Of a DNA stretch of 64,000 bases, positions 1 through 64,000 are shown one piece after another. The stretch lies in IMG/VR virus record IMGVR_UViG_3300033978_000437; one strand, given 5' to 3'. Origin of the DNA: a virus. The position numbers and the translations under genes were made by a program. Positions within the stretch are counted from its first letter, which is position 1, and every line of letters starts with the position of its first letter. Under the pieces are notes generated by a model that did no database searches, was not told the DNA's origin, and worked only from the letters and a program-made list of their open reading frames with translations.

Positions 1-7
1 CGAACAG

Positions 8-952
8 TTAAGACAGCTGCTCGATCCCGTTCATAAAATTTGGGTCGTCAACGCACACCTCCAGCTTGACAACTAAACGATTAAATTTACTGCAGCTGTG
101 CGAAACAATACGATGTAGATGTTCTGTGCATAACACATTAGTAAGTATGTAATCTTTTATCTGTTCTATAAGACTTGGGCCGTTATCTGCTTCTTCCTTG
201 TAGCAACCTTTTTCTTTTAAAAAAGTATCCCAGAAGGATTCTGCGTTAGGATGTGTTTCTTTAGTCAACCCATCTGGAAGCGTCATGTGTAACGAACTCT
301 GCTGCGCAGACAGACTAGTAAGCTGAAGGTAAAGGCGTAATCGGTTTAAGTATTCGTAATAGTCATCCCTTGTTGCAATGACCCCCATCTTTGATGCTCT
401 AAATGTTTCTTGGTAAAGTACATCAATTTCTCTTAAAGTTAACGAGCGGAAAGTTATGCGTAAATGTCCTGAATATAGTAGGTATCGCTTTGTAAAAACT
501 TTTTGCCCTAACAGCATTTGTAGAAATCCAAGCTTGTCAATATGGCTCGGTTCTTCAATAACTGGCATATTATTATCCCACCCGCATTGGGGACAAATAT
601 GTAAAACAGAACCTAATTCATCGTCATCTTTCTTGTCTTCTTCTACTTCTGTTTCCACAGCAGCGGGAGGCGGTGGAGGTGCAAAGTCGCTAGGTAAGTC
701 GGGTACAACATCTACAATAGGTGCGTCAGTTTCTACTTGTAGTCGTAAAGGTGGTTCGAGCACCATTGGAGGTGTGTCAGCAGTGTCCTCTGTAGCGGCA
801 ATACCTACAAATTCTATCTTTGCATCTTGCTTAGGTGGAGGTACATGCCCAAGAGAAATTAACGCTTCCTCTAAAGTTTGTCCTTTAGCTTTAGCCACTT
901 CTTCTAATAGCTGTCGTTCTTCATCAGATATTCGGCTCAAATCTAGCATCAC
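8..952 (-). CDS. Probable baseplate/tail assembly protein (acidic Pro-rich N-half, CPQC motif)
   Basis: 314-aa ORF directly downstream of the spike-like gene; function inferred mainly from position. Confidence 0.4.
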   Translation of the reverse strand: MMLDLSRISDEERQLLEEVAKAKGQTLEEALISLGHVPPPKQDAKIEFVGIAATEDTADTPPMVLEPPLRLQVETDAPIVDVVPDLPSDFAPPPPPAAVETEVEEDKKDDDELGSVLHICPQCGWDNNMPVIEEPSHIDKLGFLQMLLGQKVFTKRYLLYSGHLRITFRSLTLREIDVLYQETFRASKMGVIATRDDYYEYLNRLRLYLQLTSLSAQQSSLHMTLPDGLTKETHPNAESFWDTFLKEKGCYKEEADNGPSLIEQIKDYILTNVLCTEHLHRIVSHSCSKFNRLVVKLEVCVDDPNFMNGIEQLS

Positions 953-958
953 TACTCC

Positions 959-3766
959 TTACATTGAATAATTTCCGTCACATACCCGTTCTTTCCATTG
1001 AGGAAAACTAGGCTCCTCATACTTTTTCGTATTATCTTTTCGACTTCTTGCCTTCTTAGTCTCAAACAATTTAAATTTGTTTTCATCGCTATACCCTAGG
1101 AATACTTTTTTAGTTACCCAGTTAATTTTGCCGGGCCATGGGTATAATTCTTTACCTTGATACTTCACCACCTTCTCTGTCCAAGTTCTACCGGCTGATG
1201 CTAGCATACCCATGCGTTCCAATTGTTGCCACCTAGTTTCTAATAAGAAAAACCCAGTTGCAGAATAACCATAAGCATTACCTCTAATCGAAGTATCTCG
1301 GTAAGAAAATCCAATTTGATTTCCAAGTAAATTACTGTTACCAGGTTGAGAAGGTTTCCAGTAAAAATTAGAGTAGAATCCTAAAAAAATAGGATTACCG
1401 TCTTTAATATGATCTCTAGCTGATTTTGTAAATTGAGCAATGGATTTAGAAAGTATTTCAGATAAATTACTCTTGGAGCTATCTCCAACTTTGGGGTAAC
1501 CGCCTTTACATGCCATCCCCCCAACAGATTGAATATCTCTTAGAGAGTATATGCCACCAGCTGCTGTAAGACTTCCACCATTAACAATTCCCACGTGACC
1601 TTCTATGACGGCTGGACCATGCACCTTAGCAAAGCCAGCACCAAAATAGTGAGAGGCTGTCATCTGCGTGGCCCCTTGACCAGAAGGTGAATGCCATATG
1701 CCAACCCCGCCAGTACAAAAAAAGTCAAACGATCTAGCATAAGAAACCATGCTAGAACGACCATTGGCACAGTCTATGATTAAATCGCCAGTGCTTTCTG
1801 GGTTACCTTCATCCACCCCAGTGCGAATGTAGGCAGTTTTTGACATAGTGTTTACAGAACCACCACGACTGAGCAGCGTAATACCTGTTGCCCTTACTTC
1901 TTCCCCAATAAGACCTTGATAAACTTGAGCTACTCCCTTCCCTTTCGATTCTAAAAGCATGCCACCGGCTCCAGAATTACCGGCAAGCAGCTGCATATTA
2001 CGCTCAGCTTTAATTCTAACATCGTATTCGTTTGAGGAAATATCTACGCTACCTCTTGCTCTAATTATCGCTTCGTTAGCTAATGTGACTACACGCGCAC
2101 CCGACATCAACATCACATCACCACCAGCTTCTAGCCTAATTTGTCCTCCGCCCATCAGCAACTGAGAACCATATCCATCTGCAATAACAATGCTTCCATC
2201 CTCTGCAATCGTAATAAATGCAGCGGTGTTATAGTAATTTACATCTTTATACCGTTCATCAATGAGAAGCTTTTGCGGTGTAACTTCAACATATGCTTTG
2301 GACATTTCCCCACGATAAAAACGAATCTCTGTTAATGGGCTCTTGTTATCCCCTTCTTCTGGGTAATCATAATCTTTTTTATGATAGAAAAAGGGATGAG
2401 TAGACTTCCAGTTATAATGATGTGTAAGTAAATCCATAATGCCAGCGGGGCGCAGTATATTTTTAAGGACAGCAACACTATCGTCTTTCCAGTCTAGAAC
2501 TACATGGTTTGGACCTCCTCCGAATTTACCGCTAAACTTATATTGGCCTCTGTTAGGTCTTTCTGTTAAATCTTCGCCTTGAGTATCTTCTGTTAATCGT
2601 TTGCGTCTAGGATTGGGGATTAGTGGATATTTAGCCAGCATAATCTGTTTAGCCGACCTCACCGAATAACTTCCATCTAATGCTATTAATTCTTGAAATA
2701 ACCCTATATCTTTATCTTTTGCAGCATCAGTCATTAATCTTTTGCCACTGTCTTTAGCTGGCTTAATTAATGTGCGGTTAAATCCTTGACCAAGATATCC
2801 CGTGTAATCAGTTAAACGATACAGTGGAGTTTGACTCTGATCTTGTACTTCCTCTAATCCAAACGGAAATAGCCTATCCATCTGAACTGCTTCTGCACTG
2901 TTAGTCTTAGTGAACTTTTCAAGGGGAGCATACATCCCAGCAGCTTCCCATGGATAAGTTGCATGTCCAATTAATGAGAAGTTTTCACCCTCATCGTACT
3001 GCTGTATATTGTGGGTACAATACGACATAATGTTTAAAGATAAGCCAGCTAGCTTAGTGTAATTATCAAAGTAGTTTAACCAGAGACCGCAAGTTTCATT
3101 CACACGCAGATAAGTTTGAAAAGAGTCAATTAAAAGGCCGATACCCGTTTCAGACATACGGACATATTCACCAATAGTCCCATCCATTGGCCGTCCGCAA
3201 GATTGAGAAACCCAACCATGCCCTCTTGCTGCTGTCCTTGGAATATTACGATAAGCATCTACTTTCTTAGGGCCGGAGTTGCCACCCTGTTGAATATGAT
3301 CTGACGCATTAAAGTCATCATGGAGCACAGGGGAAGGGAGCACTGCTAAGATGTAAGCTAACTCTGAGGAGGCTGGATTCCAAATCAACACATTAGAATT
3401 AGGTGCAATTACTTCGCCCGAGCGTACACCTAGCGGAGTGCGGGAATGATTAGAGGCAGAAGTTGCAATGCAAGTGCCTTGCCTTCCAGTTAATTGAACT
3501 TTGTAACAATGAACATATGGAAGAGCTAAAAGAACACGGCCTACCCGTAAAGGCGTGTCTGAGGCTAAAGGAGATGAGTGGTTGGCTGCGTTATTTTTTG
3601 AGTCGCTGACTTGACCGCCAGCTAGTAATTGATCCCAAGAGGAAGCCCCATCTAGTCTAGATCTGAGTGCAGAGATTAAACCAAGATCACCAGCATTAGC
3701 CCCTGTAGACTTTTCATTGTACACTGCTGGTTTACTATCAACAGAAGATCCTGGACTGTATGCCAT
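959..3766 (-). CDS. Baseplate hub/central spike protein (gp5/VgrG-like)
   Basis: 935 aa; N-terminal OB-like segment (GRVLLALPYVHCYKVQL) and a run of short beta-strand repeats (DGSIVIADGYGSQLLMGGGQIRLEAGGDVMLMSG...) typical of gp5 beta-helices; follows the tube gene; SD AAGGTGAG. Confidence 0.6.
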   Translation of the reverse strand: MAYSPGSSVDSKPAVYNEKSTGANAGDLGLISALRSRLDGASSWDQLLAGGQVSDSKNNAANHSSPLASDTPLRVGRVLLALPYVHCYKVQLTGRQGTCIATSASNHSRTPLGVRSGEVIAPNSNVLIWNPASSELAYILAVLPSPVLHDDFNASDHIQQGGNSGPKKVDAYRNIPRTAARGHGWVSQSCGRPMDGTIGEYVRMSETGIGLLIDSFQTYLRVNETCGLWLNYFDNYTKLAGLSLNIMSYCTHNIQQYDEGENFSLIGHATYPWEAAGMYAPLEKFTKTNSAEAVQMDRLFPFGLEEVQDQSQTPLYRLTDYTGYLGQGFNRTLIKPAKDSGKRLMTDAAKDKDIGLFQELIALDGSYSVRSAKQIMLAKYPLIPNPRRKRLTEDTQGEDLTERPNRGQYKFSGKFGGGPNHVVLDWKDDSVAVLKNILRPAGIMDLLTHHYNWKSTHPFFYHKKDYDYPEEGDNKSPLTEIRFYRGEMSKAYVEVTPQKLLIDERYKDVNYYNTAAFITIAEDGSIVIADGYGSQLLMGGGQIRLEAGGDVMLMSGARVVTLANEAIIRARGSVDISSNEYDVRIKAERNMQLLAGNSGAGGMLLESKGKGVAQVYQGLIGEEVRATGITLLSRGGSVNTMSKTAYIRTGVDEGNPESTGDLIIDCANGRSSMVSYARSFDFFCTGGVGIWHSPSGQGATQMTASHYFGAGFAKVHGPAVIEGHVGIVNGGSLTAAGGIYSLRDIQSVGGMACKGGYPKVGDSSKSNLSEILSKSIAQFTKSARDHIKDGNPIFLGFYSNFYWKPSQPGNSNLLGNQIGFSYRDTSIRGNAYGYSATGFFLLETRWQQLERMGMLASAGRTWTEKVVKYQGKELYPWPGKINWVTKKVFLGYSDENKFKLFETKKARSRKDNTKKYEEPSFPQWKERVCDGNYSM

Positions 3767-3805
3767 ATGTGTCTCACCTTAGGGTGCGTTTGGAGCTTAA
3801 AGCTC

Positions 3806-3836
3806 AAAAAACTGGCCCAACCTAAGTTGAGCCAGT
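3806..3836 (-). terminator. Rho-independent terminator after tail tube gene
   Basis: Minus strand ACTGGCTCAAC-TTAG-GTTGGGCCAGT followed by TTTTT. Confidence 0.75.
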
Positions 3837-3840
3837 CGGT

Positions 3841-3858
3841 TTAAAATCCGGATTTTAA
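3841..3858. promoter_or_regulatory. 18-bp palindrome TTAAAATCCGGATTTTAA (perfect copy of recurring intergenic motif)
   Basis: Perfect palindrome; related copies at 11908, 27906, 36004, 50717. Confidence 0.6.
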
Positions 3859-3859
3859 C

Positions 3860-4396
3860 TTATGCTGTTTCACATGTTAGGTTTGCAAACATGAGTGTAA
3901 TATTTTCATTTACAAGCATGTCTTGCGATCCAACAGTAACGCTTAAGTTAGTCATTAAAGCACCCGTAATGGAATACTTTACTTTATTAAAGTTTGCTGC
4001 CCCTACTGCATTTTTAAAAGGCGCAGGTTTTGAGGTACCTGAAGCTGCGTCACACCCTCCTGCGAAGGTGAATGAAAAATCTTGAGGGGAACAAACATTA
4101 CCCATTTTGTTATAAAAATCACAAAGTGCACCAGACTGCGGTCCAAGTATTCGAGCAATCGTACCTTGTCCTTGAGTACGACCACCTACATAGAATACAG
4201 GAACAACACCACCTGCTGCCCCACCGCTACCACCATTTGAAACATCGTAGATGCGTGCAACTTGCTGAGAGAATGACATGTTGACGTTCTGTACGATGCC
4301 TACATTAGTAGGGGTGCCTGCAATTGTTAATGCAGCAACATCCGAGGCAAAAGCTCCGGCAAACTGCGTTCGTTGTCTTTGATAGATATCTGACAT
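3860..4396 (-). CDS. Tail tube protein
   Basis: 178 aa, beta-rich (IVQNVNMSFSQQVARIYDV), immediately downstream of the sheath gene; SD AAGGAG. Confidence 0.65.
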   Translation of the reverse strand: MSDIYQRQRTQFAGAFASDVAALTIAGTPTNVGIVQNVNMSFSQQVARIYDVSNGGSGGAAGGVVPVFYVGGRTQGQGTIARILGPQSGALCDFYNKMGNVCSPQDFSFTFAGGCDAASGTSKPAPFKNAVGAANFNKVKYSITGALMTNLSVTVGSQDMLVNENITLMFANLTCETA

Positions 4397-4456
4397 AGAA
4401 GTTACTCCTTGAAATTATAAAGCTATAAAGCCACTTATAGCGGTTAGCCACTAGGG

Positions 4457-4486
4457 AAAATCTAGGGGGCTGGCAGGCCCCCTAGA
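4457..4486 (-). terminator. Terminator after sheath gene
   Basis: Perfect 10-bp stem TCTAGGGGGC/GCCCCCTAGA, 6-nt loop, TTTT on the minus strand. Confidence 0.7.
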
Positions 4487-4496
4487 AAAGGCCACA

Positions 4497-7304
4497 TTAA
4501 ACTACAAGGTGTAATTCAATGTTATTTAATGCGTATGGCACTTCCAAGGTAATGTAAGCGACATACCGATCTTTAAACACTTCTGAAATAAAGAAACGAT
4601 CAACGGTTGCGGTGATTAGCTGCCCGCCGAGTTGGGGAGTGGTCCGCTCTATTCGCAACGCACGAATTAGCCTATCCATCCCGCCAAGAATAATATCGCT
4701 CATTGTTGGGGTCACATTAGTAACACCAATAAAGGGAGCAAAGTAATCCTTGAACCGGTAGCTAATGCTGTCCACATTACGAGTCAGCATTTCTTCACGC
4801 TGGTTGATATCTGCATAGTCCCCAGTTGTTACAGCATGTCGAGTGTAAATTTGACCTGCTGCATCCTGTTGCACAACCCACACGCCAGCAAGAGCTAGAA
4901 TATCTCGCTGTGGCTTGTTGAACTTATCGTTTGTCCGTTGTGTGCTGGAAAAACCAGTAATTTCCACATTGGTCAAACCTTGTTGTGGAAGTACAGCGGA
5001 AGCCAAACCGGCAAGTGCTGCATTCAAAAAGTAACCCGATTGAATGGTACCTGAGGATTCGATTCGGTCAGGCCATGTGGCTCTAACACGTCGATCTCCA
5101 TAAGCACCAGCAGTCTTGGCAATTTCAACAGCTTCTTCACCAGCCGACAAAGTTCGCCAAACTTCAATTTTAGATGGAACCAACTGTTCTACAGCAGGAC
5201 CAGTCTTAACTCGAAGTTGACCTTCAGACTGAACTTCATCTACAACAAATTCGCTGTAAGTGTAGTTGCCAAAGCCGTCACCAGTGTACAACGCACGAAC
5301 GATGTCTCCAGGTCTTACGCCATTTTCTTCAAACCCAGCATTACCTGCGGGAACATAGCAAATGGTGTAGTCAACTGCAGTAGTAGTAGGATCAGCTTCA
5401 AATCTAGCTAAAACAACTTCTCCATCGGTGCTAGTTGCTTCCGTATGATTAGGTACGGTAGAACCGGCTGCTACGACTGGGATTTCAGGAATGCCGTGCA
5501 AGTTTGCCCAGAGCACTCGCCATAACCCTTCAGAAGCGGATGAACAACTATTAACATGAGCTTGGAATAACCCAAGTACTGTTGCATCGTTGGTCAATGG
5601 TACTAGATTGTAGGTGTCATCTCGGCTTAACAACACTTCTAGCACTTCATCCCAATAATTGACATCGTTAGGATCATTAACTGCAGTGTAAAGTACGGGA
5701 GTACCATTACTGTTTGATAATGCCTTAAACACGCCCCACTTAAGAGGATTGTCGGGAGTTAAAGAACCAGAAATATCATCAATGTTGCCAACATCGACAA
5801 TGCTGTTAACCTTGCCAGCCAAGTCGGGCAACCAAGCACGATACTCAACATACAACTCACCATAGCCTGCCTCGTCAGACGAGTAGACATCTAGTGCAGT
5901 AGCTGTGCCAATCTCAGCATCGTAAGCTACAATTCCGGATTTTACAGAAAGCTCAACATCAGACTGTTCCCAGTTGGTAAGAGGAGCCATACCTATACGA
6001 TTTGCAGTCACTTCAAGAAGTGGTTTGCGAATGTACAAATCAATGCCGACTTCTTCATTACCACCAAAGGTTTGATCTAAATTATTCCCAAGCACAATGG
6101 TACGAATTTCACCTTCGCTAGTGCCATTAGCTTGAACATAAAATCGATCACCTTTGCGTAAACCTGCAGTACTGATAAGCTTGAACGAAACACCACGAGT
6201 TCCGATAGGAAGACAAGTGTTATTAGCGATTACTGAAGGGCCACTTTGATCAACACCATCAGTGGTAGCAACAGAGATCTCAGGATAAGCACCCCAAGCA
6301 CCACCTTTAGTGACTGTTACAATATAGTTGGTGTCTGAGTTGCTTACATAAGTTCCGCAAGATGTCGAGGCAGGAGCATCGAACAATTGTGAAACTGTCA
6401 TGGTAAACACTTGACCAACAAGGATGTCCACATCGCTAACACCTGCTGCGGCAGAGGCTGCAACAGTACCTGCGTCAGGAGTGCTACCAAAAGTGACAAG
6501 CAAGCCACGGGTTCCAACTGCAGTTGCACCTGACAACGCCAAAGAGGACTGATTGTCAGTTCCACTTGCAGTAGTTACACGGAAACGAGCGGTAGTCAAG
6601 TCTCCGCCAATGGAACCATCGATAACCGTAAGCGTATAAACTTCATTAATTACACCAGAAGGTAACCCATTGTAGGTACCAGAAGGTGTGATAGTGATAG
6701 AGTTAGCAACACCAGTAGTGCGTACTGCGACAGAGACAGCAGCTTGGGAAGCACTATTAGTAGAAGCTGCGATAGGTGCATCAATGGAGGAGGCAACTAC
6801 GTTTGCAACAAACCCACGGACATAAGTCCATAAGGTAAGCACATCAGAAGTAGCCCCAGAACCATCTGCAACACCTCGTACTCGAACAATATCACCAATT
6901 TTTACATCTCGATTACCCAAAGCGGCATTACGAGCAAACCCACCATTAGACACAAAGTTCACAGTAGCTGATGCAACTCGGTTACGATACCCACTTACTA
7001 CCGTAATAGTAGAACCGCTAGTAGAGGGGTCAGAAAAATACTTTAACAAAGCATCTTTGATAAACAGCTTGGTGTAGCTTGCGTCAACCACGGCACCAGC
7101 TGGGCGCTCAGGCCAAGGGAAAGCCGAGTCAGTACCATTGTCATAAAAACCCAAGTTACCAAATTCTCTTTCGTTTTCATCGCTGTAACGAACGAGTTTG
7201 GCATGACCGCCAGAGATATGTGCTGACAGCGGGTTAGCTGCTGCAGCTGGTTGAATAGTAAAATCTTGGAAAACAAGAACTTGCGGAAGAACATAAGTTG
7301 CCAT
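4497..7304 (-). CDS. Contractile tail sheath protein (enlarged)
   Basis: 935 aa; N-terminal YVLPQVLVFQ and C-terminal sheath-like domain (ALAGLASAVLPQQGLTN...RHAVTT...EEMLTRNVDSISY...YVAYITLEVPYALNNIELHL); upstream of tube-sized gene. Confidence 0.8.
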   Translation of the reverse strand: MATYVLPQVLVFQDFTIQPAAAANPLSAHISGGHAKLVRYSDENEREFGNLGFYDNGTDSAFPWPERPAGAVVDASYTKLFIKDALLKYFSDPSTSGSTITVVSGYRNRVASATVNFVSNGGFARNAALGNRDVKIGDIVRVRGVADGSGATSDVLTLWTYVRGFVANVVASSIDAPIAASTNSASQAAVSVAVRTTGVANSITITPSGTYNGLPSGVINEVYTLTVIDGSIGGDLTTARFRVTTASGTDNQSSLALSGATAVGTRGLLVTFGSTPDAGTVAASAAAGVSDVDILVGQVFTMTVSQLFDAPASTSCGTYVSNSDTNYIVTVTKGGAWGAYPEISVATTDGVDQSGPSVIANNTCLPIGTRGVSFKLISTAGLRKGDRFYVQANGTSEGEIRTIVLGNNLDQTFGGNEEVGIDLYIRKPLLEVTANRIGMAPLTNWEQSDVELSVKSGIVAYDAEIGTATALDVYSSDEAGYGELYVEYRAWLPDLAGKVNSIVDVGNIDDISGSLTPDNPLKWGVFKALSNSNGTPVLYTAVNDPNDVNYWDEVLEVLLSRDDTYNLVPLTNDATVLGLFQAHVNSCSSASEGLWRVLWANLHGIPEIPVVAAGSTVPNHTEATSTDGEVVLARFEADPTTTAVDYTICYVPAGNAGFEENGVRPGDIVRALYTGDGFGNYTYSEFVVDEVQSEGQLRVKTGPAVEQLVPSKIEVWRTLSAGEEAVEIAKTAGAYGDRRVRATWPDRIESSGTIQSGYFLNAALAGLASAVLPQQGLTNVEITGFSSTQRTNDKFNKPQRDILALAGVWVVQQDAAGQIYTRHAVTTGDYADINQREEMLTRNVDSISYRFKDYFAPFIGVTNVTPTMSDIILGGMDRLIRALRIERTTPQLGGQLITATVDRFFISEVFKDRYVAYITLEVPYALNNIELHLVV

Positions 7305-7335
7305 TAGTGGCCTCCTGCCTAAAAATGTATAAGAG

Positions 7336-8067
7336 TTATGGACCTTGGTACCGAGAGTTTAAACTAACTTGATCTCCGTCCAAGACACCAGTAAAAGAGA
7401 AACCCTGAGCCGGAAGTGAATCTCGTTTAAGCTGCCAGACATGCTCGTAAGCCCATCCAACAGTTATCGGAATCACATAATTCTCTGTGGACTCTTCAAG
7501 TTCTTGAATAGCCCCTACGTCGGTGACTGAGAAGTTTCTCAATCCAAGGTTCTGGCGAATCGGCCACATACAGGCAATTAAATGCCCCATGACTTCCGCA
7601 GCTAGAACCTCCGTTGAAGCACCCGTTCCATGGATGCAGAAAAGAGTGTGCGAACCAACAAACATGGTGGCATGTCGAGTAATCGCACCCTTTTCGTTTT
7701 CGTATGCCGCTTCTCCACCCCCAAAGATAAACCCGCCACCTAGACCAAGGGGCGTATCCCTAAAGGCATTGCGTTTTATCATTATAGCTGGCCGTTTTTC
7801 AACAAGATCAGGTCTATAACGATACACACTTTCAATGAGTATACCCGAGTTGACTTGTTCTTTCCAGATGTATTGCTTCATTTCTGGAGTAATAATATTT
7901 TCTGGATTAGACCATTGTCTTATAAGCAAATCACGAAGAAATCCGGTGATAAGAAGAGGTTGCCAGCCATTGTCACACAAATAGCTAGTGTCAATCGTAC
8001 TTTGTACTTTTGGAGCATCTCTCTCAGGAGGAGGGACGCTTGGGGGACACCAATTTGCTGTATTCAT
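7336..8067 (-). CDS. Probable tail completion/terminator protein
   Basis: 243 aa between neck genes and sheath; SD TAAGGAG; function from position. Confidence 0.45.
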   Translation of the reverse strand: MNTANWCPPSVPPPERDAPKVQSTIDTSYLCDNGWQPLLITGFLRDLLIRQWSNPENIITPEMKQYIWKEQVNSGILIESVYRYRPDLVEKRPAIMIKRNAFRDTPLGLGGGFIFGGGEAAYENEKGAITRHATMFVGSHTLFCIHGTGASTEVLAAEVMGHLIACMWPIRQNLGLRNFSVTDVGAIQELEESTENYVIPITVGWAYEHVWQLKRDSLPAQGFSFTGVLDGDQVSLNSRYQGP

Positions 8068-8293
8068 CGATATTTAACTCCTTATCTGTAATGTGTTTAT
8101 AAATTTTAGCTGCAGGGACATCAAATTTCATCATGCTTAATCGCCCTATTAGCGAACTTGACTTTCTCCCAGTAGATGGCTCAGGTTTAGTGTAAGGTAC
8201 AGTGGGCTTCTCTAAACTCGTGCGAGAAGGCGCACGAGGTACGCTACCAAAGTCAGGAGTGCTAGGAGATATAAATCTTGGTATGTATGGCAT
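8024..8293 (-). CDS. Small hypothetical protein
   Basis: 89-aa ORF filling the gap between neck genes; weak SD; 44-bp overlap with next gene. Confidence 0.35.
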   Translation of the reverse strand: MPYIPRFISPSTPDFGSVPRAPSRTSLEKPTVPYTKPEPSTGRKSSSLIGRLSMMKFDVPAAKIYKHITDKELNIDEYSKLVSPKRPSS

Positions 8294-8300
8294 AAGTATC

Positions 8301-9167
8301 TCAGGTTAATGATTGCAACCAGTCATCTTGCTGCGGTATCGCAATTTTGTAAACTATGTCTGAAAACGGAGCAGGGCGTAACACTACATTAGCAATTAAA
8401 GGAACGCCTCTTATTTCAGCAGTATGCTGAATAGACTGTATGTAGTAGCGGTCATCTGTTTTTCGGTTAACCCATACATCCTGTTCCCCAATTAAAGGCA
8501 GCATTAACATTCGTGCCGATACTTTAATGTCTTGAACTGTACCTCGCATGCCTTGGTCATCTATATTCATGTTTTGAGACTGAGGTGAAAAGTCCGCCCA
8601 AATGCAGCCAACCGGATAAAAATAACCACACTCTTTGCCAGTTCCCCAGCATTGAGGGCAATAAGGATCAAGAGTTTCTAATGTTTGAAAATCGGAGCAT
8701 ACGGGACAATTAGCTCCCATCACTCGACGCTTTAGCAAATAACCATCTTGTGAAATATGTTTAAATCGTAGCTTTTCTTTTCTTACAATTTCTTTTGCTA
8801 TTCTCCAGTCTCTAACAGACAGAATACCAGCTTTTGCAACTGGGTCGGAATAGTAAACTCCAACGGAAGTAGTCAGTTTGACTCGATAATAAATCGGTAA
8901 GGTTATAACGCTGTAGGTGTCTTGGCCGGGATCAACGGCATAACAAGCATTAACAAGAGGAAGCCCAACATTTTCCCAATCATCTGCAGTTGGGCTACCA
9001 CCATGCCCGACTTGTAGTTGAAAAGTCCAAGGGGTTGGATCTACAAAAGTGGGGAGCAATGACCACATAACATGGGTGCCCCCTCTTATTAGGTAGGAAA
9101 CATGCACCATATCGAAAACATTTTCGCAGGAAGGCGGGCATTGATCTGTTTCGCAGTTGTTGTACAT
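8301..9167 (-). CDS. Neck/head-closure protein with CxxC motifs
   Basis: 288 aa; CPVC, CPQC, ECG Zn-like motifs and C-terminal beta-barrel-like pattern (EQDVWVNRKTDDRYYIQSIQ); neck position. Confidence 0.55.
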   Translation of the reverse strand: MYNNCETDQCPPSCENVFDMVHVSYLIRGGTHVMWSLLPTFVDPTPWTFQLQVGHGGSPTADDWENVGLPLVNACYAVDPGQDTYSVITLPIYYRVKLTTSVGVYYSDPVAKAGILSVRDWRIAKEIVRKEKLRFKHISQDGYLLKRRVMGANCPVCSDFQTLETLDPYCPQCWGTGKECGYFYPVGCIWADFSPQSQNMNIDDQGMRGTVQDIKVSARMLMLPLIGEQDVWVNRKTDDRYYIQSIQHTAEIRGVPLIANVVLRPAPFSDIVYKIAIPQQDDWLQSLT

Positions 9168-9183
9168 ATCAAGCTCCTCTGCG

Positions 9184-10134
9184 TTAATTATAGAATATGC
9201 CAGAATAACTTGAATTTAAGTTGCCAGAGAACAACCCAATATTAATTTCCATCTTCTTAGCACGGAGCATTTCTCTAAATTGCTGAGTTAGCTGATTGCT
9301 TGCTGCTCGGTATTGTTGTTCTTTATTCTTGTCATCAATAGATAACCCACCTGCGTTGTAGGCAAGCTGATTACGACGATAGTGGCTAGATACCATATCA
9401 AATAGATAAGACTGAATCCCAACCATCCACATCTCTCTAAAAGGAAATGTTTTTGTAGTAAGCAATGGTTGAATAGGAGGTGGAGTTTCATTCCAATACA
9501 TAATTGGGCGCAAAACTGCTTGTGTAATTTCAGCTGCATCAAACTCTACATCGTCTAACAAAGAGTTATCTGCTGGGCCATTATCTCGCATAGACAAGCG
9601 GATTTCTTCGATTGTAGGAGGCCCAAGCGTTCGCTTAGTCATGTCATCACTTACACCGAACAAACCGCGCCTTACAAACGCACAACTTTGATTACTAAAC
9701 AGCATGTTGCCATTAGAATCAAACACTGCCCACTCTTCTAAATACACTCCGGGATTTCGTACAATTTCGTCAGGAAGAGCGTCAGCTTTAACCAGTCCCG
9801 TAGCGGGGTTGATAATAGTAACATCTATGGAATGAATCGGGTCATTAGCTGGATCAACCCCTGTTAATTCCCTCATCCGCAAAGTAACGCCACAAGGTGG
9901 GTTACCCACATCGTCAAAGGAAACATTAGGCTGGCTGATTGCAGCACTATCGGAACAGCTTGCAACTGCGGATAAATCTACAAGTATTCCTTGTGGATCT
10001 TTCAAATTCCAAAGTAATCGAGCATATTGTCCCATTTGAATCTCATGACATTGGATTTTGGCAAGCACAGGGCAGCCATCGACCAAAGTCTGTTTGGGTC
10101 TAAGATTATTTTGATTAGTACTTTCATTCGGCAT
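9184..10134 (-). CDS. Head-tail adaptor/neck protein
   Basis: 316 aa; C-terminal helical adaptor-like region (EEIRLSMRD...AVLRPIMYWNETPP...YRRNQLAYNAGGLSIDD); SD AGGAG. Confidence 0.5.
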   Translation of the reverse strand: MPNESTNQNNLRPKQTLVDGCPVLAKIQCHEIQMGQYARLLWNLKDPQGILVDLSAVASCSDSAAISQPNVSFDDVGNPPCGVTLRMRELTGVDPANDPIHSIDVTIINPATGLVKADALPDEIVRNPGVYLEEWAVFDSNGNMLFSNQSCAFVRRGLFGVSDDMTKRTLGPPTIEEIRLSMRDNGPADNSLLDDVEFDAAEITQAVLRPIMYWNETPPPIQPLLTTKTFPFREMWMVGIQSYLFDMVSSHYRRNQLAYNAGGLSIDDKNKEQQYRAASNQLTQQFREMLRAKKMEINIGLFSGNLNSSYSGIFYN

Positions 10135-10205
10135 AGCAGGTACTCCTATTTATGTCATTGTAATTTGTTACGCAAGAAATCTGAATAGAAGTCCTAGGCT
10201 TCACC

Positions 10206-11426
10206 CTAAATATGCTGTAGGCCAGGGTGTCGCTGTCCTTTTAAAGCCACAAGCTCAAAACGTAAGAATTTAAGGTTATTATCTTTGTGGTAGTCCGAAG
10301 GAAACACTTCTAAACAATTAATCTGCTGAAATCTGCAATTAATCTTTCCATTAACTTTAGCGACATTTTTACGAGTGTATGGGGCCATGCTTATTGCACC
10401 AAAATGAGATTGCCACTCTACATCTCCATACCCCATTCCAGAATGCACCTCTGGCACAGTGATTGTCAAATATCCCCCAGGCACTAATGCAGTGTAAGCT
10501 GCGTTCATAAACTCTCTAACTTGCCGTCCCGTTAACCATTGCAATTCAGTATCTGCTTTAATGTGGCCGTAGTTATCAGCACCAAATCCTTGTAGCAGTT
10601 GCCTATCTGCGTCCCACCCGCTGGCTTTTAATTTAGTAATGTCTAGCGTGGGTAAGCTGTTTCGTTGCACCCAAGATTCGATTAAGGGTTGCACATATTT
10701 CTGGCGTAAGCTTAGGGTAGTGTCTTGAATTAATTGGTTTCGAGCCCACACTGTATTATGTGCAAACATTCGATATAGGTACTGACAACCACCTGTATGC
10801 TCAAAATTAGCCCCGCTTATGTATGTCTTAATCATCAACTCGTGATCATCGCAGACAGCTAACTCAGGATTGTGTCCGCCAGCTTTGTAATAAGCTTTTC
10901 GAGACCAACTTCTCACATGGTCGGGACAATAGTAAATCTCAGCTAAAGATCGAGGAGATATGGGAAAGCACCGAGTAGCCTTCAACTTATGCCCATACAC
11001 TTTGATCTCGTAATCTTGCCAGCCATGGTGGGAGGAGTAAGTAAATGGAGAAAAACCAATATTGTCCTTGTGCTTAAATACCGCAGTGTCCGAATAGACA
11101 AAGTCAGCTCCTTCATCAAACTTATCATGTATTTTCTGGAGGCTATCTCCAGGAACAAATAAATCATCATGATCAAATTCAACAAACACATCTCCGGTTG
11201 CCGCATCACAAGCACTGCGTTTTAAAGCTCCAATATTACTGGAGTTAGTTACATCAGCTATCAGCTTTACCCTTGAGTCTTTTCGTATAACTTCTGGTAT
11301 TTTAACATCTTTACCATTGGGCAAAATAACCCATTCCCAATCGGTAATTGTCTGCAATTTTAAAGAATTATAAGCTTCAACTAGATATGTAGGTTTGTGT
11401 GTTGGGGTGAACAAACTTAGTTTCAT
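10206..11426 (-). CDS. GT2-family glycosyltransferase fused to a degenerate SAM-methyltransferase-like domain
   Basis: FTPTHK start, WEWVILPN, ALKRSACDAATGDVFVEFDHDD (DxD), CDDHELM; C-terminal ALVPGGYLTITVP. Confidence 0.8.
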   Translation of the reverse strand: MKLSLFTPTHKPTYLVEAYNSLKLQTITDWEWVILPNGKDVKIPEVIRKDSRVKLIADVTNSSNIGALKRSACDAATGDVFVEFDHDDLFVPGDSLQKIHDKFDEGADFVYSDTAVFKHKDNIGFSPFTYSSHHGWQDYEIKVYGHKLKATRCFPISPRSLAEIYYCPDHVRSWSRKAYYKAGGHNPELAVCDDHELMIKTYISGANFEHTGGCQYLYRMFAHNTVWARNQLIQDTTLSLRQKYVQPLIESWVQRNSLPTLDITKLKASGWDADRQLLQGFGADNYGHIKADTELQWLTGRQVREFMNAAYTALVPGGYLTITVPEVHSGMGYGDVEWQSHFGAISMAPYTRKNVAKVNGKINCRFQQINCLEVFPSDYHKDNNLKFLRFELVALKGQRHPGLQHI

Positions 11427-11447
11427 AACTACTACTTTCTAAAATGA

Positions 11448-11482
11448 AAGATCGACCGGTCATATTGTAACCAGTCGATCTT
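11448..11482 (-). terminator. Hairpin/terminator downstream of capsid-associated small gene
   Basis: AAGATCGAC/GTCGATCTT 9-bp stem followed by TCATTTT on the minus strand. Confidence 0.55.
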
Positions 11483-11523
11483 AAATTGCACACTTTTATA
11501 GAAAGTTTTTCTAAGTAGATGTC

Positions 11524-11898
11524 TTAGCTATTGCCAGCTAAAACAGCCGCTTCATGGGCTTTCAAAGAAAGTATTGAGCTGTAAATAGCGGGGTCGTTAG
11601 CTAGATCATATGTTGCCTGCTTCACTGCAAAATCCTGTGCTTCTGGTGTAGAAGTTAAAGCAGCATTAAGACCAGCGACAGCAGAGCCAAAACGGCTATG
11701 GTCGGCAGCTTGCTTCTCAGGACTTTCAATGTGACGAAGTTGTCCAGCAAGTGCAAATAAGTCTGAGACTTCTGCTTCAGTACTAGGAACAATGCCGTAA
11801 CTGGCCAACTTGTTCAAAAATACTTGAGCATGCACATTGTTAAACAAATAGTTGTAAGCATCATTAGGATTAGGTAGACCGTTTGAATTCGCAGACAT
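11524..11898 (-). CDS. Capsid-associated small protein
   Basis: 124 aa just downstream of MCP; SD GGAG; EKQA and VKQA motifs. Confidence 0.6.
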   Translation of the reverse strand: MSANSNGLPNPNDAYNYLFNNVHAQVFLNKLASYGIVPSTEAEVSDLFALAGQLRHIESPEKQAADHSRFGSAVAGLNAALTSTPEAQDFAVKQATYDLANDPAIYSSILSLKAHEAAVLAGNS

Positions 11899-11907
11899 GT
11901 TAATTTC

Positions 11908-11925
11908 TCCAATTCTGGATTTTAA
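11908..11925. promoter_or_regulatory. Copy of 18-bp intergenic motif overlapping an SD
   Basis: Minus strand TTAAAATCCAGAATTGGA. Confidence 0.5.
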
Positions 11926-11927
11926 GA

Positions 11928-11959
11928 TAAGTTAGCCCCACAAATGTAGGGCTAACTTA
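11928..11959 (-). terminator. Hairpin downstream of major capsid gene
   Basis: TAAGTTAGCCC/GGGCTAACTTA 11-bp stem; weak U tract. Confidence 0.55.
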
Positions 11960-11968
11960 AACCTATGT

Positions 11969-12916
11969 TTAGGTAAAGTCAACCCTAGCAAGACCAGAGG
12001 TATGACCAATGGTGCCACCTAAGGTTTCATAAGCAAAGAATTCGATAAAATACGCTTCACGACGGATGTACATCGTGGTGTCTTCTATCAGGTAGCTCTT
12101 GCCGATAAATTTAGGGTCAGCGAAATGATACATCGTACCAGTTGGGACAAGTCCCTTCTTAATAGTGATGATCCACTGAACACCCATAAATTCGCTGTAG
12201 GTCCAACCATTACGCATAATCTCTTCACTAAGATCGCCACCCATATCATTACGATTGAGTTTGGCAACTTCTTTGATAGTGATGTTATTAAGCAAAACGG
12301 AATGAACTTCAAGATTAGAAGGAGTGCCTGGCATAATCTTAAAGCTGTCCCACAGGTTGCTGCGGGTTACCCCACCGCTAAGCTGTTTGTACTGGATTAC
12401 TCCAGAAGTAGGAACAGTTGTTCCTGCGCCAACAAGAGCAGTGTTGACCGCAGAAATAAATTTGCCATCTTCTTCCGCTAACATATCCTTAATGGCATTA
12501 TCGGATAGGATTTGTCTGATATCCATATGCCATGTGCGAAGTTCATCCACATCCTTCGTGAATTTAGGGGTCACGATGCGGTCAAAGGTAACTCGGTACC
12601 TATCACCACGGATGTACAAGTTGGTAGGAAGCGTGGCAAAAGGAATTGAGATTGCTGCTGGAGAATCTGGTTCCTTGTCCACGATCTTTACAGGCTTGTC
12701 CGTGTCAACTTGACGATCAAGATCGTCGTTGCTGAGTGGGATTGGTGGCATAATACGTCTGTAGAAGCCATCTTCACGCATCTTAGTCCTAGTGAAGTCG
12801 TTGACAGCGTCAACAGCTTGCTTTTCTAGGTTAGAGTCACGGGAAGCCAATTTTTCAAAAATTGTCTGACTAAGAAGTTTGCTTTCTTCTTGAGTCATGA
12901 TACTAGAATTAGCCAT
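11969..12916 (-). CDS. Major capsid protein (HK97 fold)
   Basis: 315 aa; pattern RIVTPKFTKDVDELRT...DIRQILSDNAIKDMLAEEDGKFI; follows protease-scaffold-decoration; strong SD AAGGAGG; N-terminal LEKQA. Confidence 0.8.
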   Translation of the reverse strand: MANSSIMTQEESKLLSQTIFEKLASRDSNLEKQAVDAVNDFTRTKMREDGFYRRIMPPIPLSNDDLDRQVDTDKPVKIVDKEPDSPAAISIPFATLPTNLYIRGDRYRVTFDRIVTPKFTKDVDELRTWHMDIRQILSDNAIKDMLAEEDGKFISAVNTALVGAGTTVPTSGVIQYKQLSGGVTRSNLWDSFKIMPGTPSNLEVHSVLLNNITIKEVAKLNRNDMGGDLSEEIMRNGWTYSEFMGVQWIITIKKGLVPTGTMYHFADPKFIGKSYLIEDTTMYIRREAYFIEFFAYETLGGTIGHTSGLARVDFT

Positions 12917-12939
12917 TTATAAGAACCTCCTTGTTATAC

Positions 12940-12962
12940 CAGTCAAGCTTGCGGCTTGACTG
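12940..12962 (-). promoter_or_regulatory. Stem-loop just upstream of the MCP ribosome-binding site
   Basis: CAGTCAAGC/GCTTGACTG perfect 9-bp stem, no U tract. Confidence 0.45.
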
Positions 12963-12985
12963 AGTCAAGATTAAGAGAAAAGTTA

Positions 12986-13516
12986 TTAAGCAGTAGGGAA
13001 CACAGGGCAAGGCCAGAATGCCAAAGCATTCTTGCCGTAACCATTGTCCACAACGCCACGGGAAACAAGACCAACAATCATGTTGGTGTACATTGTGCCT
13101 GCAGAAAGCTTGCCTGCGTTACCACCACTGGTAGCAGAGGTTAAAGCAGCATTGGGGGCATAAGAACCAGATACATACGAAGTCGTTACCAACTCATATG
13201 CACCAGTTGCAACCAACGCTAATGCTTGGCCGGTGGGGCCAATTGGGATGAATACACCCTTAACAGTGGAGGCATCGCCACCATCGTTAACAATATCTGG
13301 GTCATCAGAATTGGCGAAGAGAAACATAGGCATAACCTTAAGGTTGCCAACGCCAAGAATGAATTTACCAGAAGAATTCAAAGAAACGACAGAACCTGCA
13401 GGAACAACAGAAGTTACACTAGCATCGAATGCTGCGGTGTAATCTACTGCGTTCATCTGTGGCCAACCCTTCAACGCATTGAGAGTGTTGGCAGTCATTT
13501 GCCGTGGAGCAGCCAT
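12986..13516 (-). CDS. Head decoration/cement protein
   Basis: 176 aa, Gly/Ala-rich beta protein directly upstream of MCP (SYAPNAALTS...GLVSRG); SD AGGAGG. Confidence 0.6.
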   Translation of the reverse strand: MAAPRQMTANTLNALKGWPQMNAVDYTAAFDASVTSVVPAGSVVSLNSSGKFILGVGNLKVMPMFLFANSDDPDIVNDGGDASTVKGVFIPIGPTGQALALVATGAYELVTTSYVSGSYAPNAALTSATSGGNAGKLSAGTMYTNMIVGLVSRGVVDNGYGKNALAFWPCPVFPTA

Positions 13517-13572
13517 AATTGTCCTCCTAAGACCAAATTAAGACTCATAACGAGTCTTTAGTGTTAAAGTAG

Positions 13573-14013
13573 TTAAGAACGAGGGGCGTCCATAACCGCC
13601 CAAATTGCCACATCCGATGCCTTCTTTTCAGAAGTACGTCGGCCTACATACGGATCATTTAAACTGGTACGGCCTTTGAGACCGGGCTTAATGCCTGCCT
13701 CTCTGTCCGAAACAGCTTGTCCAAGGTCAGAGCCAGTCTTCTCAGCAGCAGTTTTAAACTGATACATTTTGTCAACGGCATTGACCAACAAGTCTAAACT
13801 TTGGGCATGATTGCTCAACATCGCAACAGCTGCCTGTTTTTGATGGGGAGCAACACAACCAGTCCGCTCTAACTGAGCAAGAACAGCAGACTGCTTATCG
13901 GCAGCTTGCTTATCTTGCACATAGCGTGCTTTTGCGTGCTTCAATAATCGATCATTTAATGTCGAGGTGACAGCAATGTATTCGATCATCTGAGCTGCTA
14001 ACTTTGTGTTCAC
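13573..14013 (-). CDS. Head morphogenesis protein, helical, multiple KxA motifs
   Basis: GTG start with SD GGAGG; DKQA, DKQS, QKQA, FKTA, EKTG. Confidence 0.55.
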   Translation of the reverse strand: MNTKLAAQMIEYIAVTSTLNDRLLKHAKARYVQDKQAADKQSAVLAQLERTGCVAPHQKQAAVAMLSNHAQSLDLLVNAVDKMYQFKTAAEKTGSDLGQAVSDREAGIKPGLKGRTSLNDPYVGRRTSEKKASDVAIWAVMDAPRS

Positions 14014-14049
14014 TGTATAAATCCTCCAAGAATAGATTTTAAAGAAAGA

Positions 14050-15255
14050 TTAACGGCGGGAACGTTCTAGAACTTCTTGAATGTAATCCCGCACATTTTT
14101 ATTAGCTGCACCTTTTTTAGCTGCTGCTTGTTTATAAGCGGCTTCAACTTCCATGTTAGGGGCAGCATTAGCCATCTCTGGAGGAGCACCACCGCCCATG
14201 GAAGGATCCATAGGAGAAGCGCCACCTTCACCACCTTCAGAACCTTGGCCGGCCATGGCCGCTTCTAGTTCTTCGGGAGAAATGCCAAGTTGGTCTAAAA
14301 CAGCTGCTAACTGCTCTACATCGTCGCCACCTTCGCCCTCTGGAGCTGCGCCACCGCCCATGGCACCAGCCATGGCAGCTTCGTCACCACCACTCGCAGG
14401 AGTCATACCACCAGCAGAAGGATCCATCTCTGGAGGCATTTCTTCGCCTTCAGCTTGCTTACGCAATTCATTTTGATAACTGTGTAAGTAAACTGCGGCT
14501 TTGTCTGCATCGTCATTAGCAGTCTTGATGATTTCGCTCAAAGTAGAATACACAAGGGAGTCAGCAGCTCGTTTATCGAACTGACCACTCAATAATCCTG
14601 CAAGTTCCCAGCCAGCTTGGCCAGCAAGATCTACTGCACCTTTTTCTTCCATTATGTCAGATGCAGAGTCAGAATCTGAATCAGATTTGCGGGCTTCTTC
14701 GTCATCATCGTGGAATTCTGCGTTCTTTGTCAAAGAGACAAGAACACGGTTTCCAAGATCATTAGAAAGCTTGTGCAATTCTGCAGTGGACATAGATGCA
14801 TATTTATTGCCATCTAATTCACTATTGTCAGTGCTAGCAGGATGTGAAGTTTCCACATCGTCTTTTTCAGCTTTTACTGAAGAGGTTTCCACTGAAGGAT
14901 CCTCTCCGGTTGGTTGCTTATTCGTGCCAATCTGCAGCTGATCATCTGCAGCAGATCCAGTAGGATCCTTTTCAGCAGCCCACTTATTTGCAGAAGCTCG
15001 CTTCTTAGCTGCAGCTTTTTTAGCATTTTCAACAGATGCTGGGCCTTGGTCGGCCTTTACATCTGCTGTGTTTTCTGCAGAACGTGCACCTTCTGATGCA
15101 TCTTCTGTAGAATCATCCACGTCTTTCACAGGGTGGGTGGTTTCTCCGCCAATGCTGCCTGCTTCTGTATTAGCCGCTGCATTCTTTTCGGAATAACCAA
15201 CCGCCTTTAGAAAGCGATCAATAGAGTCTATTTGATTCTTAACTGTTGTCGCCAT
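14050..15255 (-). CDS. Capsid scaffold protein
   Basis: 401 aa, acidic and low-complexity, between protease and capsid genes; SD AAGGAG; many KxA motifs. Confidence 0.65.
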   Translation of the reverse strand: MATTVKNQIDSIDRFLKAVGYSEKNAAANTEAGSIGGETTHPVKDVDDSTEDASEGARSAENTADVKADQGPASVENAKKAAAKKRASANKWAAEKDPTGSAADDQLQIGTNKQPTGEDPSVETSSVKAEKDDVETSHPASTDNSELDGNKYASMSTAELHKLSNDLGNRVLVSLTKNAEFHDDDEEARKSDSDSDSASDIMEEKGAVDLAGQAGWELAGLLSGQFDKRAADSLVYSTLSEIIKTANDDADKAAVYLHSYQNELRKQAEGEEMPPEMDPSAGGMTPASGGDEAAMAGAMGGGAAPEGEGGDDVEQLAAVLDQLGISPEELEAAMAGQGSEGGEGGASPMDPSMGGGAPPEMANAAPNMEVEAAYKQAAAKKGAANKNVRDYIQEVLERSRR

Positions 15256-15296
15256 TTAAAAATACTCCTTACAAAACGGCACCGAGTTTCGATGAC

Positions 15297-16775
15297 CTAG
15301 TTAAATATTCGATTCTGACGCAGACTTAACTTAACTGTTGAGGTAAAGTCATTGTCTGTTGCAGCTAGCCTCCACAATCCTGCTAGCTTATACATTGCAT
15401 ATTCTTTGGCTAGGCTTTCACCTTCCAAATTACATGCAGCTGCTTTTTGACGAATCACAGGGGCAGCCTGCCCCCGGATACAACTCAAGAAACTTCGGTC
15501 TTCAACCGCAGATCGATGAAGCGAATGACTCGCAGTCAAAGTAGCGGCGAATGCCTTAGAACTTTCATTAGCTGTCTTGTCAATAAATGAACATGCACCA
15601 CGTTCAATCTCAATAGGCAAAGATTCATCCGCAGCCATTCTTGTATATATTTCTGGAAGTATTAAAGCTGCAGATTTCATATGCTCTTCGTGTCCTGCCA
15701 ATCGTGCATAATCAAATAATGTTAAAAATATTTTATTATCTGCCAACGCAGCTAACTGTTTGCTGCATTGCTCCGAACCTAGTTTCGCCAGCCTTTCTAT
15801 AGGGAAAGCTGAGGTTGCTACCGCTCGATAAGTACCAGCATCTCCCATCTCAGCAAATTTTTCAAGAGCAGCTAGCCCATATCCTAATTTAACTTGAGCA
15901 GTATTTTTCTCTGACCATAAACCATTTCTTCCCGATTGATAAAGAATTACATCCAGCGGAGCGGTAGAGGCAGAAGCCAACTTAATATAATCTTGCAATT
16001 CAAATATGCCGGAATCTGCTGCAGCTTTTGTTAAGTAATCCGCCCTAGCCCCATAAGCAATACGATCCGCAGGCCGAAATACTCGGCTAATATCGAACCA
16101 TACAGGGTTAGGATTGTCTACATGTAGGTGATGCACATCGCTGCCTACTTTTACTAATCTAGTAAGATTATCCTTACAGCCACCTGCTGCACACTTTTCT
16201 CTTGTGCAGTATTCCTCCCTAGTCTTAGCTGCGTGTTTGCAGAAGGAACAAACATCATGAGGAACACGGCAAGCCATGCTCACTGGAATGTCATCTCCCT
16301 TTGCAATCTTTTCTAATTCTGTGTCTGCAACAAAACCACCATTTCGATCTGCTGCAGATTTACTAGCATTCAACGCACAAAGCAACTCCACTCGACGCAT
16401 ATCTTCGTTGTAGGCAGAAGCTTTAACAACCCCATAGAAAGGGTCGCCTCGTTCTGCTTTGTTTTTATGATTGCGGAAGAACTTGGCAAATTTAACAAAG
16501 GTAGCATGATGATCTCGGCAAGTGGCTTCTTTAAAACCATCACCATTGCGGTTAGGGCCATAAGCTTCACTAGCACCTAATGCAATCAAATGCACAGGAA
16601 CCTCATCTTTGGCAAACTTGACATTGTCTAACTGAGGTAAGAAGGTATGACTAGCCCGCTTTAAAAAATCTTGTCGATCATTACCAATCAACCCACGACT
16701 GCTCACCTTGATCGGTGAAACGATTTGTTCTGCAAAATCCCAACCAGACGGAGAAACAAATTTAATCAGTGCCAT
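15297..16775 (-). CDS. Prohead (head maturation) protease with C-terminal extension
   Basis: HLIALGASEAYGPNRNGDGF, FFRNHKNK and IPVSMACRVPHDVCSFC...EEYC motifs typical of HK97-type prohead proteases with a Cys cluster; upstream of scaffold. Confidence 0.7.
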   Translation of the reverse strand: MALIKFVSPSGWDFAEQIVSPIKVSSRGLIGNDRQDFLKRASHTFLPQLDNVKFAKDEVPVHLIALGASEAYGPNRNGDGFKEATCRDHHATFVKFAKFFRNHKNKAERGDPFYGVVKASAYNEDMRRVELLCALNASKSAADRNGGFVADTELEKIAKGDDIPVSMACRVPHDVCSFCKHAAKTREEYCTREKCAAGGCKDNLTRLVKVGSDVHHLHVDNPNPVWFDISRVFRPADRIAYGARADYLTKAAADSGIFELQDYIKLASASTAPLDVILYQSGRNGLWSEKNTAQVKLGYGLAALEKFAEMGDAGTYRAVATSAFPIERLAKLGSEQCSKQLAALADNKIFLTLFDYARLAGHEEHMKSAALILPEIYTRMAADESLPIEIERGACSFIDKTANESSKAFAATLTASHSLHRSAVEDRSFLSCIRGQAAPVIRQKAAACNLEGESLAKEYAMYKLAGLWRLAATDNDFTSTVKLSLRQNRIFN

Positions 16776-16787
16776 AGTTATTCTCCA

Positions 16788-17909
16788 TTACTGCATTGTG
16801 TTAGCTGTTTGATCGGGCATGACTAGTGCATTTAATACATCTTTAGCACTGTTGCGATTTGCATCACCTTGTCTGTAGTGGTTACGTATGATTCCGCTTC
16901 CAACGCCCCAACCACCAGCTAACAATCCTAGTAAACCTAATTTCCCAGGTCGTAGCTTCCCGAGTGCATTACGCATCCCCGTTACTTTAGAGGCTTCTAT
17001 AATTTCTTTAGCTGCTGCATCGCCCATGGCCGATTGTAATTTAGTGTTCAACAAACCTGGAGCTACACCTGGAATTAAACTTTTAGGCAACATTGCCCTA
17101 ATCTCATCAACGGTTAAACTAGCTGGTTTTCCCGTACTCGGAAACACCTTCTGAAATCGAGCAGTGTCTATTAGAGGGGGACCGGAAGTGCCAGCGGCAG
17201 ACCCCTTAGGAGGCGGTCCTAAAGTTTGCAATCTTGCACTTATGTTTTCTGCAGCTGCGGTAGGATCATATACTCCCTTAGCGGCTACATAAGCCCCAGC
17301 CCCACCAGCTGCCGCTGTGTTTAGCCCATGTGCAGTGTAGTTGACAATTTCTGGCATACTACTTTCTGCGGTGTTTTGTAATTCGTTTATTTCATTTAAT
17401 TGTTCAGCTGGTGACTTGCTTTTAATGTGAGCGGCTATTTGTCTGGATTTAGAAGCATCAGGAGGAAGGGCAGAAGTTAGCCCAGGCTTTTTTTCAAAGT
17501 GTAAAGCTTTGCCTAGTGCATCCGGATTAAATGCCAACCCAAGACCACCACCTAGCGCACCACCAGCCAACCCACCTTGCAATGCTTTCCAGCCTGCACC
17601 TTCTTCGCCATTCAATAAAGCAGAGGCTCCGCCTGCACCTGCCCCAAGACCTGCTCCAGCTAGCCCAGATAGCAGAACATTACGAGTAGAGTCGTCCATT
17701 CCGCCAAATCCGGATTTTAAAGAATCAAGCAATCCAGATTCTGCAAGCTTTTCTATGTAGTCAGCACCGATATCTCTTAAAGGAAAAGAAGTAGCCATAG
17801 CCTCTTTGGACATACGCTGAATATGCCCAGAGTCTAAAGCTTGCTTCCTAGCAGCCAATAGCTGCAAACCTTGGGAATAAGTAATGTTACTTAGAGTTAT
17901 CGGTGTCAT
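16788..17909 (-). CDS. Glycine-zipper membrane-type virion protein
   Basis: GLAGAGLGAGAGGASA, GGLAGGALGGGLGLA and two further hydrophobic Gly-rich segments; IEKLA motif; no Cys. Confidence 0.6.
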   Translation of the reverse strand: MTPITLSNITYSQGLQLLAARKQALDSGHIQRMSKEAMATSFPLRDIGADYIEKLAESGLLDSLKSGFGGMDDSTRNVLLSGLAGAGLGAGAGGASALLNGEEGAGWKALQGGLAGGALGGGLGLAFNPDALGKALHFEKKPGLTSALPPDASKSRQIAAHIKSKSPAEQLNEINELQNTAESSMPEIVNYTAHGLNTAAAGGAGAYVAAKGVYDPTAAAENISARLQTLGPPPKGSAAGTSGPPLIDTARFQKVFPSTGKPASLTVDEIRAMLPKSLIPGVAPGLLNTKLQSAMGDAAAKEIIEASKVTGMRNALGKLRPGKLGLLGLLAGGWGVGSGIIRNHYRQGDANRNSAKDVLNALVMPDQTANTMQ

Positions 17910-19266
17910 TTTTTGCCTTTACTCTTTGTGCTTGGTTGGAAATATTAGAGTCACTTTGAGTATCTTTAAGACTTCCTTCCATTTTAAGCAATTCAGCAAC
18001 TTCGAAAGGTTCTGTGTTGCCTATCATACGCTTGTTCAACAATGGCCCAATACCCCCAGACTGATCGGCTAGACGAGGAGACAGCTGAACCATTTCATTA
18101 TATTTACTTAGCACATCCTCAGGATCATACTGACTTAAAGGGTTATCAGGATCACTCATTAACTGAGTAAGTACTGTCTGTGCCCTAATCTTACGCAGTT
18201 CATTTACATGCTCAGGGCTATCTAACTTATTTATTTGGCGTTCCACATCTTTGTCATGCTCGCCACCTACGCCCTCTGCTAGATTGCGTGCTAACCCAAA
18301 CCCAGCTCCGCTAGCAAACATACCTGAGGCCGTACCCCCTTGTTTTTCTCCCATAATATTAGAATGGAGAGGCAAACAAGGTTCGCTATTAGAGTACGGC
18401 TGGTAAAAAGAAGCTGTAAGCTCTTTGGCTTCTGCTAATTTAATTTCGGCTTTTTGCAAAGCTTCTGAAGCTTTGTAATAGTCTTTAGCTTGTTTTATCG
18501 TGGCATCGATTAAGGTGTAGGGTTCTTTTTTCCAATCTGCTTCTTGTTGAAACCCTGCCCAACTAGCTTTGTGATCTGATGCTCTTTTTTCTTTCGTAAA
18601 CTGCCCTGCAACATGGTCCATAAGCGACTTGCCTACAGCACCACGACAGACAGAAACTGCGTGTTCTACTTGTGCTAAGGGCAAGCGATCTTGAGCAAAC
18701 TTACGGAAGTAGCTTTCCAACAAATGAAGCTTAAGGTTTAGCCTATCTTCATTTGCTGACTTTTCTCGTCTAGCTTCTTCAGCCATTCGACGACAGTAGT
18801 CAAAGTTTGAATAGCTTTTTGCAATTTTATTGGTGGCATGTTCTGCTGCTGCTAGCGGGTGAGGTTCCACCTCTGCTGCTGATTTCTCTAATGTACTTAA
18901 ATCCATGCTAAGCAATTGCTGTCTTGCTTGCTCTTCATACGAAGCAAAAGTAGGAGGAAAAAAAGATACTGAAGCAACTTTCTCTACCTTTTGCCCCCAG
19001 ATCTGATCATGAACAGTAGCGTAGTCCGCTAGACTAAAACTAGCGAGCTTATCCAGCACGGAATCATTAGCGTTCCATTGTGCTAGCTGTCTCCCAGTAT
19101 TAAAAGCGTTGCAAGCTGCTTTTAAAAAGCCTGGGGAAAACTGCATATGTTTAGCTACCTTGTGCATGGCATCATTAGGCAGCATGTTTTGGTTATCCAC
19201 CAAATCCACGGCCATTTTAACGCCATCCAGTAGCTGCTGTTCGTCTGACTTACTTAGTGCTTGCAT
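17887..19266 (-). CDS. Helical head-associated hypothetical protein
   Basis: Start moved to ATG 19266 (SD GGAGGAG); EKVA, EKSA, EKQG motifs. Confidence 0.6.
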   Translation of the reverse strand: MQALSKSDEQQLLDGVKMAVDLVDNQNMLPNDAMHKVAKHMQFSPGFLKAACNAFNTGRQLAQWNANDSVLDKLASFSLADYATVHDQIWGQKVEKVASVSFFPPTFASYEEQARQQLLSMDLSTLEKSAAEVEPHPLAAAEHATNKIAKSYSNFDYCRRMAEEARREKSANEDRLNLKLHLLESYFRKFAQDRLPLAQVEHAVSVCRGAVGKSLMDHVAGQFTKEKRASDHKASWAGFQQEADWKKEPYTLIDATIKQAKDYYKASEALQKAEIKLAEAKELTASFYQPYSNSEPCLPLHSNIMGEKQGGTASGMFASGAGFGLARNLAEGVGGEHDKDVERQINKLDSPEHVNELRKIRAQTVLTQLMSDPDNPLSQYDPEDVLSKYNEMVQLSPRLADQSGGIGPLLNKRMIGNTEPFEVAELLKMEGSLKDTQSDSNISNQAQRVKAKNDTDNSK

Positions 19267-20272
19267 TTTTTTCTGGCTCCTCCCGTTTGTAAACATCAAC
19301 ACCTGTATCGTGTTCCAATACGGGTAAATTAGTTCCAGCTGCGATCAAAATAGCTTCTTCTGAATTCAACTCAACTGGTCCCATATCATACTTACCAACA
19401 GGGGTTCCTTGATATAACTGTTCCCCGTTTTTCCCAATACTCCAAGGAATTTCTAACATCATTGCACTGACATTCTTCTCGAACTCATTGTGCCTTACTT
19501 CTTGGCTCTTATCCGATCTTTGCAATTCCATCAGCCTTACATGTGTGTTGAGCAATTCCATCACATTGTACTTGTTCACTTCAAACTGACCCGCTGCTTG
19601 TGCACTGCGGCGCTGTACTTGAAGAGTGAGCTGGCTGTTAAAGAACTCCGATAAATTATCTGTATTTAATACATGATTATTACGACGAAATCCACTAATC
19701 ATTACATCGCACACCAAGGGTCCGCCAAAATATGCAAAGAATTTTAAAGGTAAGTCTAACTGTGATCGCATAAGCCCAGCAGCGATAATTGGCTGAGATG
19801 CTTCATCACTGTCATGTGGTGCCTGCTCCACAAATCGGTCGGATGCGGGCAGAAGCACATTCTTTACAATCCAATCATGATGAGACAAGAAATCAGATAC
19901 ATTAAAGAATAATCGCTCATACCATTGGATAGTTTCAGGTATAGTTTTGCAATCATTAGCTATGCTCTCGATAGATGCCCCAGCTAGCAGTCTAGCCTCG
20001 ATCATCAATGTCAACTCAGGTTCAACAGCTAATCGGTCATACAAACTATAGGCAAAGTATAAGCCAGGGTTTTCATAGAGAAGCTTCTCTCTATGCCCTT
20101 CACCTTTGTTCCAGAAAAACAAGAACTTCTTATATTCTTGAATCCACTGATCATCAAATCGTTTACATCGCTCGGGAGGAACACTTCGAAGCATACGAAG
20201 TACCCGCTCATGCCTCCAGTAGGGGCGAAGAAATGGGTCAGCGAGGCGTACGTCCTTGTAACTTTTCAACAC
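19250..20272 (-). CDS. Hypothetical protein
   Basis: 340-aa ORF in the head gene cluster; SD AGGAG. Confidence 0.6.
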   Translation of the reverse strand: MLKSYKDVRLADPFLRPYWRHERVLRMLRSVPPERCKRFDDQWIQEYKKFLFFWNKGEGHREKLLYENPGLYFAYSLYDRLAVEPELTLMIEARLLAGASIESIANDCKTIPETIQWYERLFFNVSDFLSHHDWIVKNVLLPASDRFVEQAPHDSDEASQPIIAAGLMRSQLDLPLKFFAYFGGPLVCDVMISGFRRNNHVLNTDNLSEFFNSQLTLQVQRRSAQAAGQFEVNKYNVMELLNTHVRLMELQRSDKSQEVRHNEFEKNVSAMMLEIPWSIGKNGEQLYQGTPVGKYDMGPVELNSEEAILIAAGTNLPVLEHDTGVDVYKREEPEKNASTK

Positions 20273-20278
20273 TAACTC

Positions 20279-21097
20279 CTAATCAACGCTATTAGTTTTG
20301 CAGGTGTAAGCAACTTCCCATCCCAACGCTATATTAGGATCTAGGGCATCCGCTGTAAATTCTAACCAGAGACCTGTATGGCGGCTTCGTAGATTGATGT
20401 CTTGGTTATCTTTGTTCTCATATCCACGATTTAAATCAAATGCTTGAAAAGTTGTTCCAGCAGTTACAGTGCCGGCATAGACTAGGCTAGTTGGTGGGGA
20501 AGTTCTTGGGTTAAATGGTGTTGTCTGCCATACCCCTGTAGTAATCGCAGCGGTTGAAGCAGCAGAAACGGAAACAGTTACAGCAACAGAAGAAGTTACG
20601 CTAGTGACTGTATATGTGGTGTTATATGCAGCAATATCGCAGTCTTTGATCGAAAATGAAGATCCTACTTTTAAACCATGTGCTGTGCTAAAAACTATAC
20701 TGGCCGGTGTGCTAATAGGGGTCGCTTCCCAATATTCTGTACCTGGGGCATAACCTGTATTTGGGCCAAGTAGCCTACGCCACAAAACACCAGCATAAGA
20801 TACAATGTCCCCAATACTGTAATCAGCGCCACCAGCATATTCCCCGAGAAAAAGATTACTAGTTACAGTTATTGACGAAACAGTTCCCGAGTTTTCCACA
20901 TTAAGATCAGTCAATCCAATACACGCAGATCTGCGGTCATAAACTTTGAAGGTACCGCTACCAGTATTACTTGCAGGGCTAGTCTGCGTAATAATAAAGC
21001 GGTCCAGCGTTCCATAAGATGGAGCAGGGAGTTCCAAAGTTTGGATCGCATTTGAGTTGCCAGAAAATGCAACCACACGAGAATATTCTGAAGCCAT
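20279..21097 (-). CDS. Ser/Thr-rich virion surface protein with a short carbohydrate-binding-like motif
   Basis: YSIGDIVSYAGVLWRRLLGPNTGYAPGTEYWE resembles CBM5/12-type repeats; VFSTAHGLKVGSSFSI module. Confidence 0.45.
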   Translation of the reverse strand: MASEYSRVVAFSGNSNAIQTLELPAPSYGTLDRFIITQTSPASNTGSGTFKVYDRRSACIGLTDLNVENSGTVSSITVTSNLFLGEYAGGADYSIGDIVSYAGVLWRRLLGPNTGYAPGTEYWEATPISTPASIVFSTAHGLKVGSSFSIKDCDIAAYNTTYTVTSVTSSVAVTVSVSAASTAAITTGVWQTTPFNPRTSPPTSLVYAGTVTAGTTFQAFDLNRGYENKDNQDINLRSRHTGLWLEFTADALDPNIALGWEVAYTCKTNSVD

Positions 21098-21100
21098 GTT

Positions 21101-23632
21101 TTAGTTCCTTGAAACTTCGTCTAAGTTAATGTCACCTTTATCAAATGATGACTCAATAGTCTTCTCTTTCAAGAAGAGTGTAATATCACCAAGAGATTCA
21201 AAGGCATTCCGTAAACTATCTTCTAATTCTGGAAGATCACTTTTACCATATCTATCTTCAAATTCTTCTTGATGCCAGTAGAAATTCATCAACAACCGGC
21301 CTAGCGAATCCAAGGCTGCCATTAAGTCGCCCAAGTGGCGGTCTACCAGTGAATCTTGTCTTACTGTTTTTAACATACCTGCCATCATTGAAACATCAAA
21401 TACTTCTTTCTGACCATCTTTGCCAGCAGTTTGTGCTGATTGCAGATTTTGTTGAAAATCTTTAGCTTCAAAGTTCTGCCAGTTGTCCCACTTGGATCTA
21501 TTTGTATTCTTACCACTCATTGAGGGTATAGGTGAATTCTTTTCCGTAGGATAGCGAGTCAAGGCAGATGTGCTTGGCCCAAATGTCTCGCTACCACGAT
21601 CCCCAGAAGTGTCCGTATCAAGGGGGAACGAAGGACCTCCAGCTAACACACTAGTATTAGGTGCAGCTTGTTTCTCTGTGCCATAGCCAGCAGCATACAG
21701 CACACGATAAATTGCATGCCCTGACTTCTCTGCTTTTTGCAGCATATCCATAGCAACTTTTTCACGAAGTCCATGTGTGTCTACCAACCGGCATAATGCT
21801 GCTTTTTTGCTTAATTGAACGGCACCGATTACAGAGTCTAAGTACACATCGGTGCCGTTATTGAATATTTTGAGCCTAGCTGTCTTTTCAACTAATAAGC
21901 GTTTGATGTCAGATAAGCCACCTAACTTAATAGGATTTGATTCATCGTCAAAAGGTGAACAGCCACACCCACCAAAGATGCTGGAAGAAGAACCATCCGA
22001 CAATTTGATGAACTTGAAAGAAGCTGGCACACGAAGTTGCCCGGAGACAGGTCTAAGTCTAAGGCCGCTCTTATCTTCTTTGCCAATGATTAGAGTAGCC
22101 CCATAATTACTATTACTATTGAAAGAACTTATTAGATTAGCACCTGCTGCCATGCCCCGCCTAGAAGGAGCATACCGATCTTGTATCTTAGGCATCAGCT
22201 CGCTACGTGAAGCTGAATAATCTTTATTCGTGCGAAAATCTACTTTGTACTCACCATCACCCATGTCCGTAGTTACACGGAAAGGCGCAGTAGCCGAACG
22301 ACTGTAGTTTATAGCGATATATTCTGCATCCTCGTCTAAGTCTGTGTCAGAGGATAAGCCGTCAAACCAATCTTTCCATTCGTCTTTGTCCGAAACTTGT
22401 GTAGCAAAAACTGATGTGCTGTCGGCATTTAACCAGCTTTTATTAGCTCCATCCTTTTTATCTATCCGTACAACTGTGGTCATGGACTCTGCTCCACGAC
22501 TGCTGATACCATTCAAGACCACCAGCATTTTGCTAAATTCACCAGAGCTTTCTAAAACAGAATATAATTCAGTTTCAGAGGGGTTAGTGAGGCTAATATC
22601 ATTTTCAGTGGTGTAAAGCTTACTTACTTCTGTATCTTCTCTACGATCTTTGATGACTACTTTGCCTTGCAGCAATTTCTCTCGGTCTGAAGTGCCCAAA
22701 TCAGATTTGTTCGTAACCACCGATGCGGACATATAGATCTCTAACTTACCTTCTTTAATGTGATCGGTAATAGGCTGGGGCTGGGAGAGCGTACCCAGCA
22801 AGGTAGTAGGCACAAGTGTGACGGTAGTAGGCGTAGGAAGAATGCTGCTAGCCTGCTTGATTGTGTTACTTCGAAGTTCTTTAGCCCAGCGGGAAAAACA
22901 ATCAACACCATAAAAGTCACTAGTAGCTTTTTTAATGGTGGGATAGCGTTCTGCTAAGTCGTAAGCTGCTTCAAGTAATGCCAAGCTTTTAGGGAGCACT
23001 TGGTTAAAATCCAGATTTGAAGCTGTCTTTGCTAGCGCCGCTTCAAATGGCACTTGGACAACTGCCTTTTGATCCAACTTGCGATTACCTGCGCCACGAT
23101 ACAAGGATCCGGCAAATTTTACTTTGAAGGCGGCAAGCATAGGAAGCACAGGTGCTAGCCAATGAGAATCACTTGCGTGCTTGTTGCCTTGGGGCGAAAT
23201 AGACAAAGAGTTAATGTCAGGGGCAATGCCTCCGAGCTCTTGTAATTTGCCTACAGAAGGTTCTCCTAAAATATGAGGTTTCCGGCTCATAAGATAGTTG
23301 ATCCAATTTTCTTTCATTGGAACAAATGAATCATTATTTTTTATGTAGAGTAGCTCGTGTCCTTTTAAATCACCATTTAAGAAAAAGACAGGAGCATACA
23401 ACCACTGCTTACCGATTTGAAAGCCAAAAACACCAATAGCTTTAGTATTGTCTTCATTACGATCAATTAGCTGGAAGCCCAACATATAATCAAGAAGTCT
23501 TGGTGCCTTATCTTTTAGATAAGCATAGGCTAAGCTAGAGAAAGCTTGTTCAAATTCTGTTTCTCCTCCCTTACCGCCGATACTAGCATTCTTCAATAAA
23601 TTATTTTTTCTAGACATTTTCATGAGCCACAT
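21101..23632 (-). CDS. Large hypothetical head-associated protein with six KxA motifs
   Basis: 843 aa; LKNA, NKHA, AKTA, IKQA, EKTA, EKQA. Confidence 0.6.
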   Translation of the reverse strand: MWLMKMSRKNNLLKNASIGGKGGETEFEQAFSSLAYAYLKDKAPRLLDYMLGFQLIDRNEDNTKAIGVFGFQIGKQWLYAPVFFLNGDLKGHELLYIKNNDSFVPMKENWINYLMSRKPHILGEPSVGKLQELGGIAPDINSLSISPQGNKHASDSHWLAPVLPMLAAFKVKFAGSLYRGAGNRKLDQKAVVQVPFEAALAKTASNLDFNQVLPKSLALLEAAYDLAERYPTIKKATSDFYGVDCFSRWAKELRSNTIKQASSILPTPTTVTLVPTTLLGTLSQPQPITDHIKEGKLEIYMSASVVTNKSDLGTSDREKLLQGKVVIKDRREDTEVSKLYTTENDISLTNPSETELYSVLESSGEFSKMLVVLNGISSRGAESMTTVVRIDKKDGANKSWLNADSTSVFATQVSDKDEWKDWFDGLSSDTDLDEDAEYIAINYSRSATAPFRVTTDMGDGEYKVDFRTNKDYSASRSELMPKIQDRYAPSRRGMAAGANLISSFNSNSNYGATLIIGKEDKSGLRLRPVSGQLRVPASFKFIKLSDGSSSSIFGGCGCSPFDDESNPIKLGGLSDIKRLLVEKTARLKIFNNGTDVYLDSVIGAVQLSKKAALCRLVDTHGLREKVAMDMLQKAEKSGHAIYRVLYAAGYGTEKQAAPNTSVLAGGPSFPLDTDTSGDRGSETFGPSTSALTRYPTEKNSPIPSMSGKNTNRSKWDNWQNFEAKDFQQNLQSAQTAGKDGQKEVFDVSMMAGMLKTVRQDSLVDRHLGDLMAALDSLGRLLMNFYWHQEEFEDRYGKSDLPELEDSLRNAFESLGDITLFLKEKTIESSFDKGDINLDEVSRN

Positions 23633-23648
23633 TCCTCGATTGTATTAC

Positions 23649-23858
23649 TTACTGATTATTAGAGTGCATCTGCTGTCTAAGTAAAGAAAGGCGCGCATTT
23701 ACAATGGCATTACCCAAGGCTGCTGCCACCTTTTCAACATCCGTTTCTTCTTCCTCTAGTGGCGTTTTCTTTTTCTTTTTCTTCATGGTAGTTGGAGGCA
23801 ACAAGTATGCTGCAGCATATTTTATGTCAAGCCCACCAAGCAATGGTTTATTCCACAT
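23649..23858 (-). CDS. Small protein with IKYA and EKVA motifs and poly-K/poly-E tract
   Basis: ATG 23858 with SD AGGTG. Confidence 0.5.
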   Translation of the reverse strand: MWNKPLLGGLDIKYAAAYLLPPTTMKKKKKKTPLEEEETDVEKVAAALGNAIVNARLSLLRQQMHSNNQ

Positions 23859-23945
23859 AATATTCACCTAAATTTAAAACTTGAAATTATTAGACTAGTT
23901 TAGCCACACAAGGGCTTGTACCGCAATACAAGCACTCAACTAATA

Positions 23946-26900
23946 TCATTTAGAACTTTCTGCCCATCCTCGATACTCCGCTAGATCTTCATTGTTAGTT
24001 CTCAATTGGGATTCTAGTTTCGCCCTTTGTTCTGGCGGAAGAGAAGTATCTCGAAGTTGTGCTTCAACTGCCACAATGTTTTCTTTAAGCCCATTAACTC
24101 GATTACGCATGTCCGTGCTAAACAAGCCCTTACCTGAAGAACCACCCTCTCGCTCGTAAGTACCCATCATCTGCTTACGCTGTGCCTGTCTATTTAATAA
24201 CTGCTCCTGCCTTGCTTGCCCCCCTGCGTCTAGCTCCCCCTTAGCTTTTAACTCTGCTAGTTCTGTGTCCGCAGCTGTAACCGAATTTTGCATGGCATCA
24301 CGGAATTTGTGTCCGCCACTACCAAACCAATTTTGTTGGCCTAGTCTCCAGTTAGCTGTTTCATCCGCTGTATTTCCTTGTCTAGTTTTAGCGTCTTGTA
24401 TTTGTGCTTTTAAATCTGCAGTACCTTCTAAATTCTGCGGTTTAGTCAAAGCTAATTGTGCTTCTAGACCTTTTTGCTTTTCTACTTCCATTGCATTAAC
24501 TTGCGTTTTGTCTGCCACCGAGGCACGGGAACGAGCATCAGTTCCAGTTACTTTGTCACGAATAGCTTCACCGGCCATCCCAGCCTGCTCCCCAAGCATC
24601 CCCGCTGTCTGAGTTGCACCCCCAGCTATTAGCTGCGCATTAGCCACTGGGTTAAGAGCTTGTGCAGGGGCTTGCCATGCTGTATGCAGCCCATCTTTAA
24701 ACGAAAGAATGTCTCTCCAGTTTTGTGCTGCATCATTGGTTGTATTATCCCAACCTTTATCTACTATGTCTGAACCAACGCTATAAGCTTCCATACCTGC
24801 ACCAAGGAATGGCAGAGCTTTTCCTACTCCTTTAGTAAGTGCTGAAAATCCTTTACCTACATAACCTGCAGGTGCTTTAGGTAATGGGGGTGGACCTTTA
24901 GGCAATGGCGGGGGGCTACCAGGCACAGGTGGTGGAGTTGTAGGAAAGGGGGGCGGGCTTCCGGGTATAGGAGGCGGAGTGGTAGGAAATGCAGGTGGTT
25001 TAGGTGCCATAATTGTATTTTTTATACCATTGTAGCCAATTGGAGCAGCATACCCAAATGCTGTACCTGTATCTGGACCCGAGCGGGCTGCTGGTTTTTC
25101 CTCTGTAGGCGAGTCTACTGTAGGAGCAGATGCTGTAGGGGCACTAGGCTGGGAACCGCCACCAAACATATTAAGCATGCTATTCCACATCCCACCTTGG
25201 TTTGCAGCTGGGGTAGGACTGCTGCTAGGTGCATTAGATTGCGGGCTTTGGTTTAAATTTTGTTGTCCTTGTCCGCTGTTGTTTTGGGCACCACCCCCAA
25301 ACATATTAAGCATATTACCCCACAACCCATTATTATTACTTGTAGCTAATCCTTGTGAGGGTCTCGAATTAAATAGCTGTTGAAAATTACCACCACCAGC
25401 CATCCCACCTAACATCATAAGCCCCATTAAAGGATTTTGATTTAACATCTGCCCAGCTTGCCCTGCAAAATTAGAATTATTTTGCATCAAATAATTAAAG
25501 TGATTAAATTGATCCGAATTTGAGGTTGGGGTAGGTGTAGATGCGGGCGGAGGGGCTAAAGCAGAAGTGCCCTGATCGCCCTTTGCGTCAGTATCTTTGT
25601 ATGTGTCATACAGTGATGGGGCGGGGGCAGGAGTAGGTGCAGGCGCAGGAGTAGGTGCAGGGGTAGGTGGCAGAGCTGGCATGATATTTGGGCTAAGGTC
25701 AGCTGCTGGGGTATAAGGATGAGGTTCAGTATTATTACGAGGGGCAACCCCGCCTTCCATATGTTCTGGGGAATTTGACCCATTCCTTGGGGCTGGTCCG
25801 CCCATATATTCTGTAGCAGGGGTATTGGGTATCGGTTTAGAGACGGCAGGAGGCTTAGAAACGGAAGGTGGTTTAGAAACATCTGGAACAGAGTCCATCG
25901 CAAGCTTAGTTTGGCCAGGGGTAAAACGACCGCCAAAAAAAGGAGCGTTGCTAGGTGCTATAGGCTTTAATGCAGGAGGAGTAGGAGTTGCAGGTAGCTC
26001 ATAGCTAGGTTTAGGTTTTATTACCGCATGGTCTTTACCTTCTCCAAAATCAAGACCCATTGCTAAACTAGGAACAAAGCTTGTACCTCGTTCTTCGCTG
26101 ATAGCCCCATGAGTCACAGAATCTAAGAAACTTTTCTTTAAACCAGACCCATACATTTGAGTCATCCAGTCAGGATCATGCTGCATTTGATACAAACCAC
26201 GAACCATGTGGGGCTCAAATGGCGGAGGGTTCTTGTGTACTGGAATTTCATTGATTTCAAAATCTTGAAAATTCTTAAGCATAGAAGGTCGAATTTTAGT
26301 ACCAATAGTGTAATGCAGTATAGGTCGTTCAAGATATTGACCTAGTGCTCGCTTAGGAGTTAATCGCTGGTGGTCTTCTCGTGGTTTGTAAGTGTGCTCA
26401 AGCGTAGAGTAAGGAACAATATCGTCAGGTACATGGTCATCTGTTTCTTCTGTCAGCCTTACATGGTTAATAAGACCTCGAGCTAATACCTCTATGTTTC
26501 GTCTGTGCCCGAACATTCCGCTGTCACCCATTGCCTTACGAAACTCATTAACAAAATAGCGTCTTCCTTCGCCTACCCCTTTGTGCTCTGTAATAGTAGC
26601 AGGGTTAGGAATTCCTGAGCTAATTACATCCCCAGCCTCTACCTCGTCTCCTTTTTTTACTTTAAGATCAAACCCAGCCCCTACATAATGTTGTTTATCT
26701 CCAATGGTTACATAGCTACCACCCGCAGGAGCTTCCTCAATACGCTGTACTACTCCATCTTTTAGTGCATGCGCTGCCCCGCCTTGCATCTTCTTTGGAA
26801 CTTGCACTAATTGGTTTAAATACTGGAAACCGCTGACAGCTTTTTCTTGACCTGCCACTCCACCCGAATGTTTTGCAGATAGCTGACCTTGGCTAATCGG

Positions 26901-27878
26901 TTCACTTAAAGCATGTGCAGCCTGTAACCCAACTTGCTCGCCAAGCCCTGGAAGCTTTCCAGTTTCCCGAATACCTACATCCCTAGAATAAACACCACCA
27001 TCGGGAGATCCACCTACGAGGGCAGATCGTACTAAGATTTTAGATGTGCCAAGCCGTTTTAAATGATTCAGTATTTTCGGAGTAAGGGGAGTGTTTCGAG
27101 CATAAGGGCCAACAGCCCGAGCTAGCAGTGCTCCTTCGTTATCTGCGTCATCAGTGTCTACTACCAATCCTCGAATAGGTGCATCTTCTGCCTCTTCGGC
27201 ATCTTCTCCGGTTACCACTAATCTATGGCTAGTTTGATTAAGTTGTTTGTTAAAAAATCCGGCATCTTGTGTGGCAAACTTAGTTGCCATAATACCTTTA
27301 CGTGCCCCATAGGTTCCGGCCCAATACTCGGCAGGGGACAACCCTTCGCTGTAGCTACGCAGTACAGGGATTGGAATCACATCATCCCGCTGATCCGAAT
27401 ACAGCATGTCTGAACCTAACAAACTAGTTAAATTCATAGACTTACCGCGCGTACCTGACATTACCTGCATCCCAAGCGGATTCTTATTTAGCAATGCCTC
27501 TGCAAGTACTTGTTTTTGTTGTTCTGGACTTTCTTTACCAACGGCACGAATAATCTGCTCATTTCGCTGCTGATCTGTCAAAGATTCGTCAGATAGAATG
27601 TTGGTAAGTGTTGCTCTAACTTTCTGGCGAGAAGCTAATGCCGCTTTGCTTACTTGCAAATGGCGAAGACCAAAAGACATGCCACCCTGCTCTTGAGCCA
27701 TGCTTTGGCCAAGACCACTTAGCTTAAAAGAAATGTCTTTATAACGCTCTGGGTGTTGTTGTGCCACTTGCTGTAATAAAGATTGCAGCCCTTTTTTATC
27801 TAGCACACGATGAGAGTCTCTCAACTCTTCCGGAAGGACATCATTAATTAACAGTTGTCCAACGGTCGTATTCAACAT
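23946..27878 (-). CDS. rpoC: Phage RNA polymerase beta-prime C-terminal subunit fused to a 650-aa low-complexity/helical tail
   Basis: Bridge helix GLSPAEYWAGTYGARKGIMATKFATQDAGFFNKQL; trigger loop AAHALSEPISQGQLSAKHSGG; RRNIEVLARGLI; tail starts at KLA-MDSV (aa 658-664). Confidence 0.9.
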   Translation of the reverse strand: MLNTTVGQLLINDVLPEELRDSHRVLDKKGLQSLLQQVAQQHPERYKDISFKLSGLGQSMAQEQGGMSFGLRHLQVSKAALASRQKVRATLTNILSDESLTDQQRNEQIIRAVGKESPEQQKQVLAEALLNKNPLGMQVMSGTRGKSMNLTSLLGSDMLYSDQRDDVIPIPVLRSYSEGLSPAEYWAGTYGARKGIMATKFATQDAGFFNKQLNQTSHRLVVTGEDAEEAEDAPIRGLVVDTDDADNEGALLARAVGPYARNTPLTPKILNHLKRLGTSKILVRSALVGGSPDGGVYSRDVGIRETGKLPGLGEQVGLQAAHALSEPISQGQLSAKHSGGVAGQEKAVSGFQYLNQLVQVPKKMQGGAAHALKDGVVQRIEEAPAGGSYVTIGDKQHYVGAGFDLKVKKGDEVEAGDVISSGIPNPATITEHKGVGEGRRYFVNEFRKAMGDSGMFGHRRNIEVLARGLINHVRLTEETDDHVPDDIVPYSTLEHTYKPREDHQRLTPKRALGQYLERPILHYTIGTKIRPSMLKNFQDFEINEIPVHKNPPPFEPHMVRGLYQMQHDPDWMTQMYGSGLKKSFLDSVTHGAISEERGTSFVPSLAMGLDFGEGKDHAVIKPKPSYELPATPTPPALKPIAPSNAPFFGGRFTPGQTKLAMDSVPDVSKPPSVSKPPAVSKPIPNTPATEYMGGPAPRNGSNSPEHMEGGVAPRNNTEPHPYTPAADLSPNIMPALPPTPAPTPAPAPTPAPAPSLYDTYKDTDAKGDQGTSALAPPPASTPTPTSNSDQFNHFNYLMQNNSNFAGQAGQMLNQNPLMGLMMLGGMAGGGNFQQLFNSRPSQGLATSNNNGLWGNMLNMFGGGAQNNSGQGQQNLNQSPQSNAPSSSPTPAANQGGMWNSMLNMFGGGSQPSAPTASAPTVDSPTEEKPAARSGPDTGTAFGYAAPIGYNGIKNTIMAPKPPAFPTTPPPIPGSPPPFPTTPPPVPGSPPPLPKGPPPLPKAPAGYVGKGFSALTKGVGKALPFLGAGMEAYSVGSDIVDKGWDNTTNDAAQNWRDILSFKDGLHTAWQAPAQALNPVANAQLIAGGATQTAGMLGEQAGMAGEAIRDKVTGTDARSRASVADKTQVNAMEVEKQKGLEAQLALTKPQNLEGTADLKAQIQDAKTRQGNTADETANWRLGQQNWFGSGGHKFRDAMQNSVTAADTELAELKAKGELDAGGQARQEQLLNRQAQRKQMMGTYEREGGSSGKGLFSTDMRNRVNGLKENIVAVEAQLRDTSLPPEQRAKLESQLRTNNEDLAEYRGWAESSK

Positions 27879-27905
27879 GGATAGTTCTCAGCGTGTGCAA
27901 ATTAT

Positions 27906-27923
27906 TTAAAATCTGGATTTTAG
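27906..27923. promoter_or_regulatory. Copy of 18-bp palindromic motif upstream of the RNAP beta-prime-C gene
   Basis: TTAAAATCTGGATTTTAG, 27 bp upstream of the ATG. Confidence 0.6.
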
Positions 27924-28489
27924 TCGTCACTATCGTCACCACCAAAGGCGGCTTCGATATCTTTAAGAGTAATTTCTTCACTCTTGCCACGCTTTGCTTT
28001 CTTACGAGATGGCTTAGGTTCATCTTGTATAATAGCAGCCGCCTCTGGCATACTCTCAACAACTTTGACTACTTCTTCTTTAATAGCTTCAGGAGCTAGT
28101 ATAGAAAAAGATATGGAGTCTGCCTGATCACGGGTTAATTCTCCCCGTCCAACCGACATGTCTACAACGATTTGCAGCTGTGTAATTATATATTCAGTGG
28201 CCTTCACTGTGATAAGCGTGGCTCCGTTTTCAAATTCAGCTTGTATGGCTGCGAGCCCATAGCAATTATCAAGTATTTCTAACTCTACTTCTTTTTTTGG
28301 AGGAAGTTGAAGTTTAGCAATAAGAGGGGCATCTTCTAATATAGGTAGTGACATCTCGGCATAATACTTATTATTAGAAGAGTTTAAGTTAGAAGATTGT
28401 TGATAAGTAGGAGCAGGGATAGCTGTAAGGCTAACCTCTGGTTTTCGGTCTCGATAGTAGCAGTCAGAAGATCGTAAAGAATCGTCCAT
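27920..28489 (-). CDS. Hypothetical protein
   Basis: 189-aa ORF between the RNAP genes. Confidence 0.55.
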   Translation of the reverse strand: MDDSLRSSDCYYRDRKPEVSLTAIPAPTYQQSSNLNSSNNKYYAEMSLPILEDAPLIAKLQLPPKKEVELEILDNCYGLAAIQAEFENGATLITVKATEYIITQLQIVVDMSVGRGELTRDQADSISFSILAPEAIKEEVVKVVESMPEAAAIIQDEPKPSRKKAKRGKSEEITLKDIEAAFGGDDSDD

Positions 28490-28490
28490 A

Positions 28491-28715
28491 TTACACCTGT
28501 ATCTTAGTAGAAATAACGGTTTCGTTAATACCTAGTTTACGCAAATTATCATTGAAACTGGCATCTTCACAATGAGACACCATAACGCTGGAAGAACCAC
28601 CAAAAAGTGCAGCTACGCTAACTGGAGTACCATCTAGCATACGCACTACAACCTGAGAAGCAGGTATCCTAAGTGGAGGTTTACCAATACTTTCAAGTAC
28701 CTCCACGATAAACAT
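28491..28715 (-). CDS. Small hypothetical protein
   Basis: 74 aa; SD AAGGGA. Confidence 0.55.
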   Translation of the reverse strand: MFIVEVLESIGKPPLRIPASQVVVRMLDGTPVSVAALFGGSSSVMVSHCEDASFNDNLRKLGINETVISTKIQV

Positions 28716-28727
28716 ATAATAAATCCC

Positions 28728-29462
28728 TTACTTGTTATTATTACGCATTAAAAGTGCAGTAGCCAACGCTGCTACACTGCCACTTTTAACAGAAGTATGT
28801 TGAGGGTAATAATCCGCAGGCAAGCTGAAAGCTGTACCACTTTCCCACGCCTCCGCTGACTTCATAGGAGCAATAGGTTGAATCTGCCCAAGACCACCAC
28901 CCGACTTACCATCGGGAGTAGCTGCCGCTAATCCTGGCCCACCTTGTGCAATCTGGTTTAAGTCTTCAGGTGTTACCACCATATCAGACACAGGTACATG
29001 GATGCCAAGTGCATCAATAATCTTAGCAAGCATTTTCTTAATCTGTACGATTTCGACATTGATGTCAATTTTAGGTTTAAGACCGGGGCCTGCGCCTTGT
29101 GGTTGCCCGCCACCATTAGCTGACATTGCTTGTTGCACTGCCTGTTGAACCATCGGCATTATTGCTGCCATGGGGTCCATAGGGGGAGGAGGTGGAGCAC
29201 CGCCACCCATAGAAGGATCCATAGGAGGAGGTGGGGCACCACCGCCCATAGAAGGATCCATAGGAGGAGCACCGCCCATTGAAGGGTCAGGAGGTGGAGC
29301 ACCACCGCCCATAGAAGGATCCATAGGAGGAGCACCGCCAGAAGGCATAGGAGCCCCCATAGCAGGATCGCCTGCCGCAACAAATGCATATTTAGATAGG
29401 TGTCGTTTTCCTACATGTTGTCGGGCCATCTTTAACAATTCCAAATTAACTGCCATAAACAT
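28728..29462 (-). CDS. Scaffold-like Pro/Gly/Met repeat protein
   Basis: Four DPSMGG(G)APP repeats after LSKYA; likely start at ATG 29456 given SD spacing. Confidence 0.65.
   Translation of the reverse strand: MFMAVNLELLKMARQHVGKRHLSKYAFVAAGDPAMGAPMPSGGAPPMDPSMGGGAPPPDPSMGGAPPMDPSMGGGAPPPPMDPSMGGGAPPPPPMDPMAAIMPMVQQAVQQAMSANGGGQPQGAGPGLKPKIDINVEIVQIKKMLAKIIDALGIHVPVSDMVVTPEDLNQIAQGGPGLAAATPDGKSGGGLGQIQPIAPMKSAEAWESGTAFSLPADYYPQHTSVKSGSVAALATALLMRNNNK
29171..29345 (-). repeat. Coding tandem repeat (PMDPSMGGGAPP)n
   Basis: Repeated CCCATAGAAGGATCCATAGG-type units on the plus strand. Confidence 0.85.
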
Positions 29463-29528
29463 ACTCCTTGTGTGATCTCATCTTATGATTCTAAGTTCTA
29501 ATCAAAATCTAGGATAGAGATATATTGC

Positions 29529-32500
29529 CTAACCATTTAAAATTCGTACGGGATCGTTGATCGAAATATCTCCACGTGCATGCGCTCGTCTTACATCCTG
29601 TATATTCTGGAAAATCCTTAATGGTCGATCAGATTTACGAGAAGGATCTGTACCCATAAATAAACCACCAATGTACTCATTAGCAGGGGCATGCATTACA
29701 GACTTCATATCACCCACACTAAAAAGATTACGACTTGGCAATAAGCGGTCAAATGCTTCTTGCCTAGCTTTTTCCGTACTTGGCACATGATAGTTCATGG
29801 TGTCGCCATCAAAGTCAGCACCAAATCCCTTCACGATCAAAGGACTTACTTGTAGGGTATTCCCTTTAGTCAATCTTGGCCTCATCGCCATAATCCCAAA
29901 CTTATGCAAAACAGGAGCACGACTAATATATACAGGACGATGCTCCATCTCTTCAAGCAAGAATTTGCGTGCTACCGGAGTCTTATCTTCTAATTGAGTA
30001 CGAGCCTGCAGCATCGACATGCCTTGTCGCACCAATCTTCTAGTAACAAATTTCTCATAGACCTTAAATGCTTTATCTTCGGGCAGCCCTACCGAGTCCA
30101 TGTCCAATTCCGGATTTGGAGTAATTACCGCTCGACCTACATTGTCTACCGTAGACGAAATCAGTTTGCGTTGTACAACCCCGAACTTAGGGCTTGCACC
30201 AAACACATTTTTTAAAGCCCCACGAACATTCTTCTCTTGGCTTTTTGCACTAATAGGATCACCTAACCCAGTCACCGCTTTAAATGCTTGATAGGTAGAA
30301 AGACGCTCCGATCCCGAAGCTTCTTCCCCTACTTCTTGCTGCATTTTGCTAAAATTCTGATTAGCCTCAAACAGTTCTTTATAAAGGTGATTAGCGTCGT
30401 TAACCAATGGCATGCCATTGCTCATCAAGCTAACTGGACGAAACATTGGAGGAAGAACTGGCACTTTGGTCAGCATGTAGTCCGCAGGCTTCAGCCCTAG
30501 TTTATGTGCAGATTTAAAATAGCTAAGCTTACGAATTGCGGCATCTCGTTGCGCCCCTCGCCCTGCGGCTATCATAGCTCGAGCTTTAGGGATTTCTGCT
30601 TCTGGATTAAGATTCTCTAATGCCTTTTGTAAAGCTTTCGTACCGGTGCCATATTTCTCTAAAAATTCTGTACCTGCCACAATGCCTTCAAACTTTTTCT
30701 GTGTTAGCCCAAGCATATGACGAATAGGTTCTTCCATTACTGGGTTAGGTAAAGGTTCGTGCAAACGCATAAACGACCAACGAGTGCCCCCGTGTCCACC
30801 AGTTTTAGCCTTGTCAAATAAGCCACCATTAATCTCTTTAAGCTGATTTCCCCATTCTACTCCGTCTGCGCTGCTAAGCTCACGATCCCCAGCTAAGTTG
30901 TCAATGTCCTTGTCCGTCAATGCCATGATTTGAGTCTGCGTTCCTTGCTTAACCACATTAACTCCAGCAGATTGCAGCTGGGCTACAAACTTCTGATAAG
31001 CAAAAGGAACTTTAGTAACCTTAGGGTTATACCCAGACATGTACTGCATCCAATAATCATCATTCTTCTGCCTACGAATTGTAAAAATGTCCTGCAGTGT
31101 GTCCGTAGCTCCGTGAGAAAGTAATGCGTTGGCATCCATTAGCCCAATACGCTTAGAACCTTCAACACCACCTTTAGCCGGTGCATCTTCCATCGTGTAA
31201 GCTCCACCACTTCTACCTTGTCCTTTAGACTCAGAGGTGTGATGCAGTTTCATGAAGAAACGATTACCCGTTGCCACATTTTTAATTTTTTGATCTTTAG
31301 ATGGGTCTATAATGTCTTCTAAGTCCGACAAACCTTCCTTAGCTAATTCTTGCATAACCCATTGAGTCATATCTTTTTTAGTGTCAAAATCATCCACCTT
31401 AATAGGCATGCCACGCTTAGCTGCTATTTTACCTAGAAACAATTCAGACATTTGAGCTGGGTTGGTTCGGCTAATAATCCCAAGAGGATTAAGAAGCACT
31501 TCAAAAGGTTGTTTATTTGAATCATGGGGCATTTCGCTATCTGGGATGATGTCAGCAATAACACCTTTATCCCCATAACGACCCGACAGCTTATCTCCAA
31601 CCTGCGTTGGCGATTCTGCCTTAACTACAACGACTGGACCTTTCTTACCCATTACCACATCAGTAACAACACCACTATCGTGATGCTGCCAAAGTACTGC
31701 TGCGTCGTTGAATCCAGATTGACCCTTCTTATGCACTTTGTTGTATACATTTTCCTTTTGTGTGATCCCCAATACCAAAGGATCTCCAAAGTTAACTACT
31801 GTACCAGGCTTGACCACTCCTTGATCGTCTATGTTCGCTAATATGTCTTTTTTAAAGGTAGCTGGAAATGCTTGAATAAATTGTCTTTTACCGACTTGTG
31901 TTTTGTCATCCACTTCCAACTCATGCTGGTACATATGGGAAGAAGCTGTCTTCTTTGCAAAGCTTTCTGAGATAACAACCGCATCTTCAAAGTTTTTACC
32001 CTGCCATGGGATATAGGCAGTGCGAGCATTTCGGCCTAAAGCCATTGTTCCAGTACTGTCCGTGAAGTTAGAGCTAGCTAATAACTGATTTGGTCTAAAT
32101 GTGTCACCGGGTTTAACTGCGGCAGTTTGATGAAAAAAGGTTTTACGATTGAAAGGAAAATTATGATAAAGTTCGTGCGTTTCTTCTGTTCCGTCTGCAT
32201 TACGCACTTTAATCTCTTCATCCGTCACCGAGGTAACTGTACCTCCTTGTGTTGCCCTTAAAGCTCCCATCCCAGATGAGTATAGCTCTTCATAACTTTG
32301 TTTACCGCCTGTGTGCGGAACTGCAGACTGTACCAAAGGAGCTTCAGGAGAAGCTAAAGGTAATGCTTGTGTGGTCATACGAGATGCCATCACTAATCGC
32401 TGACCTTTTACCTGACTCTTCATGGGGATGACATTAGAAAGAGGATTAAATGCTTCTTCCATGTCAGGAAGCTCTAAATCAATGCTTGATTTAGGTACAT

Positions 32501-33995
32501 GTAACATCTTACCGCCACGCATCGCCACTACACGGGCATCTTCACCATCTTGGCTTCCGGGAAAACCAACGGTTAAGTCTGCTACATCTTGAGGAGTTTT
32601 AAAAGTCATTTCCCCGCTACGCAGATCCTTAAACTGAGCATAGAGCTTACCATCGCTTCCTTTACGAGATCCCCTAGCTAGATATGTGTCCACCCCTACA
32701 CGACCCGACTCGGGAGTACGCACAGGATCCACATAACCCAACATGCTTGACTGTACATTTCTGGATTCCATGGGAATTGCATCCATAGAACCAATACCAC
32801 CCTCACCCACTCGAGTAACAGACATTGTCTTTTCATAAATGTCTGTAGGATTAATTTCTTCAATCGCTTGCCCTAGCCCGCTACCGAGCAAAGCACTTTT
32901 TAACTGTTTTTCTAATGCTGAAGACGGCATCGAATCCAAATTACCTTTGCCTGACATCTTCCACAGTAGGTTACGGCGAACCCCGCCTTTATCTCGTGCA
33001 ATACGCTCTGAAAACAAATCTTCTGGACCTACAAACTGCTGAAAATGCAGTGCATCTCTATCATCCGGATCCGCTTCCTTTCTATTAACCTTTATCAGCT
33101 TTTTGGTAATGTCCATCAATGTGTCTAGTGTGACACCTGAATGTGGGTTTCCCAGCGTGCGACGATTTACCTCGGGATCCATTTCCATCTTAGAAAACTT
33201 AGCAAGCAATGCTTGTTTTTGTTTTTCTTCTGGTTCAGCTAGTTCTTTAGAAGAAAGAAACATGCCTTTAAGTCTTGTATACTCAGATGCATCATCCGAA
33301 TTGTAATTAGAAGCGAATAGATCTTTACCCCAAGCTTCCTGCGCCTGCTCCGAGGTAACTCCCATAGCTTTTAACAAAGGAGTTAATCCAACTGAAGCTT
33401 GCCCAACCTTAAGCTTAAATTTGCCTTTCTCAGGGTCTAAGAAATAACGCTGTGATACGCCTTTTCCAGGCATCACATTAACATGGGATTCAATTTCACC
33501 ATTGTTCCGTGTGCGGGTGTAAACTCCGGGCAGTAACCGCTGTTGATTTCTTAAAATGTACTCAGTGCCATTGTTAATAAAGGTACCACGCTCCGTTAAG
33601 TGTGGGACAGTGGCAAGAACTGATTTCTTGGAGGCTATCACTTGCTGTGTTGCATTATCCATTAACTCCCAAGTTCCTTCTAACCTACGACCTTGAGACC
33701 TACCATTAAGAATAGCAGCTTTCTGCTCCTGCTTGCTGGCGGTATCCCCATCACGATAGTTTACTCCAGTTAAACTAAGCGTATGTCGGTCATTAGATAT
33801 AGGTTGTACTTGCTGTGCTGCTTGCAACACTCTGTCATAAATAATAGATTTGACTTTTTTGGTGTCGTGAAATTCATGAAAACTAGGCAATGGAGCTGCA
33901 GGCTGCATTGTTTGTAGAAGCTGTGCCTGTTGTGGCACCCCGCCTAGCAACGAGATGTTAGCAGTATCAAACAAATTAGACGAAAGTGGAAGCAT
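29529..33995 (-). CDS. rpoB: Phage RNA polymerase beta subunit fused to the N-terminal (catalytic) half of beta-prime
   Basis: Beta motifs GTFINNGTEY, DPVRTPESG, IPWQGKNFEDAVVISE, GDKLSGRYGDKGV, LNPLGIISRTN, FMKLHH; then beta-prime motifs PVLPPMFRP, GRAVITPNP, SRAPVLHKFG and catalytic GADFDGD (29802-29822). Confidence 0.95.
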   Translation of the reverse strand: MLPLSSNLFDTANISLLGGVPQQAQLLQTMQPAAPLPSFHEFHDTKKVKSIIYDRVLQAAQQVQPISNDRHTLSLTGVNYRDGDTASKQEQKAAILNGRSQGRRLEGTWELMDNATQQVIASKKSVLATVPHLTERGTFINNGTEYILRNQQRLLPGVYTRTRNNGEIESHVNVMPGKGVSQRYFLDPEKGKFKLKVGQASVGLTPLLKAMGVTSEQAQEAWGKDLFASNYNSDDASEYTRLKGMFLSSKELAEPEEKQKQALLAKFSKMEMDPEVNRRTLGNPHSGVTLDTLMDITKKLIKVNRKEADPDDRDALHFQQFVGPEDLFSERIARDKGGVRRNLLWKMSGKGNLDSMPSSALEKQLKSALLGSGLGQAIEEINPTDIYEKTMSVTRVGEGGIGSMDAIPMESRNVQSSMLGYVDPVRTPESGRVGVDTYLARGSRKGSDGKLYAQFKDLRSGEMTFKTPQDVADLTVGFPGSQDGEDARVVAMRGGKMLHVPKSSIDLELPDMEEAFNPLSNVIPMKSQVKGQRLVMASRMTTQALPLASPEAPLVQSAVPHTGGKQSYEELYSSGMGALRATQGGTVTSVTDEEIKVRNADGTEETHELYHNFPFNRKTFFHQTAAVKPGDTFRPNQLLASSNFTDSTGTMALGRNARTAYIPWQGKNFEDAVVISESFAKKTASSHMYQHELEVDDKTQVGKRQFIQAFPATFKKDILANIDDQGVVKPGTVVNFGDPLVLGITQKENVYNKVHKKGQSGFNDAAVLWQHHDSGVVTDVVMGKKGPVVVVKAESPTQVGDKLSGRYGDKGVIADIIPDSEMPHDSNKQPFEVLLNPLGIISRTNPAQMSELFLGKIAAKRGMPIKVDDFDTKKDMTQWVMQELAKEGLSDLEDIIDPSKDQKIKNVATGNRFFMKLHHTSESKGQGRSGGAYTMEDAPAKGGVEGSKRIGLMDANALLSHGATDTLQDIFTIRRQKNDDYWMQYMSGYNPKVTKVPFAYQKFVAQLQSAGVNVVKQGTQTQIMALTDKDIDNLAGDRELSSADGVEWGNQLKEINGGLFDKAKTGGHGGTRWSFMRLHEPLPNPVMEEPIRHMLGLTQKKFEGIVAGTEFLEKYGTGTKALQKALENLNPEAEIPKARAMIAAGRGAQRDAAIRKLSYFKSAHKLGLKPADYMLTKVPVLPPMFRPVSLMSNGMPLVNDANHLYKELFEANQNFSKMQQEVGEEASGSERLSTYQAFKAVTGLGDPISAKSQEKNVRGALKNVFGASPKFGVVQRKLISSTVDNVGRAVITPNPELDMDSVGLPEDKAFKVYEKFVTRRLVRQGMSMLQARTQLEDKTPVARKFLLEEMEHRPVYISRAPVLHKFGIMAMRPRLTKGNTLQVSPLIVKGFGADFDGDTMNYHVPSTEKARQEAFDRLLPSRNLFSVGDMKSVMHAPANEYIGGLFMGTDPSRKSDRPLRIFQNIQDVRRAHARGDISINDPVRILNG

Positions 33996-34015
33996 TCATA
34001 AAACTCTAAATAAGA

Positions 34016-34810
34016 TTATATGGCATGAGGAATAGCATAAATTTCAGGAGGCTGTACTAATGCCTGCCGACGTGCTCTTTCCTCCACAGCCTCATCCAAT
34101 ATCGCACGCCTGCTATTCTTCTTCATTGCTTTATTGACCAAATAGTAACCAGCAGGAACACTTGATAATAACCAAGTTAAAGCTAACCCTTTGCTAATAC
34201 CAGAAGCGTTTGGAAAAGTAGAATTAAATGTGTCAGAGATAGCTCCAACAGGATCTAATGCCGACTTTTGACTGTACCCTGCAAATGCTCGATCTAAATA
34301 ATCATCAGTTCCTTTCTTATATGCGCCTAATAAAGCTTCCTCATACTTCTTTTTTGAGGCTTCAAGTTTTGCTTTGCTTTCTTGTTCTTTTGCTCTGTTT
34401 AACAAAAGATCCACACCTTTCCACCCGCCATAAGCAGCAAGCGGAGCTCCTAAAAGCATACCAGGCAAATAATAGTCTAAGCCATAAGGAGAAGTTGCTC
34501 TAGAATTCGAATCAATAGCATTTTTCTCTTTTGGGTAAGCTACTGGCATATCAATTACGCGTGGCCCCTTTTTAGGATTTTTTGTATTATCAAAAAGTCC
34601 TGTAATCCCTCGAACTGCAGCTCCTGCCCCTACGCCTAATGCTAATGTTTTAAGAATACTTTTAATTGCATCAGCTTGCATTTGCTGATTAACTTGAGTT
34701 CTGAGGTCTTCACCAATTGCACCTACTGGAGTAACAATGGGGGTTGCTGCAGATTTTTCAACTTTAATTTGTTTCAATAACTTTTTTGCACTTGTCTTAT
34801 TCATGTCCAT
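34016..34810 (-). CDS. Three-TM glycine-rich virion/membrane protein
   Basis: EKSA, EKNA, QKSA motifs each followed within about 20-35 aa by a hydrophobic Gly/Ala segment; no Cys. Confidence 0.6.
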   Translation of the reverse strand: MDMNKTSAKKLLKQIKVEKSAATPIVTPVGAIGEDLRTQVNQQMQADAIKSILKTLALGVGAGAAVRGITGLFDNTKNPKKGPRVIDMPVAYPKEKNAIDSNSRATSPYGLDYYLPGMLLGAPLAAYGGWKGVDLLLNRAKEQESKAKLEASKKKYEEALLGAYKKGTDDYLDRAFAGYSQKSALDPVGAISDTFNSTFPNASGISKGLALTWLLSSVPAGYYLVNKAMKKNSRRAILDEAVEERARRQALVQPPEIYAIPHAI

Positions 34811-34814
34811 ATCC

Positions 34815-35189
34815 TTATGGGGTAGAGGAAGAAGGCATCAAGCAAGGATTACCATCTTCTAAGAAATATTCGAGCCATTCTGCATAGATATAATGATGCT
34901 TATCCTTCTCTTCTCGCCATCTCTCGATAAATACCAACTGATACCAAGAATTTGCCACACCATCCATGACTTTTAAATACGCTTGATTCTGTTCATTGTC
35001 TCCAGTGTAAAATGTAGCATTTTTAGGGTCTGCTACTCGTACTAGTCTATCTTCATACTCTTCGTTTTTATAAAGAGGTGCTTGATGCCCACGAAAAGGC
35101 AAACCATCTACATCCGCACGATCCCAAAATAATTGGCCTCGTTCGTTACCTTCTTTGCGATTCGTAAACTTCACTAAACTATTCGCCAT
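34815..35189 (-). CDS. Hypothetical protein
   Basis: 124 aa; SD AGAGG. Confidence 0.6.
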   Translation of the reverse strand: MANSLVKFTNRKEGNERGQLFWDRADVDGLPFRGHQAPLYKNEEYEDRLVRVADPKNATFYTGDNEQNQAYLKVMDGVANSWYQLVFIERWREEKDKHHYIYAEWLEYFLEDGNPCLMPSSSTP

Positions 35190-35204
35190 CTTAGCCTCTT
35201 CTAG

Positions 35205-35585
35205 TTACAGAAAAATACGCCCAGTACTTTTACGCTTTGCTTTATAATCTTGTCGTTCTTTCTGCCTTTGCAGCTGTCCTGCTAATCTTTCATAAGTGTC
35301 TTGCAACTCTTGCCGTTTAATGTTTTCAATTCCTCGGCTACCTTCTGTGTCTGCAGCTTGGTTAGCAAAGTAAGCAGCAATACCGCCAATGGCCGGAGGA
35401 ATTGCTAAACCTGCCATCAAATAAGGAGCAATAGATCCAGCTGCGCTTACAGCGTTATTAACTTCACCCATGGGGCTAAACAAACTTGCAGCCATTTTAG
35501 ACAAACCATGTGTCTGCTCAGGGCTCATTCCCTCTTCAACACACCTAGACAAAAACCCAAGTTTAAATGCTTCGTGTACTTGCAT
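35205..35585 (-). CDS. Small single-TM protein with EAFKLGFLSRCVEEG...SKMA leader
   Basis: ATG 35585 with SD AGGAG; TM-like YLMAGLAIPPAIGGIAAYFA. Confidence 0.6.
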   Translation of the reverse strand: MQVHEAFKLGFLSRCVEEGMSPEQTHGLSKMAASLFSPMGEVNNAVSAAGSIAPYLMAGLAIPPAIGGIAAYFANQAADTEGSRGIENIKRQELQDTYERLAGQLQRQKERQDYKAKRKSTGRIFL

Positions 35586-35596
35586 TAAATAATCTC

Positions 35597-35995
35597 CTAG
35601 AACGCAACACTTTTGCCACTGGTCAAACAAGATGGCATAATTACAGTGACAGGCAAACTCATCGCCTTGTGTCTCTGCACCGTAGGATCATCAGGGGCAC
35701 CCTGCTCCCTTGCTTTATGTACTAAGTCTAATGCTTGTTCGATGAAACGCATATGCCGTTCCACCTCATCTTGGTGCATAAAACCTTCATTATCTTTACT
35801 GCGACCATTAGACATCATATCGTTGATGCCTTGCAATCGCAGAAGAAATTCTCGAATAGACACCACTCCATAGCTGTTGTTCCGAGAATCTTCCCAATGG
35901 AGTTGCCCTCGTTCCGCCCACCAACGAACCGCTTTTGGGTTAGTTCGAGGACCAAAGAAAACAACCCCATTATTCGTTCCAAGCAATACAGTCAT
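35597..35995 (-). CDS. Hypothetical protein
   Basis: 132 aa; SD AAGGTG. Confidence 0.6.
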   Translation of the reverse strand: MTVLLGTNNGVVFFGPRTNPKAVRWWAERGQLHWEDSRNNSYGVVSIREFLLRLQGINDMMSNGRSKDNEGFMHQDEVERHMRFIEQALDLVHKAREQGAPDDPTVQRHKAMSLPVTVIMPSCLTSGKSVAF

Positions 35996-36003
35996 ATCAC
36001 ACC

Positions 36004-36021
36004 TTAAAATCTAGAATTTAG
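36004..36021. promoter_or_regulatory. Copy of 18-bp palindromic motif
   Basis: TTAAAATCTAGAATTTAG overlapping the upstream stop codon and the downstream SD. Confidence 0.55.
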
Positions 36022-36449
36022 AAAATCATAACAGGCTTAGCCCTTGCTGCCATTTTAACAGCTTGAGGCTCGTTACTAGTATCTTCAGCTATCCAGCCCA
36101 TCTTTTCAAACACATTAAATATAGAATCTGTAGCCCCGTCAATTGTGGAAAGTAGCAATGACTTTATAGTGGAATCCACCATGGGCTCAAGCATGTTAGG
36201 AACACCAATGATATCGATTGGAGCAATCACGGTATCGTAGAACTTATCCAGCCCAGCTAACACTAGCTGCTTTTTTTCCTCACGGCTACCCTGCCCTGCT
36301 ATTTCTACAAGTCGCACAAGGGTGGCTGCCCCGTTGTACAATAACCCAAGCACTTCTGAATAAGTTATTTTTCCGTCTGCTGTATACCCCTTATAGCGAT
36401 CAACCATCGCAAGGATTGTTTGTTCCAACTGTTCTTGTACTGTAGCCAT
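36018..36449 (-). CDS. Hypothetical helical protein
   Basis: 143 aa; SD AAGGAG. Confidence 0.65.
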   Translation of the reverse strand: MATVQEQLEQTILAMVDRYKGYTADGKITYSEVLGLLYNGAATLVRLVEIAGQGSREEKKQLVLAGLDKFYDTVIAPIDIIGVPNMLEPMVDSTIKSLLLSTIDGATDSIFNVFEKMGWIAEDTSNEPQAVKMAARAKPVMIF

Positions 36450-36465
36450 AACTATCTCCTTATAC

Positions 36466-37581
36466 TTAGTTAAAAAGACGAGGCACTATACTATTAATCA
36501 CACCTAGGGTAGCCCCAGTTTGCCCTAATGTAGCTTGCGTTCCGCCAGGCATGCCAGTTAGTAATCCAAGGCCATAACCAACTGTACGCCCAGTAATGTA
36601 ACCTTTAAGTCCGCCACCTGCGGCACCCATGGCCATACCAAATAACCCAACTTGGTGTGGGGTTACCATTCCTGGGCTTGAATTGGGATCTTGCATTTGC
36701 CCTGCCCCATATACTGCTCCCATTGTCATAGCTGTGGTTTGAGGACTTGCATTAGTCCCCCAAAGAACTTGCCCAAGCTCGTTTGTGCGGATCAAGGGCA
36801 TTTCAGTAAAAGAAGGACCACCAATAGTCCCAAAGGCATCACTAGAATGCTTAGATATAAAGTTTGCCACCGCCTCCTTATACTTTACGGAAGTAGGCAA
36901 CTTATCTTCAAATCCGTCTTCGGGAAAACCTTTAAAAAGAGTTGGATCATTAAATTCTCGACCTTCGTGCAGATTTATTAAACCGGGTACTGAACCTACT
37001 AAAGCTCCACCTGCTCCGCCTAATAAAGCCAGCCGTTTTCGTAAAGTACCTTTAGTCTGTGCCCAGTCTGGCAATACTTGTTCACCTAACCAACCTGCCC
37101 CATACCCAAGACCTGTACCTATAAGCCCGCTGGCAACCATAGCTGCAATAGGTCGTCCACCATAGCCGGGAATGTCTTTGCTTGGAAAAAATTGAGCTAG
37201 TTCTCCTAATCGTCGTATAGTTGGGGAGTAAGCTACCTTTACCCACCAGTCATGTAAATCGTAAGGTGTCAAAGGCTCAGAATGCACTCGGTCTGTTCCA
37301 AGCTTTTCTGTTAAAAGCCGTAGACCCCAATCAAACTCTTCTTGGTTTAGTACTGGGCGTACATACATGCCAGCCTTTTCAAGAGCTGGATTCCAGTAAA
37401 TACCTATATCTGTTTTTGTGTATAAAGGAGACACTATCCGTCTTATGATTTGAGCCGGAGCAGCACACTTCTCGGCCAAGTAATCAATAGTGCCGGGAAA
37501 ATCAGCGTATAACCCTAAATCTAGAGTCTGTTCGACATTTAAATTAGGTAACTCGCTATCGTATGCCACATGCTTATCCAT
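36466..37581 (-). CDS. Glycine-zipper membrane-type virion protein
   Basis: SGLIGTGLGYGAGWLG, LLGGAGGALVG, FGMAMGAAGGGLKG, VGYGLGLLTG; EKCA, VKVA, SKHS motifs. Confidence 0.6.
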   Translation of the reverse strand: MDKHVAYDSELPNLNVEQTLDLGLYADFPGTIDYLAEKCAAPAQIIRRIVSPLYTKTDIGIYWNPALEKAGMYVRPVLNQEEFDWGLRLLTEKLGTDRVHSEPLTPYDLHDWWVKVAYSPTIRRLGELAQFFPSKDIPGYGGRPIAAMVASGLIGTGLGYGAGWLGEQVLPDWAQTKGTLRKRLALLGGAGGALVGSVPGLINLHEGREFNDPTLFKGFPEDGFEDKLPTSVKYKEAVANFISKHSSDAFGTIGGPSFTEMPLIRTNELGQVLWGTNASPQTTAMTMGAVYGAGQMQDPNSSPGMVTPHQVGLFGMAMGAAGGGLKGYITGRTVGYGLGLLTGMPGGTQATLGQTGATLGVINSIVPRLFN

Positions 37582-37597
37582 TGAGTTACAAGTACAA

Positions 37598-37625
37598 AGC
37601 CATGCGTCAAAGATGACACATGGCT
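37598..37625 (-). terminator. Hairpin downstream of nrdJ
   Basis: AGCCATGTGTCA/TGACGCATGGCT 12-bp stem with one G-U pair. Confidence 0.5.
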
Positions 37626-37672
37626 AACTATCTTACTCCATTTATACCCTGCATAGCTAGACTAAGCTAGGC

Positions 37673-39952
37673 TTACAAAGCACAAGCACCGCCTGCGCAC
37701 GCAGTCTGCTGATGCAAATCTGTCATGTCGGATCGTTCATAGCGAACTAGTTTAGCCCAGTTGATCTTGGGCATAGCTGCAACTCTACGGTCGAACTCTT
37801 CTTGAGAAATCGCTTCATAAGGGGCTAAATGATACATACCCCCATCAAAGGGCAAGAAACTTAAGCCTCCCACAATATCCCAGTTGTCATAGACCCATTT
37901 GCCCACTTCCAACCATTCAGTAGGTCGAATGTAAATAGTGACGCTAGGATTATGCTCAGTCCAATGCACCTTGAAGGTTTTCCATTTTTCCAACTGGCTA
38001 AGAGCTGTTTGAGTTTCTAACAGCACTCCACCTTTAGGAGCCTTCATAGGAAACTCTAATACCAAGCCACTACCATCGTAATCGGTTAAGCAAGGTACAC
38101 CTTCATCTTTCAACATCTGTGCTACTGGATTAGTAGAGTTTGCCCTAACTCGCCTAACATACCATTCCCCGTGATGTCCTTTGAAACCTGCAGGCGTGTT
38201 GAAAAACACACTGCTATCCCCCGAAGGCTTAATACAAGTTGTGGCTGCAGAGACATTGATACCAAATCGTGCTGCCCATTTAGCATTAACTTCGTTGACT
38301 AAACTTAATAACTTAGCTAAAGTTCCACCAGCTTTTGCGTTGTCTTGGAATAGCGGGTGATCAAGAAAACCAAGCAAATCTACACCCAGTAACCTCTCTT
38401 CTTCACTATTCTTTTTCCATTCTTCTCCAATGTACTTAAAGCGAGTCATCGTAGATTGAAGCGTGCCCCAAATTGTAGCTAACTCCACTTTACGAGCAAT
38501 CTCTTCATAAGTGTCCGTGACACGAATAACCGCAATGGATAGGTTGCAGAACTGCTTGTGTCTCAGAATAATTTCACCGCAAGGATTCGTCCCAAAGAGG
38601 TGGCCATGGTGTTTGCGCCGTTTGGGAAACTGACTTTTCAACCCGCCTCGATTGAAGATACCACGCTCACCCGAGTTTGACTTGGCCATCGATAACCATT
38701 CTTCCATCCAAATCAATTGATCAGGTTTTTCGTTATAGACTGCAGAGTTGTTAGCCTGATTGCGTTGCTCATTGGTAGTCCAGAAATCTTGTTGCTTGCA
38801 ATCTCGCATTTCACGATCATGCAGATCTGATAAAGATATACCGCTAGCCCTACGCACCCCACCCATACGCACAATTCGATGAGCAAAACAATTAATGTCA
38901 TGAAGATCCAAGCTAGACAGATACCGTCCTTGTCTTGCTAAGATTCGAGCTTTAGAAAACTCTAACAAGTCTTTTAATGGACCTGGGCCAGAAGCTCTTC
39001 CACCTTTGATTTTAAGTGGAGCACCTGATTCTCGGATATGACTGTAATCAAAGTGGATATCTTCACCTGCCCACCATGCGTCTAACCCTGCCTTATACGC
39101 ATCACACCAACCTTCTGTGCTGTCTTCGATTACATAAGTAATAGGTTCACTATGCTTCTTTTGTCGTTTAACTCGAGGAAACTCTTCTACGCTAAACTCT
39201 TTTTCTACTGAAAATCCAACACCCGTGCCCTGCATGAGTACATAGAGTTCCTCTGCCAAATCTGTAGTATTTTGCAGCATTTGAAAAGAACAGTTGTATA
39301 CTCCGACATGACATCGTTCTAAAGCAGGTCCAGCCATCTGCACGCAACGCATGGAAGGAGCAGACTCTAACCGCAAAAGACTTTGCTTAAGCTTCCCCCA
39401 TTCTTCTTCAGTTACATTGTGGTTTTCACGCTTGCAATGTGTTTGAAAAAATCCGATAACCCGATCCACTGTTTCAGGCCAAGTCTCTCTGCGCCCTAGC
39501 TCGGGAACAAAACGAGCAAACTTGTCTAAAGCTTGGAACTTCTGCAGCTCGTTATCAAAATAAGTGTCGTTTTCTTGAAATGCAGCAACTACCGCTTCGG
39601 GCAATGGTGCGTTTTCTCGTTGCTGTCTTTTGACTTCTCGAAAGAGAATATACTGCTTGGCCACGAGGTATAACCCATTAGCCATCAATTGGGTTTCCAC
39701 TAGATTCTGAATCTCTTCCACATCTACTACTTTGTTGCTGCTGCACACAATGTTGTATACTTGCTCCCCAACTAGTTTGCTGATGCGAGCTGCCTCGCCT
39801 TCATCGTATTTTAGCTCACTTACTAAGCAACGATGTAAGGCAGTGTAGATGCGAGCTTGATCAAAGTTCACCACTTTCCCGCTTCGCTTCTTAACCGTTA
39901 AATCCACATGACTACGAGCTGAAGCATCTTTTTTAAAAGAAGTAATTTGCAC
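37673..39952 (-). CDS. nrdJ: Class II (AdoCbl-dependent) ribonucleotide reductase with N-terminal ATP cone
   Basis: VKKRSGKVVNFDQARI ATP cone; RRETWPETVDR; GTNPCGEIIL; TTCIKPSG; C-terminal CAGGACAL; GTG start with SD AGGAG. Confidence 0.9.
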   Translation of the reverse strand: MQITSFKKDASARSHVDLTVKKRSGKVVNFDQARIYTALHRCLVSELKYDEGEAARISKLVGEQVYNIVCSSNKVVDVEEIQNLVETQLMANGLYLVAKQYILFREVKRQQRENAPLPEAVVAAFQENDTYFDNELQKFQALDKFARFVPELGRRETWPETVDRVIGFFQTHCKRENHNVTEEEWGKLKQSLLRLESAPSMRCVQMAGPALERCHVGVYNCSFQMLQNTTDLAEELYVLMQGTGVGFSVEKEFSVEEFPRVKRQKKHSEPITYVIEDSTEGWCDAYKAGLDAWWAGEDIHFDYSHIRESGAPLKIKGGRASGPGPLKDLLEFSKARILARQGRYLSSLDLHDINCFAHRIVRMGGVRRASGISLSDLHDREMRDCKQQDFWTTNEQRNQANNSAVYNEKPDQLIWMEEWLSMAKSNSGERGIFNRGGLKSQFPKRRKHHGHLFGTNPCGEIILRHKQFCNLSIAVIRVTDTYEEIARKVELATIWGTLQSTMTRFKYIGEEWKKNSEEERLLGVDLLGFLDHPLFQDNAKAGGTLAKLLSLVNEVNAKWAARFGINVSAATTCIKPSGDSSVFFNTPAGFKGHHGEWYVRRVRANSTNPVAQMLKDEGVPCLTDYDGSGLVLEFPMKAPKGGVLLETQTALSQLEKWKTFKVHWTEHNPSVTIYIRPTEWLEVGKWVYDNWDIVGGLSFLPFDGGMYHLAPYEAISQEEFDRRVAAMPKINWAKLVRYERSDMTDLHQQTACAGGACAL

Positions 39953-40072
39953 ACCTATCTCCTAGATAAATTAAAAACTAATAGACTCTTGTTTAAACAT
40001 GGCCATACTATCGATACACAGCGCAAGATGCTGCGTCAACTTAAAAATTTGAACAGCTTGCAGCACCTAACT

Positions 40073-40519
40073 TTATTGTTCGTGATCGTTGTTTTTTTCT
40101 ACATAATCAGAAAAGTCAGTAGAAGGTACATCTTTGCCATTCCACATCATGCGAGAACGAGGCCCAAGCTCTCGAGAAACTTGTGCATAATCCGCTACAA
40201 TTTCTTGATCTTTGCTAATTTCTCGCTTTGCTACTAAATCAATTTGATCCTTATCTTTCTTTATGTCAACATTTGCTTTCCATTGATGGTTACAGTAACG
40301 AGCTAATTCTGTTAAATTCCAGATTTTAGACCCAAACTCATCTTCTCCGCCAGCAGTCCCAGCACTACCAATGCTCTCTCCTTCTTTGTAATCTTTATCC
40401 GCAAATATACCTTTCCCTTTTATATGGGATTCCCCTATATACCAGCCATTATGGCTAGAGGCCATTTTGTCAGTAAATCGGATAGGTACTGCTCGTAATC
40501 GCTGAAGAAACGCTTCCAT
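40073..40519 (-). CDS. SET-domain protein (putative lysine methyltransferase)
   Basis: SHIKGKGIFADKDYKEGESI (GxG), ARYCNH, AKREISKDQEIVADY; 20-aa leader ending DKMA; SD AAGGAG. Confidence 0.8.
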   Translation of the reverse strand: MEAFLQRLRAVPIRFTDKMASSHNGWYIGESHIKGKGIFADKDYKEGESIGSAGTAGGEDEFGSKIWNLTELARYCNHQWKANVDIKKDKDQIDLVAKREISKDQEIVADYAQVSRELGPRSRMMWNGKDVPSTDFSDYVEKNNDHEQ

Positions 40520-40531
40520 GATAACTCCTTA

Positions 40532-40560
40532 TTGACTTGCTTGCATAAAATAAGTATGGT
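40532..40560 (+). promoter_or_regulatory. Sigma70-type promoter for csrA
   Basis: TTGACT-N17-TATGGT, 43 bp upstream of the ATG. Confidence 0.55.
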
Positions 40561-40603
40561 GATCGAATTCCAAGCATTTTAACTTCAAGGAAGGACGATT
40601 CAA

Positions 40604-40816
40604 ATGCTAGTATTAAGTCGAAGAAAAGGCGAGAGCATTAAGATCAGTGATAACATCACTATCACCATAGTGGACATTCGTGGGGATAAAATTCAAATAG
40701 GAATAGAAGCTCCTCGTGAAGTTGCCGTACACCGTAGCGAAATAGCGAAGTTAATTGAAAATAAACTCAAGGCAGAGTCCAACTTGGAAGCTCCTGAGAA
40801 TCCTTCTGCTTCGTAG
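40604..40816 (+). CDS. csrA: CsrA/RsmA translational regulator
   Basis: MLVLSRRKGESIKISDNITITIVDIRGDKIQIGIEAPREVAVHRSEI matches the family pattern. Confidence 0.92.
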   Translation: MLVLSRRKGESIKISDNITITIVDIRGDKIQIGIEAPREVAVHRSEIAKLIENKLKAESNLEAPENPSAS

Positions 40817-41351
40817 ATTTACTCGTAGCATTGGCAGTGAGTACCCCAGTTTTACGCACTGCCACTATTATGGAAAAATCAGAATCACCTTCAACTTTGG
40901 TAGGTAACCCGTAGCTACGGCGTAACTTACCTAGTTCTGGCGATTTGATTCGCATGTGCCAGCAAGTAGAAACACCGGGCCAACCTTTGGCAGATGTTTC
41001 TTCAAGCCCATCAAGGTAATAGCTAAAAGCTTTACCTCGCTCGCTTATCTTCTCAGTACCACCTATTTGCTTTAATTCTTCGGGGGTCATAACCACGATA
41101 CCTGCACGCAAAGCCCCGCCATCTACAGAAGTGGGTAAAGAAATACCAGGTTCGTGCATTGCGTCGAAAATACCACGGACTAATGCAGTAGGTATGCCAA
41201 CTATCAAGTAACTAGGAGCTGCACATTTTGAATTAGTGATTTGAAGCAAACCCGTCATTTTAACTTCCGCCCATTTCTCGGGCATTTGCAAAACATCATA
41301 GAGCAATAAATGCCGATAATCTGGAATATCAGCTGTAGAGATCAGACTCAT
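40767..41351 (-). CDS. 2H-phosphoesterase-like protein lacking both His motifs
   Basis: Overall pattern resembles phage 2H proteins but LRAGIVVM and DFSIIVA occupy the expected HxT/S positions; SD AGGGAG. Confidence 0.45.
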   Translation of the reverse strand: MSLISTADIPDYRHLLLYDVLQMPEKWAEVKMTGLLQITNSKCAAPSYLIVGIPTALVRGIFDAMHEPGISLPTSVDGGALRAGIVVMTPEELKQIGGTEKISERGKAFSYYLDGLEETSAKGWPGVSTCWHMRIKSPELGKLRRSYGLPTKVEGDSDFSIIVAVRKTGVLTANATSKSTKQKDSQELPSWTLP

Positions 41352-41366
41352 AAAAACTCCCTTAAC

Positions 41367-41720
41367 CTATTTCATAATTGCGGCATAAACTGAAAATGAA
41401 GAAAGCAACACAGTAAGAATCATGCCAGACAAACCTACAACTAACTGTGTTCTAGTGAGCATGCGAGAAGCGGTCATAGAATTGGCATATTGGCTAATTT
41501 GTTCTAAGTCTTTAATCTGACCTTCTAATACTGTCTCTACTTGAGCTAACCGCTGCATAATAGACGGCTGACCATTACCATCTCGTACCAACTTACACAG
41601 GATATGAATGTCCTGACTCATATGATCCACTTTAGCTTCAACTGATGCCACTTGTTGTATTAATCTTTCTTGAGTTAATGCTAAGGCGTGATATTGAGTA
41701 GTTGTCATGCTTCTCGGCAT
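41367..41720 (-). CDS. Coiled-coil protein with C-terminal TM helix (holin/XhlA-like architecture)
   Basis: RDGNGQPSIMQRLAQVE coiled coil; TM LVVGLSGMILTVLLSSFSVYAAIM. Confidence 0.5.
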   Translation of the reverse strand: MPRSMTTTQYHALALTQERLIQQVASVEAKVDHMSQDIHILCKLVRDGNGQPSIMQRLAQVETVLEGQIKDLEQISQYANSMTASRMLTRTQLVVGLSGMILTVLLSSFSVYAAIMK

Positions 41721-41734
41721 CCTTGTAAGAGAAG

Positions 41735-41931
41735 AGAAATAGCTAAGTGGCCCCTTGAGATCCCCTTCCTCAAGTCCAGTGCGGAAGCGTTCCGCTGGTA
41801 ACAGTCATAAGGTGCGACTGGAACTCCACCAGCTGGCTGTTTTTCACTTGCCCAGCAATCCTAATGCAAATTGCGGCTATCCTAGCTGCGCTGCATTTCC
41901 TAACCTATCGGCACCTGCGATAAAGCCACTT
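41735..41931 (-). ncRNA. Candidate ~190-nt multi-hairpin small RNA, GGA-rich (CsrB/RsmZ-like?)
   Basis: Predicted +1 at 41931 is the first base of AAGUGGC, which pairs with GCCACUU (41745-41751); six internal hairpins; 8 GGA; pyrimidine tail. Confidence 0.6.
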
Positions 41932-41937
41932 GGGCTG

Positions 41938-41967
41938 ATTATACCTCTTAAGTAGAGGCAACAGCAA
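41938..41967 (-). promoter_or_regulatory. Sigma70-type promoter for the candidate sRNA
   Basis: TTGCTG-N18-TATAAT. Confidence 0.65.
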
Positions 41968-41986
41968 GAGTAGGAAATTTGTTAGG

Positions 41987-42712
41987 TTAGCTGGCATCTT
42001 TTTTATCCCATAGCCTTTTTAAAAGTTCCCACAAATCGGATTGTAAGTTCTCTTCCTTGTTCTCTACCATCCACTTTTCTACTTCCTTAGCTGTCTCCAT
42101 CATTCGGTCTAAACGCAAGGCACCTATACTGCGAAGCTCTGACACCAAGGTAAGCAGTAACACCCCAGCAGAAGCCGGCACATAGTCTTCTGTTTTACCT
42201 TTTTTAATCTTTATCTCGTCCTCATCCGCTTTGAAGGAATCTTCAACTGGAAGGTAAGCATCGTCATCAAAGATGATTTCTTCGTCATCATCGTCGTCTT
42301 CTTCGTCGCTACCTTCAACCCCTTCCCTACCTTTGTGCCCTTCGTAATTATGGCACTCCTTGTAGTTCTCCTTGTAGTTCTCCTTATATGTATTATCTGT
42401 AGCCAGTTTGCTTTCCAACGAAGAAAAGAAATCAAGCAGATTTTCCGGTCCTATTAGCTTTACTAGTTCTTCTGCATTGTCTGTATACACATAGCAGCAG
42501 GCAATTTCAGCGTGGGTTACGGAATCAGAGTTTTGGCTTAAAGGTAATAAAGTCGTGTACACGAGGCAAGGATAGGATTCTGGGCTTTTAGGTAACTGTA
42601 TCGACAACGAACTGCCATCTGCAGCCATATTCAATTCAGTTATCATATCTTTCTGATAATGCTGCCACTCTTCTTTATTATGAAGCATAACCGCTTTTTT
42701 AAACTTACTCAT
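41987..42712 (-). CDS. Acidic hypothetical protein
   Basis: 241 aa; YKEN x3 micro-repeat and poly-D/E tract; SD AAGGA. Confidence 0.6.
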   Translation of the reverse strand: MSKFKKAVMLHNKEEWQHYQKDMITELNMAADGSSLSIQLPKSPESYPCLVYTTLLPLSQNSDSVTHAEIACCYVYTDNAEELVKLIGPENLLDFFSSLESKLATDNTYKENYKENYKECHNYEGHKGREGVEGSDEEDDDDDEEIIFDDDAYLPVEDSFKADEDEIKIKKGKTEDYVPASAGVLLLTLVSELRSIGALRLDRMMETAKEVEKWMVENKEENLQSDLWELLKRLWDKKDAS

Positions 42713-42730
42713 GTAGGTCCTTTCTTTGGT

Positions 42731-42940
42731 TTAACCTTCCGTCCACCCCTGTTTGTAGCCCCACAATCCCACCTCTAACTTAGAGGAAAGATTTAGTTTT
42801 TTACGGATACGTTTAACATAAGTCTTAATTGTTTCATAGCCAAGATTAAGCTTTACTGCAATGTCTTTGTACTTTAAGTTTTTACTGATTAGTATGACTA
42901 TTTCCCGTTCTCGTGCCGTCAACCCTTTGTCTTGCTGCAT
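42731..42940 (-). CDS. Stand-alone LuxR/GerE-type HTH DNA-binding protein
   Basis: LTAREREIVILISKNLKYKDIAVKLNLGYETIKTYVKRIRKKLNL. Confidence 0.88.
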   Translation of the reverse strand: MQQDKGLTAREREIVILISKNLKYKDIAVKLNLGYETIKTYVKRIRKKLNLSSKLEVGLWGYKQGWTEG

Positions 42941-42961
42941 GTTTTTACCTTACTATCCTAA

Positions 42962-43738
42962 TTAAAATAAAGTGGTACTATCCATGTATTCGAGCACATC
43001 ATGAGGCGCCGCACTTTTCAGCTCGGTCCAATTCATCACTCGACTGCGAACATCCCTACGCTGTACTCGTTTTTGGTTGGGCAAACATGCTGGGCTAAAC
43101 TTTAACTCCAAAAACTCTAACAGATTCTCTAAGACACCTCGAAAGTCTAAAAGTAACTCATGATAGGGAATAACAGCTCGGTCTGGGCAAAGCCTATTAA
43201 CTTTAGACATAGCTGCAGTGTGGTCCCGCACAAATTGCGTTAGTTCTGCAGGTTCAATGCAAATTGCAGGTAAGCGGTCACTACTACTAATTTCCACATT
43301 ACCCTCCCTTTGCTGCTGCTGTTTCCACGCAACATAACAAGCAATAGGATTACGCACAACATGCACTAAACAGAAATCGCCACGGCGACAACGCTGGTCC
43401 GTATAATCCCACAAATCGTAATGGCGTAAGTGTTCGTAATTGACCTTTACCCCGACGGCCTTTTCGCCATGCAGTATGTTGTCAAAAATCTTGTTATTGA
43501 AGTATTGTTCAACGCTTAGATGGGTGGGATCAAAATGGTCAATGATTTTACCAGTAGTCCCAAAGTACATGGAATGTTCGACTTTTCTAACCTTGTCATC
43601 ATCGTGAAGCAGATCGCCATGACAAACTATGTCAGGGTGTGCAGCTAAAGAAGACTGTAATAAACCATACCCCGAATGCCGATTTCCGATCACCATAAAA
43701 TTAAGAATTTCTGCGTTTTCTCGGTTGTACCAAGCCAT
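42962..43738 (-). CDS. Sulfotransferase-like protein (Stf0-type), PAPS loop diverged
   Basis: FMVIGNRHSGYGLLQSSLAAHPDIVCHGDLL; VHVVRNPIACYVAW; IPYHELLLDF. Confidence 0.7.
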   Translation of the reverse strand: MAWYNRENAEILNFMVIGNRHSGYGLLQSSLAAHPDIVCHGDLLHDDDKVRKVEHSMYFGTTGKIIDHFDPTHLSVEQYFNNKIFDNILHGEKAVGVKVNYEHLRHYDLWDYTDQRCRRGDFCLVHVVRNPIACYVAWKQQQQREGNVEISSSDRLPAICIEPAELTQFVRDHTAAMSKVNRLCPDRAVIPYHELLLDFRGVLENLLEFLELKFSPACLPNQKRVQRRDVRSRVMNWTELKSAAPHDVLEYMDSTTLF

Positions 43739-43817
43739 AAACCCTCCGTGGATTTTACATTGATCATCCTAAAGCAGATGGGTTTGTACCCACTTAAGGG
43801 GACACAGTCAACTAAAT

Positions 43818-44168
43818 TTAATCAATTATTTTTGAGACATACGCTCGCCAGACCCGAGCATAGCACTTACCCCAGCTGCTACGATGGGGCTCTCCAGTTA
43901 CCCCATGTGCTACTTGGTCTAATGCGTGTGCCCACTCATGAAGAAGGGTATCAATAGCCGTAACTGGGGCTAAATTACTGTCTACTTCAATGACAAAACG
44001 AGTTACTTTGCCATTATCATCCAAATAAGCTATGCAGCATCCGCATAGCTTTTCTCTGTTTAGATCTTTACTAATTACTTTGATAGGGCGGGCTATTTTG
44101 CATTCTTTGCGTAACATGCGTAAGACCGCACGAAACTTTGCACCTTGTCCATCTGTTCGCTCAGCCAT
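43818..44168 (-). CDS. SprT-like zinc metallopeptidase
   Basis: DTLLHEWAH (HExxH) and HRSSW; ATG 44168 with SD AAGGAGG. Confidence 0.6.
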   Translation of the reverse strand: MAERTDGQGAKFRAVLRMLRKECKIARPIKVISKDLNREKLCGCCIAYLDDNGKVTRFVIEVDSNLAPVTAIDTLLHEWAHALDQVAHGVTGEPHRSSWGKCYARVWRAYVSKIID

Positions 44169-44203
44169 GTCACCCTCCTTGGCACTTTGGCATAAAACAA
44201 CAG

Positions 44204-44620
44204 TTACTTCCACGGATGTAGTTGGCGGTAAGCCTTCACCTCTTCCTGACACTTTTTGTTAGTGATTGTCCAGTTACCCGAATGACCTAGAAAAAAATGA
44301 TGCTTGCGACATAAGGTAATTAAATTATCCGGATCCAGCTCCAACTCGGGATTGTTTTTAAAACTAAAAATATGATGCACATTGAGGTTTTGCGAGCTAC
44401 CGCAAGCTTCACAGCAAGGGTGCGCCTTGATAAATCGCTGGCGCACCGCAGGCCACTTCCCCGAGCGAGGGCCCTCGAATACCGCATGGTCATGCGATAC
44501 CATCTCAGCTTGTTGTTCAACTGGCTCTAGCGGAATTTCCAGTTCATAGAGGGTGGGGAAATTCCCCCACCCCAATAAACAGCCGAAAAACAACAAAAGT
44601 ACTAACCAAAAGAACTTCAT
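44204..44620 (-). CDS. HNH endonuclease with hydrophobic N-terminus
   Basis: CEACG...NVHHIF...DPDNLITLCRKHHFFLGH; N-terminal MKFFWLVLLLFFGCLLGWG. Confidence 0.8.
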   Translation of the reverse strand: MKFFWLVLLLFFGCLLGWGNFPTLYELEIPLEPVEQQAEMVSHDHAVFEGPRSGKWPAVRQRFIKAHPCCEACGSSQNLNVHHIFSFKNNPELELDPDNLITLCRKHHFFLGHSGNWTITNKKCQEEVKAYRQLHPWK

Positions 44621-45991
44621 TTACTTGCCCTTCTGGGGAAAACCCACACCCGTGGGCTTCCCCGTGTAACTATTGAGGTTTACCTGCAATCTTGCTACTG
44701 GGCCAGTATCGTGATCCCATACAAAGGCCATAGCACCCCGTTGCTGCCAGTTAAATCCTTTTAATCGATGCCAAGCATTAGGAGGAGTTAAAGCGGGTAA
44801 ATACTCAACGCCAACCCCTTGCTCCTCCATTACTACAGGACTTCCAGTTCCTTTGCGGTGCTGGTCTCCTAAATGCCACTCCCTAAAGCTAGTGTCTGCC
44901 CAGTGCTCACGGCATTCGTGTGCCATCAAGGCAGCCAATCGAATGGACTTAATATGATGCCCATGATCAAACCCAATCAAGTTAGTACCGAAACGATAAA
45001 ACTTATAAGGGCTTGGAGTTACATCTACTGTAACATTATCGTCGTTGCGATAGTAGGCTTTTAACACCTGTCCTAGGCTAAACGAAGCTTGCTGGTCGTG
45101 ATTACCAGAAACTTGAATTACCCTAACCGGAGCTAGTGCCGTAAGCTTGTCCACCATGGTAACTGCAAGCTTAATTGCATTCTCGTACACATGCTGGAAG
45201 GACAGACCTTCTGGCTGAAGTGTTCCCCTCGTGGTGGTGTGCATTGCGTTATCATGGTGGAGGAAGTCATTCCCAAAAGGAAAGACAATCTCTTCAAACT
45301 TACCATACAAGTGGGCTTGGGCTAGCAGCGAGTCAATTGCCCACAGACACATGCGACTGCATTCCTCTAAGCTCCAATTGTGATCGCTTTCACCCTTGTA
45401 GCATTGCATGCCATAGTGCGGATCCATGATCGATACTTCAAGGGCACGACGAGCTTTCTGCTTCTTGTCTTTAGGATATTTAATCTTCAGCGTAATAGGC
45501 GAGTTATCTTCTAGCTGCTGAAGCACACGATCTACCGCCACTCTTTCATCTCGCTTACGCCTTAGCTGTACCTTAATCTGCTTTAGCCCAGTCTTCCAGA
45601 TCCCGCTGGTGGGCTTAGCCCCTGCAACTTCCCAGTTGTTGACGGTGATGCGTTCCACCTCATACAACTCCATGTCAATTCCGGATTTTAAAAGAAGTTC
45701 TTCTGCAGTGTTAATCTGGTCGCCCACGTAATCAACTTCAGTAAATTGACCTCGTTCATTGATAGTTAGTTTTTCTTTGGCAGACTTTGCAATATTCTGA
45801 CCAGGCTTTGGCTTTATGCTGGTCATTGCCCGCATGCGTTCCATTAGCCCAGCTTTTTTAAGCCTTGCACCAACAGTGGAACGATAAGGTATACCTAGTG
45901 CTGTGGCTGTTTTAGCCAAGCTACCACCACAGCTTATTGCCGTATCAAAGATAACTTGAATGGGAATATCATACTTAGGCTTAACTGGCAT
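44621..45991 (-). CDS. Calcineurin-like metallophosphoesterase with N-terminal HTH-like segment
   Basis: IMDPHYG, FGNDFLHHD, VSGNHD, GFDHGH, WHLGDQH; SD GGAGG. Confidence 0.8.
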   Translation of the reverse strand: MPVKPKYDIPIQVIFDTAISCGGSLAKTATALGIPYRSTVGARLKKAGLMERMRAMTSIKPKPGQNIAKSAKEKLTINERGQFTEVDYVGDQINTAEELLLKSGIDMELYEVERITVNNWEVAGAKPTSGIWKTGLKQIKVQLRRKRDERVAVDRVLQQLEDNSPITLKIKYPKDKKQKARRALEVSIMDPHYGMQCYKGESDHNWSLEECSRMCLWAIDSLLAQAHLYGKFEEIVFPFGNDFLHHDNAMHTTTRGTLQPEGLSFQHVYENAIKLAVTMVDKLTALAPVRVIQVSGNHDQQASFSLGQVLKAYYRNDDNVTVDVTPSPYKFYRFGTNLIGFDHGHHIKSIRLAALMAHECREHWADTSFREWHLGDQHRKGTGSPVVMEEQGVGVEYLPALTPPNAWHRLKGFNWQQRGAMAFVWDHDTGPVARLQVNLNSYTGKPTGVGFPQKGK

Positions 45992-46057
45992 ACAGAGTCC
46001 TCCATGACATTGCGATGCTAGTGAAATTTAGCAAACAGAGCTTATTTGACTTTAAAG

Positions 46058-46086
46058 AGCGTATGCCGCTTATGTAAATGAATCAA
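46058..46086 (-). promoter_or_regulatory. Possible sigma70-type promoter for the phosphoesterase operon
   Basis: TTGATT-N17-TACGCT. Confidence 0.3.
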
Positions 46087-46094
46087 GACATGAT

Positions 46095-46889
46095 TTAATT
46101 AAGCTGCGGAAGTATACCTGTAGGAGCTACTTTTTTTGAAAAACCACCTAGTAGTTTTTTACCATAATGCGCAAGTAAAGGGGTTGCGGCTAGAGCTCCG
46201 TAAGTAGGTAATCCTATAGAAGCACCCCAGCGAGACTGACCAAGTCTTTTTAATAAAGCACCACCTCGCACACTTGCATCTACTTCTGCGGCAAGTAATG
46301 GAATGTGTGCGGAGCTACCAAGCAACGCAGCATTTCTTGAATTGCCCTCGTCACTGGACAACAAAGCTCCCCAAGTACCACCAACAGTACCCAACCTGCT
46401 TGCAATTTGGCCCGACGAAAGATTATTCGGTGATAGTAATTTTTTAGGTGTTAAAGAATGCCCTATTTCGTGTGCAAGGATAGCGGGTGATTCATTTACC
46501 CCAGTCCTTATCAAATTGCTTCTGGTATCATAAGAATAACCTAGATTATTAGATTGAGGTGCAAAGTCTATACCTCTAGATAAAGCCAATCTTTTTAAAG
46601 CTTGCGTAGCCTTCACATTCTCTGGCTTAGGACTAAAATTGAAGAGCTGCGGGTTATTGTGTGCGGCATAATGCTTAGATGGATTTGCATTTCCAGATGT
46701 GGCTTTTTCAAAAGGAGTCATTACTTTGTGTGCATATGCGGTTGTTGCTAAGAGGGGAGTCAGCAACGCAGGAGGGATTCCAAGCCCCCACAAGTAGTCT
46801 AAGCCCCGAGATGCTGGTTTAGCTGAGTCTTCCAAAGTATTAGAAGCAGCAGTCTTTGCCAATGCAATTATCGAGGCATAGTGCGTCAT
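46095..46889 (-). CDS. Membrane-associated zinc metallopeptidase-like protein with KTA leader
   Basis: AILAHEIGHS (HExxH), downstream LLAAEVDASVRGG, hydrophobic Gly-rich segments; leader IIALAKTA; start taken at ATG 46889. Confidence 0.6.
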   Translation of the reverse strand: MTHYASIIALAKTAASNTLEDSAKPASRGLDYLWGLGIPPALLTPLLATTAYAHKVMTPFEKATSGNANPSKHYAAHNNPQLFNFSPKPENVKATQALKRLALSRGIDFAPQSNNLGYSYDTRSNLIRTGVNESPAILAHEIGHSLTPKKLLSPNNLSSGQIASRLGTVGGTWGALLSSDEGNSRNAALLGSSAHIPLLAAEVDASVRGGALLKRLGQSRWGASIGLPTYGALAATPLLAHYGKKLLGGFSKKVAPTGILPQLN

Positions 46890-46928
46890 TGTTTGCCCAA
46901 AAGTTGTCAACATTTTCAACAGAAAAAC

Positions 46929-47684
46929 TTAGACAGTAGCCCTACCCCGTGTACCCGGATTATATAGTGGGTAGTTTGGATTAGGATAATACGGGTTTAG
47001 CGGAGGAAAGGACGGAGTGTAATTAGGATTTGTGTTAGGCGCGTTATACTGTGTACCAGGGGCTACTGAATCTGGATTGATTTCCATAATTATAGGCGGT
47101 TTCTGGCGTACATAAGGTTGCAGCCCAGTCCCAGGTTTAGCACTTTCTATCACTGTTCTAGATTTATTTACACCAGGGCTTGAGTAATCAGTTGTGGAAT
47201 CAGAGTTGAACGCATCAATACCCCTACGAAACTTATTTAGCACAGCGCCTATTCCACTTTCGGATTCATTGTATCTCTTTTTAGCTGCTTCAATTACATC
47301 GCCTGCGAATGGCAGACCAATTTCTTTGATACCAAGGGCACCAGCACCGCCACCAATTATGCCCGCAGCGGGATTAGCTCTAGTAAAGTCAACTGCCGTT
47401 CTTCCAGCTACTCTAGTTCCCTTGCTTATACCAGAACCTAAACCTTTAAGCCCAGCCCAGCCCATCCCGCCAGCACCATATAATAAATTCCCTAAAAGCT
47501 TTAAAATAGCTTTCTTCTCTATCGATGCTTGCTTCTTCAACCCAAGGTAATAAGCACATGCTTGCTTGTTCCTTGTAGTAGGATACTCTGCAGCTTGCTT
47601 AATCAAGCTGGCAGGATTATAGCGAGCAAGCTCTGCATTTAAAATACGCAAACGATTAGCTTGTTTAATCAATAAATTTGACAT
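46929..47684 (-). CDS. Glycine-zipper protein with KxA-rich leader
   Basis: IKQA, IKQA, NKQA, KKQA, EKKA then LLYGAGGMGWAGLKGLG and GIIGGGAGALG; ATG 47684 with SD GAGG. Confidence 0.6.
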   Translation of the reverse strand: MSNLLIKQANRLRILNAELARYNPASLIKQAAEYPTTRNKQACAYYLGLKKQASIEKKAILKLLGNLLYGAGGMGWAGLKGLGSGISKGTRVAGRTAVDFTRANPAAGIIGGGAGALGIKEIGLPFAGDVIEAAKKRYNESESGIGAVLNKFRRGIDAFNSDSTTDYSSPGVNKSRTVIESAKPGTGLQPYVRQKPPIIMEINPDSVAPGTQYNAPNTNPNYTPSFPPLNPYYPNPNYPLYNPGTRGRATV

Positions 47685-47709
47685 GATATCCCTCATAAGA
47701 AACTAAGTA

Positions 47710-47740
47710 GAACCTAGGCTACAAATAAGTGCCTAGGTTC
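47710..47740 (-). terminator. Hairpin between low-complexity protein genes
   Basis: GAACCTAGGC/GCCTAGGTTC 10-bp stem. Confidence 0.5.
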
Positions 47741-47759
47741 AATTCAAGATTGTAACTAA

Positions 47760-49253
47760 TTAAAGTCCTCTGCGTCTTTGTATACGCATCTGCCTATTAT
47801 TTTGCATTGCTTGTAAAGGTGCTCCGCTACCAATTACTGTTTGGCGACCCTGTGGCTGCTGAGGCTGTGATTGCCGGGCTACTTCTTCTTGCCCTGTACT
47901 TCCTGTGCTCCCTGCAGCTCCACTGACAGAATATGTGGGAGCGGTAGGCTCTATGCTCTTCATGTAAGCATCTTCGTCACCTTGCTGCTTCGAGGCATCG
48001 CTGTATCTCTGGCTTTCAGCTATTTGGCTGTCGTAATCATTTTGTGCAGGAGCGGATGCAGCTGCTGGAGATGCCCCATAGGCGGATTGAGATGCAGCGT
48101 AACCTGTGCTTGGAGCCTTAGCCCCACCCATAGCATTACTTGCACTATTAACCGCATTAGCTGTAGTCTTACCAAAATTACTCATGAAGTTGCCTATGCC
48201 GCTAGCTATGTTAGTAGCTTGCTGCCGGCCCGCACTTTGCGCAGCACCTTGGTTTAGTTTCTTCGAGTAAGCTGCTTCCACAGGATCTTCTGTGTAGGAG
48301 GGTTGAGCAGCACCTTGTGCTTTTGCGTAAGCAGCGGAATTTGCAGCAAATGGATCACGGCTAGGCTTTGCTGCAGGAGTAGATTTACCGGTTATATCGT
48401 TGAAGGTGTCTGGGTTAACCGGCTTAGCAGGGCGCTTAGCCGCTCCTTGTACTCCGCTTGCCCCTTGTGCTCCAGTTGCCCCTTGTGCTTTTGCATAAGC
48501 AGCAGAGTTAGCTGCGAATGGATCCGCACTACCTGTGGCTGCAGGTTTAGGAATTACACTTGCTGGAGTTGGCTTAGCTGGAGTTTTAGCTACGGCTTTT
48601 GCAGCAGTGACTGCAGGAGCACCCCCAAAATTACTAGGTACTCTTTCGTTGTCTGCAAACGAAGGTACACCAGACTCTAAAGCATTCGAAGCATTGGAAG
48701 CAGCAATTTGTGCATCTCTAACAGGGTCAGCCGCATTAGGGTTATAACGAAGAGATCCGCTTGGAACTTGAGGGGCAGGTTGTTGCTTTAACGAACCCCC
48801 TGCTGTGAAGCCGTCCCTAGGAAACTTTGGGGCTGCCGCTTCAGTTCGCAGCCCAGGTATGCCATATATAGATTTTTTTTGCGCTGGGTCCATTGGCTTA
48901 GGCGTAGGTAATAACCCAGAAAGATAGTTGCCAGCGCTGCCGGCTGCGTTAGAAATACTGTTACCCAGCCCCGTTAGCCCTAGACTATCACTTATACCGC
49001 CAAACCCTCTCCGAGATGCTGCTGTTGGTGCACTTCTAGCCACATTGCCGAGCTCTTCTATAGATCGCTTTTCAAAAAGCAAAGCAGTGTGCAGCGCTGC
49101 GTATTTCAAACAAGCTTCCTTGCTGTGCCCAGTAGAAGCAGCTTTCAACAACCCTTCGACATTGTAGGTGTCCATTTCTCGCTTTAATGCAACAATATTG
49201 AGTAAATGGTGTGCGGTCTTAATTCGGTGCTGACTTGCTAAACTTCTACGCAT
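47760..49253 (-). CDS. Ala/Pro/Gln/Gly low-complexity protein with KxA leader
   Basis: LKAA, SKEA, LKYA, EKRS within the first 65 aa; internal repeat DPFAANSAAYAKAQGA x2; SD AAGGAG. Confidence 0.65.
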   Translation of the reverse strand: MRRSLASQHRIKTAHHLLNIVALKREMDTYNVEGLLKAASTGHSKEACLKYAALHTALLFEKRSIEELGNVARSAPTAASRRGFGGISDSLGLTGLGNSISNAAGSAGNYLSGLLPTPKPMDPAQKKSIYGIPGLRTEAAAPKFPRDGFTAGGSLKQQPAPQVPSGSLRYNPNAADPVRDAQIAASNASNALESGVPSFADNERVPSNFGGAPAVTAAKAVAKTPAKPTPASVIPKPAATGSADPFAANSAAYAKAQGATGAQGASGVQGAAKRPAKPVNPDTFNDITGKSTPAAKPSRDPFAANSAAYAKAQGAAQPSYTEDPVEAAYSKKLNQGAAQSAGRQQATNIASGIGNFMSNFGKTTANAVNSASNAMGGAKAPSTGYAASQSAYGASPAAASAPAQNDYDSQIAESQRYSDASKQQGDEDAYMKSIEPTAPTYSVSGAAGSTGSTGQEEVARQSQPQQPQGRQTVIGSGAPLQAMQNNRQMRIQRRRGL

Positions 49254-49293
49254 TGTAATGCTCCTTGTTATTTTCTTATGTCATCAACTATTA

Positions 49294-49329
49294 GTAATAC
49301 CTAATGTTGGTAATCTGTGTCAACAGATT
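49294..49329 (-). promoter_or_regulatory. Promoter-like site whose -35 lies inside an inverted repeat (operator candidate)
   Basis: AATCTGT-N4-ACAGATT (49312-49329) containing TTGACA on the minus strand; N18 to TATTAC. Confidence 0.4.
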
Positions 49330-49393
49330 CAGCCTAAGCTGCACTGATATTCTAGCAGCAGCATAGATTGTACCTCTCTACCCTTGTTAGTTG

Positions 49394-49918
49394 CTAGAGC
49401 AGCCAATGCTTATTCGGCTTTTCCCACCAAAAAGTTAAGTCTTCTTTGGAGTCATCGTAGTATCGCCCTACAAAGTCTGACTTGAATTTACTTTTAAAAT
49501 TCTCAAACAAAGTAAGGGTGTATATCTCTTGGGTTAACTTAAGCTGCTTCCTAATTATCTCATGAACTTTGGTGTAGTTACCACCTCGAATAACACCCGC
49601 TTCCACAAGAAGGATTTTCTTGTTTCCGATATCTGCAAGGTTTAAGTAGAACAAAGCTAAGATAGCGTTAACAAACTTGTCATCAAACTCTTCATCAGGG
49701 TAGGGGACATCCACGCCAAACCCCTCACATATTTCGCCGTCGTGAGATAACTGGTGCCTAAGGTACTGAGCAACTACGGAAGAGTAATCTGTGGACACTG
49801 CAACTACGACTGCGTTGGACGCATTTATATTTAACTTAAGTAAGTTGTCTCTGAGCCTATTCATTAGCTGAAGTTCAAGAGGCCAATCTACATGTAGTAT
49901 TTTACGTGTGTTTAACAA
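49394..49918 (-). CDS. Type I phosphoribosyltransferase-like protein
   Basis: KKILLVEAGVIRGGNY PRPP-loop-like motif; TTG start. Confidence 0.65.
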   Translation of the reverse strand: MLNTRKILHVDWPLELQLMNRLRDNLLKLNINASNAVVVAVSTDYSSVVAQYLRHQLSHDGEICEGFGVDVPYPDEEFDDKFVNAILALFYLNLADIGNKKILLVEAGVIRGGNYTKVHEIIRKQLKLTQEIYTLTLFENFKSKFKSDFVGRYYDDSKEDLTFWWEKPNKHWLL

Positions 49919-49923
49919 CGATT

Positions 49924-50715
49924 TTACCCTTTAGCTATTGCTCGTACTTTGTCAAACAAACAACGCAATGACTCTTTTCGCTCAACTCCACGAATATCCC
50001 CATAATTTTCTGTAGCAGTTTTTCCAGTATATAAATGCAATATGTAGCCTGCCAACCTCGTTTGGTCCCCTTCAATCTTAAGATGCCCAGTTAAAGGAGT
50101 TTGGTCATGCCCAAGGCGGAACAATAAATCTAATTTATCCCTATCTCCAAACAATATATTTTCATTAAAGCGTAGAGAAGAATCTTCTCGGAAGACTAAT
50201 TGACTTTCCTCTAAAAAAGTATTTAACTTTTGCCCATAGTGCTCAAAGGGTATGCGTGCCATAGGTAAGCTATAATACTGGCTAGGATGTTCTTCTGTAG
50301 TTTGTTTAAATTGATTCCAACCTTCTTGATCAAAAATACAATCACCATCTAGTATAATTGCATTTGTGGCAAACACATGACCATAGTCTATAGCCGTATT
50401 TCTTGCAGAATTAATACCAATTACTTCTAAGTTAAAAGCTTCGTTTGAAGCTTTGGACTGTTGCATTATTTTAAGCTTATCCCAATGTAATGGCAATTCT
50501 AGGTAGCGTACACGATGTTCCAGCAACAAGTCTTCTAGCTGTTTTTGAAAAGGTAAATCTACAAAACGATTTAACAAAAAAAGTTTAATTGTGTCTGGAA
50601 AATAAGGTTCATTTTTTAAGGTAAATTCTAATGCCTTCAGTCTGGCTCCTGGCGTATCTCTAGGCGGGTTCTCATTACCAAGGATACGAACAATAGCAAA
50701 TTTATAGTTTTTCAT
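49924..50715 (-). CDS. GT-A-type glycosyltransferase-like protein
   Basis: INSARNTAIDYG...AIILDGDCIF (DxD). Confidence 0.55.
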   Translation of the reverse strand: MKNYKFAIVRILGNENPPRDTPGARLKALEFTLKNEPYFPDTIKLFLLNRFVDLPFQKQLEDLLLEHRVRYLELPLHWDKLKIMQQSKASNEAFNLEVIGINSARNTAIDYGHVFATNAIILDGDCIFDQEGWNQFKQTTEEHPSQYYSLPMARIPFEHYGQKLNTFLEESQLVFREDSSLRFNENILFGDRDKLDLLFRLGHDQTPLTGHLKIEGDQTRLAGYILHLYTGKTATENYGDIRGVERKESLRCLFDKVRAIAKG

Positions 50716-50716
50716 T

Positions 50717-50734
50717 TTAAAATCCAGAATTTAA
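50717..50734. promoter_or_regulatory. Copy of 18-bp palindromic motif abutting a start codon
   Basis: TTAAAATCCAGAATTTAA, 1 bp upstream of ATG 50715. Confidence 0.6.
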
Positions 50735-50735
50735 A

Positions 50736-51040
50736 GTCAAGCTAGGCAGTCGCACCCGGTCCGGCGTTTCCGCTTTTCCTCGTCGAAACGTGACACTCTG
50801 TAATGTGTCAGAGGTCTCAAGTTATATGGTGGTAGGGCGAAAGGAGACCTGAGGCATCGTGGACCCTTTAAAACAGCCACCATTCCAACTGCCCGAAACA
50901 CTGATCGCAAGGAATTTTCCTCAGCAGCGTTCTGCGCATTTGCCTACTAGAAACAAATGCACCCAGCTGCTAGGGATGATTCGGGGAACTTACCAACCCG
51001 CCTTGCGCCCTACACAGCCACTTACTCGACACACAGATTC
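50736..51040 (-). ncRNA. Candidate ~300-nt structured RNA of unknown class
   Basis: GC-richer gap with no credible ORF; several 6-8-bp helices, GAAA and UUCG tetraloops on the minus strand, potential pseudoknot. Confidence 0.5.
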
Positions 51041-51042
51041 AT

Positions 51043-54018
51043 TTAATTCTTTGCAAAGTGACGCAGAAGCCTTACGGCTCTGTCACCAGCTGATTTTTTT
51101 GAGAAATTCTCTATAATCCGGCCAGTTATGGGATCATATTTTTTTGCGTTGTCTATGGCTTGCCTAATCCCGCCCTCTATAGAGTTATTAGGGAAAATCT
51201 GGCTAGTAGGACTAGCCAACCTTGGATCTCTAGTCCGCGCCGCAATTTGCTTGTCTGCTTGTTCTCGCTCGTATTGTTGATTTTGCTGTGCGTAGTCAGG
51301 ACGGTGTGTGGTTGCTTCTGGTGCATGCAAAGGATTAGCTTTACCCCCACCAAACATACCATTCTGGTGCATCATGTAGAGAGCGGGTAAGCTAAGCCCA
51401 CCGAGTGCCGCACCTTGGCCACCGCCAATAGCACCACCCGCAAGAGCACCGCCACCAGCTAACAATGCAGGCATTAACCAATGTTTGTTCTCTTCAAAGA
51501 ACTGGCCTATCCCACCCATGCCGCCACCAAGATCTTGACGGATGCCCGACAAGTTATTGTGTGTTTCATTACGCAACATATTCATCTGCGCATTCATTCT
51601 TTCGGATGCATCATTTATGCCACTGACAGCCTTGTTGCCTATGTAAGCACCAGTGCCAATACCGGCAGTTCCTAATCCTATCCCAGCTGTAAGCCCCTTA
51701 TTAGCTTTCATTGCGTCAAGTGCCGGGCGTACATTAGGTTTAACAAATTTCGTATAGCCATTACCTATGAGGCTAAATGGGTCTAGCTTATTCAATGCGG
51801 TTACCGTGTCACCTTGTGTACCAGGTATCGTCCATCCGAGACCAGCACGAGCATCGGTACCACCTGCGAAACGATTAGCCCTTGCTCCCAGAAACTTAGG
51901 CATTTTTGCAGGTGATATTCCTGCCCCTAAAAATCCAGCTTTACCGCCTAAGCCACCTGTATCAATGCCAAATGCCCCTGCCCCAAGATCCGCCGTAGAA
52001 CCGGCTAAACTACCAGCGTACATACGCTTCATTACATCTTGCACACCTTTGCCACCAAGAAGACCTGCACCTGCTCCGGCTAACGCACTTCCGCCAACTC
52101 GAGCGGCATAATCACCCCAGCCAGCATTCGGGTCATCGCTCGGAGTAAACGCACCAGTGAAGGGATTTGTTGCCCCAGTTCCTGCACCAGTCCACATTTG
52201 GCTGCGCATAGTCTTATCGTTCAATACTCCTTTTATTCCTTTGCTAATACTCGGCATCGAAGGACCAGCAGCCCCCGCACTATTTTTAGCAGCGTCATAA
52301 ACACTTTTTACAGCCGCACCCGGTCTAGCCAAACCCGTGCCTAAGTAATTAGCTGCAGATCGCGCCAGCCCTGCCCAATTAACAGCTTTCTTTTCATGAC
52401 TTTGCTTGCCCATCCCATTACCTGTGAAACCACCACCAAGACCATTAGCTCTCACCATATTCTGCGCACCAGTTGCCATATTTCTAAGATGCTGCATACC
52501 TACGCCAGAAGCTCCGCCCACTCCTGCTCCTGCTCCTGTCATCATATTTCCAAAATGCTGCATGCCTGCGTTAAGTACATTTTGGAATGGGTTACCACCG
52601 GTCGCAGGTGCACGTGACATCACAGCTTGCATAGGATTGCCTATTGCATTATTCATGAAATTACCTGCGCTATTAATTGCATTATTACCCACATTCTCTA
52701 CCCCTTGCTGCATTCCTTGCTTCGCTCCAGCTTGAACCGCTCCAGGCATTTTAGCTGCAGCATAACCTGCACCACCTAGTGCACCACCTAAACCGAGTGC
52801 ACCTGCTCCCATCATAAGACCTTTTCCCCAGTTGCTTAGTTTTTCTAAGCCACGATTTAACTCTTTACCTACTTTGTACCCAAACTGATCCCCTGCTTGT
52901 TTAATCGCTGCATACATCTCGTGTTCGTTTCTACCTTCTTGAATCAATCGACCAAAGAAGTTACTTTGGAAATCGTTCAATCCTGCTTTCTTCGCCATCC
53001 TCAAATACTTGTCTAACGAGTCAAACGCAGCCGTGCCTGTTGCATGGTCTTCGTTCTGCTGTTTGTACTTCACACCTTTGCTATCCCCTGCAGCTGAGCG
53101 AGAAGGTGAGCAATTATCTTGCGAGGCAAGTTTATCTTGTGCAGCCTGTTGTATCCCAGCTGTATCTGCTTTTTTAGCAGGTGGCTTACCCGCATAAACA
53201 TTAGGCTTCTTTTCGGGCAATGGCATACCCGCAGTAAATACGGGCGGGGTTGGCCATTCAGCAAACTTAGTTTTATCCTTAGATAGCTTTTTGCCCTTTC
53301 GCAAAGCAGCTAAATCTGCTGCTTCGATTTTACCATTATCATTAACATCAATTTCTTCTTGGTTTCCGGTAAGCGGAGGTGTAAACGCACCTTCTTTTGC
53401 TGCCATCTCACGGAAAAGATTAGCACCTGCATGCGTACCTATGGAATTACCAACTAAACCACCAGCAGCAGCCCCACCAAGAGGACCGCCAAGACCAAGA
53501 GCTAAAGACGCACGAGGATTAAGTTTACCTTTAGATAACAAGAGTGCTAATAGCGCACCACCAGTTCCTACAGTGGCACCACCAATACCGCCAAGAAGCC
53601 CGCTAGAGGCACCAAATCGACTAGCCATCTGGCCTTCACCCATTGCGCTAACAAGTCGTCCTCGTCCAGGTATTGGATTAAAAAATCCATCTAGACTTCC
53701 ACCAACTCCCGGAACATAGGCTAACCCAGAAGCAGCACTATCTTTAAGTTTACGACCACCCTCTCCTAAAGCCTTTGTGGCTTTCTCTGCCAGATTTTCC
53801 ATGGGTTGGCCCCTCAATGACTCTACAGTTTTGCGAGCAGATTCAGGTAGGGCAGCAACTCCATCACCTATAACTTGTTGTGCTTCGGGAGGAAGGGCTG
53901 AAACTCCATCGTTTGCGGAAGAGCCTCTAATCTTTTGTAATAGGCTCATAGCTCCGTCTGCCACTGAGTTTTTTGCGTTTCTCAATGAGTCCATTATATC
54001 TGCATTTTTTTCGTACAT
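51043..54018 (-). CDS. Modular glycine-zipper polyprotein-like virion protein with an EF-hand motif
   Basis: True start MYEKNA (ATG 54018, SD GGAG); KxA/S/G sites separate Gly-zipper segments; EF-hand DVNDNGKIEAAD at 53314-53349. Confidence 0.7.
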   Translation of the reverse strand: MYEKNADIMDSLRNAKNSVADGAMSLLQKIRGSSANDGVSALPPEAQQVIGDGVAALPESARKTVESLRGQPMENLAEKATKALGEGGRKLKDSAASGLAYVPGVGGSLDGFFNPIPGRGRLVSAMGEGQMASRFGASSGLLGGIGGATVGTGGALLALLLSKGKLNPRASLALGLGGPLGGAAAGGLVGNSIGTHAGANLFREMAAKEGAFTPPLTGNQEEIDVNDNGKIEAADLAALRKGKKLSKDKTKFAEWPTPPVFTAGMPLPEKKPNVYAGKPPAKKADTAGIQQAAQDKLASQDNCSPSRSAAGDSKGVKYKQQNEDHATGTAAFDSLDKYLRMAKKAGLNDFQSNFFGRLIQEGRNEHEMYAAIKQAGDQFGYKVGKELNRGLEKLSNWGKGLMMGAGALGLGGALGGAGYAAAKMPGAVQAGAKQGMQQGVENVGNNAINSAGNFMNNAIGNPMQAVMSRAPATGGNPFQNVLNAGMQHFGNMMTGAGAGVGGASGVGMQHLRNMATGAQNMVRANGLGGGFTGNGMGKQSHEKKAVNWAGLARSAANYLGTGLARPGAAVKSVYDAAKNSAGAAGPSMPSISKGIKGVLNDKTMRSQMWTGAGTGATNPFTGAFTPSDDPNAGWGDYAARVGGSALAGAGAGLLGGKGVQDVMKRMYAGSLAGSTADLGAGAFGIDTGGLGGKAGFLGAGISPAKMPKFLGARANRFAGGTDARAGLGWTIPGTQGDTVTALNKLDPFSLIGNGYTKFVKPNVRPALDAMKANKGLTAGIGLGTAGIGTGAYIGNKAVSGINDASERMNAQMNMLRNETHNNLSGIRQDLGGGMGGIGQFFEENKHWLMPALLAGGGALAGGAIGGGQGAALGGLSLPALYMMHQNGMFGGGKANPLHAPEATTHRPDYAQQNQQYEREQADKQIAARTRDPRLASPTSQIFPNNSIEGGIRQAIDNAKKYDPITGRIIENFSKKSAGDRAVRLLRHFAKN

Positions 54019-54100
54019 GATTATCTCCGTAAAATCGAAACAAAACCGCAAACTTAGTTATTACTTTAACTTTGTTTGTTAACTTTAGCAATCGTTAGGA

Positions 54101-55621
54101 CTAAAGTTCCTTAAGCAAATCTAGAAACTTGTCATTTAGCTGCTGCTTACGATTACCCGCCGCAATGAGGTAATCATCGGTAGCAGATAAAGGATTAACT
54201 TTAATTCCGATGTAGCGTAGTAGAGACTTTAATCGACTTGGGGCTGTTCTAGCTATATATCTCTCTATCTTTACTTTCCTATCTGCAAGAGGAAGGTGGG
54301 CATGACTGTCATACCTTAATCCTCTACCTTCACTCTGCTCAGACCTAACATTATTCCAATGCGGATCCAATAGCTGCATAAGCTTCGTACCCTTAAACGA
54401 AAGTCCCTCAGTACCAGACGGACCAAGCAACGCTACCTTCAGCTTATCTGAGTTGTAGTCGTCTACCAGCTTCTTTCGTTGTTTGTCTGATAGTGCACCT
54501 GTGAAGGACGCTGCAGGGATACCAGCTTTGTCCAACGCAGCTTGATAAGGGTTCAGTCCTGACTCAATAAAGTTAGAGAAGATGAGAGCTTTACCCTTGG
54601 GATCCTTTTTAACCAACTCATTAACTCTTCTAAATGCTTCTGTTAGCTTTGGGGAACTGTTGAACGCAGCCATAGGGTCAGCTTTGTCTTGTGTGAATGT
54701 GCTAGTAGATAAACCCAGCTGTCTTGGCCCAGTCAAAAAGCTAACCATCTTCTTAGACTCTGCATCACTCAGCGGGTAGTTTAATTGCAACTTCCATTTG
54801 AGCAAGGCGGGTAGCTTACCATACATTTGTGAGTTTAGGTCCGTCTGATCCCTAGTCATCTCTGTAATCACATCTTCCCTATTGATCTCTGCTTGAGGCT
54901 TAGCTGGTGCAAAGTAATCTACCTTGCCTCTTAAGTTGTTCTTTAACTCCTCTACATTCTTTAAACCCGGATCGGGTGCCTTTAGATTAAAGAAACGGCG
55001 ATACAGCGAAGGTTGTGGGTCATTGTCTACATACCTAGCACTAAACTCTTCTGGAGTCGTATCCTTGCCGGTAAGCACGCTGTAAGGCACTGCAAAATCC
55101 GCAGGCGAGTTCACAATAGGAGTACCGCTTAGCATCACCACTTGTTTTGCTTTTCTAGCTGCGTCTAACAAATTCTGCGTCTGCGCAGATTGAGCGTTTC
55201 TAAACCGATGTGTTTCATCAATAAGCAACGAATTAGGATTCGCTATAGGAAGTCCTCTGCCTAGCCCAGTATGGCTCATAATGCTGCTAGGCACTGCCGT
55301 ATCTTGGTCGATGAACTTCTCTTGCTCTTTCCTTAGATTGGTACGGAGAGCAGCGGGTACGATTGCGGTGTAGGGGAGCTTCGAGCTTTCAGCAGCCGCT
55401 AAACCACCTAAGGTCTTACCCGAGCCCAGCCCTTGATACAGTAGCAATCTAACCTTGTCCTCAGTAGCAAGCTGATTTTGCACATTGCGTACAACTCTTT
55501 TTTGATGAGGTTGCAGCTCAATTCCAGAATTTAAATCTGCACGCTTGGTGAAACTCAACTTAGCAGCTTGCGTTGCTAAATAGGCAATTGCGTCAAAGGT
55601 ATTACTGGAGCGTTTAAACAC
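54101..55621 (-). CDS. SNF2-family helicase/ATPase with N-terminal leader
   Basis: LQPHQ, YQGLGSGKT, LLIDETH, MLSGTP, QSEGRGLR; leader ends TKRA (aa 28); no Cys. Confidence 0.88.
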   Translation of the reverse strand: MFKRSSNTFDAIAYLATQAAKLSFTKRADLNSGIELQPHQKRVVRNVQNQLATEDKVRLLLYQGLGSGKTLGGLAAAESSKLPYTAIVPAALRTNLRKEQEKFIDQDTAVPSSIMSHTGLGRGLPIANPNSLLIDETHRFRNAQSAQTQNLLDAARKAKQVVMLSGTPIVNSPADFAVPYSVLTGKDTTPEEFSARYVDNDPQPSLYRRFFNLKAPDPGLKNVEELKNNLRGKVDYFAPAKPQAEINREDVITEMTRDQTDLNSQMYGKLPALLKWKLQLNYPLSDAESKKMVSFLTGPRQLGLSTSTFTQDKADPMAAFNSSPKLTEAFRRVNELVKKDPKGKALIFSNFIESGLNPYQAALDKAGIPAASFTGALSDKQRKKLVDDYNSDKLKVALLGPSGTEGLSFKGTKLMQLLDPHWNNVRSEQSEGRGLRYDSHAHLPLADRKVKIERYIARTAPSRLKSLLRYIGIKVNPLSATDDYLIAAGNRKQQLNDKFLDLLKEL

Positions 55622-55626
55622 TTAGT

Positions 55627-58600
55627 TTACCTTCCTTGAGTCGCCCAACTTGGTAGATCGGAAGAAAACCTAGAAGTAGCATAGGTGTTAGAAGGAGCCT
55701 TAGGTGCAGGAGCTTGTGCCATAGCAGTTGGTTTAACTGGATTAATTATATTAACACCGCTAGGTGACCAAGTTTTCCCGCTAGCTAGGGCCACACGCTG
55801 TTCTTTTTTAATGTCAAACATCGCTTTGTTGAGTGCAGTATGTTGAGGATCTTCTCCAGGCGGTGCAACATAAGTATTAGAAATGGATGCCGGTGCTTTA
55901 GCTAGTTCGGCAGAGCGTGGTCCATTTTTAGCATAGTGCTCTCCACCTTCGTTCATGGAGCCCTCTGGCAACCCTAGTTGCTTCTCTTTCTCTCTTCGCT
56001 CTCCACTAATGTCTATAGGCTTCCAAGTATTTGCGGGCTTAGGTGTAGCAGTTCTAAAACTTCCGCTAGTTGCGCTTGCTCGTGAATTACCAGAAGCACC
56101 ACGCTGCTGGTTAAATGCACCAGTGTTCGCATCAATGTTTGTTGTCACATTAGTAGGGCCGGGTTGTGTCTGCAAATCACCACGATAGAAGTTCTTACCA
56201 TTCCTTGTTTTTTGAGTTCCTGAATCGTAGGTAGAGGCCCCAGTTAGAATATTACCCATGCCACCATACTGAGCCCCATTCAATATTGAAGAGCCAAGAT
56301 TAGCTGCTGCAGCATTTCCGGGAGTTAAATAGCCGGGGGTTTCTGGCGCAAAATTAGAAGGGGGTGAAGCTTCAGGATTAGAGTCAATCAAATTAGTTGA
56401 AGGTAAGTTTTTGGGTGTAAAAGTAGCAGTATCGGGTTGAATTTTACCTCCGCTAAAAACTCCTTGGTGCGTGCCATTACCAACACCACCTATAGCGTTT
56501 TGTAGCTGCTCCACCTTAGTCCTATCTGTAGCCATATCATTAAAGTCTTCTTTAAACATGGAGCTATTACTAAGACCATTGCGTCTAAACGCAGGATGGT
56601 CACGAAGGCTACTAATAGGTGCAGAAGGAGGCACAGTACCGCCTTTTGGAGTGAAAGCTTGACCTGATTGCGCTGGGGCAGTCCTAAGCAAAGGATATGG
56701 TAACCTGCCTTCTGCTCCGTTTAGATACTGCGAGCCAAGCCCAGTATAGGGTATTGGTGGAGTAGCTGCAGGGGGAGTAAAGTTGTAAGTAGGGTTTTCA
56801 ACTCTATCTGGGAATACATGCCCACCCCAGCTATGCGTACCATTCCCAGTTGGGTTAGGAATACCTGAGGCAGCTCTAACTCTTGCAGCCTGATCTTTCA
56901 TTCTAGCTGTATCCTGTTCATTTAAAGCTACTACTCTGTTTAAGTAAGATCCTCCAGCTTGAGTCGCTGCCTGCTTAGCTAATGCAGCTATATAATCACT
57001 CGATTGTTTACCTATGTAAGGCTTACCAATCAGAGAAGGTAAAATTCCGGATTTTGGAAGACTAGCGTAGGGAGTAGCCTCGGGAGTAAGAGCAGGTAAC
57101 ACATTTGAGTTGAGAGCTTTGCGTATCTTGTCTACCATACTTTGGGTAGCTGCTTCTGAATTTGCAGCATCTTGACTACCACCTAGATAACGCATTGCCA
57201 GCCCGCTCCCTACTACGGGTAAGGATAACATTGCACCTATCCTAGACTTAGCTGCTAATCTTCCTAGATTTGAAACTCCCCAATTTAAAATTCTTTTAGG
57301 AGCAGCAATAGCGTTGCTTAAATTACCATAAGAATTTGTTCTAAATGCTAAAGATGTTGGATCCCCAAAGGAACTAGTCATACTCTGTCCGAGCGGAGTT
57401 CTATGCGCATAATCCACAAGCTTTAACTGTTGATCTCTGCTCAGACTCTCGAGTCCTCTGCCTAGACTGCTTGCAAATTCTGGCTTAGATTTGGCTAGTT
57501 GAAGCAGCTCGTCTTGCATTGCATTACGTGTAAGCCCATACTTATCCCCAGGTAAAACTGGAGCTATTGAGTTAAGTATGCGTTCTTTAGATGCATCCGC
57601 TAGCCCAGTTAAATGCTGTTTTAAAGCATCACCGGATAGGTTGTTGCCGTTAGAAATTAGCTTATTTTTTATAAAATCTCCTCGGCTATTTAACTTATTT
57701 ATTATCTCGTCTTGAGGTGCTAGGGACTTCTGACTAAACTCATTCATTCTATCATGACGCAGCTGCAATCTAGGTCTAAACTTAGAAGCCCATGCATCTT
57801 CCCTTTCGCCCAGCAACCCTTTACCTCGTAACCTTTCAATAAGGTTCTCCACTTTAGACTTTACTTTCCCCTGCATGGTATCCATTTTGCGAGCTATAGC
57901 TGCCCTGTCTGCTACAGCTTTTGCTGTATTGACATCGTTACGCGCAGCTGCTGTTCCTAACAGCGAAATTTTGTTGTTTCGAGCTGCCTCGTGTAGCGCA
58001 AATTGTCGCTGAAACATCGGTCCCTGTATCGCATCATCTCCGAGAAGTTCTGCACCCAACTGTGCATAAGCTGCAGCTGGCCCTTTATTGAATTGTCCGT
58101 AGTGCTCTGATAGTGAAGGACTCCATTTCATATTAGGCTGAGATCCGTCAGCTATCATTGTGGTAATAGGATTCTTGTAAACCTGTTCAATCATATCGCG
58201 CCCAATAAGTTTAGTACCATCGGGCCTCGTCCATACAGGTTGTTGAATTAAGTCCGTACCATGCTCAACATATGCTTTCAATTTTTCAGCAGCATTTAAT
58301 GTTGGAGAATTCATTTTCGTATTAAATTGATCCACTCGGTTCAACAAATTAGGTTCAAACTGGTCATACCGCTGCAGAGCTGGAATGCCTTTGTTCGCCC
58401 CGTAATTCACCGCTAAAGAGCCAGCACCTGCAATACCGCCTCCGGCCGCAGTCAAGTTACCAAGTCCTGTCATTATCCCAGATTGAGAAGGAGCAGAATT
58501 GATTACAAAGATAGGTTGTTGTTGTGGTTGCTGCATCCACTGCTGCTGGGGCTGTTGTGGCTGCTGCGGAGAATAAACAGAATCCATCGCTGATTTAGCT

Positions 58601-59505
58601 AATAAAGCAATTTGTTCAAATGCATCACTGCCACACTTCCACTTACGCAGTGCTTTGTTGATGCGGCTATCGGGATCATTAGCCGTTGCACTAGAAGTGA
58701 GCTTAGCCTTCATACCACCCATGCGTGCACAGAAGCTATCTTTACGAGATCCACCTTCGGGCTGAGGTCGTTTGATGTCGTGTCCTTGTGCCTTTAAGCT
58801 GGCTCGACCTTTATCATTTAAACCGCCTTCGGGATTCTTACCTTCAGCAGTTTGCCAAGCTGCACCGCTTTGCTTCTCTGCCTCTTTCTTCTTACCTGTA
58901 GGCCGACAAGATCCGGGAGTTAAAGCTTTAGTGCCTGGTACTCGTTCGTAACCTTCCCAGCATTGCGCCTTCTTCTCAGAGATCGCCGTTACCTTGTCCC
59001 AGTTCTTAGAATCTGGATAGTCTTCGTCCCCAGGCTTGGCAGTAGTTTCGCCCCTGCGCTTCTTAGCTCTTATGTTGGCCCAAAGGCCCGGCCGTACTGC
59101 TGCTACCTTAGCTAACAACGCAGCAAATCTTGAAGGCTGGCTAGTCTGAACACTGCTTTTCTTTTCAACCTTTTCCATTTTTGAGTAGTACTTAGGCTCT
59201 TCGGTAAGATGATCCACCGCAATCTCTGTAGCTACATCCGTATCATTAGTATGTTCTTTTTCTTCTTTAATTCCGGAATTTAACTCTGCTTTATCTAAGT
59301 CCGCAGGATTCTTATTATCACCAACTCCGCCTTTCAGCTTATTGGTGATTCCTAGTGCCTTCTTCTCTGTTTGGTCTTCTACATGCTCTGGCAACTTCTT
59401 ACCTCCTGTAGCTTCGGACCATTCAGAGCAGTCCCACGAACCTGCCTGACCTTTGCCTTTGAGAAGGTAACATAACTTACGCTGAGCATCAGATTTGAAT
59501 GGCAT
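55627..59505 (-). CDS. 1292-aa polyprotein: five small N-terminal modules plus two long Cys-free domains
   Basis: Modules separated by EKKA, EKKS, AKVA, EKKA, EKQS, AKSA; later GKQS/AKQA. Confidence 0.75.
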   Translation of the reverse strand: MPFKSDAQRKLCYLLKGKGQAGSWDCSEWSEATGGKKLPEHVEDQTEKKALGITNKLKGGVGDNKNPADLDKAELNSGIKEEKEHTNDTDVATEIAVDHLTEEPKYYSKMEKVEKKSSVQTSQPSRFAALLAKVAAVRPGLWANIRAKKRRGETTAKPGDEDYPDSKNWDKVTAISEKKAQCWEGYERVPGTKALTPGSCRPTGKKKEAEKQSGAAWQTAEGKNPEGGLNDKGRASLKAQGHDIKRPQPEGGSRKDSFCARMGGMKAKLTSSATANDPDSRINKALRKWKCGSDAFEQIALLAKSAMDSVYSPQQPQQPQQQWMQQPQQQPIFVINSAPSQSGIMTGLGNLTAAGGGIAGAGSLAVNYGANKGIPALQRYDQFEPNLLNRVDQFNTKMNSPTLNAAEKLKAYVEHGTDLIQQPVWTRPDGTKLIGRDMIEQVYKNPITTMIADGSQPNMKWSPSLSEHYGQFNKGPAAAYAQLGAELLGDDAIQGPMFQRQFALHEAARNNKISLLGTAAARNDVNTAKAVADRAAIARKMDTMQGKVKSKVENLIERLRGKGLLGEREDAWASKFRPRLQLRHDRMNEFSQKSLAPQDEIINKLNSRGDFIKNKLISNGNNLSGDALKQHLTGLADASKERILNSIAPVLPGDKYGLTRNAMQDELLQLAKSKPEFASSLGRGLESLSRDQQLKLVDYAHRTPLGQSMTSSFGDPTSLAFRTNSYGNLSNAIAAPKRILNWGVSNLGRLAAKSRIGAMLSLPVVGSGLAMRYLGGSQDAANSEAATQSMVDKIRKALNSNVLPALTPEATPYASLPKSGILPSLIGKPYIGKQSSDYIAALAKQAATQAGGSYLNRVVALNEQDTARMKDQAARVRAASGIPNPTGNGTHSWGGHVFPDRVENPTYNFTPPAATPPIPYTGLGSQYLNGAEGRLPYPLLRTAPAQSGQAFTPKGGTVPPSAPISSLRDHPAFRRNGLSNSSMFKEDFNDMATDRTKVEQLQNAIGGVGNGTHQGVFSGGKIQPDTATFTPKNLPSTNLIDSNPEASPPSNFAPETPGYLTPGNAAAANLGSSILNGAQYGGMGNILTGASTYDSGTQKTRNGKNFYRGDLQTQPGPTNVTTNIDANTGAFNQQRGASGNSRASATSGSFRTATPKPANTWKPIDISGERREKEKQLGLPEGSMNEGGEHYAKNGPRSAELAKAPASISNTYVAPPGEDPQHTALNKAMFDIKKEQRVALASGKTWSPSGVNIINPVKPTAMAQAPAPKAPSNTYATSRFSSDLPSWATQGR

Positions 59506-59528
59506 AATTAAACCCTAATTTTAATGAT

Positions 59529-59843
59529 TTAACGGCGCAACAATGCACTGAGGATTTGTTTATCTAAAGATGTCTTCCCTAACCCAACCTCAGTGTTTGG
59601 AGGTGGAGAAGTACTTGCATTAGGGAGCAAAGCTGGATTAGCAAGCTTCTTAGGTTGCCGAGCAAATTCATAGCCCGCCATACCACCTAGACCAGCAGCT
59701 GCAGTAGTAAGCGGGGCACGAGATGCCGCTCTAAATAAGGGGCCTAACAATGCAGCAATGGCACGTTTTTCTCTAGTGCTGGCAATAGCTTGTTTTTCTA
59801 AGCGGTTAAGCATATTGCGTAGCTTTGCGGTTTTGTAAAACAT
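59529..59843 (-). CDS. Small single-TM protein with KxA leader
   Basis: YKTA, EKQA, EKRA then AIAALLG...AAAGLGGMAGY. Confidence 0.6.
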   Translation of the reverse strand: MFYKTAKLRNMLNRLEKQAIASTREKRAIAALLGPLFRAASRAPLTTAAAGLGGMAGYEFARQPKKLANPALLPNASTSPPPNTEVGLGKTSLDKQILSALLRR

Positions 59844-59921
59844 AATGCATTTCCCTATGCTATTTAAACTAACTTCATTGGTTTTAGTTTAAATAGCATA
59901 GGGATTAAACGCAAGGGTAGC

Positions 59922-60584
59922 TTAGTTAGCGTTATTTTTACGAAACATATCACCATTTGTACGCAATGACTTATTAACATCCTTCTCGACAAAATTCTCA
60001 GTCCGCTTATCGTTACCATGTGGGTTATGATAAACAGATAACTTTTTTGCATCAATAAACCGATGAGTCAGCCCCTGTTTCCTTAACCTAGCGTAAATGT
60101 CAGTGTCCTCAAAACTATAATTAACAAAACGCTCATCAAACCCACCAACAGCCCTAAAATCAGCAGTTCTAATGTACAATAAACCATGAAGATATTTCAT
60201 AAAACCTAATTTATTGTCAAACACCTCCATCCTGTAGTCACCAGTAAAGAAATCTTTATCACTAAGCTTATGAATATCAAAAAAATTAAAGTAAGGATTT
60301 AAGATGTAATCGACATCCATTTTTAAAACAAACTCGGTATCGACATGTGAAAAAGCAATATTCCAAGCTGCGGCCACATGGTATGTGTCTTTGTTATCAA
60401 CTCGCTTAAATTCGATCCTATTGTCTAGAAGACAAAAAGACTTTACAAAATCAGCAGATAAGTCGCTGGACGACCAATCTACCACAATGATTTTAGTAAC
60501 CTCTTTATACTTCAACCAAGACATTAGGCTGACCCGCAGCATGTCAGCCCTATTCATCACAGCAGAAACAATAGTAATACTCAT
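59922..60584 (-). CDS. Glycosyltransferase (GT2 N-terminus, GT7-like C-terminus)
   Basis: IIVVDWSS, KMDVDY (DxD), GGFDERFVNYSFEDTD. Confidence 0.8.
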   Translation of the reverse strand: MSITIVSAVMNRADMLRVSLMSWLKYKEVTKIIVVDWSSSDLSADFVKSFCLLDNRIEFKRVDNKDTYHVAAAWNIAFSHVDTEFVLKMDVDYILNPYFNFFDIHKLSDKDFFTGDYRMEVFDNKLGFMKYLHGLLYIRTADFRAVGGFDERFVNYSFEDTDIYARLRKQGLTHRFIDAKKLSVYHNPHGNDKRTENFVEKDVNKSLRTNGDMFRKNNAN

Positions 60585-60626
60585 TTTAAATACCGATGTG
60601 TTTGAAATGGGTTAATAGCTGCATTC

Positions 60627-60980
60627 CTATTTATTTTCATAAAGCTTTTTAAGCCTATACAATTCAGCTTCGGCTTTAAAGAATGCTGTTTGATACTTTT
60701 CAATTCCTTTTAAAGGAAGATCATTACCAACTTTGCTAAAAACATCGATTATCCAATCTTTACTTACATTTTTAGGTATTCCTAGCATCTTTAATTTTGC
60801 ATTTAATCGGGCAATACCCAAAGATTCCGCTGTTTCTTCGAACTCCAACATTGCAGCTGCAATCGTGTCCAAATCTTTTGCGGTAGCCTCTACAAATTCA
60901 TTTTTAGCAATGCTGCGCAACTTATCCTTGTGCTTCATTTTTTCAGCAAAAGCAGCTTTATTTGAATTATTCAGCTTCAT
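60627..60980 (-). CDS. Hypothetical basic helical protein
   Basis: 117 aa; SD AGGAG. Confidence 0.6.
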   Translation of the reverse strand: MKLNNSNKAAFAEKMKHKDKLRSIAKNEFVEATAKDLDTIAAAMLEFEETAESLGIARLNAKLKMLGIPKNVSKDWIIDVFSKVGNDLPLKGIEKYQTAFFKAEAELYRLKKLYENK

Positions 60981-61032
60981 AATATTCTCCTTTTAGGGGG
61001 AAACATAGTTTGTATAACCACAGATTATTTTA
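60978..61032 (-). repeat. 55-bp leader element, copy 1
   Basis: 50/55 identical to 61825-61879; includes SD and ATG. Confidence 0.85.
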
Positions 61033-61827
61033 TTTCTTATGCCATTTACTATTTTTAAATGTAGCAATATATCGAGTGTATCTATCCTCTGTAAAAGGAC
61101 CAACTGCAATCTTTAGCATTTGATTTGCTACTCTTTCTGCTTCTACATAAAATTCATACATGTCACCTGCATACTCATTAATAGAAGCTTTTATCCTTGC
61201 CACTTCTGCTTTTTCAATATCTAACATTGATTTAAGTACTGCGTGGTTTTTATGTTCTTTGTCTGATTTTTTGCGAGCTTTGGCTTCCATACTTTTCAAA
61301 TGCTCTAATTTTCTGCGTCTCAACTCGTAAAGAGTAGCTAGCTCAATCTTCTCTATCATTTCATCTTCTTTGGCAGCTTCAATAGAATCCTCGATATCTG
61401 CGTCTTCAGCACGAGCTATAGAATCATCTTCTTCGGCTTGCTCTTTGGCAGCTTCAATAGAATCCTCGATATCGGCTTGCTCTTTGGCAGCTTCAATAGA
61501 ATCCTCGATATCTGCGTCTTCAGCACGAGCTATAGAATCATCTTCTTCGGCTTGCTCTTTAGCTACACGCACTACGACTTCGTAAGCGCAACAAGACTTG
61601 CATATTGTTTCAATTTCTAATTTATACTCACCTATGATATGAGCAGCATCGTGCTCTATGCAATCTCTGCATACTATATCTTGGCAGTAGTAACACTGCT
61701 CCCCCTCATCTTTGTCCCGGTGATAGCTGTCAACTCGAGGAAATTTATCACTGCATACACAGCATTTATCTGCATTGTCATATCCATCCCATTTAGTTCC
61801 GCTTTGTTTCAAATCTGATGCTGACAT
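61030..61827 (-). CDS. Cys-rich Zn-finger-like protein with acidic repeats and coiled coil
   Basis: CCVC...CYYCQDIVCRDC...CKSCC; EDDSIARAEDADIEDSIEAAKE repeats. Confidence 0.6.
   Translation of the reverse strand: MSASDLKQSGTKWDGYDNADKCCVCSDKFPRVDSYHRDKDEGEQCYYCQDIVCRDCIEHDAAHIIGEYKLEIETICKSCCAYEVVVRVAKEQAEEDDSIARAEDADIEDSIEAAKEQADIEDSIEAAKEQAEEDDSIARAEDADIEDSIEAAKEDEMIEKIELATLYELRRRKLEHLKSMEAKARKKSDKEHKNHAVLKSMLDIEKAEVARIKASINEYAGDMYEFYVEAERVANQMLKIAVGPFTEDRYTRYIATFKNSKWHKK
61367..61560 (-). repeat. Perfect 80-bp coding direct repeat (61367-61446 and 61481-61560) with a partial copy between
   Basis: Identical copies offset by 114 bp (38 codons). Confidence 0.9.
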
Positions 61828-61879
61828 AATATTCTCCTCCTAAGGGGAAACATAGTTTGTATAACCGAAGATTATTTTA
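61825..61879 (-). repeat. 55-bp leader element, copy 2
   Basis: 50/55 identical to 60978-61032. Confidence 0.85.
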
Positions 61880-62027
61880 GCCCCCTTTGGGGAGTTGTCT
61901 AGCTAAATCTTTATCCATGATTAAACAAGATTGAACGTTCAATCCTAATTTGCTGCTTGGTGCTGATCTTTGCGAAACTCTGCACTTCTCTGCGAACCTT
62001 AATGAACCTCTATGAATCGAAATTTAT

Positions 62028-62753
62028 TTATTGAAAACAATTTTTGATAAGTTCTTCTGCGGCATTGGTAGCAATAAAACATTCCATTTGTTTAATTTTA
62101 TTGTGCATATGCCCCGCAAAATTCATGAAGTGATAGATCTTCCCATCTTCAAACTTGTCCCACTCTTTAGCAAACAAAACAAACTTATCTGTCATACAAT
62201 GCCAACCTTCATATTTGGTTTCATACAGAAATAGATTGTACATGGATTGCTCTAAAGGAGGAAAATATTCATTTCTAATGCTGATGTTTGCATGCATGTG
62301 CTTGGCCATCGCTAAGCCAGTCTGTTTATCTACGCTGAAAAACCCTGAGTTGGCTCCTTTATGCTCCGCCGTAGGCACAAAGGGCCAGCCAGTACTGCAC
62401 CAAGTTGTGTTAAGAAGTGCAACATCTTTACAATATTGGTTTATATAAGGGTTGAAGTCGTTGGCAAACCATAGAATATCACTGTCTAAGAACACAAAGT
62501 GGTCATAGTCTAAATCAAAGACAGTCTGGGTGTATTTCAAATCCAACACCCCAGGCCAGCTAGGATTGACCTTTGCCACAGGCAGCAGCAAAGGGTGGAC
62601 ATCAAGGGGATACAAACACTCACTCCCCTGAGCTACGACTATCTTAAAATCAATGTTGCCCAGTTTCTGCACTAAGCTTTTATGCATGAGCTTGGTGCAG
62701 GCTAAGGCAGAAGCGTCGGGAGAGGAGATAGTATAGTATAATGTTTTAAGCAC
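62028..62753 (-). CDS. GT8-like nucleotide-diphospho-sugar transferase
   Basis: FVFLDSDILW (DxD), ANSGFF, PLEQSMYN; GTG start. Confidence 0.7.
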   Translation of the reverse strand: MLKTLYYTISSPDASALACTKLMHKSLVQKLGNIDFKIVVAQGSECLYPLDVHPLLLPVAKVNPSWPGVLDLKYTQTVFDLDYDHFVFLDSDILWFANDFNPYINQYCKDVALLNTTWCSTGWPFVPTAEHKGANSGFFSVDKQTGLAMAKHMHANISIRNEYFPPLEQSMYNLFLYETKYEGWHCMTDKFVLFAKEWDKFEDGKIYHFMNFAGHMHNKIKQMECFIATNAAEELIKNCFQ

Positions 62754-62756
62754 GGT

Positions 62757-63470
62757 TCACTTTTGCCTTTCAAATATTTGCTTAAGCTCCGGAAACAGTT
62801 CAAATAACTTTGTAACTAAGTAAGTTCTATGGTCATAGTGCCCTTCAATTTGACAAATAGCTGCAGGGCATGGCAACTCTTGAAGTTTCAAGTTATGCCT
62901 TCGGTTGAACTTCTTCGTCTGTAGCATTGCAACAATGCTTAGAAAGATGTCTTCCCCATTCCATATTGGCTTACAGTCTTGCACATAAGGTGCAACTATA
63001 GGTGCCAGCTCCATCACTTTCTTTATAGTAAGGCTAGAGGTCATAGCAAAGTGGGGCAGTATCACTGGAACATGGGCAGAGAGTGCGTTCTTAGGAATGT
63101 AGGTAGTCTCTGTTATAACTCTACCCGTAACTCCATGAATTGAATGCTTGTCCTCTAGCCACTGTTCATAACAAAACTTGATAGAAGCGTTATCCACTAC
63201 GAAGTCATCGTCTTGGAAAGCAATACACTCGGTGGTAGCTCTCTCTGTGGCTAGGAACCTACAATACATCCCTACTTTTTTCTGCTCTTCAAAGTTTTTT
63301 AACTGCAGCAACCTATCGTTGTATACATAAGTATCAAAGCAAGTCTCTCTTAACGCATGCGACACTATTATCTTATCGATTAGCTCGTTCTTCAATAAGC
63401 TTGGGAGAATGTGTTCAACTAGGTTTCTTGGTCGCTTGTAGTTTAAAAGGACGAAAGTTATCTTGCTCAT
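62757..63470 (-). CDS. GT64/EXTL-like glycosyltransferase
   Basis: LLNYKRPRNL, CIAFQDDDFVV, SIHGVTGR, WNGEDIFLS. Confidence 0.6.
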   Translation of the reverse strand: MSKITFVLLNYKRPRNLVEHILPSLLKNELIDKIIVSHALRETCFDTYVYNDRLLQLKNFEEQKKVGMYCRFLATERATTECIAFQDDDFVVDNASIKFCYEQWLEDKHSIHGVTGRVITETTYIPKNALSAHVPVILPHFAMTSSLTIKKVMELAPIVAPYVQDCKPIWNGEDIFLSIVAMLQTKKFNRRHNLKLQELPCPAAICQIEGHYDHRTYLVTKLFELFPELKQIFERQK

Positions 63471-64000
63471 TTAAACTCAATATATTTAGAAGGTATCTTC
63501 CCCATAGGTGTAACAACTTGAGCATGCGGTACATCCGATGCGTAATACTTACCTTCTGTGTCCTTAAAGTCTTTCCACATGTCTTTCGGGTTTTGACCCC
63601 TAGTTAGCAATGCCTTAATTTCGTCCAATGATAATGTATGGTGCCGTTTATTTACAAATTCATTCCTACCTTTTTCGTCTAAGGCAGCATAAGTCGTGTC
63701 TGAGAATGGAATCAATTCGCTGCCTTCCATCTTTGTAGCGGGGTAGTCCCTCAATAGCTCACGTAATTTAATTACAGCCCTAGTTGTATCAAACTTCTTA
63801 ATTGGGTGCTTATCGTGGATTTTCTCAGCATCTATATCACCAAAGAAAGCAGAGGGGCCATTGTAGGAGTTTGTCCACGGAGACTTAGCTAATCTTGCAT
63901 CCCTTTCTTTAAGCCACCTGTCTGCATCTCCATCCGGTCTAGCTATATCTAACAAGTGCCTATTTTCAGGCTTTGCTAATTCGTTTCCTGATAACAGTCC
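63467..64000 (-). CDS. Partial ORF (5' end beyond window), possibly ADP-ribosyltransferase fold
   Basis: Frame is open to 64000 (GLLSGNELAKPENRHLLD...); GLLS, SAFF and terminal GKIPSKYIE resemble ART/Tpt1-fold patterns. Confidence 0.4.
   Translation of the reverse strand, partial: GLLSGNELAKPENRHLLDIARPDGDADRWLKERDARLAKSPWTNSYNGPSAFFGDIDAEKIHDKHPIKKFDTTRAVIKLRELLRDYPATKMEGSELIPFSDTTYAALDEKGRNEFVNKRHHTLSLDEIKALLTRGQNPKDMWKDFKDTEGKYYASDVPHAQVVTPMGKIPSKYIEFK

Follow-up and report, generated by a model that had tools for sequence, protein, structure and literature searches.

Does the large reading frame at one locus of an uncultured marine jumbo phage encode a string of small proteins destined for the virus head, and which enzyme would release them? 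The window analysed here is a 64,000-nucleotide stretch of the phage DNA. The original prediction placed a polyprotein of small phage modules, separated by Lys-x-Ala/Ser sites, at positions 58588–59505. The string is present, but this range covers only residues 1–306 of the protein, and 986 further residues follow.

Overall architecture of the candidate polyprotein

The gene is a real open reading frame on the minus strand with an ATG start. It encodes a protein of 1,292 residues and ~140 kDa starting with M-P-F-K-S and is composed of the following features.

55627..59505, minus strand: whole reading frame, candidate head-cargo polyprotein precursor; relatives at 55–88% identity
59356..59505, minus strand: M1, aa 1–50, with a Met-Pro-Phe-Lys-Ser start, two Cys and an E-K-K-A end; no Pfam family
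59155..59355, minus strand: M2, aa 51–117, DUF5661, acidic, with an E-K-K-S end; PF18905 match at aa 75–116
59101..59154, minus strand: leader-like segment, aa 118–135, with an A-K-V-A end; predicted helical at low confidence
58966..59100, minus strand: M3, aa 136–180, G-L-W-A-N-I type, basic, with an E-K-K-A end
58867..58965, minus strand: M4, aa 181–213, a C-W-x-G-Y ... C loop with two Cys and an E-K-Q-S end
58588..58866, minus strand: M5, aa 214–291 (DUF6321, basic, two Cys), plus leader-like aa 292–306 with an A-K-S-A end
56968..58587, minus strand: body segment, aa 307–846, beginning M-D-S-V, Q/G-rich, with an A-K-Q-A end; no family or Atlas lead
55630..56967, minus strand: C-terminal segment, aa 847–1292, common to relatives with different N-terminal parts

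A query of IMG/VR with the whole protein matched a single locus. An assembly artefact is ruled out, because the identical protein occurs on 18 contigs.

Residues 1–306 comprise five tiny modules in one string, each of which is encoded singly by other ocean phages. The five predicted modules are all there, but residues 118–135 are a leader-like segment ending in a site and contain no module. The same element serves as the N-terminal leader in the stand-alone relatives P0007–P0009, P0248, and P0249.

Residues 307–1292 are explained by no Pfam or PHROGs family, Atlas cluster, or paralog in the genome. The body segment is mostly absent from the reading frame of the nearest relative (L196), which has no counterpart of aa 304–820. 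Another relative (P0250) has only the C-terminal segment in common, placed after the same leader-plus-site.

The five modules

Two of the five modules are members of Pfam families, as had been proposed from recall for the second and fifth. PF18905 (DUF5661) matches aa 75–116 with 35.8 bits against a curated cut-off of 27, covering profile positions 20–65 of 65. PF19846 (DUF6321) matches aa 222–289 over the whole profile (1–72) with 54.2 bits against a cut-off of 28.5. Pfam holds no family for M1, M3, or M4. PHROGs families without a described function match aa 135–291 and sub-ranges of it. In the literature searched, neither DUF6321 nor DUF5661 is named in any paper, and no function is described.

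The predicted module products range from 3.7 to 9.8 kDa. M3, M4, and M5 are basic with predicted pI values of 9.2–9.8, M1 is near neutral (7.8), and M2 is acidic (5.1). M1 also opens many metagenomic proteins and polyproteins of the family, and M2 has one separate IMG/VR homolog, of aa 69–116. An AlphaFold2 (AF2) model of aa 120–295, which is of too low quality (pLDDT 59.5, pTM 0.26) to support a fold search, runs a helix through the linker at aa 124–137.

The modules behave as independent units. The 306 residues match 7,866 cluster representatives (clusters at 50% identity) and 506 sequenced phage records, mostly of marine cyanophages. The separate homologs anticipated for the modules occur in stand-alone, permuted, and fused forms. 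DUF6321 is encoded by stand-alone genes of ~81 residues in podovirus-type contigs, and M3-M4-M5 forms stand-alone proteins in cyanophages and metagenomes. Module orders elsewhere include M3-M4-M5, M5-M3-M4, and Cys-rich-M3-M5-M4. In other relatives, modules are fused with an SNF2 helicase or with HExxH-motif proteins. Among the relatives at 55–88% identity, some lack M4 and M5, some lack M1 and M2, and some lack all five; most, though not all, of these whole-module gains and losses among close relatives fall at linkers.

Two genes flank the polyprotein gene.

59529..59843, minus strand: separate 104-residue gene just upstream, with its own leader, in which E-K-x-A occurs twice, and a hydrophobic Gly-rich module
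54101..55621, minus strand: SNF2-type helicase gene adjoining the polyprotein gene, fused to the same modules in relatives

The 104-residue product is 47% identical over 83 residues to residues 298–379 of relative P0004, where its homolog is an internal polyprotein module placed after DUF6321. In L190 and L180, SNF2 is joined to a Cys-rich module and DUF6321.

The K-x-A/S sites

All six predicted Lys-x-Ala/Ser sites are located as written. The [E/A]-K-x-[A/S] motif starts at aa 47, 114, 132, 177, 210, and 303, and once more at aa 843. In aa 1–306, six sites are observed against 1.5 expected (p ~0.002, 2,000 shuffles). The looser K-x-[A/S] is not enriched in these residues on shuffling (9 against 7.8 expected), and [E/A]-K-x-[A/S] is not enriched in aa 307–1292 (1 site against 1.6 expected). 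The aa 843 site, the only one in the last 986 residues, lies ~20 residues past the point, aa 821, at which homology breaks off, within a shared stretch that opens with a leader ending in the site.

A K-x-[A/S/G] lies at most 11 residues upstream of the module in 59 of 62 contexts for M3, 47 of 47 for M4, and 71 of 71 for M5, as compared with 24% of random windows; K-x-A carries little information as a motif, and E, K, A, and S are abundant in the linkers. Leaderless module copies begin M-A-K-S/T-P-A-W, so the K-x-A could in part be a feature of the module. A signal-peptidase (A-x-A) reading of the sites is rejected, since they lie in charged stretches without a hydrophobic core, four of the six being E-K-K/Q-A/S.

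Candidate head protease and capsid protein

Two genes of the head region carry the same motif.

15297..16775, minus strand: candidate prohead protease, 492 residues; AF2 model with pLDDT 71.5, fold match to T4 gp21
11969..12916, minus strand: major capsid protein, 315 residues, K-x-A at aa 32–34; match to PDB 6wkk ‘Gp27 major capsid protein’, E 6.3e-7

The 6wkk entry is presumably the capsid protein of phage G. The protease gene lies upstream of an acidic scaffold-like reading frame and the capsid gene. PHROGs and Pfam contain no family for most reading frames of the head and tail regions, including a putative 843-residue ‘portal’ and a putative 401-residue ‘scaffold’.

The best match of the protease model among 48,161 chains is T4 gp21 (5jbl_A; Z 8.8, rmsd 2.8, 129 of 165 residues), a domain match seen only with an exhaustive aligner. 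The next matches are the proteases of VZV (Z 6.0) and HCMV (Z 4.4). A Foldseek search of the whole model against the PDB returned helical noise only. At the sequence level, single-protein and profile searches gave no match among PDB sequences, and Pfam gave none at E values up to 1. Comparison of the protease family with a cyanophage gp21 alignment by hhalign produced only a 7-residue match with a probability of 0.6%. In the family alignment, H62, H103, S166, D174, and D228 are invariant, and the catalytic His and Ser, with or without Asp, may be among them.

The protease residues F37, K39, and A41 are also invariant and lie at the edge of the folded domain, and the N-terminal K-x-A of the capsid protein is invariant across its family. 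Prohead proteases such as those of T4, phiKZ, and SPN3US typically have their motif retained both in the capsid protein and at a boundary of the protease (PMC5694885).

Linker chemistry and protease class

The original prediction was that linkers are matched to the head protease of each phage if T4-like phages carry the modules between Glu-ending sites, and the comparison of protease classes bears this out. K-x-[A/S/G] immediately precedes the DUF6321 module in all 24 records encoding a protease of this phage's type, whereas all 15 records with a protease of the T4 gp21 type (PF03420) have Glu at this position, mostly as [L/I/V/F]-x-E, and only 1 of the 15 fits K-x-[A/S/G]; the sequence sets are related and phylogenetically clustered, and these and the other counts represent non-independent events. 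The two protease classes are mutually exclusive among the records, and no PF03420 protease was found in this genome or 23 relatives. The CW module displays the same split by protease class, with [L/I/V/F]-x-E in the majority of its 45 T4-like contexts. A third type of linker, L-A-S-G-G, also occurs. The sites of T4 Alt are ITE and LTE (PMC5694885).

In the T4-like set, twelve of 21 short reading frames begin with M-K-T-Y/F-x-x-F...E leaders, and most stand-alone copies have leaders that resemble the capsid targeting sequence of T4 (PMC8442874), in which residues 4, 7, 8, and 10 are key (PMC9026906). PSSM7_194 of cyanophage P-SSM7 is a homolog with a T4-type targeting leader. Other cultured T4-like cyanophages with DUF6321 proteins include S-RIM8 and S-CAM4. 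Podovirus copies are leaderless, and the podoviruses are without a head protease. Both codes predict an identical mature N terminus, 3–5 residues before a conserved Trp.

Linker chemistry thus matches protease class across phage families. The change of linkers with the type of head-maturation protease suggests that the string is cleaved into pieces that are packaged in the head.

Proposed mechanism and alternatives

On balance, the reading frame is probably a precursor of head-internal cargo that is cut by the phage's own maturation protease, its pieces being packaged and injected. In the precursor, the five small modules would form an array at the N terminus, with two large segments behind it, and each unit would end in a short leader-like stretch and a K-x-A/S site. 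It would be taken into the prohead during head assembly, where the 492-residue protease would cleave on the C-terminal side of the Ala or Ser in K-x-[A/S]. The freed small proteins would remain with the DNA and be delivered into the cell along with it, as T4 internal proteins are. We infer cleavage, the exact bond, packaging, and any effector role after injection. By analogy only, the modules may bind DNA or, like T4 IPI, counter host defences. Counting against this reading, the literature on the T4-GC119 gene presents it only as hypothetical and as part of a possible mobile cassette, rather than as a virion protein (PMC3037559).

Alternatively, the product could be an uncut multi-domain virion protein, with the K-x-A leaders acting as scaffold or core binding signals or as plain flexible linkers. 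In its favour, the AF2 model continues a helix through the aa 124–137 linker, and targeting by the T4 sequence is separable from processing (PMC9026906). However, the residue two positions after Lys is nearly fixed, being Ala in 145 of 177 cases (82%), Ser in 15%, and Gly in 3%, as would suit the pocket of a protease. In phages with a gp21-type protease, the corresponding junctions conform to the known gp21 cut motif, and K-x-A recurs in the capsid N terminus and at the domain edge of the protease. We consider an uncut protein unlikely.

The linker differences could also reflect lineage history only, the linker DNA serving mainly as microhomology for module shuffling and the protease being unrelated. 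The leader-plus-site elements at aa 132, 303, and 843 indeed have stretches of 17–24 nt in common at 75–82% identity, most module gains and losses map to linkers, and the sequence sets are clustered phylogenetically. Yet within each family, unrelated junctions (M3, M4, M5, and the N-terminal leaders) follow one rule, the rule of the T4-like set is the experimentally known one of gp21 and the targeting sequence, and copies from the protease-less podoviruses carry no leader. We give this explanation little credence. Cutting by a different enzyme, such as a metallopeptidase or host protease, could be imagined from the HExxH-motif proteins fused to modules in some relatives, but is improbable given that both the capsid protein and the boundary of the assemblin-fold protease itself retain the motif.

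Comparison with known systems

The proposed precursor resembles the T4 internal proteins IPI, IPII, IPIII, and Alt, which are small, mostly basic cargo proteins, vary among related phages, and carry a short leader that is terminated by a protease site. The predicted M3–M5 products are likewise small and basic, and module homologs in T4-like cyanophages have T4-like leaders and Glu junctions (PMC8442874, PMC9026906). The two systems display several differences. Many cargo units lie here in one reading frame, which opens with M-P-F-K-S rather than with an M-K-T-Y-Q-E-F-I-A-E-type targeting sequence, and the leader sequence is another one. K-x-A/S is the candidate site here, in contrast to the [L/I]-x-E cut by gp21 in T4, and the protease of this phage has no PF03420 match.

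The inner-body and ejection proteins of phiKZ and SPN3US, which are processed by the proteases gp175 and gp245, also belong to jumbo phages. Numerous head proteins of these phages are processed at a short motif, in some cases at more than one position, and enzymes are packaged as well, for example the virion RNA polymerase (PMC5694885). Their proteases cut after Glu (S/A/G-x-E, A-x-E), unlike the K-x-A/S junctions here, and neither shared small modules nor shuffled-module arrays are described there. A paper on RNA-polymerase-encoding Caudovirales (PMC7481178) does not discuss proteases or proteolysis, and the capsid proteins it covers match a different Pfam family.

The predicted fold of the candidate protease is also that of herpesvirus assemblin, as indicated by the VZV and HCMV matches. 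Assemblin cuts after Ala and before Ser in a [V/L/I]-x-A motif. Herpesviruses belong to a different branch of the virus realm and the cargo here is no scaffold; in addition, Lys replaces the hydrophobic residue two positions before the candidate cut. From sequence, we place the locus with the internal-protein systems of T4 and phiKZ, as a further form in which the candidate cleavage code would be new.

Implications of the proposed head cargo

Host defences encounter the proteins injected along with phage DNA before any other viral factor, and such proteins are known for only a few cultured phages. A linker code that follows protease type, if true, would allow head cargo in uncultured phages to be listed from sequence only, would point to a novel cleavage specificity within an ancient protease fold, and would explain the movement of cargo genes between unrelated phages. 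More tentatively, and with slightly more doubt than belief, we suggest that the DUF6321, DUF5661, GLWANI, CW-loop, and MPFKS micro-proteins form a pool common to at least three build types of ocean phage, with leaders and linkers rewritten for the head protease of each lineage, and that K-x-A is a previously undescribed specificity of the gp21/assemblin fold in a widespread family of uncultured jumbo phages. If so, the packaged proteome of this phage may include an SNF2 helicase and the C-terminal part of RNA polymerase beta-prime.

A polyprotein of small modules

The window lies in an IMG/VR virus record of 178,753 bp with an estimated completeness of 83%, in which almost every gene is on the same strand. 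A rearranged multisubunit RNA polymerase, a ribonucleotide reductase, a baseplate wedge protein and a capsid protein similar to PDB entry 6wkk ('Gp27 major capsid protein', E 6.3e-7) together indicate a divergent jumbo myophage. The main features are:

55627-59505, - strand, polyprotein ORF of 1,292 aa (58588-59505 being its first 306 codons)
59529-59843, 104-aa gene just upstream of the polyprotein
54101-55621, separate SNF2 gene, the next gene downstream of the polyprotein
15297-16775, 492-aa ORF (candidate prohead protease), upstream of an acidic scaffold-like ORF and the capsid gene
23946-27878, - strand, RNA polymerase beta-prime C-terminal protein

Residues 1-306 comprise five modules: M1 (MPFKS), M2 (DUF5661), M3 (GLWANI), M4 (CW-loop) and M5 (DUF6321). 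The two families named in the original prediction are recovered above the curated Pfam cut-off, DUF5661 at aa 75-116 and DUF6321 at aa 222-289. M1, M3 and M4 have no Pfam family, and neither DUF name is mentioned in the literature searched.

The motif [E/A]-K-x-[A/S] starts at aa 47, 114, 132, 177, 210, 303 and 843. Six copies fall in aa 1-306, where shuffling predicts 1.5 (p about 0.002), and one in the last 986 residues, where it predicts 1.6. Shuffling shows no excess of bare K-x-[A/S], so the counts by themselves are modest evidence. A further caution is the brevity of the motif, in linkers that abound in E, K, A and S. Site placement is the stronger evidence.

Genome-wide, [E/A]-K-x-[A/S] occurs 112 times against 78.5 expected. 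In several further ORFs, K-x-A follows a hydrophobic stretch within the first 10-40 residues (window 46929-47696, 46095-46919 and 44621-45991, - strand). Among the products are a 255-aa protein with two copies of the motif, one of 274 aa and an SbcD-like exonuclease.

A candidate prohead protease

The 492-aa protein has no sequence match in Pfam or PDB. Among 48,161 chains, the best match of its AF2 model, built on 20 relatives (pLDDT 71.5), is T4 gp21 (Z 8.8, rmsd 2.8, 129 residues). Next comes varicella-zoster virus protease (Z 6.0), with the cytomegalovirus and KSHV proteases lower. Relatives occur in at least 138 IMG/VR stretches, on contigs mostly of 100-235 kb, indicating a large uncultured family. 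F37, K39 and A41 are invariant in this family and lie at the boundary between the disordered N-terminus and the folded domain. The capsid protein likewise contains a K-x-A at aa 32-34, kept in all distinct family sequences examined. Both sites would suit a prohead protease that trims the capsid protein as well as itself, without proving it.

Profile comparison of the family with cyanophage gp21 gave a single match of 7 residues (E 0.09), K-V-S-S-R-G-L (protease aa 23-29, window 16689-16709) against G-V-S-S-R-G-M. The match falls outside the part that superposes on gp21, in the N-terminus, which is modelled with low confidence, and is possibly due to chance.

Linkers match the protease class

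Linkers had been predicted to follow each phage's head protease. Among 48 records of the protease family searched (class K), 23 contain DUF6321, one each and nearly always within a large ORF. Class E comprises 16 records with a PF03420 (T4 gp21-type) protease, 11 from IMG/VR and 5 sequenced cyanophages. PF03420 is absent from the 24 class K records (the 23 and the window), and relatives of the 492-aa protein are absent from the 16 class E records. K-x-[A/S/G] ends 3-5 residues before the conserved Trp of DUF6321 in 24/24 class K records, versus a Glu at that distance in 15/15 readable class E junctions; the records are related and the counts are not independent events. K-x-[A/S/G] is found near one of the 15 class E junctions. 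The split recurs at CW-module junctions, which read K-x-A in class K and mostly [L/I/V/F]-x-E followed by Lys/Ala among 45 distinct contexts of the T4-like set. The latter agree with the gp21 sites ITE and LTE of T4 Alt (PMC5694885). The predicted correspondence is supported.

Short ORFs of the T4-like set start M-K/R-x-Y/F-x-x-F/L...E in 12 of 21 cases, as in P-SSM7 PSSM7_194 (MKTYSQFIEE). In T4, the capsid targeting sequence reads MKTYQEFIAE (PMC8442874); targeting requires its residues 4 and 7, and processing its residues 8 and 10 (PMC9026906). The literature searched ties this sequence to cyanophages only in one passing review mention. Podovirus records encode neither PF03420 nor a 492-aa-type protease, and their module copies are leaderless.

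Across a wider metagenomic set, K-x-[A/S/G] lies at most 11 residues upstream of M3, M4 and M5 in 59/62, 47/47 and 71/71 distinct contexts, respectively, against 24% of random windows of the same proteins. The small residue is Ala in 145/177. Since leaderless copies start M-A-K-S/T-P-A-W, one Lys close to the module could be part of the module itself.

Some metagenomic proteins (P0357, P0359, P0372) show a third junction, L-x-L/M-A-S-G-G, before DUF6321, perhaps that of a third protease class.

The modules are independent units

Separate homologs of the modules exist, as predicted. The 306 residues match 7,866 cluster representatives overall, in proteins of 117-1,591 aa; the near length band holds 2,395 matching proteins. 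Module order is M3-M4-M5 in the polyprotein, and M5-M3-M4 or Cys-rich-M3-M5-M4 elsewhere. The best IMG/VR matches to DUF6321 are mostly stand-alone genes of ~81 aa beginning right at the module. The upstream 104-aa gene is 47% identical over 83 aa to an internal module that follows DUF6321 in the relative P0004. In two family genomes (L190:1-1728, L180:1156-3225), K-x-A linkers join a Cys-rich module and DUF6321 to the C-terminus of an SNF2 helicase.

Whole-ORF relatives (55-88% identity in the body) lack M4 and M5, M1 and M2, or every module. These changes are located at linkers in most cases; one relative (P0244) has a deletion beginning within M4. Only aa 1-303, 821-914 and 1155-1291 have a counterpart in the ORF of the nearest genome. 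The first homology break coincides with the aa 303 site, and the second with the beginning of the leader that closes with the aa 843 site.

The leader-plus-site elements at aa 132, 303 and 843 (window 59099-59115, 58595-58618 and 56966-56998, respectively) show DNA similarity over 17-24 nt (75-82%), a possible microhomology for module exchange. A metallothionein-like, Cys-rich module (about 8-9 Cys/25 residues) is often found upstream of the GLWANI module in relatives (P0020-P0030, P0067, P0119) and is not in the polyprotein. Some very long proteins of 581-1,550 aa (P0291, P0306, P0312, P0343, P0373) begin with a leaderless DUF6321.

Proposed processing

Support is good for the modular build and for linkers that track the protease class; that the pieces are cleaved and packaged, and what they do, we infer. 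By analogy with T4, each unit would consist of a leader-like stretch, a site and cargo. The precursor would enter the assembling core and be cleaved at K-x-A/S by the candidate protease. The small, mostly basic products (predicted 3.7-9.8 kDa) would stay with the DNA, together with two large segments. The cut is placed after the small residue because the K-x-A and Glu codes then predict an identical mature N-terminus. We regard the whole chain of events as somewhat probable.

The RNA polymerase beta-prime C-terminal protein may be head cargo too, as its sequence hints. Its polymerase part ends K-L-A (window 25899-25907) and continues M-D-S-V into a tail of ~650 aa with much P, Q, N and G. The polyprotein body also starts M-D-S-V, there after A-K-S-A.

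Capsid targeting and protease processing of varied cargo are already known in T4 and the phiKZ group. What appears new is the stringing of shuffled micro-modules into a single reading frame, the candidate K-x-A specificity for a gp21/assemblin-type protease fold, and the common modules of T4-like cyanophages, this jumbo family and podoviruses, with a linker rule specific to each.
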